Of a stretch of DNA of 32,000 bases, positions 1-32,000 are shown piece by piece (within the stretch, counting starts at the first letter, position 1; each line of letters begins with the position of its first letter). The position numbers and the translations under genes were made by a program. Origin of the DNA: an archaeon. Lineage in GTDB: Archaea > Asgardarchaeota > Thorarchaeia > Thorarchaeales > Thorarchaeaceae. The stretch spans positions 32,633-64,632 of the forward strand of contig JAJRZD010000014.1 of NCBI GenBank assembly GCA_024275415.1. Reading direction: 5' to 3'. The notes below the pieces were generated by a model. The model did not search any database and was not told the origin of the DNA. It saw only the letters and a program-made list of their open reading frames with translations.

Positions 1-1107
1 GACCTTTGTTATCTCCTCTACCGACCGATGGATGTTGACAGGGGTCTGATGATGGTAGAGCGTCCTCCAGTGCCACCCATGAACATAGCTAGCGCGCACG
101 AATGTCCAAAGTCGTTCATTCCATTCTCCCCTCGGGAGCTCTTTTACTCCGAGCACCCATCCTCCGCATTCCTTGCAGAGCTCCTGCGCTTTCTTTGCGT
201 CGCTTTCTAACATATCTTTCCTTACTCTGCCAATCGTCATCGAAACCGTGCGATGCGGCCACTCCATCGGGGGAATCCCATATTCATCACCAAGCATCTC
301 CATGAACAACTCAAGAACCGGCCCTTCGTAGATTGAGGCAAAAACTGCGTTCACATCCCACTGTCGTATCTCGATTAGGAACCTCTCTGCTTGCTCGGGA
401 GTATCGAAACCGTATGTGTTGTAGTCAAAATACTCCATCCTCTTGAACACCTTGAGTGATACACTTGTAATAACACCCAGTGAGCCTAATGAACCAATGA
501 ACAACCCCGTGAGGTCAGGGCCAAACGCATAGCGGAGGAACGGCCCCGGTGCGTTAGGATTGGTTTCAGAACCAGTCTGGATTATCTCCGAATTTGGCAA
601 TACGACCTCTACACCGAGGATAAGGTCTCCAGTGCATCCAAAAAGGCTTGAGCCTGGACCTGCTCCATTGACAGCTGTATTCCCTGCAATAGTACATGCC
701 AGTGCCGATTCAGGCGTGATTGGTACCCACAATCCATGCTCACTTAGGAACTTGTCCAACTCACCATAGGTCACACCAGCACCAACTCTGACACTACGTA
801 GGTCTTTGAAGAGTTTGATATCTTTGAGGCGCATCAGCTCGACCACGAGCCCGTCAGGCTTTGGGATGACCTCTCCTTGCAGGCTTGTTCCCCCAGACCG
901 TACGGTAGTGTCAATCTTGTATTCATTTGCAATCTTTAGAATCTCGCTAATCTCTGTCGCATTAGCAGGTCTTACCACTGCTCCTGGCATCACCGGTTCT
1001 TTTGCCATCGATGCCGAAGAAGCATAAGTCAGCAGGACATCCTTTCTTGTCGAGATATATTCCTCGCCAACGATCGCAGATATTCGTTCGATAATTTCCT
1101 TTTTCAC
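1..1107 (-). CDS. FAD-binding oxidoreductase (FAD_binding_4 / GlcD / D-lactate dehydrogenase-like); runs off the window edge, C-terminus missing
   Basis: Not in the ORF track. Manual translation from GTG at 1107: MKKEIIERISAIVGEEYISTRKDVLLTY...PGAVVRPANATEISEILKIANEYKIDTTVRSGGTSLQG...CTIAGNTAVNGAG...LILGVEVVLPNSEII...DLTGLFIGSLGSLGVIT. These are typical PCMH-type FAD-binding motifs. SD-like AGGAGG at 1115-1120. Confidence 0.85.
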   Translation of the reverse strand, partial: MKKEIIERISAIVGEEYISTRKDVLLTYASSASMAKEPVMPGAVVRPANATEISEILKIANEYKIDTTVRSGGTSLQGEVIPKPDGLVVELMRLKDIKLFKDLRSVRVGAGVTYGELDKFLSEHGLWVPITPESALACTIAGNTAVNGAGPGSSLFGCTGDLILGVEVVLPNSEIIQTGSETNPNAPGPFLRYAFGPDLTGLFIGSLGSLGVITSVSLKVFKRMEYFDYNTYGFDTPEQAERFLIEIRQWDVNAVFASIYEGPVLELFMEMLGDEYGIPPMEWPHRTVSMTIGRVRKDMLESDAKKAQELCKECGGWVLGVKELPRGEWNERLWTFVRASYVHGWHWRTLYHHQTPVNIHRSVEEITKV

Positions 1108-1143
1108 GCTATTTCCTCCTGGATCCTTCAAGAGTTACTGGGA

Positions 1144-1473
1144 TCAGAAGATATGCCGAATTTTCATCAGGTCGCTTGTTGCACCTTTGATTTTTAGTTT
1201 CCGTTTCAGCAAAGCGGCGGCTGCACTCATCTCCTCAAGGAAAAGCTTCCTTATCGTTTTCTCGTCGCTTTGTATTTTCATATCTGGGTTCTCGATACCC
1301 CCCTCATGTACTGTTATTGTGTTATCTTTCACAATGAAGTGATATACTCCACCTTCCTTCAACTGAAGAAGCGCAGTTCGTTCCCAGTCCTTGATTGCCT
1401 CGATGGTCTTTTCTCTTTCAAGTCCAATGGCAATTCGTTCTTTCATCAGTTCGAGTAATGGTTGGTCATCCAT
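1144..1473 (-). CDS. SCP2 sterol/lipid-binding domain protein
   Basis: 109 aa; HFIVKDNTITVHEG..ENPDMKIQSD..TIRKLF...AAAALLKRKLKIKG fits the SCP2 consensus (PD.ti..d...f..l..G.l....A...GklkikG). Confidence 0.8.
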   Translation of the reverse strand: MDDQPLLELMKERIAIGLEREKTIEAIKDWERTALLQLKEGGVYHFIVKDNTITVHEGGIENPDMKIQSDEKTIRKLFLEEMSAAAALLKRKLKIKGATSDLMKIRHIF

Positions 1474-1739
1474 GGGGTTTCACCCTATCATTGTAATCAC
1501 CCTGCTCGTCCATTTAGAGGTTTCTTTTTCTCCCTGCTTGGGATTGAAATCATCATGAACCCGGGGACAATCCATCTCCTTGTAATACTCATTTCTTTAT
1601 CTTAGAGATGAATGCTGTTGACACATGGACAGAGGCAGAACAGTCGACTTACTTCTAACTCCCTATACAAACTAACAACTCCCCTTTTCCGATGATACTG
1701 TTTTGCCTACTGTTCCTCTTTCTTATCAAAAATAGAAAG

Positions 1740-1768
1740 CGAGGTAGTAGTCTTGAACCACTACCTCG
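1740..1768 (-). terminator. Terminator-like hairpin downstream of rubrerythrin
   Basis: Perfect 9-bp inverted repeat CGAGGTAGT (1740-1748) / ACTACCTCG (1760-1768), 14 nt past the rbr stop, followed on the minus strand by CUUUCUAUUUUU. Confidence 0.55.
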
Positions 1769-1781
1769 AAAATTGCAGGAA

Positions 1782-2366
1782 TTAGAAGTTCACAAAATGC
1801 AGCATGAAGTGAGCCTTTGGATGGTCACAAGCTGGGCATTTCTCAGGGGCCTCGTCACCTTCATGTACATAGCCACAGTTCTGACACACCCATTTGGTCT
1901 TCTGTTCGCTTTTGAAGACCTTGCCGCTAGCGACGTTTTCAGCCAGCTTGATGTATCGTTCATGGTGCCATGTTTCTGCCTTAGCCACCATTCGAAAGAC
2001 ATGTGCGATGTTCTTGAACCCTTCTTCCTCAGCGATATCAGCATATTGTGGGTACATCTCAGAGAACTCGTACTTCTCACCAGCTGCCGAAGCTCGTAGG
2101 TTCTCTTCAGTGTTGCCTAGAGGTCCTGTAGGAAAGTTCCATTTGACTTCCACTTCGGTGGGCGCCCCAGCCTCCTGAAGGAACTTGAAGAACCTCTTTG
2201 CATGTTCCTTCTCGTGACCTGCTGTTTCTTCAAAGATATTTGCGATCTGAACATAACCCTCCTTCTTGGCTACCTTGGCATAGTACGTATACCTGTTCCT
2301 AGCCTGAGACTCGCCTGCAAACGCTGTAAGGAGGTTCTTTTCAGTTCGTGATCCTCTTAAATCCAT
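1782..2366 (-). CDS. rbr: Rubrerythrin
   Basis: NLLTAFAGESQARNRY, EKEHA and ETWHH di-iron ligands; C-terminal rubredoxin-like CQNC...CPAC. Confidence 0.95.
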   Translation of the reverse strand: MDLRGSRTEKNLLTAFAGESQARNRYTYYAKVAKKEGYVQIANIFEETAGHEKEHAKRFFKFLQEAGAPTEVEVKWNFPTGPLGNTEENLRASAAGEKYEFSEMYPQYADIAEEEGFKNIAHVFRMVAKAETWHHERYIKLAENVASGKVFKSEQKTKWVCQNCGYVHEGDEAPEKCPACDHPKAHFMLHFVNF

Positions 2367-2538
2367 CTTTCACTTCTCCTGTTCATGTCAGAAAGACACG
2401 AATCACATTCAGATTCTATTTTAGTTTATTAAACATGCGACATGACACTTTTTTGCGACCAGTTGATTCATATATTCATTTTATCTACTATCAATGTGAG
2501 GGAACATCAACATCACGATTAAAGGAGCATGAGGGTCG

Positions 2539-3609
2539 ATGGTACGAATTGCTCATATCTCGGATTCCCATTTGGGTTCATCAATGTTCCAGTTGATAGA
2601 ACGACGGGAGGATGCGCGGGCGTGCCTGAAGAAGGCGGTTGACATGGCACTCCGTCACTCTCCAGACATCCTCGTTCACACTGGAGACCTCTTTGATTCT
2701 CCTGAGCCACATCCTGACGATATCAATCATGTGCTAAAGATATTCAAGGATATAGAAGACACTAAAGTCATTGTACTTCACGGGAACCATGACATCCCCT
2801 ACGGATACAAATATCACCACAGTCCGATTCGCTATCTTGAAACTGTCGAGTTTGTTATGACGACCGGGGACAATCCCAGTAGTGTTCACCAGTACGATAT
2901 TGACGGAAAGCAGGTTGATATCCATCTGATATCTTGGACGAGAAAGAAACAATTCCAGAAAATACTAGGTGACATGGAACCTGAGTCCGACATTGCCGTT
3001 CTCTTTGCCCATGATATTCCAGTTGAAATTGATGAGCTACCTATACACTATGATTATATCGGGCACGGACACTCGCACAATTTCAAACTGGATGAGGATA
3101 TGGCGATTGGTTGCCCTGGTTCCACACATATCATCGATTGGAAAAGGGAGCTTGGCAAAAAACGGAAACTGATTGTTGCTGATATTGACAAGAATGGAAC
3201 TGAATTCACCACTGAAACATTGAACGATATCCGAGAATTCAAGTTTCATCCTGGTTTAGATATCACTGGACTGGATGCTCAGTCAGCCAATATCAAGATG
3301 AAGGACTGGCTGAAGAATCTCTCACCAAAGAAAAAAGACCCCCCTATTGTCATCGTGCGAGTGAATGGTATGATATTCGCAGAAACTGAGAAAGGGATTG
3401 AACGTAACTCGTTGATTGAATTTGGCGAGAAGCACCTGAATCCCTTGTTTCTGCACATCGAACCGAACTGGAATGTCGTTGGTCCTCCCGAACTGGATTT
3501 ATCGCGCCCTTTGGATGTGAAACGCTCGTTGGAAGAATACATGGAGTTCAAAAAGGATCCCAAGAAAGAACTTGTAATAGAGGAGCTTCAGAAGATACTC
3601 GGAGAGTAG
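2539..3609 (+). CDS. mre11: Mre11/SbcD-family metallophosphoesterase nuclease
   Basis: Motifs DSHLG, GDLFD, GNHD, AH and GHGHSH; directly upstream of a Rad50-like ATPase (4-nt gap). Confidence 0.85.
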   Translation: MVRIAHISDSHLGSSMFQLIERREDARACLKKAVDMALRHSPDILVHTGDLFDSPEPHPDDINHVLKIFKDIEDTKVIVLHGNHDIPYGYKYHHSPIRYLETVEFVMTTGDNPSSVHQYDIDGKQVDIHLISWTRKKQFQKILGDMEPESDIAVLFAHDIPVEIDELPIHYDYIGHGHSHNFKLDEDMAIGCPGSTHIIDWKRELGKKRKLIVADIDKNGTEFTTETLNDIREFKFHPGLDITGLDAQSANIKMKDWLKNLSPKKKDPPIVIVRVNGMIFAETEKGIERNSLIEFGEKHLNPLFLHIEPNWNVVGPPELDLSRPLDVKRSLEEYMEFKKDPKKELVIEELQKILGE

Positions 3610-3613
3610 CAGG

Positions 3614-4906
3614 ATGCTTAGACAGTTACGTATGACAGATTTCAAAGTGTTCAATGAAATCGACTTTCAGTTCTCGCAGGGCATAACCGCTATAGTAGGA
3701 CCTAACGGGTCTGGAAAGACCACCATCCTAGAGGCAATCGAGTTTGCACTCTTTCGTCAGGTGACAAGAAAGGAGAAGACTGTTCGCAATTTTGAGGACT
3801 TCATTAGACATGGAAGAAAACGGGCCATTGTCGAGCTTGAGTTCAGGGCTCCAGTAAACAGGCGGTTCTATCGAGTAACAAGGTCAATTCATCCTGGGAA
3901 GACGAATGCTGATCTGTATGATGATGCTGGTTCAGACCCTATTGTGTCAGGTCCTACAAAGGTCGACGATGAGATTGTTCGACTGATTGGCATGGATCGT
4001 CATGCTTTCTCCACCCTCACATACGTTCGCCAAGGGGAGATTGATCGCCTCTCACGGCTTCCACCTAAGAAGCGCAGGGCAGACCTCTATAGTATGATGG
4101 GTCTTGGCATTTATGATAAGACCGAGGATCGCGTTCAGAAACAGATCCGTGAGTTGAAGAAACGGATGTCATCTGTAGAGGACACAAAGCAAAGGCTTGA
4201 ATCTATCAAGTCACATCTGCCAGCGCCAGATGAGATAGCGTCGTCAAGGGAATCGCTTGAACGTATTAAGGACAAGCTTGGCGAGAGTGATGACATCGTC
4301 CAGATATTGGGAGTCATAGAAAAAGTAGAAACATCTCTCCAACGTGTCATTGACCATCTCAATTCGCCAGAGCTGACCAATGAATACGAGGAGATGAAGG
4401 AGGAACGTGAAGCCGCAAGTTACCTTAAAGAGATACTCGGGGTTCTTCCAGAAGTGGCAGAGAGCCAACTGAAACCTGAGATTAGATCAGAGGCACGAGA
4501 GATCTTTAGAGGTATATTTGGTGACCGATACAGTGACCTTGTCATAGATGAGGACTATAATGTATCCCTGTATGATCTCAGAGGTCACAGGGTTAGCCTT
4601 ACTGCTGCATCAGGAGGAGAGGATGTCTGTGTGAATTTCGCCCTTCGTGTCGCAGTGAACACAGCACTCCAGAAGCAAGCAGCTCATAGAATACCTCCTC
4701 CGGGTATCATCATACTTGATGAGCCTGGGGCGGGGTTGGACACTCAAAGAAGAAAATGGCTGCCTATGGCAATAGCTGGTCTGAAAACAGTTGATCAGGT
4801 TCTCGTGGTCACACACATGGAGGAGCTGAGGGAGTCTGCAGACCGGATTGTCCTTTTGACCCCTCAAGGAAAACAGAGGCAACCCATGGTCGATGTCATC
4901 GAGTAA
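3614..4906 (+). CDS. Rad50/SbcC-like SMC-family ATPase, unusually short (430 aa), no zinc hook
   Basis: Walker A GPNGSGKTT, Q-loop YVRQGEI, signature ASGGE, Walker B/D-loop IILDEPGAGLD, H-switch VVTH; about 135-aa helical insert between the head halves. Confidence 0.85.
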   Translation: MLRQLRMTDFKVFNEIDFQFSQGITAIVGPNGSGKTTILEAIEFALFRQVTRKEKTVRNFEDFIRHGRKRAIVELEFRAPVNRRFYRVTRSIHPGKTNADLYDDAGSDPIVSGPTKVDDEIVRLIGMDRHAFSTLTYVRQGEIDRLSRLPPKKRRADLYSMMGLGIYDKTEDRVQKQIRELKKRMSSVEDTKQRLESIKSHLPAPDEIASSRESLERIKDKLGESDDIVQILGVIEKVETSLQRVIDHLNSPELTNEYEEMKEEREAASYLKEILGVLPEVAESQLKPEIRSEAREIFRGIFGDRYSDLVIDEDYNVSLYDLRGHRVSLTAASGGEDVCVNFALRVAVNTALQKQAAHRIPPPGIIILDEPGAGLDTQRRKWLPMAIAGLKTVDQVLVVTHMEELRESADRIVLLTPQGKQRQPMVDVIE

Positions 4907-4999
4907 TCACAGGTCTGTTGTTTGCATTGATGAACATGTCTGTTGACATTTTCACAAGAGAGATCTGAGAGCCACCGCTCGTGTAGACTTGCTCACTTT

Positions 5000-6190
5000 C
5001 TAATCGAAAATCTCCTTTCGAATATCTGACACATCAGTCTTGTCGCGGATCAATCTGCGCAGTTTCATCGCGACCTTCTTGTTACCGAGGGCTATTCCCC
5101 CCACGACAACGTAGTCCTTCATGACCGCTTTGTAGTATGTGCCAGCTTCGTGGTCTGCCATTACGATCGATTCGAACTCTGTTGACTGCGGGTTGAAGTT
5201 CCCGACCGAAGTCAAATCGATGCCAGCCACTTTTAATGTGTTGCTTGGGGTAGTGCCCTCATAGGTTGCACTTCCAAGGTCGACGATGTTCCTAGCAGCT
5301 ATTTTTGCGGTATCCATGGCAACGGGAATGATTCCCCAGCATACACCCTTCCATTCTGTGCAATCACCTGCCGCAAAGACGGTAGGGCTTGAGGTCTGCA
5401 TGTGCTCATTGACGAGAATTCCTCGGGCTTTCCCAGTTTCAAGGCCTGCACTGGTGGCTATTTTGGTATTGGGTCTGATGCCTGTGGAGATTACAACGAG
5501 GTCTCCTTTGACCTTGTCCCCCTTGTCTGAAACAACCCCCGTTGCAACCTCATGTCCTAGGACTTGGCTGCACGAGAAGCCCAGTAGCACTGTGATTCCC
5601 ATCCTTTGAAGGTGTTCCATCAAGATTTGACTTGCACCTTGGTCGAGTTGGGCTGGGAGAAGTGTGCCAATATTTGAGATGACGATTGGCTCTCCTCCGC
5701 TCTTTCGGATAGCAGCAGCCAACTCTATTCCCAAGATACCTCCTCCTACGATGATCTCCCTCCCCGAGCCCTTCACAGCTTCTTTGATTGCGGTCGCATC
5801 GTCCAACGACTTCAGGGTATGTACGTTCTTCTTTTCTGTACCATGTATGGGTGGGACAAACGGATGACTACCAATTGCCAGTAAGATGTTCTCATAGCCA
5901 AAGTATGTGCCTGCATTTGTGAGGACACTTCCTGATGACGGGACAATATCCACAACCGGTTCGGAAAGGTGTAAAGTGACATCCTGTTTTTCATACCACG
6001 CCGCGTTATATTGTACAACATTCTCCTTTGGGATATCCCCACGGATGTAATCGACCAACCGTGGCTTTGGGTAGTACCCATAGGCTTCTTCAGTGAACAC
6101 ATCAATCTCCATGTCTGCGCCCAGACCACGGATCTCCCGAATCGCAGTGACCGCGGCGATACCATTCCCGAGAATCGCAATTTTCTTCAT
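5000..6190 (-). CDS. FAD-dependent NAD(P)H oxidoreductase (NADH oxidase / rubredoxin reductase / NasB N-terminal-like)
   Basis: Likely start MKKIAILGNGIAAVTA at 6190; second Rossmann motif IIVGGGILGIELA; TSSPTVFAAGDC; C-terminal NTLKVAGIDLTSVG. Confidence 0.9.
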   Translation of the reverse strand: MKKIAILGNGIAAVTAIREIRGLGADMEIDVFTEEAYGYYPKPRLVDYIRGDIPKENVVQYNAAWYEKQDVTLHLSEPVVDIVPSSGSVLTNAGTYFGYENILLAIGSHPFVPPIHGTEKKNVHTLKSLDDATAIKEAVKGSGREIIVGGGILGIELAAAIRKSGGEPIVISNIGTLLPAQLDQGASQILMEHLQRMGITVLLGFSCSQVLGHEVATGVVSDKGDKVKGDLVVISTGIRPNTKIATSAGLETGKARGILVNEHMQTSSPTVFAAGDCTEWKGVCWGIIPVAMDTAKIAARNIVDLGSATYEGTTPSNTLKVAGIDLTSVGNFNPQSTEFESIVMADHEAGTYYKAVMKDYVVVGGIALGNKKVAMKLRRLIRDKTDVSDIRKEIFD

Positions 6191-6288
6191 CCAATCGCCC
6201 TTCTTTTCTCTTGTATCATTCCCAAAGGTAAACATTCTTGAAGGTATCGAATTGGTTGACCTATCATACTCTGGAGATGTGGATTGGC

Positions 6289-7050
6289 ATGGAAATACGA
6301 GCGATTCTCCTTGATCTGCACCATACATTGACCACTACAAAATCATCTGTCATCGATGTGGTACGCCAAATCATGAATAATCACGGACTGGACACATCAC
6401 ATCTTAGTGATGCCCTGTTCGTCGCTGCCTTAGATAAGGCAGACCAAGTAATGGCGTCCTATCAGGTATCGAACAATGTTGGTCCTCACTGGGGAGCGGA
6501 TCCTGAGGATTGGTTGATGTTCGACAGGATTTTCCTTGAGGAGTTGGGTTTTCATGGTTTCACGGATGATGATATTCTCACTATTGAGAATGAGTTCAAA
6601 GCTATTACCCGTGACAGTGATTGGGAATACTTTACTGAGGACGCATTGTCAGCGATCAGGACACTTCATGCTATGGGTTTCACTCTTGGGATATGTACGA
6701 AACGGAACGACAACCCTCAGGGGTTCCTATCACGAAGCAAAGTAGCAGACCTCTTCGAAACAGTTCAGTGGTCTGGGGTGGCGGGCTATGCCAAGCCAAG
6801 TCCCTATACCTTGCTTGAGGCGGTGAAGGAGATTGGAGTGAATCCCCGTCGCTGTCTTTTTGTGGGTAATTATGTCGGGGTTGATGTCGAAGCTGCACTC
6901 AGATGTGAGATGATTCCTGTGTTGCTCTCATGGGCAAACCCTCGTGAAGCCGACAAAGCCCCGCCAGAATGCATTGTATTGGACAAGCCTACTGATCTTG
7001 TAGAATGGATTCGTTCACAGTCCCCTCATCTCCGACAGGATTCGGAGTAG
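6289..7050 (+). CDS. HAD-superfamily hydrolase with non-canonical motifs
   Basis: Start MEIRAILLDLHHTLT (motif I-like); LGICT (motif II); AKPSP (motif III); FVGNYVGVDVEAA (motif IV). Confidence 0.8.
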   Translation: MEIRAILLDLHHTLTTTKSSVIDVVRQIMNNHGLDTSHLSDALFVAALDKADQVMASYQVSNNVGPHWGADPEDWLMFDRIFLEELGFHGFTDDDILTIENEFKAITRDSDWEYFTEDALSAIRTLHAMGFTLGICTKRNDNPQGFLSRSKVADLFETVQWSGVAGYAKPSPYTLLEAVKEIGVNPRRCLFVGNYVGVDVEAALRCEMIPVLLSWANPREADKAPPECIVLDKPTDLVEWIRSQSPHLRQDSE

Positions 7051-8323
7051 GTTTCTCCTGTTTGGCGAAAAGTCGATTCCTCAGGTTTCTGAATCGGATA
7101 CCTATGGATTTCGTGAATGCCATTACCAGCCGTGCCGGGAGTACGGCGAATCCAAGAACGATCCTCATCGCCTTGGATTTCATAGTACCTTTCTCTGGGT
7201 ATCCGATGTAGGCGAGTGTATGTTCCTGTAGAATATCCTGCAAAGCGACTGCAAAGGCCTGTGTCACGACATTTGAGAGACCCAGCCCTTTGAAGACATC
7301 GTTCTCGCTGAACTCTTTCCTATCGATTACGCTTTTCCATTTGATGTACTTGGCTTTCTCGATGATGTCATTGAGGGCATAGACAAGTTCTCCTAGATAC
7401 GGTGCTAGTGTTTGTTCAACAACTGTCGGCTCAGGACTTGAATTGAATTCGTGATATATCTGTTTGGCGGGCTCAAGTCCTCGTACAGGTGGCTTGAACC
7501 AGAGGATGTGCAAAAGCCCTTCAACCTCACGTAGTTTCCCATTCATCCGCCTTTCGAGTTCTGCTGGTATCTTGTCTTGCACGACTTCCTTTGCCTTGGA
7601 GAAGGCGTTCATATGGAGTTCTTTCCATGTCCTCTCCAGATCGATTACCGCCTTTGCGTATCTATAGAACTTGAAGTCAAGAGCGTGTTCGATATCCTCA
7701 GTTGTGAGCACGATGATTTCATTGGTACTGTATGTAAGTCCTCCTGACGCCATCTCCCATAGTCGCTGGTTCATGTCAAGTGGGTGCCTTTTATCCCGCG
7801 GGATTTCTAAGCGCATGGCATGGTCGCCAGGCTGAGCTACAATGTAACAGTGGTTCAGGACATCTTCTACCGAATCGAACATCGTCAGTTCGGTGGGGAG
7901 CAGATCCATTGCACCATGACCGGTCGTTGACCAGCAGATCATTCTCCCAGTTTCGTTATCTCTTTCGATGATGACCCTCTCTTTATCTCCCAGATGGTCA
8001 AACTGGTCTGTGAGGCCCTTACTGTATGCCATAATCCCATAGAGCACGAACCTCTCCTTGTTTGGCAAGAGTCCTGGCATTTTGAGGATGAACCCAATCG
8101 TATCAAGCGGCTTTCCAGAGGACAACCATGCACCAGTTGCTTGATTCCATTCCCAGCGGTCTCCAAGCTTGTAAAATATCTCTCTGAGGGTTTCCAGATC
8201 CTTCGCCTCTTTTGCCTTTTGCAGTGTCTGAGCTTCCCATTGTTCATACTCCCTCTTCATTTTGAGCATGCTTTTGCGCTCGATTTCGAGCCAGCTAGAT
8301 TCAATCTTGAGACTTACTTTCAT
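6989..8323 (-). CDS. Hypothetical protein (possible NPP1/Vps62-like H-x-G-D-x-E domain)
   Basis: 444-aa open frame with protein-like composition; start could be 8323 or an internal ATG; 3' end overlaps the HAD gene by 62 nt. Confidence 0.7.
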   Translation of the reverse strand: MKVSLKIESSWLEIERKSMLKMKREYEQWEAQTLQKAKEAKDLETLREIFYKLGDRWEWNQATGAWLSSGKPLDTIGFILKMPGLLPNKERFVLYGIMAYSKGLTDQFDHLGDKERVIIERDNETGRMICWSTTGHGAMDLLPTELTMFDSVEDVLNHCYIVAQPGDHAMRLEIPRDKRHPLDMNQRLWEMASGGLTYSTNEIIVLTTEDIEHALDFKFYRYAKAVIDLERTWKELHMNAFSKAKEVVQDKIPAELERRMNGKLREVEGLLHILWFKPPVRGLEPAKQIYHEFNSSPEPTVVEQTLAPYLGELVYALNDIIEKAKYIKWKSVIDRKEFSENDVFKGLGLSNVVTQAFAVALQDILQEHTLAYIGYPEKGTMKSKAMRIVLGFAVLPARLVMAFTKSIGIRFRNLRNRLFAKQEKPTPNPVGDEGTVNESILQDQ

Positions 8324-8417
8324 CAGGGCTTCACACTGGGCTTTTTTCTGTAATCATCGAGGTCTTCAATTTCACATCAGCTTAGAACCACATATGCATA
8401 TCGTTGTTAGTACTACA

Positions 8418-9392
8418 TTAAGAACCGGGAATGACCGATAATATCTCTTCGATAACGTCTCGCAAGTACTCCAATCTATCTGGAGTTTCAATGAATGTAC
8501 TCGTATTTCTGAGATTTACATTCCTATGTATATATGTCAGTTCCATAGTCCGTTCATTGTGGTTCGCTATCACCCAGTCCGAAATCTCTCTCTGAAACAA
8601 CCTGTTTTTGATAGATTCAATTATTCTGGTATCAGCCTCAATAACGAGCCTCTCATTATCTTTGGATGAAATCCCTATATAATATCGGATACTGACACCG
8701 TCCACCTCTGTAGCGACAAAGAAATCATGGATTGCTCTTTTTCCATTTCTGACTTTCCAAACCACACTTTGGAGTAAGTCCATAGTCATATTGGCGAAGA
8801 GAGCCATCCTTGATGTAACAAAATACTCAAGATGTGAAAGGTCATCCTCAAAGTATCTGTACGATGGGAAGTAATTCTTTCCGTAATAATAGGATAAACT
8901 GCTAAGGACACCTAGCACTATTCCGGAACTCAGACTCGTAATTTCACAGTAACCATTGAAGAGGACAAAAGCTGTACTGAACACAGTCCAGATTATTATA
9001 GAGAACCAGACAAGATCCATTATGTCGTCTATTTCTGCATCATCTGCCTTCATGGCCTGATAATGGAACCCCTCGAAGATTCTTTGGATATCTGAATTAT
9101 GGGTTTCTTGAATCTCATCTTCCCATCCTTCACCGAGTAACGCGGGATCCTGAAGATACAATGCTGTCCTTGCGTTTTCGCCCAGCTGATTAGAATAGCG
9201 TGTGTAGAACAGTCCCGTAAGTAACTGAATTGCGGCGAAGAGAATTGCAGCGAGCAGCGGGATCTCGGTAGTACAAACGATTGCTACTATTATACTATAG
9301 ACTGCGACTACTGGCACATTAAGAATGATGAACCTCCGGTCATGCCAACTCACTTCCGACGAGTCTATTATGACCTGCTCATGGGTTGACAT
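8418..9392 (-). CDS. Hypothetical membrane protein (about 4 TM helices)
   Basis: 324 aa; two pairs of hydrophobic segments separated by a soluble loop, then a soluble C-terminal domain. Confidence 0.7.
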   Translation of the reverse strand: MSTHEQVIIDSSEVSWHDRRFIILNVPVVAVYSIIVAIVCTTEIPLLAAILFAAIQLLTGLFYTRYSNQLGENARTALYLQDPALLGEGWEDEIQETHNSDIQRIFEGFHYQAMKADDAEIDDIMDLVWFSIIIWTVFSTAFVLFNGYCEITSLSSGIVLGVLSSLSYYYGKNYFPSYRYFEDDLSHLEYFVTSRMALFANMTMDLLQSVVWKVRNGKRAIHDFFVATEVDGVSIRYYIGISSKDNERLVIEADTRIIESIKNRLFQREISDWVIANHNERTMELTYIHRNVNLRNTSTFIETPDRLEYLRDVIEEILSVIPGS

Positions 9393-9425
9393 GTCCCTCC
9401 CTTCCAGTGGGCACCTTCAACTGTT

Positions 9426-9824
9426 CTAATCGATGAAGAACACATCACCTTGATTCTCATATGCAAATACGCGAACATGCATATTATTCTCTAAGACATG
9501 ACATGCATCTTTCACTTTGACTATTGCTATGTTCATCCTGTGATATGCAGCTGCAGCGAACTCGCTAACAGAATCACCAAATTCGGATATCACGGCCGAA
9601 ACATTGCTCATCAGAATGTCGAGGTCGCCAGGATTATCGATGAAATGCTGTTCCATGTCGTGATGTAATACGGCAATCTCATCAGATGCCCATTCCCGTT
9701 CGAGATCCTTCTTCTCGCAGATCAATACTACTCTTCCACTAAACTCGCCACTCTCTCCCACAGACTCTCCTCTCAGAATAGGAAATGTCGGAGCACTCTG
9801 GGTATTTGAATCACCTGGTGACAT
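9426..9824 (-). CDS. Stand-alone PEP-utiliser mobile (swivelling His) domain-like protein lacking the phospho-His
   Basis: Likely start MSPGD at 9824 (GAGGTG 6 nt upstream). ILRGESVGESGEFSGRVVLI and SAVISEFGDSVSEFAAAAYHRMNIAIVKVKDACHVLENNMHVRV align by eye to the PPS/PPDK mobile domain. Confidence 0.6.
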   Translation of the reverse strand: MSPGDSNTQSAPTFPILRGESVGESGEFSGRVVLICEKKDLEREWASDEIAVLHHDMEQHFIDNPGDLDILMSNVSAVISEFGDSVSEFAAAAYHRMNIAIVKVKDACHVLENNMHVRVFAYENQGDVFFID

Positions 9825-10032
9825 TTGATGCACCTCATCTTCATATGCTTTTGTGAATACCTGCCTATAATGTTTCGGGCACTCCCTATATTGCTTTTTT
9901 TCATATAGGTACAGTATGAACTCGCCCGATATATCCCACCTAATCAATCCAAACATTGTCACTACCTGCTTTTGGATATACATGTACGAAATCTAATATT
10001 GGAATTCATCTCTTGGTGTCGTGGTGATGTCC

Positions 10033-10560
10033 ATGGTCATCTTTGAATTCGAAGGTAGGATACCGTGTATCGGAGAGAACTCGTATATCAGTCACGATGC
10101 AACAGTGATTGGCAAGGTCACGATTGGAACAAACTGCTACGTTGCTCCAGGTGCTGTCATCAAGGGGGATTACGGAGAAATTAGAATCGGTGATGGATGC
10201 AGTGTTCAAGATAACGTGGTAATCCATGCAAGACCTGATGAGTCCACGACCATTGGCAACAACGTGACTCTTGGTCATGGTTGCATCGTACACAATGCGA
10301 CAATCGAGGATGATGCCGTGATCGGTATGGGCGCGATAGTGTCCGATTATGTCACTATTAGGAGGTGGGCTGTTGTGGGGGAGGGCGCAGTCGTAAAGGC
10401 GCGTTTTGAGGTGCCTGAAGAAAAGATAGTGGTAGGCGTACCTGCAAAGATCATCGGTGATGTTCAAGAACACCACAAGGAGGAACTCCTCCGCTTCAAG
10501 AGGATATATCGTGGTCTTGCAAGAAGGTATCCTACAGGTTTGAGAAAAATATCCGACTAG
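10033..10560 (+). CDS. Gamma-class carbonic anhydrase family protein (PaaY/YrdA-like)
   Basis: Hexapeptide repeats; QDN motif; metal-ligand His in VIHA, LGHG and VHNA; GVPAKII. Confidence 0.9.
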   Translation: MVIFEFEGRIPCIGENSYISHDATVIGKVTIGTNCYVAPGAVIKGDYGEIRIGDGCSVQDNVVIHARPDESTTIGNNVTLGHGCIVHNATIEDDAVIGMGAIVSDYVTIRRWAVVGEGAVVKARFEVPEEKIVVGVPAKIIGDVQEHHKEELLRFKRIYRGLARRYPTGLRKISD

Positions 10561-10590
10561 GTTTGGGAAGGGACTTTCGTCCCTTCTTGT

Positions 10591-11346
10591 TCATACGAGT
10601 GAGATGAGTCTGTCTCTGTTGAATCTGGTTATGGCTAATGTCCATGAAATCGCAAAGAGAATGATTGCGATGACCAATGTCAGAACATTGGCAAACCAAA
10701 TCATACCAACATCAACGATACCTGAATCATCCATTCCAGCTAAAGGCAATATCATTGGTATGATGAAAGTCATGACGACTGCACCAGTTGTCTGGTAAGC
10801 CTCGTATACCCTTGTGACCCTTCCACTGATTAGGATCATAACTGCGACAATTGCGAAAATCGTTAAGGGAACCGCTGTTGATAGAAGGAATAGTCCAGGA
10901 AGGTCTGGTACCAGAATCAGCGGGTACCCAAGGATTGCTAGGAATAGGTTGGTGACCACCTCTGCTATAACAACACTGCTGACAAGGATTATCAGACTTG
11001 GGAGCGCTGAGCCTAAGACCTTTCCCCATAGCAGTTCTCTATCCGTAAGCGGTGTGCACAATAGGGGTTCCAATGTGTTCTGTTCTCTTTCACCAACTAG
11101 AGCATTTGCAGCAAGCATCGTTGTAGGAATGACGGCGAAGATTGCCAGCATCGAACTCATATACGGCAATATGAGCTGGATGACCTCGTTGAATACAGTT
11201 GGTGTAGTGACCAGTGCCATGCCAACTACTGTGAGGATAACCAATGCAGGACCAAAAACTGCTGCGAGCACTATCCCATATTTTACGAATTTGACAGTGA
11301 GAGCATTCCTGATATCCCACATTGCAACTACCATAGACTTGTTCAT
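10591..11346 (-). CDS. ABC-2 type transporter permease
   Basis: About 6 TM helices; LVGEREQNTLEPLLCTPL motif; start overlaps the ATPase stop (TAATG). Confidence 0.9.
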   Translation of the reverse strand: MNKSMVVAMWDIRNALTVKFVKYGIVLAAVFGPALVILTVVGMALVTTPTVFNEVIQLILPYMSSMLAIFAVIPTTMLAANALVGEREQNTLEPLLCTPLTDRELLWGKVLGSALPSLIILVSSVVIAEVVTNLFLAILGYPLILVPDLPGLFLLSTAVPLTIFAIVAVMILISGRVTRVYEAYQTTGAVVMTFIIPMILPLAGMDDSGIVDVGMIWFANVLTLVIAIILFAISWTLAITRFNRDRLISLV

Positions 11347-12296
11347 TACTGGGCACCTCCCTTGATGACCTTGAGGTATAGGTCCTCCAGTGTTGCTTCT
11401 TCTTCACTGAACTCAACAACATTCACGCCAGCATCTATCATCGCCTTGAGGAGTTTCACATTATTCTGTACTGGATTCTCTATCTCGACTACAATACTGT
11501 CTATTTCGGTTTTGCTTGACTTGACAAACTCTTGGGATTTTGCAATCCTCTCCGCCGCATTGACATCTCCGTGCACAAGGATTCTGTAACGCTGTTGTGA
11601 GTAGAGAGTCGACCGTAATTCCTCCATCTTGCCATGTAAGAGAACCTTTCCTTCATCAATGATAGCAATCTGATCACACATCCTTTGTACCTCCGGTAGA
11701 TTGTGCGAGTTGATGAATACAGTCTGATTGTACTCGCTTGCCAGATTCAATATCAGCTCTCGTACCCTCTTTGCTGCAATCGGATCCAACGCGCTTGTAG
11801 GTTCATCCAGTAGAAGAATGGATGGGTTATGCAATAGTGCTCTACAAAGTGCTAATCTTTGCCGGTTGCCAGTACTGAGCTCTCCTGCCTTGTCATCCTT
11901 CCGTTGCCACAGTTCCATGAATTCAAGCAGGGTTCGAACCCGTTCTTCTATCTCCTCTTCAGGCACGCCATATAATTTTGCAAAATAGACAAGATTGTCG
12001 TATGTAGACCTCGATGGATAATGGGTGTGATTCGATTCCTCGGGTAGCACGCCCGTTTTCTCACGCACGGCCACAGGTTCTCTCAACACATCATGTCCCG
12101 CCAACTCTGCTGTTCCTTTGGTTGGTTTTAGCAGAGTGGAAAGGAGTCTAGTTGTTGTACTCTTGCCTGCCCCGTTAGGTCCTAACAATCCAAAAATAGT
12201 ACCTTCGGGAATCTCCAGTGTCATATCATTAACAGCGACAAGTTCGCCAAAGTTCTTGGTTAGGTGAATTATTCTTACAGCTCCCAATTTGACCAC
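11346..12296 (-). CDS. ABC transporter ATP-binding protein (multidrug/CcmA-like exporter class)
   Basis: GPNGAGKS, LSTGNRQR, LLLDEPTSALD, NSH; C-terminal LEDLYL. Confidence 0.95.
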   Translation of the reverse strand: MVKLGAVRIIHLTKNFGELVAVNDMTLEIPEGTIFGLLGPNGAGKSTTTRLLSTLLKPTKGTAELAGHDVLREPVAVREKTGVLPEESNHTHYPSRSTYDNLVYFAKLYGVPEEEIEERVRTLLEFMELWQRKDDKAGELSTGNRQRLALCRALLHNPSILLLDEPTSALDPIAAKRVRELILNLASEYNQTVFINSHNLPEVQRMCDQIAIIDEGKVLLHGKMEELRSTLYSQQRYRILVHGDVNAAERIAKSQEFVKSSKTEIDSIVVEIENPVQNNVKLLKAMIDAGVNVVEFSEEEATLEDLYLKVIKGGAQ

Positions 12297-12309
12297 CTTC
12301 TTTCGAAAC

Positions 12310-12336
12310 TGGACTTTTCAGGACTAAACTAGTCCA
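12310..12336. promoter_or_regulatory. Candidate operator: GGACT direct and inverted repeats upstream of the ABC operon
   Basis: GGACT at 12311 and 12321; GGACTA-aac-TAGTCC palindrome at 12321-12335; 14-40 nt upstream of the ATPase start. Confidence 0.4.
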
Positions 12337-12392
12337 ACCTTGCTGGTATTGCGTACGCAAAAAAGGCAATCGGCTACTGCATAATCTTTGGT

Positions 12393-12644
12393 CTAAGTTG
12401 AGATCATCTTCTCAACCACTGCCGTGGTCGTTTCTTCGATTCCTTCGATTTTATGGATTCGATTCACGGTGATGTCATACAATGCTTCAAGATTTCTGAC
12501 CTCTAGAAGTATCACCACATCATATTCACCTGTCGTCACCGCGATTCTGACCGCCTCATCAATCTCTCTTAACCTCTCTAAGACCTGATCAGTGAATCCC
12601 AGCTTGATTCTCATCAGTACATATGCCAATACGTCATCTGTCAT
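12393..12644 (-). CDS. Stand-alone Lrp/AsnC ligand-binding (RAM) domain protein (demi-FFRP)
   Basis: 83 aa; AYVLMRIK.G...V.E.L..I......VTTGEYDVVI...I..IEGIEETTT; no HTH. Confidence 0.9.
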   Translation of the reverse strand: MTDDVLAYVLMRIKLGFTDQVLERLREIDEAVRIAVTTGEYDVVILLEVRNLEALYDITVNRIHKIEGIEETTTAVVEKMIST

Positions 12645-12660
12645 TGTTCATACCTCATTA

Positions 12661-13923
12661 TCACCGATAATCTTTCAGAACTATCATCGTTTCGACACTT
12701 GCGACCTCAGGAATCCTCTGAATCTTCTTTAAGATTCTCTCCCTTGTTTTCCCTAGGCTCCTGCTCTTTATGGAAAGGATATAATCATATGTTCCCGCAA
12801 CGGCTGCTGCTGATTCGACGCCTTTGATGTCGAACAGTTCCGGCAGAATATCTCCAGTCAGCTGTTTGACCCTTACCGTGACCAATGACCTGACCTCGGA
12901 AGCTTGCAGTGCAATCACTCCGATCATGACCAATGAGATGCCCATTATCTTCAGGATCCACAGGAATGCATCCGACTCGATCATGCCAAAGGCCCCAGGA
13001 ATTAACAAATTTCCAATAAGCATCATAGGAATCCCCAGTACAACAGAGATTGACGAGAGGGAGTTCACAATGGACATAGACCCTCGCCCCAATGCTCTGA
13101 CGTAGAATATCAACGAAAGGAAGATGGTAATCGATGACCCAATGATTAGACCCGAGAACGGGCCTATGTAGAGGGACATCATCTCAAACGCATTTGGCGG
13201 AAGCAAGGGTAGCATCATGACACTCATAATGAGATTGAGCACCAGCAGGCTCCACACTCGCATATTCAACGAGTCCACCCTCAAACCAGGCTCTATCTCA
13301 TATCTCTTGGTCTTCCTCTGATAATATGTACTGAACGCCGATGAGATGTTCATAGGGACTAGCACGATGAGAAGGGTTACAACATCAAATCCGCCTGGCT
13401 CAACGCCAACTAGCAAGACACCTATTAGTATCGAGATGATGCATTGCAATTCGATGATAGTTGGTGTATCCTTCTCAGCCCACAGATCGCCCATCAAAAG
13501 GTAAATTATCAACAGTTGCCCGTAGGGCAGAACTGAAGACGCGTCCGTGTTGCTGATGATGAAATAGTAGAAGAAAGTAGCAATCCCTGCAAAGAGTCCT
13601 GATGCTAGAAGATACATCATCGGCTTTCGTGGAAGCATCCTAAGCCTTCCAAAGTCCGGATCCAATCTTTGACCGATTGGATATCTCCTCTGACCCTTGG
13701 TTCCTATTCGAATGCTCAAAATAACAACTGCTAAGACCGTGACCATGAAACTGATCCATTGCGCGAGGAAACCATAGATCAATGGTTCGCTCAGCACTGT
13801 ATTCAATGCCACAACATCGAACCCGACAGAAACAGTCCTGAACACACCAGATCCTAGGGCAAGGATGTAAAAGACCGTGGACGCTGAGCGCTTCGCTACA
13901 GGTCTCTCGCTCTTACTACTCAT
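12661..13923 (-). CDS. DMT/EamA-like membrane transporter fused to a C-terminal Lrp/AsnC RAM domain
   Basis: About 10 TM helices with two EamA-like halves (LLASGLFAGIATFFYY...ASSVLP; LIFYVRALGRGSMSIVNSL); C-terminal VAGTYDYILSI...IQRIPEVASVETMIVL. Confidence 0.8.
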   Translation of the reverse strand: MSSKSERPVAKRSASTVFYILALGSGVFRTVSVGFDVVALNTVLSEPLIYGFLAQWISFMVTVLAVVILSIRIGTKGQRRYPIGQRLDPDFGRLRMLPRKPMMYLLASGLFAGIATFFYYFIISNTDASSVLPYGQLLIIYLLMGDLWAEKDTPTIIELQCIISILIGVLLVGVEPGGFDVVTLLIVLVPMNISSAFSTYYQRKTKRYEIEPGLRVDSLNMRVWSLLVLNLIMSVMMLPLLPPNAFEMMSLYIGPFSGLIIGSSITIFLSLIFYVRALGRGSMSIVNSLSSISVVLGIPMMLIGNLLIPGAFGMIESDAFLWILKIMGISLVMIGVIALQASEVRSLVTVRVKQLTGDILPELFDIKGVESAAAVAGTYDYILSIKSRSLGKTRERILKKIQRIPEVASVETMIVLKDYR

Positions 13924-13989
13924 TCTGCTCCCCTGTCCGAGTTACATTGAGAGGGAATACCGTCCCCCTCGATACAAGTTCGGAAACTC

Positions 13990-14979
13990 TCATTCTTCCG
14001 AAGTCGATTGTTCTTCGTCAGAAGTGTTTTCTTCACTCTCATTCTTTTTTGCTGCTGCTCTGCGTGCTTCTTTTTCTTCATCTGTTATCGCACGCCGTGC
14101 AAGAATGAACTCGTCGAATGTCATCCGCTTCCCAGCTTTCAGCTTACCGACTGCGACATCTGCACGTTCTTGCTCGTGCTCTCGTCGTTTGATTAGCCTG
14201 TCAGAACGCTCGGAAGTCCTATGTTCTGACACATGCTTTCGGATTTTGCCTTGAATTTCGTCAATCTGACTTCGAAGTGTTTTGAGGTTTGCTTCTCCGT
14301 CCTTTACTTTTTTCAGCCACTCAACGAAGTTCTGATGGGCAGTATCGGCATTTTTCTTATATTCTTCAAGCTGAGGCCTTATCCTGACGACTTCTTGGTG
14401 GTGAATCTGTGATTGCTCGGACAATTCCAAGACTTTTTTGTGAATTTCGGAAGCTTCCGCTTTCAGTTTTCTGGCCAACCTTCTGAGTTCCATGATACGG
14501 TCTTGTTTCTCTTTTTCTTGTCCTATCTTGACAAGCTTTTCTTCAATCCTCGCAATCTCCTCAACAATGCTCATCTCCTCTTCACGGGAAAGCAGCTCTG
14601 TCTGTTGCCTCCATTCAAGCTCCTCTACTCTTCGTAGCATCCTGCGTTGATCACTTGATGGACTACCAACAACAGTCCCTCGAAGATCACGGATTTCGTC
14701 ATAGATGCTTTTCAGTTGAGCGTGAAGTGCTGTGCGCCTATCCTTTGCTTCAGAGATTTCTTTATTGATGCTATCACGAGCTTCTCTCTCGGCCTTCACC
14801 GACTCGATCAGAGCTCGAACCTCTTTGTTATGCTCATCTCTGATTCTTTTGTACTCGCGCATTTGATCGCGATTTCGTCTCAAATCTTCTAGATCTTGCC
14901 TCGCCTGGGTTTTTAGCTCCCTGAGCTTGGTGCGAAGATATTCTACATTTTCTACTGTTGTTTCAGTGGCCTCTGTCAA
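13990..14979 (-). CDS. Archaeal coiled-coil protein (COG1340-like)
   Basis: TTG start; heptad-rich; LEWRQQTELLSREEE and KLKAGKRMTFDE motifs typical of the family. Confidence 0.8.
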   Translation of the reverse strand: MTEATETTVENVEYLRTKLRELKTQARQDLEDLRRNRDQMREYKRIRDEHNKEVRALIESVKAEREARDSINKEISEAKDRRTALHAQLKSIYDEIRDLRGTVVGSPSSDQRRMLRRVEELEWRQQTELLSREEEMSIVEEIARIEEKLVKIGQEKEKQDRIMELRRLARKLKAEASEIHKKVLELSEQSQIHHQEVVRIRPQLEEYKKNADTAHQNFVEWLKKVKDGEANLKTLRSQIDEIQGKIRKHVSEHRTSERSDRLIKRREHEQERADVAVGKLKAGKRMTFDEFILARRAITDEEKEARRAAAKKNESEENTSDEEQSTSEE

Positions 14980-15125
14980 CCATACGACCTCAGAATTTCG
15001 TTTTACGAGCCCTGGGTTTCAGGACGGATTCCATATGCGGCGTATCAGGGAGAGGTAAATCTCCCGACATTTCTTTCCCTCAGGAGCTGTCTTAAAAACA
15101 TTCTCATTCAGCAATTTAAAATCGG

Positions 15126-16016
15126 TCAATCGATGAAAGAAGATACGATTTTTTCGGCGATATCAAACTCAGTGACCTTTTGTAACCCTGTCCAACCCGG
15201 TGTTGCATTTACTTCGATGACCCAGATATTCCCATTGTTATCAGGTATGAGGTCAACTCCTACAATTCTTCCTTTTACAGACGATGCGGCTCGTATTGCT
15301 AGGTCGTCGACATCGATGTTGTTCTTCTTGGGTGTTCCTCCTGCATGGATGTTATGGAGTATCCCTTCACCTCCTACTCTCTGCATGGTGGATATTACTT
15401 CGCCATCCAGTACTAGAGCCCTGATGTCATACCCTGGGTTATCAACGTATTCTTGAAGCAGATATGCCCCTTTCCCGAAGATCTGGCTGTGGAATTTCAA
15501 ATAGTCATAGACATGATCAAGATCGAACTGCCTGTTTATCAGCTGGACGCCTTCGCCTCCAAATCCCGTGATTGGCTTCAAGACACAGGGGAAGTTTTGA
15601 CGAATGAATTCTGCAGCATCACCGATGGACTCCGTAATAAGCGTCTTTGGGACTGGTAGACCTGCTGAAATAAGCTTCCTCATCGTTTCTGCTTTGTTCC
15701 TCATCTGAAGTATCGAGTTCAAGGAATTGACAATCTCAATGCCCATCTCTGTCATAGCTGAGAGCAACCCGACCCTGTTGAAGAAGGCTCCAATATCATT
15801 TGCTCCAAGATCCATGACCAACAGCATATCCAGCTGCGAGAGGTCTTTCCCCTCTATCGAGATTCTATGGTAGCTTGTGAACCCCTCTCGTGATACCTTC
15901 CATGGAATTACTCTTGTCACATCAACACGATGTTTCGAGAATTCCGCTGCAAGTTTGTCCATCCTATTGGACCAAGGGTCTGATGAGAAAATTCCCACGT
16001 GAGATAGCTTCTTCAT
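15126..16016 (-). CDS. RimK/LysX/MptN-family ATP-grasp amino-acid (glutamate) ligase
   Basis: NKAET...AGLPVPKT, VLKPITGFGGEGV, LLQEYV, DIRALV, HNIHAGG, VGVDL, EVNATPGW. Confidence 0.9.
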   Translation of the reverse strand: MKKLSHVGIFSSDPWSNRMDKLAAEFSKHRVDVTRVIPWKVSREGFTSYHRISIEGKDLSQLDMLLVMDLGANDIGAFFNRVGLLSAMTEMGIEIVNSLNSILQMRNKAETMRKLISAGLPVPKTLITESIGDAAEFIRQNFPCVLKPITGFGGEGVQLINRQFDLDHVYDYLKFHSQIFGKGAYLLQEYVDNPGYDIRALVLDGEVISTMQRVGGEGILHNIHAGGTPKKNNIDVDDLAIRAASSVKGRIVGVDLIPDNNGNIWVIEVNATPGWTGLQKVTEFDIAEKIVSSFID

Positions 16017-16076
16017 CGCACGACTACTCAGGTCAATATATGCTCAGTTGCTTTTATCCATAACGAGTGCCTTTTA

Positions 16077-16496
16077 TTGACCCGAATCCCTTGCAAGATG
16101 TTGACGATGACGCTCTTCACTGACAACGAGGTTGATGAGATACGTGAAACTCTCTCTAATGCGAAAGAAAACGTAATGATTACCTTTAGACATCGGTTCG
16201 GGCCCACTGAGCTAAAGAACGAATGGGAGTCGCTTCTTCTGACATTGGGTATCCGTGCTCACTGTGTAAGCTGGTGGTCAGGGTCGAGTTCTGTTGGACT
16301 GCTTGAATGTGAATCTTCAGAGGGCGTCAGTGTTTACGGACAGTGGGTCCTCGCGGACTCTAACCAATTGTTAGGCGTATTTGAGATTGCAAATGAGGAG
16401 CTGGTGGACATCCGCAATGGGTATGATGCTCAAAGCGTGACCGACCCTGCTATGAGGGCAATCAGAATTGGGGAGAGCGGTGGTGAACTCGAGTAG
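16077..16496 (+). CDS. Hypothetical protein
   Basis: The only ORF filling the gap between the ligase and glmS; no motif recognised; start uncertain. Confidence 0.5.
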   Translation: MTRIPCKMLTMTLFTDNEVDEIRETLSNAKENVMITFRHRFGPTELKNEWESLLLTLGIRAHCVSWWSGSSSVGLLECESSEGVSVYGQWVLADSNQLLGVFEIANEELVDIRNGYDAQSVTDPAMRAIRIGESGGELE

Positions 16497-16501
16497 GAGT
16501 T

Positions 16502-18334
16502 TCAATCCACTGTGAGCGTCTTCGAAAGGTTCCTTGGCAGGTCTGGGTTGATTCCCTTGTCAACAGATAGGTAATAGCTCAGCAACTGAAGCGGAATCAC
16601 GTCGACCAGTGGATTCAGGAGGACATTGGACTTTGGCACTTCTAGGTAATCAAACTTACCTTGGACATATGGTTGCAGCTTGTCTTCTTTTTCGCCAACG
16701 ACGATTGTCCTTCCCCCTCTACATGCGACCTCATTGATATGATTGATTACCATCCATGAATCTTCAGTGGTTGTCACGAATATCACAGGATAGTCCTCAG
16801 TCACAATGCTGAGGGGTCCGTGTTTAAACTCAGAGCTGTACATTCCTTCGCAATGGTTGTAACAGATTTCCTTTATCTTCAGAGCTCCCTCACGTGCCAC
16901 TCCATCTGTAAAACCGTATCCCAAGCAGTACAAATCGGGAGCGTCCATTAAGGTTGTTGCTAGATTCTTGGCAAGAATACCCGTCTTGTCAATCGTCTGT
17001 TGTGCAAGATATGGCAATTGCTCTTTCAACATCTTGATGACTGATTTCGCCTCGCTGGGATCAAGATTTCCATTGCGTTCTCCCAGTTTTGTTGCAAGGT
17101 ATGCAAATATAATCGTCTGAGAGAAATACGTCTTGGTTGCAGGCACACTGACTTCGTAACCACATGCCATTGGGATGAACGAGTTGGCATTGAACATCAG
17201 GGTGCTGCCTATCACGTTCAGGATGCCCAGCGTCTTTCCACGACCCGTTTCTTGCACATGATTGAGCACATTGAGAATGTCCTTCGTTTCTCCGCTCTGG
17301 GATACTAATATGCACAGACTTTCCTCGGTGAGGGTGTTGGCATACATTGACCCGAACTGTCCGCCTAATGTGGGAATCAAAGGAACTCCAGCCAGCTTGT
17401 TGAAGTAATACGTCCCCACAATTCCTGCATTATAGGATGAACCGCATGCCACCAGATAGTGCTTTTCTGCGTCTTCAAGGAGCCTGAGCCAGTCCTCTGA
17501 TTTCGCGTCTTGCAAGACTCCTAAGACATCTCTGGCAACCTGTGGCTGCTCACTTATCTCCTTCAACATGAAATGAGGATAGCCGCCTTTTTCTGCTGCA
17601 TGAGCATCAACATTCGAAACTTCTGGCTTTCTATCAAGAAGCTTTCCGTCTTCTACCCTGTACACCTTTATACTGTCGGGAGTGAGTACGATCATCTCTC
17701 CGTCTTGGAGATATATCACCCGATTTGTGAGAGGAAGGATTGACGGGAGATCACTGGACACGATCGTATCTGTATCAGCGACACCCGCAACGAGCGAGGA
17801 ACCCATCTTTACTGCGTATATCTCAGGTTCGTCTGCCCTTCCCACTGCATAGGCAAATGCACCTTTCAGGTCACGCGTTGACTTTCGCACCGCCTCGAAC
17901 ATGTTTCCTGTTTCTTCATAATATTTGTCAACAGCATGTACACATAGCTCGCCATCGTTTTCAGACCGCACGATGTGACCGGTTTCAATGAGATGTTCTC
18001 TGTATTCGTAATAGTTGTGGAGATTGCCGTTGTGTGCACCGAAGAAAACCTCCGTACAACCAAAGTGGGGCTGGGCATTTATCCGAGTCGGAGCCCCATA
18101 TGTTGCCCATCGCAGCTGTGCAATCCCCCGATCTCCTTTCATCTTCGATAGACCGAGCTGCTGGTCAACCATGTCAATTGTCCCGACATCCTTCCTTAGA
18201 TCCACAGTTCCATTATGGACGGCTGCAACGCCCACTGAGTCATATCCACGGTATGTCAGCTTGCTGCTGCATTCGACAAGGATCTTTCCAATGTCCGTTC
18301 GAACCCTACTAACTATGCCCGTAATCCCGCACAA
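16502..18334 (-). CDS. glmS: Glutamine--fructose-6-phosphate transaminase (isomerising)
   Basis: TTG start giving MCGITG (N-terminal Cys), RGYDS, RWAT, HNG, SQSGET, EGALKIKE, EFKHGP, PRNLSKTLTVD. Confidence 0.95.
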   Translation of the reverse strand: MCGITGIVSRVRTDIGKILVECSSKLTYRGYDSVGVAAVHNGTVDLRKDVGTIDMVDQQLGLSKMKGDRGIAQLRWATYGAPTRINAQPHFGCTEVFFGAHNGNLHNYYEYREHLIETGHIVRSENDGELCVHAVDKYYEETGNMFEAVRKSTRDLKGAFAYAVGRADEPEIYAVKMGSSLVAGVADTDTIVSSDLPSILPLTNRVIYLQDGEMIVLTPDSIKVYRVEDGKLLDRKPEVSNVDAHAAEKGGYPHFMLKEISEQPQVARDVLGVLQDAKSEDWLRLLEDAEKHYLVACGSSYNAGIVGTYYFNKLAGVPLIPTLGGQFGSMYANTLTEESLCILVSQSGETKDILNVLNHVQETGRGKTLGILNVIGSTLMFNANSFIPMACGYEVSVPATKTYFSQTIIFAYLATKLGERNGNLDPSEAKSVIKMLKEQLPYLAQQTIDKTGILAKNLATTLMDAPDLYCLGYGFTDGVAREGALKIKEICYNHCEGMYSSEFKHGPLSIVTEDYPVIFVTTTEDSWMVINHINEVACRGGRTIVVGEKEDKLQPYVQGKFDYLEVPKSNVLLNPLVDVIPLQLLSYYLSVDKGINPDLPRNLSKTLTVD

Positions 18335-18491
18335 TGTCGTACCTCATTCCCATCTGTTACTACCATCATCTGAATTTGATACTGTAATAAGAATTCTGCA
18401 TGGTTCGTCCATTTCGCTTGCAATATCCCGCTATCCAAAGCTCTTTTATCGCCCAATTGTATCTCTCTTTCGCTATCAGGAGGATCTCAAC

Positions 18492-19181
18492 ATGGGCCGC
18501 CAGAAACGACTTGCACTTCTTCTGCATCCGTTCCGACGAGAACTCTATCAGGTCCTATGTGAGAATCCTGGAACATACCTGTTGGAGCTAGTTGATATTC
18601 TTGAGAGCCCCCTAGGGACGTTGACATGGCACCTCAGGATCCTTGAACGTGAGGTACTGGTGAAATCTCTTAAATTCGCAGGTAAGCGGATTTTCTATCC
18701 CAAGATGCTCCGCTCAGAAGAAGCCGAGATGGCCTACGTGACCATGAGGAGCGAAACAGCACAGAAGATTTTTGCATTCATCGTGAATAATTCTGGATGC
18801 TATCAAGAGCAGATGGCTGAGAACCTTGGTGTGCATCATGATACGGTCAGGTGGCACATCTCAAGAATGGAAGAGGTAGGTCTTGTTCGTGTCGAACGTG
18901 TTGGTCGAAAGAAGAAACATTATCTTGCAGAGCTCGGGCAGCACCTTCTTCAAGGCTCACTTAATACAATCTCTGAGGCATATATCATGTTCATAATGGA
19001 AAAACTGGAGGAGGGCTGTCTTAATCCAGTGATACGTGAAAGAACTCCCGAGCAGATTCTTATCCGGATAGATTGTCCAGATAAAGGAAAGGACTGCTAT
19101 ATCAGAGTGAACCTCAGAGAGTGGCAATTTGACTTTCTGGATGAGGACGATACGTTGGAAATTGATGATAAAGACGACTAA
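18492..19181 (+). CDS. Winged-helix transcriptional regulator with two HTH units (COG3398-like)
   Basis: True start likely MGRQKR at 18492 (GGAGG upstream); HPFRRELYQVLCENPG...TLTWHLRILE and a second unit NSGCYQEQMAENLGVHHDTVRWHISRME. Confidence 0.85.
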   Translation: MGRQKRLALLLHPFRRELYQVLCENPGTYLLELVDILESPLGTLTWHLRILEREVLVKSLKFAGKRIFYPKMLRSEEAEMAYVTMRSETAQKIFAFIVNNSGCYQEQMAENLGVHHDTVRWHISRMEEVGLVRVERVGRKKKHYLAELGQHLLQGSLNTISEAYIMFIMEKLEEGCLNPVIRERTPEQILIRIDCPDKGKDCYIRVNLREWQFDFLDEDDTLEIDDKDD

Positions 19182-19903
19182 ATTCCAGCTTGGATTATCT
19201 CATTAATCCGTTTGCAGACGCTTTTGGAGTCTTCGTCTTTCACTATCACAACAAGCAACCGTTTCTCGTCAAGCTTTTGAATTATCATATCTATGTCTTC
19301 AGAACCAATGATGATACTGTCCGTTAGTTCTGAATATGTAAGCCCATTGGCAAATATTGATCCAATCAACGCTGCAATTTCGATGTCATTCTTCAACCCT
19401 ATAGAACTGATGGGCATTCCTTCGATGGTGAGCACCATTCCTTGATCCACTGTTGGGATTGCCTCGACCACTCTGCCAAGAATTGTCCCTGACCCGAAGT
19501 CCTCAGCTGACCGCATAAGGATCTCGATTCGGGTCCCAATCGATTGGAGTTCCGTTATGATGGAGTATATCTCATCATCTTGCGAATCCGAGAAGACACA
19601 AACCAATTGGTATTGGTGCTGAAGCACTATGAGGACTGTTTCACTTCCCGCGTAATGAATCAGATGAGATGGCTTAGGGCGTGAGATATTGCTCATTGTA
19701 GTGATGCTAGACCATACAAGCGCTGCAGAAACTGTGGACAGCACGGTTGGCTCTATCGTTTCCTCTCGTAAGACAGATGCGACCACTACCCCTTCTCTAG
19801 TGCTCAGAACGACACCTATCAATGCAGGATGTAGGTTCAAGGCGTTTTCCAAGAGATCAGCCACTTCTGCCAAGATGCTATCGCTCATCATCGTAACCTG
19901 CAT
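19178..19903 (-). CDS. Protein with two tandem roadblock/LC7-like domains
   Basis: First domain: GVVLSTREGVVVAS...LSTVSAAL; second: GMVLTIEGMPISS...IAALIGSI; both have the alpha-beta-beta-alpha-beta-beta-beta-alpha pattern. Confidence 0.7.
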   Translation of the reverse strand: MQVTMMSDSILAEVADLLENALNLHPALIGVVLSTREGVVVASVLREETIEPTVLSTVSAALVWSSITTMSNISRPKPSHLIHYAGSETVLIVLQHQYQLVCVFSDSQDDEIYSIITELQSIGTRIEILMRSAEDFGSGTILGRVVEAIPTVDQGMVLTIEGMPISSIGLKNDIEIAALIGSIFANGLTYSELTDSIIIGSEDIDMIIQKLDEKRLLVVIVKDEDSKSVCKRINEIIQAGI

Positions 19904-20042
19904 TATCCTTTTCCTCTCTAATATATTGCCCGTATTTATACATCACTCTACCGTTCCTGATTGAACGGAAACCGATACCAAAGCCAACAAGTTTAAATCC
20001 GAGCCGTTGTGAGGAGGGGCCAATGACCATGGAGGAAGTAAA

Positions 20043-21158
20043 GTGAGCTCAAGGTCTAACTATGTGATATCTTTCGTTATTGTGGCCATTATCTTTGGCG
20101 GTGTGGGCGCAGCAATCTATGTTGCTGCTCCGTATGAGCCATCTCGAATCGCAGTGGTTATGATGGCCCCTGGTTTTGGCGATATGAGCAAAGCCGATAC
20201 CATATATGCCGGAATGAAGATGGTTCTTGGAGATATAGCCGTACAGTACATAACTCCAGATCCTTTGCCCACTACCGTTTCAGAGGCGCAAGCTGATTTG
20301 GAAGGATACGCCTCTACTGAGAACTTTTATGATTTGATTGTCGCTGTGGGCGAAGATCTTGTATCTGCTCTGAGAACTGTGGCATCAAACTTCCCCGAAC
20401 AAAAATTCGCAATGATTGGTGGGAATGTGAATCTTGATAATGTTGCATCAGCCACATTCGAGAGCCAAGAAGGTGCTTTTCTCGCAGGTGTGGTAGCCGC
20501 CTTCATGGCAAATGAACAACGTGATACGATTAACTCGCCCAATAATGCTCAGATTGGGATTCTTGGAGCAATGGACGATTCAGAAATCAACGTTCTGATC
20601 AATGGATTCATCCAAGGTGTGACAGCAGCAAATGAAACCTATAATCTGAATGTGACTCTTGCCGAACCTGAATACGTTGGCAGTTGGAATGACTCTGCTA
20701 GGGCTCAGATTCAGATTTCTTCGATGTTTATTACGCAGAAAATCTCCGTGATTTTTGCTCCTGTTCGAGCCAGCTATCCGGGTGTCCGACAAGGAATGAT
20801 TGATGCAGAATCTCTCTTCACAGCACAGGAAGCAGGACGAATGCCCCTTGTGATTGCTGCAGAAGGCAACCTTGATTGGTATGGAACTGCGAATCCTGAC
20901 ACCCCTGTCGATCCGAGCTGGATTACTACTAGCGCCCTCGATCGTACTGACTGGGCATTCTATGAGATTGTCAATCTTACATTGTGGGATATGTTTCCAG
21001 GTGGTAATCTCTTCGAGTATGACATTGCAAACGGCGGGTCAAACATCACCACTTTCGAATACAGCTCAACCTACATTCCTGACGAACTCATACTGGCTCT
21101 GGATTACTTCCGTGAACAAATTGGCAATGGAAACATTGTTGTGACTCGTGATCTCTAA
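20043..21158 (+). CDS. BMP-family (basic membrane protein) substrate-binding protein with an N-terminal TM anchor
   Basis: GFGDMS, FPEQKFAMIG, FESQEGAFLAGVVAA, IGILGA, GFIQGV; N-terminal hydrophobic helix. Confidence 0.85.
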   Translation: MSSRSNYVISFVIVAIIFGGVGAAIYVAAPYEPSRIAVVMMAPGFGDMSKADTIYAGMKMVLGDIAVQYITPDPLPTTVSEAQADLEGYASTENFYDLIVAVGEDLVSALRTVASNFPEQKFAMIGGNVNLDNVASATFESQEGAFLAGVVAAFMANEQRDTINSPNNAQIGILGAMDDSEINVLINGFIQGVTAANETYNLNVTLAEPEYVGSWNDSARAQIQISSMFITQKISVIFAPVRASYPGVRQGMIDAESLFTAQEAGRMPLVIAAEGNLDWYGTANPDTPVDPSWITTSALDRTDWAFYEIVNLTLWDMFPGGNLFEYDIANGGSNITTFEYSSTYIPDELILALDYFREQIGNGNIVVTRDL

Positions 21159-21229
21159 CTTTCTCCGTGGGTATCCGAGTATTGAGGGGGCAGACACCCC
21201 CCTCCTCTAACTTTTTGGACGCTGTTAAT

Positions 21230-21844
21230 ATGGACGTATCACGAATAGTTGAACTATGTATGCAATCTGAAGTTTTGAAGCAGTTGGAACGAACAGGTTG
21301 GAGCATTGCCGGGGTTACAACCGGTCGGAAGGAGTCCATAGCAGAACATAGTTGGGGAGTTTCATTCATCTCTTGGATGCTTAGCATGGAACAACTGCAG
21401 CAGGATGTATCATTTGATTTGTCTGTGGCCCTGGCCATGTCAATCTTACATGATCTCCCTGAATCCATCATGTCTGATATTCCCCATTCTGCTGTTTCTC
21501 TAGGTGTTTCTGAACTGCAAGCAGGAAAGTCCAAGGCAGAACTAGCTGCAATGGATTTGATATTCACCCATTTTGAGTTCCTAGGAATTGAGGCAAAGTC
21601 TCTCCTCAATCGGTTACAGAAAGCAGAGTGTCAGGAAAGCCGTGTGGTTCTATCCGCTGACATTCTCGATATGCTTATGCATGCATCACGACTGGAAATG
21701 AACGGAGTGAGTCCTATATTTCTTGAGCCTTTTTTCAAGATTGGTGTGAGAAGGATAACCGGATATGGCATTCCCTCGGCAGCCGAGATAGCATCATTTC
21801 TTAATGCTGAGCATGACAGGCGAAAAGATGGCATTATACTTTGA
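21230..21844 (+). CDS. HD-domain hydrolase (YfbR/HDDC2-like 5'-deoxynucleotidase family)
   Basis: LKQLERTGW, ESIAEHSW, LHDLPESIMSDIP, AD; start at ATG 21230 or GTG 21167. Confidence 0.85.
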   Translation: MDVSRIVELCMQSEVLKQLERTGWSIAGVTTGRKESIAEHSWGVSFISWMLSMEQLQQDVSFDLSVALAMSILHDLPESIMSDIPHSAVSLGVSELQAGKSKAELAAMDLIFTHFEFLGIEAKSLLNRLQKAECQESRVVLSADILDMLMHASRLEMNGVSPIFLEPFFKIGVRRITGYGIPSAAEIASFLNAEHDRRKDGIIL

Positions 21845-22448
21845 AGTGCTTTCTTGTTTCTGCTGCAAGTGTCCTTGCGACCCTAATGGGTTCTGGTACC
21901 CTTCCACTACAGGTGAACAAATTCACCAAGTCTTTAGCAGACCGAATGTCAATGTTTCTACAAACTATGAACGCCTCATACCCTGAATCCAGCTTGAACT
22001 TCTCACGGTCGCCTATCCGCTTAATCATGTCCATCCTGCTTTTCCAATTGTCCGGAAAATACTCCTTCACATATTGTTCTAATCCCAATGAAGGCTCATA
22101 TGAAACGCAAATGACAGGTATCTCAGATTCGTGGGATAGCCGGTGAATGTCTACTGGGTTGAACCAGGATATGATACACCCTCCCAACATCCAAGCGTGC
22201 AAGTCTTTCCGATTAATTGAACGGTACATCTCGAGCAACTTCTCTGTAGAATCCATCCCTCCTACAAGTGGATTACAGAATCCAAACCCATCAATCTTGA
22301 AATCGCCACGCATTATCACACCTGCAAGATAGCTATACCTGTTACTCTTTTCGAAGCTCTCTGCCACTCCCAAAACCCTTACCCCCTCTTTCCACTGTCT
22401 TCGAATTTGGTTTGTATCATCTTTTGGAAACGTAAAGGAGTCACCCAA
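21834..22448 (-). CDS. DUF99 / UPF0215 family protein (endonuclease V-like fold)
   Basis: RVLGVAESF, LAGVIMRGD..IDG, VGGMDST, MLGG....FN.VDI, G.VPEPIRVA. Confidence 0.85.
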   Translation of the reverse strand: MGDSFTFPKDDTNQIRRQWKEGVRVLGVAESFEKSNRYSYLAGVIMRGDFKIDGFGFCNPLVGGMDSTEKLLEMYRSINRKDLHAWMLGGCIISWFNPVDIHRLSHESEIPVICVSYEPSLGLEQYVKEYFPDNWKSRMDMIKRIGDREKFKLDSGYEAFIVCRNIDIRSAKDLVNLFTCSGRVPEPIRVARTLAAETRKHFKV

Positions 22449-22613
22449 ACATCAATACCTCCGAGAACTAATGCCACTATCAGTCAATAGTCTTTTCACC
22501 ATGAATTGCCGATACAATATGAGATGCTTGCTGACAGTGAAGCAACGTAAGTTTATTAATGCGCATCACAACACACAATAACAGCAAGTGCGGAATTAGT
22601 GAGAGTATGAATT

Positions 22614-22997
22614 ATGTTTGATCCTGGGTTCGAAGAGCTACAGGGGAATATCCGAGAGATTATGGAAGAAGCTCTCGCGTTATCAACTGGTGTTCGCGCT
22701 TGGTTGTTATTATCGAAGGAAGGACTTCCTATCGCTTCTGCGGTTCCCCAAGGGCTGGAGGAAGCGGAGATTGCAGCCATGTCCGCTTCAATTCTGGGTG
22801 TTGCTGACCTGGCCGCTGAACGGTTGGAGCAAGGAACACTAGAGGAAATCCTGATCACTAATGAACAGGGTCTTATCATCATGAAAGGGGCCGGCGAGAA
22901 GGCAATTCTCGTCTTAGCAGCTCGAAAAGACATGAAAACAGGGTTGCTCGTCTATGCCGCAAAGACTGCTGTCGAGAAAATTGTCCCATTGCTTTGA
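22614..22997 (+). CDS. Roadblock/LC7 (MglB-like) domain protein
   Basis: LLSKEGLPIASA.P......IAAMSASILGVA......L..G.LEEILI....G.II...AGEKAIL. Confidence 0.9.
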   Translation: MFDPGFEELQGNIREIMEEALALSTGVRAWLLLSKEGLPIASAVPQGLEEAEIAAMSASILGVADLAAERLEQGTLEEILITNEQGLIIMKGAGEKAILVLAARKDMKTGLLVYAAKTAVEKIVPLL

Positions 22998-22999
22998 TA

Positions 23000-25000
23000 T
23001 TAGAAGTATCCAGTTATCCAGTATATGCTTCTTCGCACCAATAACCAATCATCTTCTGCCCCATAATAATTATTCAAGCCAAAATTATCCAGAAAGGAAT
23101 TCGTTCCTGTGACAATCATCCTTGCCGAAGAGCGCCCTTCTGATGCAGCTAGAACCGGTTTTAATGCTGTATGAGATGCCCCATTCTTATCTATCCAGCT
23201 GAACACCTCATATGCAAGGACTGTTGCATTGCCGCTAACATTCAGCGACGCTCCATAATAATCGAACGATTGGACACCTGATGTTATCTCGTGTTCACGG
23301 ACATTAACAACTTGTACGGCATTTGGAAGTCCTTCGTGCATAACGACAGAGGTTGGAACCCTATCGAAGTTCAAACTGAAGTTAAAAGCAGAAAACAGAC
23401 GATTAGCATTGGAAACATCGATGCTCCGGTTATCTCCGCCAGTGATAAGAAGATTGCCGCCTTTCTCCCAATACGTTCGGTATACCTCAATCTCTTCTTG
23501 TGAATATGGGATGGAGCCCGACTGGACTAACTTTCCTTCGCGTTCTACGAATTCCCACCTACTCGGATTGAGTACGATTATTGCATCAAACTGCCTAAAC
23601 CTATTCAAAGTGATTTCAGACCTGTCGCGTAGTTCCTCAACTGCAAACCCAATCTCTGCGAGTTTGGAGTAAAAGCTTCTAAACTGACCATAGACTGAAT
23701 CAGTCCATGACGATGAATGTGTAAAATCAAAGCCCACTTTCTTCACATATGGTGTCGCATCAAAGGCGATAGAAGTATCAATAGCTCGATACCTATCCGA
23801 AATCAGGAATATCCTTCCCCTAAGACTTGTCCATGGAATCATTGAGTTCACCCTGATTTTGGCGTCGAATTGCCCACTTTGATTGACTTCGATGTGCGTA
23901 GGGGCATCAATCCAAGGGCTTGCAGTCCCAGTGGTTCTTACGACGAATGATGCGTTGGTACTTGAAAAAACATTGATTCGAATTGTATATGTGGTATTCA
24001 AAAACCACCTTTCAAATTCAAAGATGCCTTGGTTTGGAGAAATCCATGCTATGAGAGGCAATCCATCAATTTTGTCCGCACTTTTAATGAATCCTTTTGC
24101 CAGATCGACATTGACCACACCAGCCCCTACCGCCCATGGTTCACTTCCCAAGAATCTTGCACTTGATAGCAGAACCGCCTTTATCATCCCAGGGGTCCAG
24201 CGCCATCCATTGTCCTGACAGAATCGGATCAATTCTACAACAGCTGATGTTACGATTGGAGTTGATGCACTGGTTCCTACAAACATGATTGAGTTCTCAT
24301 CGTAGTATCCAGTTGCAGAGATGTCGGGTTTCAGTGACCTATCAAATGAAGGTCCGTGCCCGGAATAGGAATATGCTTTCCCATCACCGTCAATTGCTCC
24401 AACTGCAATAACCTCTGGATATACAGCAGGAGACTGTACTGAACTTCCCGCGAGTCCCTCTTTCCCATTGTTCCCTGCTGCTGCAACAATAACAACCCCT
24501 TGCTGAAATGCCCACCTGACAACTTCTTTCATCCCATCGTTGTTTCGAGGTGAGTTACCGATGGACAGGTTGATCACATCACTGTCCTGCTCTTCCACCG
24601 CCCACCGGATTGCAGCTATTATTGCCTGAGTGGTAGCTTTATCACGCGAGTCCACGACCTTCGCGTTGATGATTCCTGCATTAGGCGACTCGTGGATAAT
24701 GATTTGGGCTACATTGGTTCCATGTAATGAACCAAATGGCTCCGAGTCCGTGGTGGAGTTGTCAGTGGTCGCATAACCATAGGTTTCATTGATGAAACTT
24801 GCCTCTGCTATGATATAAGATGAAAGCCGTTCATCAGGAGTGATTCCAGAATCAATTACCGCCACCCTGACTGAGATATCCGGAGGACCAAACACCTTGG
24901 GCAAGATAAGGAATCCGAAAGTGAATGCTACGAAGATGATTGCGATGACCAAGAGGGCGGTTCCTCTTTTCGGGTCGTAGTCATCTATCTCATCATCCAT
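23000..25000 (-). CDS. S8 subtilisin-like serine protease with an N-terminal TM anchor and a C-terminal GldG/IFT52/DUF4350-like domain
   Basis: Triad D50 (VAVIDSG), H93 (HGTNVA), S244 (GTSASTP); oxyanion N177 (AAAGN); C-terminal DFTH...Y..L...GF.V...GGNLLITG...N.L...F. Confidence 0.9.
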   Translation of the reverse strand: MDDEIDDYDPKRGTALLVIAIIFVAFTFGFLILPKVFGPPDISVRVAVIDSGITPDERLSSYIIAEASFINETYGYATTDNSTTDSEPFGSLHGTNVAQIIIHESPNAGIINAKVVDSRDKATTQAIIAAIRWAVEEQDSDVINLSIGNSPRNNDGMKEVVRWAFQQGVVIVAAAGNNGKEGLAGSSVQSPAVYPEVIAVGAIDGDGKAYSYSGHGPSFDRSLKPDISATGYYDENSIMFVGTSASTPIVTSAVVELIRFCQDNGWRWTPGMIKAVLLSSARFLGSEPWAVGAGVVNVDLAKGFIKSADKIDGLPLIAWISPNQGIFEFERWFLNTTYTIRINVFSSTNASFVVRTTGTASPWIDAPTHIEVNQSGQFDAKIRVNSMIPWTSLRGRIFLISDRYRAIDTSIAFDATPYVKKVGFDFTHSSSWTDSVYGQFRSFYSKLAEIGFAVEELRDRSEITLNRFRQFDAIIVLNPSRWEFVEREGKLVQSGSIPYSQEEIEVYRTYWEKGGNLLITGGDNRSIDVSNANRLFSAFNFSLNFDRVPTSVVMHEGLPNAVQVVNVREHEITSGVQSFDYYGASLNVSGNATVLAYEVFSWIDKNGASHTALKPVLAASEGRSSARMIVTGTNSFLDNFGLNNYYGAEDDWLLVRRSIYWITGYF

Positions 25001-25134
25001 CTCACAGCAATCCTTGTCTTTGTCTGCATGGACTATGGTGTTGTAAATAAAGAATAATGCGAAACAAGCAACTCCCTCACATGAATGTAAATCCTTATCT
25101 TCTCACCGGGCTCAAAACAGGTGGTGGACACAAC

Positions 25135-25938
25135 ATGGTGATGGCAGACCCTGACACCTTTGAGATGCAAGAGTACGAGGGTATCGGAATCTTTGTCCCA
25201 GGTCAGAACTATGAACGAGAACTTGATGGTAGGGGAATGTTCAAAATCCTGCTTCTGACATTGGCTTCTTTTGGCACTACCCTTGGGCTCGCTTTTTTGC
25301 TGTTGATTCCTTTAATGGTCGCCAATCTGATATACTTCGACATGTACGGGGTTGTTTCTTTTGGCCCTTGGGCATACGTCCTGTTGACAACCACTGAATT
25401 TGGTTTCATCATCCCTCCCATCTGGTATGTCCGCAAGAGAGGTTTCTCTCTAAGATCCGTTGGTATTTTGATGAATCAACCTCTCAAGGAGATTGTGCTC
25501 GGCCTCGTCTTTGGTGTGGCCATGATATCTGTCAACATAGCTATAACTTGGGTCATTGCCGAGTACTCGGGGATTGGACATGACAGCTCAGAATCCCCGT
25601 TTATCGCAAGCGATTGGGTCGAGGTCATTGGCTGGATCGTGGTGATGTTCGTAGCGGTAGGATTCAGCGAAGAATTGCTATTCCGAGGGTTCCTGCAAAA
25701 ACGTATGGAGATTTATTTTAGGGCCAAGTCCGGACGCTACAAGCTCCTAGCTCTGGTCATCACATCTGCACTTTTCGCAGCAATGCACTTCGAATTGATT
25801 GGGCTACTAACCCGTTTCATACTCGGGCTGTTCTTAGGCTATCTCTGCCAGAAAAGGAAGTATTCTATCTTGGGGCCTTCAATCGCACACGGGTTCAACA
25901 ATTCCATGGTTATCATACTCGTCTTTCTAGGCTTCTAA
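25135..25938 (+). CDS. CPBP family intramembrane glutamic endopeptidase (CAAX/Abi, Rce1-like)
   Basis: EELLFRG, FAAMH and HGFNN motifs; multiple TM helices; start at 25135 or upstream at 25057/25081. Confidence 0.9.
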   Translation: MVMADPDTFEMQEYEGIGIFVPGQNYERELDGRGMFKILLLTLASFGTTLGLAFLLLIPLMVANLIYFDMYGVVSFGPWAYVLLTTTEFGFIIPPIWYVRKRGFSLRSVGILMNQPLKEIVLGLVFGVAMISVNIAITWVIAEYSGIGHDSSESPFIASDWVEVIGWIVVMFVAVGFSEELLFRGFLQKRMEIYFRAKSGRYKLLALVITSALFAAMHFELIGLLTRFILGLFLGYLCQKRKYSILGPSIAHGFNNSMVIILVFLGF

Positions 25939-25983
25939 GAAAACTGGAGAGCGGGGTGAACCCGCTCTACTACTATGTCCGCA

Positions 25984-26187
25984 CTATGCCTCGTATTTGA
26001 AGGCAACCTTGATGTTTGCCCTGAATGCGACGATTTTGTTATCCTCGACCTTTGCCGTGAAATGATCAATATCGATTCCGACAATGCCACGGATGCTCTT
26101 TGCTGCCACTTCAAGGGCATTCTTGGTTGCCTCTTCCCAGCTGTTTGGACTTTCACCTATTAGTTCGATTACCTTTACTACACCCAT
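25984..26187 (-). CDS. Dodecin (flavin-binding)
   Basis: MGVVKVIELIGESPNSWEEA..NA...A..SIRGI...KV....I..FR...KVAF; GAGGAG SD upstream. Confidence 0.9.
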   Translation of the reverse strand: MGVVKVIELIGESPNSWEEATKNALEVAAKSIRGIVGIDIDHFTAKVEDNKIVAFRANIKVAFKYEA

Positions 26188-26264
26188 CGATTGTATCAAC
26201 TCCTCGATTTGGTAAAATACCATAAGGTTTCTTTCCTTATTGGTGTTGCCCGCCTATTATTCGG

Positions 26265-27425
26265 TCACGCTAGTGTCGTCCGCTTTACGAAAATCATCCA
26301 TGCAAGAAGGAAGAGAACGAGTGATACCACGCCAAGCGTCATTATCTCTCCTGTGAACTCGACTAAGGGAATTCCCTTGAAGGCGGTATCCACCATCATA
26401 ATCCTCCCAAGGTTAAGAGGGTAGACCTCATCGACTACACCCACGTCCATATAGCCAGTCCCAAAGATCATCGACCCGAACAACAGGAAAAGAAAGGATT
26501 GATTTGCTTGGAGGCGCGTGGTCACAACTGTGGATATCAGGACCCCGAGTGCCGAACCAGATATTGACATCAGCCATAGGATGATATTCAGTGTCAGAAG
26601 ATCGGTATTGGGCACGATTTGGAATAGACCCATCCACAAAAGCAGCAAGAAGAACCCCTGTACAACGCCGATGAAGAAATATGCCAGCGTCTTTGCAATG
26701 ACCGTTTCGAATTTAGTCGCAGGTGTGAGGAGCATCCGATTCAAGGGAATGTCCCCTACAATTGCTTGTGCTGCTGTGGCTGAAACAGCGATGAACACTG
26801 AAAAGACAAGCATGAACACCCCAAAAGATGCGGCGGCCTGATTACCCTGCGGTGCAAACTCTCGGATCCGCTCAATCGCAATTTCTCCTTTCACCCACCC
26901 ATGGTCATACCTGAATTCATTGACTGCATCTGAAAATATCCCATAAATTGTTCCCTGAAGCGCGAAATCGGTGCTGCTGATATGGATGTCCACGATTGCA
27001 GGGATATCCCCTGTTATGTTTCCCTCAAACCCGTAGGGAATAACACAATATGCTTGCACAATATTCTGATAGAGTGCCTCAAGAGCATCCTCTTCGTTTT
27101 CATATAATAGCACAATTAAGTCTGGGCTTTTTGAGAGATACCATGTGAAGTTCTCGGAAAGATCCTGTCCTGGAAATGTATCAGTAGGATCGCTATCGAC
27201 CACACCGACTACTATGGCATCCTCATTCTTACCTGTGGAATCGACAGCTTTACCAATTGTGTTCTGGTTTATTGCAAAGTACATCGTTCCCATGATCATC
27301 AGTGGAAGTGCAAATACGAGGAGAAGTGCGAATTTGTCTTTCTGAATCAGCTTCAGTTCTTTCACGAACATCGACCTGATTCTCCAGATTTTGGAGTTCT
27401 TCAACTTCTTCCCGCCCGATGACAC
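26265..27425 (-). CDS. ABC-2 type transporter permease with a large extracytoplasmic loop
   Basis: KELK.I.KD...L...F.LP; VVD.D; AYCVIP.GF; MLLTP.TKFE.VIAK; about 6 TM helices. Confidence 0.85.
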   Translation of the reverse strand: MSSGGKKLKNSKIWRIRSMFVKELKLIQKDKFALLLVFALPLMIMGTMYFAINQNTIGKAVDSTGKNEDAIVVGVVDSDPTDTFPGQDLSENFTWYLSKSPDLIVLLYENEEDALEALYQNIVQAYCVIPYGFEGNITGDIPAIVDIHISSTDFALQGTIYGIFSDAVNEFRYDHGWVKGEIAIERIREFAPQGNQAAASFGVFMLVFSVFIAVSATAAQAIVGDIPLNRMLLTPATKFETVIAKTLAYFFIGVVQGFFLLLLWMGLFQIVPNTDLLTLNIILWLMSISGSALGVLISTVVTTRLQANQSFLFLLFGSMIFGTGYMDVGVVDEVYPLNLGRIMMVDTAFKGIPLVEFTGEIMTLGVVSLVLFLLAWMIFVKRTTLA

Positions 27426-27498
27426 AGTTCCTCACCTATCTGTCCTTGGTGCAGGGTGAGCAATCCTATCCTTTTATCAGTTTCCTGACGCTTATTCT

Positions 27499-28386
27499 CT
27501 AAAGATATCCAAGGACTCCTGCACACATGAGAAGATATAGAATCATGGGGCCCTCTTTGCCCCATTGATCTGAGATTGATTTCACTTCCTTCGTTTTGAG
27601 CCTGTTTCCATCGTTGCAGAGGTTCCCTAGGATGTTCTGTATTCCCAAATCCCCGTACGGGAATACTGAGAACTCTCCAAGTCCTGCAATTGCAAGAACA
27701 TCTACAGTCCATTCTCCTATCCCTTTGAATGGGATAAGCTCCTCTCTGGCGTTCTGGTATCCCTTCCCTCGGAGCTCTTCTAGGTGTAGTTGTCCTATGA
27801 CCACTGATTTACATACCCCAAGGATATAGGGCGACTTGTATCCAATTCCTAGTTTCCTCAGTCCATCATCGCCCAATGATATCAACTCATGTGGAGTGGG
27901 GAATGCGTATGTATCAGCTTCAGCCTGTCTAGGAGAGGCAGTCTTATGGATTAACCTCTTTGTGATGACATTGGCTGCACGATATGATATCTGCTGTTGG
28001 ATTATTGTCTTAATGAGCGCCTCAAATACGGTGTCTGCAAGATATGGTCTGATGCCCTTGACTTTTTCTGCGATGGATGCAATGCTTTCTATCTCTGCAA
28101 ATTTCATTAGGATGGGTTTCATGTCCATCTTCAGGTTCAAGACTATTTCGATCTTTGCTTTAATCTCCCTTGACGACAGGGACTCGTTGTCCCATTCAGT
28201 GCGTAGTTCTTGCCCGGCTTTCTGTTGGGTGACCTTCACTGGCGTAGATATGTCGTCGAAAGTGTAGACCCTCCAGAACGAGGTGGATGAGCTCCTCTCA
28301 GGCACTGGTTGGACATCAGGGAATATCCATGAATGCACCGAGGAAATCATATCGTAGTCATCAGGAGATTTAATGGTGAGTTCCAA
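27499..28386 (-). CDS. alkA: DNA-3-methyladenine glycosylase (AlkA/HhH-GPD family)
   Basis: FEALIKTIIQQQIS, FPTP..L, GIGYKS.YI, KGIGEWT, FPYGDLG (catalytic Asp). Confidence 0.9.
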   Translation of the reverse strand: MELTIKSPDDYDMISSVHSWIFPDVQPVPERSSSTSFWRVYTFDDISTPVKVTQQKAGQELRTEWDNESLSSREIKAKIEIVLNLKMDMKPILMKFAEIESIASIAEKVKGIRPYLADTVFEALIKTIIQQQISYRAANVITKRLIHKTASPRQAEADTYAFPTPHELISLGDDGLRKLGIGYKSPYILGVCKSVVIGQLHLEELRGKGYQNAREELIPFKGIGEWTVDVLAIAGLGEFSVFPYGDLGIQNILGNLCNDGNRLKTKEVKSISDQWGKEGPMILYLLMCAGVLGYL

Positions 28387-28601
28387 GGCATATCACATCC
28401 TTTCTGGTATGACGAATCATCACTCATGTCTATTGAACTTGTCCGAAGTTATGATTCATTCCAGATATTAGATTGCTTGACAATGCCATTGGATTCTAAC
28501 TTACTGCCTACTGCAGTTCCAGTCGATTTGAAGAATAAAAAAGGAATACGGCAGACCCGAAGGTCTCCCGTTGTTTTGTGTATTGGAATGCTACAATGGT
28601 T

Positions 28602-29135
28602 CTAGTATCTGCGACCACCGCTGCGTCGGTCTCGGCCACCATAACCGCGGCTGCCACCACCGTAACCGCCACTGCCACCCCTTCTGCCGCCATAACCGCC
28701 ACCACCGCCGCCATAGCCACCACCACGGCCACCACCGCCGCCACCATAGCGTCTACGGGTGTCTTCGTGCTCCTCAGCAGACATATCATTCTCCGTGTTG
28801 ACTTCCTCAATCGGTTCGTCAGCCTCAGAGAGCTTTCCATATCGACCAATGTTCAGCCGAAGGTTGCCTCTGAACAACCCAGTGTAGCCGTTCTCAAGCT
28901 TGTAGGTCGTTCCGACCTCGACCTCATCGATCGTATCATCCCAACACGGGACAGCAACTGTGCCGCTTGCATCTCCGACAACAAGGTCAAGTACTCGGTG
29001 TGTAGTTCCATCATTTCGTGAAGAAACCTCACGCTCTTCGCCCTTCTCAATAACCTTGAATGTGACGGTGAGATTCTTCTGACGTGGCTTTAGTTCAGCC
29101 ACTGTAGCCTCAACAGGCTCTTGTTCGTAACTCAT
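28602..29135 (-). CDS. ssb: Single-stranded DNA-binding protein (single OB fold, crenarchaeal SSB/hSSB-like) with a Gly/Arg/Tyr-rich tail
   Basis: VAELKP..KNLTVTFKVIE, VGDASGT....WD, LENGYT.LFRG..RLNIGRYG; start MSYEQ at 29135. Confidence 0.85.
   Translation of the reverse strand: MSYEQEPVEATVAELKPRQKNLTVTFKVIEKGEEREVSSRNDGTTHRVLDLVVGDASGTVAVPCWDDTIDEVEVGTTYKLENGYTGLFRGNLRLNIGRYGKLSEADEPIEEVNTENDMSAEEHEDTRRRYGGGGGGRGGGYGGGGGGYGGRRGGSGGYGGGSRGYGGRDRRSGGRRY
28605..28757 (-). repeat. Low-complexity coding repeat (GGY/GGG/RGG) forming the SSB tail
   Basis: Repeated CCACC/CCGCC on the + strand; encodes RRRYGGGGGGRGGGYGGGGGGYGGRRGGSGGYGGGSRGYGGRDRRSGGRRY. Confidence 0.9.
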
Positions 29136-29610
29136 GTGTATCACTCACTTATGCTTCCGCATAATTGATTGCAGGTCGTTCAAAACTAGCGTGTTCATGG
29201 GAGGTGCGAAACGGTTGATACCAATAACGAAACTCTTTCTGACTTGTCGCATCCTGCTTGATGTTCCTGCAATCTATATGGCAACCTTGTTCCCTTATGA
29301 GCTTATGCATTGGGATGGCGCTGTAGAATAAACCACAGTTCTAGGCATTAAGTATCAGGACTTCGTCTTTATGGATGAATCCATTACTCGTTGATATTGC
29401 TTCTATGAACTAGTGCATTATTTTACAGAGCCCATTAGGATTGTCATAGGTTGTACTTGGGACTTCTTCCCTCTTTCTGTCAAGTGTGAAATAGGTTGAC
29501 CGATGTGATCCGATTCTTCTTGAAATTCTAATCTATGATCGGTTAAAGTCGCATGTGATCTCATTAGCACATACGATGTATATTTCTGTTTGACTGGAGT
29601 GCTTCTCTCA

Positions 29611-30072
29611 TCAAGTCTGAGCTGAAGGAACGATAAAGATGTGTCCAATCAGATCTCCTTTGAACATATTACCTTTGATCCTTGAATGGAACATTGCTTT
29701 GTCTGCCAGTCGTTCCTCATCAAAATGCTGGAAATAGGTGGAACCGATGCACACTAGGTTGCCCATCCCATTTGACACATAGAACGAACGTAGCACTGCT
29801 GATTTTGGTGCAACAGTGATAGGCTTGATCTTCACAATGCGAGTTTCCCCTGCCTCGAATGCAGCATCTTCTAGTGAGATGACAGGCACCGCTCTCACAT
29901 TGCTCCAGTCAAGTGAAATTGTGGATTCCTCAATTCCTTCGACCGCAGTCCTGACATAACCAAAGCCCATTGATGAAAGGCTCTGGTCACAGAGGATCGC
30001 ATATATCTTATCCAGCTTGGGTTCTGAAGAAGCACCTCCACCGCTTGTTGGTGTAGCAGTGTTCTCTACCAT
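29611..30072 (-). CDS. DUF22-like archaeal hypothetical protein
   Basis: Likely start MVENT at 30072; FEAGETRIVKIKPI...., KGDLIGHI resemble DUF22. Confidence 0.55.
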   Translation of the reverse strand: MVENTATPTSGGGASSEPKLDKIYAILCDQSLSSMGFGYVRTAVEGIEESTISLDWSNVRAVPVISLEDAAFEAGETRIVKIKPITVAPKSAVLRSFYVSNGMGNLVCIGSTYFQHFDEERLADKAMFHSRIKGNMFKGDLIGHIFIVPSAQT

Positions 30073-30581
30073 TTTTGAGACCTCATTGCATCCCGCTTTT
30101 GAACTGGGACACATTCTGTGATTGCATTGTGTGATACGCATACATCATTAGAACGTAGGCTCACATATGTTAAATATGTTTTATCGTTATTTAGTATTGT
30201 CATCTCATGGACTTGTTACCAGTGTGATCAAGCCACGACGCGCAAAAGCTATTATTCATGTCTGGTACGAAGTTAATTTGGTGACTGGTTTCCTATCCGA
30301 ATCTCCAAGAACAAAATCAGCCTAGTTGTCAGCTCCAGTGAGATGTTCTTCTATTGCTTCAGCCAAGTGATTGGCTTTAGGTCATATTGTAAGTTATATC
30401 ATATCTCTCTTTGAACATTTCGTAAAATCCAATCTCTTCTTGCGAAATACGATATTAATTGATGAAATGCTTGTTATATAAATAAAGTTACTGTTTTTTT
30501 GTTTTTCACCTCGAATAGACTTATTAAATGAAAACTTGAAAATAATTATGGTTTTGCCCCAAATATTTCGGTTGTGATTGG

Positions 30582-32000
30582 ATGAGAATGAAAAGAGCCT
30601 TTGTAACTACAATATCTATAGCGTTCATATTCCTGTTAATCATTGGTGCGTCTATGGTGATTGCTGAACCTGATTTCCCTACTGAATGTGGTGCATGTCA
30701 TCCACCAACCTCGCAAATCACTATAACCTCCAATGCAACAGGAACTGTTGATGCCTACGTTGACACTCCTATTACACTTACTATTAATGCAATCAAAGCC
30801 TTCCAAGGCGGAAAATTCTACCTTTCTGCAAAATACGGTTGGGCGAACAACGATAACTTCACTTTCACAGAATTCAATATCAGGGACAACAAGGCTGGTG
30901 ATCTTAATTCCACAACAGACATAATCACAGTGACAACCACTCTTACTCCGACTGGTGTTGGACTTTTCACTTTCAGGGTATGGGCGACATATTTCGTGAG
31001 TTCTGCTGATAATGGATCCACCAGCTTGGATGTACAATTCTCTGTCACTGACCCAATACCTCCAACCATCGATACTCCCTTAGACCGGATAATCAATGAG
31101 GGCAATTCGAGTGAGGTACTCCAATGGAACCCAACTGACAACTATCCCCATTCCTACAAGATTTTTCTTGACAGCGCGCTTAACGAAACTGGCGTTTGGG
31201 ATGGGTCGCCGATATCAGTCAATCTTGGCGGATTAGGTCTTGGAACGCATAATCTTACTACAGTTGTTTATGATGTGTCGGCCAATACTGCAAGCGACCA
31301 GGTGATGATAACAGTGGTCGATGGAACGAACCCGTACATCGAGCCTCTGAATGATACCGTGATAAATGAAGGTTCACTCACATTATTGACATGGCTTGCC
31401 TACGAGGCGCATCCTGATACATATGTGATTACACGAAATGGAACACCCTATGACAGTGACGTATGGCTGGGCGGTGATATTTCAACAACCTTGTCAAACC
31501 TTGAGTTAGGTATCCATTATTTCAGCATCGTTGCAAATGACACTACAGGAAATGAGGCTTCGGATTTGGTCACTGTCACAGTCATCGACGGCACACCCCC
31601 GACGGTGGACGACGTGGCCGACATCTCCTACCACGCAGACGACACGGGGAACATGATCGTCTGGACACCTTCAGACCTGCATCCGGTGAGCTACCAGATC
31701 CTTCTGGACGGCAGCGTCATAGAGAATGGTACATGGTCAGGGGGTGCCATCATGTATTCCATCGACGGGCTTGCCATAGGCCAGTACAACTACACCCTCG
31801 TGGTACTCGATGTTGGCGGGAACCTAGGCTCAGACGTGGTGATAGTCACAGTAGTGACCCCACCAGAGCCATTAGTGAGCCACCCCATTGACCTCCAGGT
31901 GATGGAGGGTTCCATTGGTGAATACCTCACATGGAACGGTAGCGACATCGACCCGAGCAGTTATGAGATCTACAGGGACGGAGAGCTTGTCCTGTCAGGG
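30582..32000 (+). CDS. Secreted/surface glycoprotein with an N-terminal CxxCH motif and tandem ~90-aa Ig-like repeats; runs off the window edge
   Basis: Not in the ORF track. Open for 473 codons: MRMKRAFVTTISIAFIFLLIIGASMVIA (signal peptide), then EPDFPTECGACHPP; repeats D..PP.ID...D....EG......W...D..P.SY.I..DG.....G.W.G..I...L.GL..G..N.T.V..D...N..SD.V.VTV; many N-x-S/T sequons. Confidence 0.9.
   Translation, partial: MRMKRAFVTTISIAFIFLLIIGASMVIAEPDFPTECGACHPPTSQITITSNATGTVDAYVDTPITLTINAIKAFQGGKFYLSAKYGWANNDNFTFTEFNIRDNKAGDLNSTTDIITVTTTLTPTGVGLFTFRVWATYFVSSADNGSTSLDVQFSVTDPIPPTIDTPLDRIINEGNSSEVLQWNPTDNYPHSYKIFLDSALNETGVWDGSPISVNLGGLGLGTHNLTTVVYDVSANTASDQVMITVVDGTNPYIEPLNDTVINEGSLTLLTWLAYEAHPDTYVITRNGTPYDSDVWLGGDISTTLSNLELGIHYFSIVANDTTGNEASDLVTVTVIDGTPPTVDDVADISYHADDTGNMIVWTPSDLHPVSYQILLDGSVIENGTWSGGAIMYSIDGLAIGQYNYTLVVLDVGGNLGSDVVIVTVVTPPEPLVSHPIDLQVMEGSIGEYLTWNGSDIDPSSYEIYRDGELVLSG
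31050..32000 (+). repeat. Tandem protein-level Ig-like repeats (units start at 31050, 31320, 31587 and 31857)
   Basis: Unit lengths 270, 267 and 270 nt plus a partial fourth; conserved W, Y, GxW and D-x-x-(G/A)-N positions. Confidence 0.85.

Follow-up and report, generated by a model that had tools for sequence, protein, structure and literature searches.

A compact Mre11-Rad50-like gene pair with a short, hook-less Rad50 in Thorarchaeia

Results

A two-gene mre11-rad50 locus

The window analyzed here, a 32,000-nt stretch of a Thorarchaeaceae genome, encodes an Mre11-like nuclease (P0001) and a short Rad50-like ATPase (P0002, hereafter mini-Rad50), whose start codon ATG lies 4 nt past the TAG stop of the first gene (Table 1). 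Upstream, TATA-like stretches and a GGAG-type ribosome-binding site can be read ahead of the P0001 ATG, and this region is presumably the promoter of a two-gene operon. Neither herA nor nurA is found in the window or at the related loci inspected. The open reading frames, their spacing and the window as a whole bear out the initial annotation, which had described an intact mre11 directly beside rad50 with herA and nurA absent nearby. Other neighbors of the pair include rubrerythrin, Pyr_redox (NAD(P)H oxidoreductase) and HAD genes. We rejected a functional link to these genes and regard the arrangement as synteny rather than an operon, since in a sister family the pair has other neighbors and the right-hand gene block persists where the pair is absent.

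Table 1. Positions of the pair and its features within the window
Feature	Position	Strand	Description
Putative promoter region	2367..2538	+	AT-rich, intergenic, 5' of the mre11-rad50 pair
Mre11-like nuclease P0001, 356 aa	2539..3609	+	Phosphoesterase domain, capping domain, short linker, C-terminal helix-loop-helix
P0001 C-terminal helices, residues 327-337 and 343-353	3517..3597	+	At the position of canonical Mre11's Rad50-binding domain
Mini-Rad50 P0002, 430 aa	3614..4906	+	ABC ATPase head interrupted by a helical arm of 135 residues
Walker A GPNGSGKT, residues 29-36	3698..3721	+	G29, N31, G32, G34 and K35 invariant, others nearly so
Arm, residues 165-302	4106..4519	+	From AF2 model; Cys-free in P0002
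Apex module, residues 202-255	4217..4378	+	Flanked by invariant L202-P203 and near-invariant S251(-P252)
C-terminal head motifs	4610..4816	+	SGGE 333-336, Walker B IIILDE 365-370, D-loop GAGLD, H-loop H401

A complete Mre11-like nuclease

P0001 matches the Pfam Metallophos family (6.7e-13) and NCBIfam Mre11_Sulfo (5.4e-23; 81.8 bits, below the cut-off of 500). All five Mre11/SbcD phosphoesterase motifs (DxH, GD, GNHD/E, H and GHxH) are present, and D9, H11, D50, N83, H84, H158, H178 and H180 are invariant among 20 orthologues. An AF2 model of the protein (pLDDT 91.8) has Methanocaldococcus jannaschii Mre11 as its top Foldseek match (3av0_A, E 9.6e-19), and comparison with the M. jannaschii structures 3av0_A/4tug (E 1e-18 to 1e-17) recovers the fold of both the nuclease and the capping domain. 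With the full-length M. jannaschii Mre11 from the Mre11-Rad50 complex, the Foldseek alignment extends over 386 columns. At the C-terminus, the modeled helix-loop-helix constitutes a putative Rad50-binding element, and P324, L325 and Y334 are invariant in the 20-orthologue alignment.

An intact Rad50-type ATPase head

We assembled 122 mini-Rad50 cluster representatives from independent NCBI, JGI, ENA and Logan assemblies, with contigs of up to 814 kb. Every ABC-ATPase motif of P0002 is intact, as first reported: the Q-loop residue Q140 as well as S333, G334, G335, E336, D369, E370, D376 and H401 show no variation across 27 aligned sequences. Across the family, Walker A and the signature occur in 122/122 representatives, Walker B in 120/122 and the H-loop in 119/122, and past the Walker A helix there is a TRKEK insertion peculiar to the family.

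The head is related to Rad50 by sequence and by fold. The best NCBIfam Rad50 score of P0002 is to Rad50_Sulf (1.8e-45; 155 bits versus a cut-off of 1000), and a PDB sequence search returned M. jannaschii Rad50 (3aux, 6e-38). With Foldseek, 3auy_A and 5dny_D are matched at E about 1e-24 with TM-scores of up to 0.79 (3auy_A, E 2e-24, TM 0.69/0.79), and the top 20 matches are Rad50 or SbcC throughout.

A short arm with a conserved stalk and a predicted dimeric apex

The ~135 Cys-free residues between the two head halves were correctly described at the outset, as was the position of the single Cys (C339) in the head sequence EDVCV; CxxC is absent. The AF2 model of P0002 (pLDDT 86.8) comprises an ascending helix (165-201), two apex helices (205-222 and 226-249) and a descending helix (256-302), with interruptions at LPA(P), GES and NSPELT, in agreement with the original picture of an arm broken by Pro and Gly into four short helices (LPAP, GES, NSP). 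The term 'head-only', also applied to the complex in the initial annotation, does not hold. Roughly four fifths of a Rad50 arm and the zinc hook have been lost in mini-Rad50, but a conserved stalk of ~37 residues and a two-helix apex are retained.

Conserved hydrophobic positions recur along the arm at a spacing of 3-4, and column entropy is 0.87 bits in the heads, 1.59 in the stalk and 2.25 in the apex. Conserved positions at the stalk base include Y167, K169, K176, L271, K272, L275, P279, A282 and E283. With near-invariant heads and a conserved stalk base, the alignments indicate that mini-Rad50 is under purifying selection. In yeast and phage T4, Rad50 works less well when its arm is artificially shortened, which speaks against simple gating of a nuclease by an arm as short as this one.

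We modeled a complex of two copies of P0002 residues 160-305, with three controls and a self-built alignment. The arm homodimer scored 0.69, a mark reached by 20/30 proteins whose structures were determined as pairs of one chain and by 1/23 determined as single chains (a rough yardstick here, the alignment being self-built), whereas the best of the three controls scored 0.00. Three runs share 100% of contacts, with a partner pLDDT of at least 77. The interface lies within residues 180-253 and includes symmetric contacts at 198:198, 218:218, 231:231 and 234:234. The model supports pairing of the short arms through a helical bundle where other Rad50s have the hook, so a dimerizing apex may have replaced the hook. 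In this model of an isolated fragment, zipping from residue 180 would leave each arm only ~15 residues with which to reach across two engaged heads, and the zipped apex may be geometrically incompatible with bound DNA.

A monophyletic family of short Rad50s

Our collection of ~430-aa homologues shows a uniform architecture. The 122 representatives are 419-446 aa long, 121 of them have a Q-loop-to-signature spacing of 185-192 aa and none contains CxxC. A search of 1.84 billion representatives placed hooked Rad50s, 530-1000 aa in length, nearest to the family. Among the 149 nearest longer relatives, 140 carry a mid-protein CxxC; the shortest full-length form has 530 aa and most have 640-1000 aa. 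In a head-only tree, the mini clade is monophyletic among hooked Rad50s (SH-aLRT 97).

A short Rad50 could conceivably arise in this genome if coiled-coil repeats, which assemblers can collapse, had been merged, or if the gene were decaying; the canonical rad50 is itself split over two contigs here, and a relative (G143) holds a decayed copy. We regard this explanation as having a negligible chance of being correct. Lengths vary by only ~27 residues across representatives from independent assemblies, nothing interrupts the reading frame, the register of the arm is kept and the model has high confidence. Relatives moreover carry the same short form at the locus, where a full-length hooked Rad50 might have pointed to a mis-assembly. 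We found no description of a hook-less or short Rad50 in Asgard archaea in the literature searched, which did not take in the ABC-ATPase classification of Krishnan et al.; within that scope, the system appears to be undescribed, as the initial annotation had supposed.

Distribution, synteny and loss

The pair is restricted to the Thorarchaeia order to which this genome belongs, where it occurs in 32/61 genomes searched (about half). Wherever the locus is complete, including in the sister family, the Mre11-like and mini-Rad50 genes are found together and side by side, and they are gained or lost as a unit. At least six genera carry the pair in one shared syntenic slot of the chromosome, and the pair's between-genus identity of 51-58% matches that of the neighboring genes. 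In one genome (G037), Rce1-like and Pyr_redox genes enclose an exact empty site, and comparison with the corresponding filled site (L012) identifies the pair as a self-contained cassette. Losses are repeated, also within genera, and together with the decayed remnant in G143 they show that the module is not needed for viability.

In the divergent sister family, the pair has other neighbors and lies near Cas6 and PIN_12, and the closest longer clade adjoins an MmeI-like restriction-modification gene. A transmembrane-hairpin sister clade was not found in 201 Asgard genomes. A search of IMG/VR with the patterns GGEDVCV and VVTHM[EQD]E returned no relative of mini-Rad50, and phage records gave matches to the N-terminal head only, covering at most 57% of the protein. 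These searches argue weakly against a viral origin of the pair, which we rejected on this basis.

The same cell encodes other Mre11-Rad50 (MR) systems. Two complete nurA-herA-mre11-rad50 loci are present elsewhere in the genome (contigs C9 and C20), with the hooks CPRC and CPTC; the pair thus adds a third, dispensable MR module. An earlier suggestion of a second specialized repair complex stands insofar as the complex is an additional one. A hooked Rad50 of ~700 aa is encoded in nearly all of the 31 family genomes searched, though in two of them it is fragmentary, at contig edges, and we accordingly rejected the idea that mini-Rad50 is the only Rad50 of some genomes. The 850-900 aa initially taken as the archaeal Rad50 baseline overstates the size of the universal hooked Rad50 of this lineage, which is about 700 aa. 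On our preferred reading, the pair is a chromosomal addition that is ancestral yet dispensable and coexists with hooked Rad50s in the same cell.

Discussion

A proposed compact, tether-free nuclease

The best explanation of these observations, and one we consider probable, is that the pair encodes a compact Mre11-Rad50 paralogue specific to this lineage. A dimer of Mre11 together with two mini-Rad50 ATPases would make up a small ATP-gated nuclease, which probably acts on DNA ends or hairpins and does no long-range tethering. By homology, the helix-loop-helix at the Mre11 C-terminus would dock on the short stalk of Rad50 at its well-conserved base. As in SbcCD and MR, head engagement driven by ATP would control whether DNA can reach the nuclease. 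The arm, a ~37-residue stalk plus a two-helix apex, would measure perhaps 8 nm when extended and is so short that the complex would be unable to bridge distant DNA molecules as hooked Rad50 does.

The complex model suggests that two copies of the proline-bounded helical apex may pack as a parallel four-helix bundle that replaces the zinc hook. Such pairing would close a very small ring, which might admit no more than one duplex or a free DNA end; an end-capture model has been described for Rad50 rings (PMC10586767). A bolder version, in which the four-helix-bundle apex permanently closes a one-duplex-wide ring and creates a strict, tether-free gate for free ends and hairpins, possibly directed against linear viral or plasmid DNA, is conceivable but doubtful. 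If true, it would mean that regulated MR nuclease activity needs neither long arms nor zinc.

Alternative functions

Two alternatives assign the pair a different primary role, and a function in defense is the stronger contender of the two. The pair could be an anti-virus or anti-plasmid nuclease, in which a Rad50-derived subunit senses foreign ends or hairpins and Mre11 destroys them. Published precedents exist for the compaction of SbcCD into a defense system (PMC12663957) and for a short ABC ATPase-nuclease 2:2 defense module, MAD3-MAD4 (PMC13662399), and the pair would parallel the evolution of Lamassu from SbcCD through arm shortening. The accessory distribution within the order, with within-genus loss, an empty site and a pseudogene, is consistent with such a role, as are the sister-family copy near Cas6 and PIN_12 and the position of the closest longer clade beside a restriction-modification gene. 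PADLOC also reports similarity to the mad3 (6.9e-37), PbeC, LmuB and DndD ATPases, but these matches are confined to the ATPase head, and Toprim MAD4 and LmuA/LmuC are absent. Furthermore, the pair has kept one chromosomal slot across at least six genera while diverging at the pace of its neighbors, which indicates vertical descent rather than island turnover; this stable position counts somewhat against a mobile defense island. No linked methylase, immunity or other defense gene is found in Thorarchaeaceae, and the IMG/VR and phage-record searches described above also speak against this reading. We judge a defense function to be unlikely.

The complex might instead serve mainly as a sensor or regulator of DNA damage or structure, with Mre11 nuclease activity secondary; in one possible variant, it would feed substrates to the hooked HerA-NurA-Mre11-Rad50 systems. 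The presence of three MR-type systems in one genome suggests a division of labor, and no resection genes accompany the pair. However, the eight Mre11 metal/phosphate-binding residues and the Rad50 catalytic Glu are invariant across the family, which would be unexpected if catalysis were dispensable, and we find a mainly sensory role quite improbable. A compact end or hairpin nuclease remains our preferred reading.

Comparison with known systems

The archaeal Mre11-Rad50 complexes of M. jannaschii and Pyrococcus furiosus (3av0, 5dny, 3qkt) are the best sequence and fold matches for both subunits. The pair shares with them the ATPase and phosphoesterase motifs, the mre11-then-rad50 gene order and the Mre11 C-terminal helix-loop-helix, and at 430 aa mini-Rad50 is close in size to the engineered head-plus-stub crystal constructs of archaeal Rad50 (339-372 aa). 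It differs in lacking the CxxC hook and linked herA/nurA, in an arm of ~135 aa versus about 500-600, in a short Mre11 linker (~12 aa) and in NCBIfam scores far under the equivalog cut-offs (155 versus 1000; 82 versus 500).

As a stand-alone two-gene nuclease-ATPase operon without adjacent HerA-NurA, and with end or hairpin cleavage as its presumed activity, the module is closer to bacterial SbcCD than to the archaeal resection operon. Escherichia coli SbcC is a fold match of mini-Rad50 (7yzp_C, E 1.4e-20), though sequence similarity to SbcC (TIGR00618, 1.1e-25) is lower than to archaeal Rad50, and SbcC is a protein of about 1050 aa with a hook, which mini-Rad50 lacks.

The zinc hook and long arms are regarded as defining and functionally indispensable for Rad50/SbcC. 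A hook-less, short-armed MR module kept beside hooked versions in the same cell shows what this machine can shed in nature, and lets the contributions of head, stalk base and apex to MR function be told apart without engineering. Because the full-length M2R2 assembly is small (about 180 kDa, computed from chain lengths), it should be open to structural study without engineered truncations.

RecF and RecN are bacterial proteins without an Mre11 partner. They resemble mini-Rad50 in size and in having an ABC head with a short helical insert, and a short family such as RecF had initially been named as a possible home for the protein. P0002 scores far below the cut-offs for both (RecF TIGR00611, 60.1 bits versus 172, residues 2-81 only; RecN, 41 bits versus 408), and membership in RecF, RecN, arcadin-4 and ASRP was rejected on such scores.

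Phage T4-type gp46/gp47 proteins retain the hook. They provide the known case of natural arm shortening, with arms of about 100 Å (PMC7752040). By language-model features, viral clusters of 544-570 aa are the nearest to mini-Rad50. The phage T4-type proteins are more than 100 aa longer, however, and only their N-terminal head aligns (24-34% identity). The mini-Rad50 family is also chromosomal and archaeal, whereas gp46/gp47 are viral.

Lamassu LmuB and MADS MAD3 combine Rad50-like heads and reduced helical inserts with a nuclease partner in small assemblies (PMC12663957; PMC13662399). The PADLOC match of P0002 to LmuB is partial (1.6e-19, residues 16-197), and no other Lamassu or MADS genes (LmuA, LmuC, MAD4, mad genes) are adjacent to the pair in the window or at related loci. 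LmuB works with Cap4-type and similar effectors plus LmuC, and MAD3 with the Toprim protein MAD4, whereas the partner of mini-Rad50 is a complete Mre11. With the likeness limited to the ATPase and the partner genes absent, we rejected membership in either system. The pair possibly represents an intermediate in the compaction of repair complexes into other roles, as in Lamassu.

A hook-less Rad50 encoded beside a complete Mre11

Contig C116, from which the window is taken, belongs to the metagenome-assembled genome of a Thorarchaeota (Asgard) archaeon (3.5 Mb, 92.9% complete). Its Mre11-like nuclease (P0001) and short-armed Rad50 (P0002), together the mini pair, lie behind an AT-rich spacer of 172 bp, with TAG and four more bases between the two reading frames. 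Upstream are genes for an FAD oxidase, an SCP2 protein and rubrerythrin; downstream are a Pyr_redox_2/Rubredoxin_C oxidoreductase, a HAD hydrolase and two orphans, and no evident link to DNA metabolism is found in these flanking genes of the window. Both orphans, conserved and without a Pfam match, accompany the Pyr_redox/HAD block at every Thorarchaeaceae locus inspected, whether or not the mini pair is present.

Coordinates of the mini pair and of related or compared loci
Feature	Location	Strand	Length
P0001, Mre11-like nuclease	window 2539-3609	+	356 aa
P0002, mini-Rad50	window 3614-4906	+	430 aa
TRKEK insertion	window 3752-3781 (P0002 residues 47-56)		
Orphan	window 6989-8323	-	444 aa
Orphan	window 8418-9392	-	324 aa
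nurA-herA-mre11-rad50, window genome (G000)	C9:76655-82548		
rad50 of that locus	C9:80515-82548, continued on C37:33113-34060		
Second nurA-herA-mre11-rad50, G000	C20:36710-42999		~700 aa (Rad50)
Mini-Rad50 remnant, G143	L026:4366-5187 (G143:C26)		
RadA/Rad51-family and XPD-like genes	L018:11700-15820 (G103:C1)		
Hairpin ATPase locus	L021:4855-7824		

P0002 matches Pfam AAA_23, SMC_N and SbcC_Walker_B. Its best NCBIfam models are archaeal Rad50 equivalogs (1.8e-45 to 6.5e-38), whose matches are split into two or three pieces and score far under the cut-off (155 versus 1000 bits), and the RecF and RecN models cover just the N-terminal P-loop region. Among solved structures, M. jannaschii (Mj) Rad50 is the closest in sequence (3aux, 6e-38), and an AF2 model built from 27 orthologues (pLDDT 86.8) retrieves the same protein first in Foldseek (3auy_A, E 2e-24, TM 0.69/0.79), followed by P. 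furiosus Rad50, E. coli SbcC and human RAD50. Walker A, Q140, S333GGE, D369-E370, the D-loop and H401 are invariant in the P0002 alignment. A basic family-specific insertion, TRKEK, follows the Walker A helix (R52, K53 and E54 invariant) and falls opposite a 5-residue gap in Mj Rad50 in pairwise alignment; it may provide an extra DNA contact.

In P0001, all five phosphoesterase motifs are invariant across 20 orthologues (D9, H11, D50, N83, H84, H158, H178, H180). The P0001 model (pLDDT 91.8) shows a nuclease domain, a capping domain, a ~12-residue linker and a pair of helices at the C-terminus, and matches full-length Mj Mre11 from the Mre11-Rad50 (MR) complex (3av0_A, E 9.6e-19). These features identify P0001 as an Mre11 with a Rad50-binding-domain-like tail.

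The initial annotation described a short, hook-less Rad50 and raised mis-assembly as a possible cause. A search of 5.8 billion clusters recovered more than 120 full-length relatives (57-74% identity), all 419-446 aa, drawn from assemblies of NCBI, JGI, ENA and Logan, with contigs reaching 814 kb. Q-loop and signature lie 185-192 residues apart in the 121 measured of 122 representatives; none of the 122 has a CxxC anywhere, and seven carry a stray arm cysteine. With length and hook absence constant across these sources, the short P0002 is not an artefact. When 1.84 billion representatives were searched exhaustively with HMMER, just three full-length 50%-identity clusters had the mini form (P0075, P0122 and P0124), the remaining matches above E 1e-27 all being longer. 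A mid-protein CxxC occurs in 140 of 149 further representatives examined; the nine without it comprise the mini family, fragments included, and two other proteins (596 and 679 aa).

The arm and its predicted self-association

The four helices read between the head halves from sequence recur in the AF2 model (165-201, 205-222, 226-249 and 256-302), all with hydrophobic positions at a spacing of 3-4. L202-P203 and P279 are invariant and S251 nearly so, marking the stalk/apex joint. Conservation decreases outward, with a column entropy of 0.87 bits in the heads, 1.59 in the stalk and 2.25 in the apex. Near-invariant residues cluster at the stalk base (Y167, K169, K176, L271, K272, L275, P279, A282, E283), which would fit docking of the Mre11 tail there.

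Residues 160-305, modelled as a complex of two copies, scored 0.69, versus 0.00 for the best of three controls, a mark reached by 20 of 30 proteins solved as one-chain pairs and 1 of 23 solved as single chains, counts that are only a rough guide here because our own alignment was used. Contacts were 100% shared by three runs, with partner pLDDT of at least 77. They are two-fold symmetric (198:198, 218:218, 231:231, 234:234), and cross contacts sum to ~442; this constant sum therefore describes a parallel bundle of four helices from residue 180 to 253. Within this span, predicted interface positions are better conserved than the rest (1.81 versus 2.40 bits) and richer in large hydrophobics (0.35 versus 0.22), modest support because the intra-chain core accounts for part of it. 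The modelling of these isolated fragments supports self-association of the short arms through the bundle. Zipping from residue 180, if real, would leave little arm to span engaged heads and DNA.

Distribution and history of the mini pair

In a phylum-wide sample of 150 genomes, full-length orthologues are confined to Thorarchaeaceae, the family of the window, bar one copy (37-38% identity) in one genome of a second family of the same order; elsewhere, matches are the heads of long Rad50s. The Mre11-like gene is present in 32 of 61 genomes of the order and 12 of 17 genera; three genera lack it in every sampled member, and two others are variable.

The mini pair is a self-contained cassette because its genes are present or absent together (except in G120, a contig-edge case, and G143), because an empty site and a remnant exist, and because the neighbours of the sister-family copy differ (PIN_12, a KaiC-like ATPase and, ~2 kb off, Cas6). 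In G037 (99% complete), the Rce1-like and Pyr_redox genes are direct neighbours at a distance of 113 bp, which is an exact empty site by comparison with locus L012. At the syntenic slot, G143 retains ATPase codons 156-430 with two frame shifts; the Mre11 gene and first 155 ATPase codons are gone. Within the family, the mini pair constantly adjoins the Pyr_redox/HAD block, and its divergence between genera (51-58% identity) is comparable to that of flanking genes (45-64%). Position and divergence indicate vertical inheritance from the family ancestor, followed by repeated loss. In genomes without the pair (e.g., G103), a RadA/Rad51-family gene and an XPD-like (DEAD_2/Helicase_C_2) helicase gene lie beyond a GH3 gene, probably as unrelated synteny.

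Coexistence with hooked Rad50 systems

The window genome also contains the canonical Rad50-HerA-NurA arrangement sought as a counterpart, in two complete copies. The C9 rad50 is cut by the contig end and resumes on C37 with an exact 141-nt overlap (CPRC hook), an assembly break within the coiled-coil region of an undisrupted gene; the C20 Rad50 has a CPTC hook, and contig C71 encodes an SMC with a hinge. A hooked Rad50 of ~700 aa occurs in almost all of 31 family genomes (fragmentary at contig edges in two), so the mini pair is never the sole MR system. A ~940-aa Rad50 type is present in 7 of the 31 and the mini form in about half; G108 has a 637-aa frame beside a 694-aa Rad50. An SMC-like class of ~1125-1140 aa also recurs alongside the ~1200-aa SMC.

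In a head-only maximum-likelihood tree (quick search), the mini clade is monophyletic (SH-aLRT 97), nested in neither Rad50 paralogue of its own genome, and sister (support 94) to a transmembrane-hairpin clade not found in 201 Asgard genomes. The two 596- and 679-aa proteins carry this probable hairpin at the expected hook position. The closest longer relatives (P0128, P0129 and P0382; loci L021 and L022; 596-679 aa) lack CxxC and have an apical hydrophobic stretch of ~40 residues, a probable transmembrane hairpin. A gene for a 379-aa Mre11-like protein (26% identity to P0001) lies before each of these ATPase genes, and the two products could form a membrane-anchored MR-like complex. At L021, the ATPase adjoins an MmeI-like type IIG restriction-modification gene and an Hjc-like gene.

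Proposed function and comparison with known systems

We propose that the mini pair forms an ATP-gated nuclease of the SbcCD/MR type, with two Mre11 and two Rad50 subunits (M2R2). Such a complex would keep DNA sensing and cutting at the level of the heads, giving up long-range tethering; the hook may have been traded for a helical apex that needs no zinc. In the end-capture model, continuous DNA between the arms blocks their closure, and closure on a single duplex is the cutting state (PMC10586767). A very short closed ring might, on that model, act as a stringent gate for ends or hairpins.

The main rival to this reading is a role in defence, a view encouraged by the pair's accessory distribution, by the published finding that Lamassu evolved out of SbcCD as its arms became shorter (PMC12663957) and by PADLOC similarity of P0002 to mad3, LmuB and PbeC. 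Stable chromosomal synteny, the absence of linked defence genes in Thorarchaeaceae and the lack of viral or plasmid copies among the IMG/VR and phage records searched nevertheless weaken it.

In the literature searched, which left one major classification uncovered, we found no account of a cellular Rad50 of ~430 aa that lacks the hook and has a complete Mre11 as its partner. Short arms themselves have precedents: those of phage MR are also short, at ~100 Å (PMC7752040), and reduced arms are likewise known from Rad50-derived defence ATPases.

Follow-up and report, generated by a model that had tools for sequence, protein, structure and literature searches.

A membrane-anchored Thorarchaeota subtilase whose modelled ectodomain resembles that of site-1 protease

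Site-1 protease (S1P, also SKI-1 or MBTPS1) gates eukaryotic membrane-to-nucleus signalling by SREBP, ATF6 and the CREB3 family. GIFT domains occur in IFT52 and OST48, where they are scaffolds of the intraflagellar-transport and oligosaccharyltransferase complexes. Within the eukaryotic proprotein-convertase family, S1P is the sole GIFT-bearing member, and its GIFT domain supports the loops of the oxyanion-hole Asn and helps to gate the active site (PMC11231238). We searched the literature and found no report tying S1P to Asgard archaea, and none describing a protein of the type presented here. That protein, P0001, is encoded in a 32,000-nucleotide window (the whole stretch of DNA that was analysed) of a Thorarchaeaceae contig.

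Gene, anchor and catalytic domain

The P0001 gene occupies positions 23000–25000 on the reverse strand, a single open reading frame of 666 amino acids with its stop codon at 23000–23002. It encodes an S8 protease that is anchored in the membrane and also carries a P-like and a GIFT domain. Its structure was predicted as a template-free AF2 model (pLDDT 89.9, pTM 0.87). A hydrophobicity scan of the homologues placed a signal-anchor transmembrane helix at residues 14–34 (24899–24961, reverse strand), where the model has a helix at 12–27. The two residues R12-G13 just before it are invariant in the alignment of the family. This N-terminal helix is the sole transmembrane helix and leaves only a short cytoplasmic N-terminus. 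Neither a prodomain nor a signal peptide is present in P0001; the helix leads directly into strand 1 of the S8 domain, which begins at residue 44 in the model after about 9 intervening residues. At the other end there is no C-terminal transmembrane helix or basic tail, and the last GIFT helix of the model (651–663) is the end of the protein. The ectodomain contains 10 N-x-S/T sequons, compared with 5.9 ± 2.1 in shuffled sequences. Because basic residues precede the helix and sequons lie in the ectodomain, the protein would be oriented N-in/C-out, as a type II membrane protein.

Residues 44–305 (24086–24871, reverse strand) form a Peptidase S8 domain, matched by Pfam Peptidase_S8 (PF00082) over residues 44–283 (E-value 2.8e-40) and structurally by subtilisin BPN′ (VIA Z 34, rmsd 1.5 Å, 33% identity). 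Its D-H-S order, oxyanion Asn and subtilisin alpha/beta fold are those of peptidase family S8. The triad of D50 (24851–24853), H93 (24722–24724) and S244 (24269–24271) and the oxyanion residue N177 (24470–24472), all on the reverse strand, are invariant in 42/42 homologue sequences, and the surrounding DSG, HGT, AAGN and GTS motifs are conserved across the same 42. The gene is intact and conserved: besides this invariance, it has full-length Thorarchaeota homologues at 42–61% identity. S1P cleaves after R-x-(hydrophobic)-(L/K/T) motifs; for P0001 the one hint from sequence on such a preference lies at the floor of the S1 pocket (equivalent to G166 of BPN′), which is Gln in this protein, with Glu or Asp at that position in 39 of its 42 relatives.

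A divergently transcribed neighbour (25057–25938, forward strand) encodes an Rce1-like (CPBP) intramembrane protease (Pfam Rce1-like, 3.2e-18). The same subtilase/Rce1-like pair was found at three Thorarchaeota loci (43–59% identity), where the entire ∼12-kb block is syntenic. The pair is absent at the locus of the paralogue, where a P-type ATPase and an MFS transporter are encoded. Because synteny extends over the whole block and the paralogue's locus lacks the pair, we claim no specific functional link between the subtilase and this neighbour.

P-like and GIFT domains and the structural match to S1P

Beyond the S8 domain the model shows an all-beta segment (∼318–416) and then an alpha/beta domain (420–666). 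The first was mapped, from the model strands 318–416, as a P-like beta-sandwich of residues ∼310–417 (23750–24073, reverse strand). The second, mapped by VIA, Foldseek and profile searches of the PDB, is a GIFT domain of the GldG/IFT52/OST48 type, with a GATase1-like alpha/beta fold (residues 418–666; 23003–23749, reverse strand). Taken alone, it is nearer by VIA to IFT52 (5fms; Z 23.7, rmsd 2.7 Å, 210 residues) and OST48 (Z 20.5) than to S1P. A 33-sequence profile of the C-terminal domain matched IFT52 and STM3548 (2gk3) in the PDB with E-values of ∼1e-3, with 3soz also listed; S1P was absent from the matches up to an E-value of 10. The Pfam GIFT models stay below their gathering scores in P0001 (DUF4350, 16.7 bits vs 30.4; IFT52_GIFT, 12.8 vs 27.2). 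A catalytic GATase role for this domain was rejected: the near-invariant Cys of the family at position 480 is Ser in P0001, which also lacks a G-x-C-x-G elbow motif.

When P-like and GIFT were modelled together without the S8 domain, S1P came out well ahead of every other two-domain match, both in Foldseek (2e-15, with IFT52 at 9e-12) and in the Atlas shape search (TM 0.74 over 313 of 361 residues). Residues 9–361 of this domain-only model align with S1P 478–874 over 308 residues. Its P-like part aligns with S1P 478–616; the P-like subdomain of S1P is defined as residues 479–616 (PMC11231238).

The full model gave the same answer on a larger scale. Human S1P was the top Foldseek match in the PDB (9csd_A, E 1e-38; 8uw8_A, E 3e-36; TMq 0.70–0.71), followed by Vpr (E 4e-23, TMq 0.40), and subtilases other than S1P match just the S8 part. 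VIA aligned model residues 42–666 with human S1P 210–874 (Z 41.9, rmsd 3.2 Å, 559 residues), and the three domains superpose as a single rigid body (3.2–3.5 Å over ∼560 residues). Sequence identity in the structural alignment is 21%. The ESM-Atlas shape search placed an arthropod S1P cluster first (TM 0.75, 563 residues aligned) and scored plant S1P at 0.63; every other row was at or below 0.54. In the ESM-Atlas language-model search, eukaryotic S1P clusters were the nearest named ones (0.93, 190/256 features). As is characteristic of S1P, the S8 domain in the P0001 model is followed first by the P-like beta-sandwich and then by the GIFT domain, and the three pack together; likeness to S1P in both domain order and inter-domain packing is strongly supported by the predicted structure.

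The earlier note had described this layout from the sequence: an N-terminal anchor, an S8 domain, a beta-rich linker and a GldG/IFT52-like C-terminal domain, arranged as in S1P except for the anchor, which is C-terminal there. All of these are borne out, with the fold of the last domain matching both IFT52 and S1P. The peptides that it quoted are present in the translation (TPGMIKAVLLSSARFL...GAGVVNV at residues 269–297 and KVGFDFTH...NANRLFSAFNF at 421–541).

Asgard family and origin of the architecture

The closest homologues of P0001 are named Thorarchaeota. In a scan of genomes from 185,579 species, the best 80 of 103 loci came from Thor-, Prometh- or Hermodarchaeota or from archaeal MAGs without a named lineage. 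The best 150 matches in a search of 1.8 billion representatives, with name look-ups, were only Asgard proteins or proteins from mis-binned MAGs. The P-like and GIFT module was found in 82 of 121 Asgard genomes, covering 39 of 44 genera. Long forms carry the full S1P topology: signal peptide, N-prodomain like that of Tk-SP, S8, P-like and GIFT domains, C-terminal transmembrane helix and basic tail. The genome that encodes P0001 also encodes such a long form, P0294 (981 aa), whose GIFT domain scores above Pfam thresholds (ABC_transp_aux, 38.0 vs 34.7; DUF4350, 33.1 vs 30.4). Another is P0148 of Njordarchaeia (1051 aa). The annotation of the long forms is just "S8 family peptidase". Fused relatives have polytopic N-terminal domains that matched no Pfam family. 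In a quick-search tree rooted on GIFT-less subtilases, with eukaryotes left out and 3 of 12 outgroup rows falling inside the ingroup, the N-anchored forms cluster (SH-aLRT 90), nested among the C-anchored long forms. This tree places P0001 as a derived paralogue with an N-terminal anchor, in an S8/P-like/GIFT family that spans the Asgard archaea.

The proposal in the earlier note of a relative of the S1P lineage fared less evenly. The three-domain layout and packing speak for it, but S1P is a more distant sequence match for the S8 domain than subtilisin BPN′ and archaeal Tk-SP are, IFT52 is the closest match for the GIFT domain alone, and P0001 has neither prodomains nor a C-terminal anchor. 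The best 60 PDB matches by sequence did not include S1P, either for P0001 or for its family profile. A profile of the long Asgard forms matched Tk-SP at 5e-94, BPN′ at ∼1e-67 and S1P at 4.6e-60 (S8 part only), ranking S1P under Tk-SP, Vpr, intracellular subtilisins and BPN′. Such proxy evidence, consisting of profile scores and not of a tree, does not favour a special kinship of the P0001 S8 domain with that of S1P. Two Pfam models for S1P domains were also searched, and P0001 reaches neither. MBTPS1_3rd (PF23094), for the P-like domain, had zero matches in the 121 Asgard genomes, and zero in the controls too. Matches to the S1P-specific MBTPS1_4th (PF23090) above its threshold came from 9 of the 121 Asgard genomes and from 0 of 14 controls. 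They lay only in Asgard lineages other than that of P0001 (0 of 17 genomes with the P0001 family); sub-threshold matches were seen in 9 of 33 members of the P0001 family.

Taking structure and sequence together, we consider it probable, with some reserve, that P0001 is a catalytically competent surface S8 protease with S1P-like packing, a derived paralogue of the Asgard family with an ectodomain homologous to that of S1P. The architecture could instead be convergent. In that case a surface or nutritional subtilase of a kind ordinary in archaea would have gained its beta-sandwich and GIFT module on its own, for instance to bind glycans or the S-layer, and the likeness to S1P would come from building blocks held in common rather than from shared ancestry. 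We judge convergence unlikely, but it has to be taken seriously. It would fit an S8 domain that is a compact classical subtilisin, as close to BPN′ as noted above, and that scores higher with BPN′ and Tk-SP than with S1P; a GIFT domain nearest to IFT52; and the lack of any Asgard match to the S1P P-like model. Furthermore, bacterial pairs of beta-sandwich and GIFT exist, including a cluster of M28 peptidases, at lower similarity (TM 0.59–0.65 in the Atlas), and the module could therefore have joined peptidases repeatedly. However, one would not expect separate fusions to arrive at the same inter-domain packing over ∼560 residues, S1P is clearly the best match of the two-domain module, long forms of the family reproduce the topology of S1P, and PF23090 exceeds its curated cut-off in nine Asgard genomes.

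Horizontal transfer from eukaryotes to Asgard archaea, or a mis-assigned contig, would make the family uninformative on the origin of S1P. Binning errors do occur in the family, with one homologue labelled "Zixibacteria" and cluster members labelled "Korarchaeota" and "Latescibacterota". We rejected the first as a bacterial homologue, because its contig bears ESCRT-II and Vps4 and so is itself Asgard. Transfer or mis-assignment is very improbable given the spread of the module over most Asgard genera, where it is deeply diverged and found in several architectures. In addition, the neighbours and synteny of P0001 are typical of Thorarchaeota, and the S8 domains and prodomains of the family resemble those of archaeal Tk-SP, not those of eukaryotic S1P. 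It is scarcely credible that P0001 is a dead subtilase fold, serving as a scaffold or binding protein: the missing prodomain, required for folding in most subtilases, might suggest it, but active subtilases without one exist (intracellular subtilisins, for example), and the triad, oxyanion Asn and surrounding motifs are conserved throughout the 42 sequences.

Returning to the reading of an active protease homologous in its ectodomain to S1P, we infer that this homology extends to all three domains. The three-domain build and packing shared by P0001 and S1P suggest, as far as the model goes, that the S1P-type body plan is older than eukaryotes. It is possible, and we propose it only tentatively, that eukaryotic S1P descended vertically from Asgard long-form S8/P-like/GIFT proteases, with P0001 as a re-anchored offshoot specific to Thorarchaeota. 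IFT52 and OST48, too, might have drawn their GIFT domains from this Asgard pool.

If such descent is true, the archaeal ancestor of eukaryotes already had a membrane-tethered protease of "site-1" type, and S1P would count as a new eukaryotic signature protein. With this family, the candidates for that class would gain a protease of the secretory pathway. More generally, the origin of S1P becomes testable through a phylum-wide Asgard family that has the three-domain build of the S1P ectodomain and includes long forms with S1P topology.

Proposed function and comparison with described proteins

In the mechanism that we propose, the N-terminal signal-anchor would display the subtilase at the external surface of the cell membrane. 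The P-like beta-sandwich and the non-catalytic GIFT domain would buttress the S8 domain, packed as in S1P, and by analogy with S1P the GIFT domain would have a scaffolding role. Because there is no prodomain and the spacing between transmembrane helix and S8 domain is so short, the enzyme is probably produced already active and would work close to the membrane. Sequence features point to proteolytic activity with putative juxtamembrane substrates, and the role would most likely be processing or shedding of surface or membrane proteins, rather than that of a bulk nutritional protease. Any part that it plays in regulated proteolysis is conjectural; we know of no SPRING, SREBP or ATF6-type partners in archaea. 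Simpler than the long forms and prodomain-less, P0001 could serve as a convenient minimal model of the support that a P-like and a GIFT domain lend to an S8 active site.

Among described proteins, residues 420–666 find their best single-domain matches by fold in IFT52 (PDB 5FMS/5FMR) and OST48/Wbp1 (PDB 6S7O, 6C26), which are not proteases. The catalytic domains closest to that of P0001, in sequence and local structure, are those of Tk-SP from Thermococcus kodakarensis (PDB 3AFG) and subtilisins BPN′ and E. Tk-SP is also the best PDB sequence match of the long-form profile. These subtilisins are secreted, with no membrane anchor and no GIFT domain, and the C-terminal beta-jelly-roll of Tk-SP is a different accessory domain.

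The Asgard long forms (P0148, P0294) belong to the same phylum-wide family and have a homologous core in common with P0001 over residues 42–650. They differ in their signal peptide, Tk-SP-like prodomain, extra Ig-like domains, C-terminal transmembrane helix and basic tail, none of which P0001 has. S1P has a signal peptide and A and B prodomains, which are autoinhibitory and self-cleaved, and P0001 has neither. The anchor of S1P is C-terminal with a basic tail (type I), and that of P0001 N-terminal (type II); the GIFT domain of P0001 is compact, at ∼250 aa, compared with ∼380 aa in S1P. Both proteins have the D/H/S triad with Asn, a single-pass membrane helix and, as predicted for P0001, a protease outside the cytoplasm, and S1P (PDB 8UW8, 8UWC, 9CSD; PMC11231238) shares with the P0001 model the same S8/P-like/GIFT order and rigid-body packing.

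Gene, active site and neighbourhood

The earlier note had read a subtilase at window positions 23000..25000, and those limits coincide exactly with a single minus-strand ORF of 666 aa (P0001) whose translation contains each of the peptide segments quoted. Its S8 domain and its N-terminal anchor were both recovered: Pfam Peptidase_S8 matches residues 44–283 (E 2.8e-40), preceded by a single transmembrane (TM) helix, the hydrophobic residues 14–34, which itself follows a short acidic/basic stretch. Strand 1 of the S8 domain begins at residue 44 and carries the catalytic D50, so that no room is left for a prodomain. Full-length relatives number in the hundreds at 42–61% identity, the named ones all called Thorarchaeota. 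The active site is intact and conserved, with D50, H93, N177 and S244 invariant in a 42-sequence alignment of the family, as is R12-G13 ahead of the TM helix. In the ectodomain N-x-S/T sequons number 10, where shuffled sequences give 5.9 ± 2.1; such a count is compatible with an outward-facing glycoprotein.

Divergent from the subtilase is a gene for an Rce1-like (CPBP) intramembrane protease (25057–25938, plus strand), the two starts at most about 56–130 bp apart. A Roadblock/LC7 (MglB-like) gene (22614–22997, plus strand) is convergent with the subtilase gene, its end lying 2 bp from the subtilase stop codon; the 125-aa minus-strand ORF overlapping it (22556–22933) has no Pfam match and is probably spurious. 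The Rce1-like/subtilase/Roadblock arrangement recurs at three Thor loci (L009–L011), with subtilases 43–59% identical. Because the synteny with the window at these loci spans a whole ~12-kb block of unrelated genes, and the neighbourhood at the paralogue's locus differs, a functional link between the subtilase and its neighbours was set aside. A 241-aa minus-strand ORF at 19178–19903 matches no Pfam family; its syntenic counterparts at L009–L011 show only a faint Robl_LC7 match.

Structural match to site-1 protease

An AF2 model of P0001, built from the family alignment without templates (pLDDT 89.9, pTM 0.87), comprises an S8 domain (residues 44–305), a beta-sandwich (about 318–416), which is the beta-rich linker that had been proposed, and an alpha/beta domain (420–666). 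The proposed structural check against human site-1 protease (S1P) bore out the resemblance, S1P giving the top PDB matches in Foldseek (9csd_A, E 1.1e-38; 8uw8_A, 2.7e-36; TMq 0.70–0.71 over about 760 columns). No other subtilase did better than E 4e-23 or exceeded TMq 0.43, because only their S8 domain, with or without the beta domain, matches. By VIA-align, model residues 42–666 superpose on S1P 210–874 with Z 41.9 and rmsd 3.2 Å over 559 residues; subtilisin BPN' gives Z 34, 1.5 Å and 33% identity, spanning 42–304 only. An arthropod S1P cluster came first in an ESM-Atlas shape search (TM 0.75, 563 aligned), with plant S1P at 0.63 and all further rows ≤0.54, and eukaryotic S1P made up the nearest named clusters in a language-model search (0.93). 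The S1P ectodomain consists of A/B prodomains, S8, a non-canonical P-like beta-sandwich (479–616) and a GIFT subdomain (617–998), the last being packed on the loops bearing the oxyanion Asn (PMC11231238). In the P0001 model the P-like and GIFT domains are packed around S8 as in S1P.

Residues 306–666 were also modelled separately (pLDDT 92.0). S1P heads the Foldseek list for this part (2e-15), followed by IFT52 (9e-12), STM3548 and OST48, because it is the sole entry matching both domains. In an exhaustive VIA search, mouse IFT52 was closest to the GIFT domain alone (Z 23.7, 2.7 Å, 21% identity), OST48 reached Z 20.5, and S1P reached Z 19.9 over 308 residues of the two-domain model, the P-like part included. 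The best two-domain Atlas match was again S1P (TM 0.74, 313/361 residues); bacterial proteins with a beta-sandwich and a GIFT-like domain, including an M28 peptidase cluster, stood at 0.59–0.65. Judged by its model, the C-terminal domain is a genuine, compact GIFT domain with a fold nearest IFT52, in agreement with the GldG/IFT52-like assignment made earlier. Since IFT52 and OST48 lie nearer the GIFT domain alone and S1P is the best match to both domains, the S1P-specific link thus sits in the domain combination and its packing, not in the GIFT domain alone.

Sequence kinship and the wider Asgard family

The case for S1P is weak where sequence kinship is concerned. Subtilisin E and BPN' lead the PDB sequence lists for P0001 and for its family profile, and S1P is absent from the best 60 matches of either. 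A profile built from 30 long-form relatives in Asgard archaea matched the Thermococcus kodakarensis subtilisin-like protease (Tk-SP) at 5e-94, prodomain included, Vpr at 2e-79, BPN' at about 1e-67 and S1P at 4.6e-60, the last confined to the S8 part. The C-terminal profile matched IFT52 and STM3548 at about 1e-3 in the PDB sequence search and did not match S1P. Pfam matches of P0001 to DUF4350 and IFT52_GIFT (~494–644) were sub-threshold only. The S1P-specific Pfam model MBTPS1_4th gave sub-threshold matches in 9 of 33 family members; when searched against whole genomes, it passed the cut-off in 9/121 Asgard genomes, always outside the family of P0001, and in 0/14 control genomes. MBTPS1_3rd had no match in the 121 Asgard genomes.

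Beyond the Thor orthologues, the matches listed by an exhaustive representative search included proteins of ~800–1300 aa aligned to P0001 43–650. Named long relatives belong to Njordarchaeia, Thorarchaeota, Heimdallarchaeota/Kariarchaeaceae and the 'Asgard group', some labels being obviously mis-binned. One homologue labelled 'Zixibacteria' (L014:5001–9323, GCA_035528535.1) adjoins ESCRT-II and Vps4 genes, and its contig is therefore almost certainly a mis-binned Asgard one. In these long forms a signal peptide and a Tk-SP-like prodomain come first; the S8/P-like/GIFT core is followed by additional Ig-like domains and by a C-terminal TM helix with a short basic tail. Three paralogues are encoded in the genome from which the window comes, which is 92.9% complete: the window gene, P0294 and P0295. 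P0294 is a long form of 981 aa (L003:1210–4155, contig C1, plus strand) with signal peptide, prodomain, S8, P-like, GIFT, a Filamin-like Ig domain, C-terminal TM and basic tail; its GIFT domain scores high enough to pass Pfam's thresholds for ABC_transp_aux and DUF4350. P0295 is a second N-anchored short form of 657 aa (L001:1360–3333, contig C8, plus strand) whose gene adjoins those for a P-type ATPase and an MFS transporter, as does that of its orthologue P0123 in another Thorarchaeota genome. In relatives P0131, P0132, P0134, P0137, P0138, P0144 and P0146 the same module stands behind a large polytopic membrane domain of 7–14 predicted TM helices, which matched no Pfam family.

Of the 121 Asgard genomes sampled, 82 contained matches to a P-like plus GIFT profile; these covered 39 of 44 genera and all 17 genomes of the window's family. 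When one genome per prokaryotic species was scanned, the best 80 of 103 loci fell in Thor-, Prometh- or Hermodarchaeota or in archaeal MAGs without a lineage name. Many Asgard genomes also hold ~400–450-aa ORFs that match the GIFT profile only in the profile's C-terminal half (for example, G044:C105:2061–2543 and G061:C1:55851–56336), and an Atlas cluster contains 310-aa 'IFT52 GIFT domain' proteins from Promethearchaeota; both suggest that Asgard archaea have stand-alone GIFT proteins.

From 80 core regions of prokaryotic proteins a quick ML tree was built (short search); in it N-anchored and polytopic forms cluster together (SH-aLRT 90). With the tree rooted on GIFT-less subtilases, 3 of whose 12 outgroup rows landed inside the ingroup, this cluster is nested among C-anchored long forms, which suggests that the N-anchored topology of the window gene is derived.

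Proposed working and comparison with S1P

The catalytic part of P0001 would face outward. Its GIFT domain is probably non-catalytic, because a near-invariant family Cys is Ser in P0001, and as described for S1P it would steady the oxyanion loops and restrict access to the cleft. The missing prodomain and a linker of ~9 residues suggest that P0001 may be constitutively active near the membrane, where it would process or shed proteins. The position aligned with BPN' G166, the floor of the S1 pocket, was mapped through a HMMER alignment to subtilisin E; it is Gln189 in P0001 (codon 24434–24436), whereas 39 of 42 family members have an acidic residue there, Glu in 29 and Asp in 10. Engineered G166D/E subtilisins offer an analogy for basic P1 preference, a hint that most family members favour basic P1 residues.

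A full-text literature search returned no paper tying Asgard or other archaea to S1P, MBTPS1 or GIFT domains, and public annotations call the relatives 'S8 family peptidase' or 'hypothetical protein'. If phylogeny bears the link out, S1P could become a new Asgard-derived eukaryotic signature protein. The earlier note's placement of P0001 in the S1P lineage survives in part. The modelled S8, P-like and GIFT domains reproduce those of S1P together with their mutual packing; the S8 sequence is nearer Tk-SP and BPN'. Because P0001, unlike S1P, has neither prodomains nor a C-terminal anchor and falls short of the S1P-specific Pfam models, we class it among the S8 subtilases, as one whose ectodomain is of the S1P type, and do not count it as an S1P family member. 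The long forms, P0294 among them, have the complete topology of S1P.
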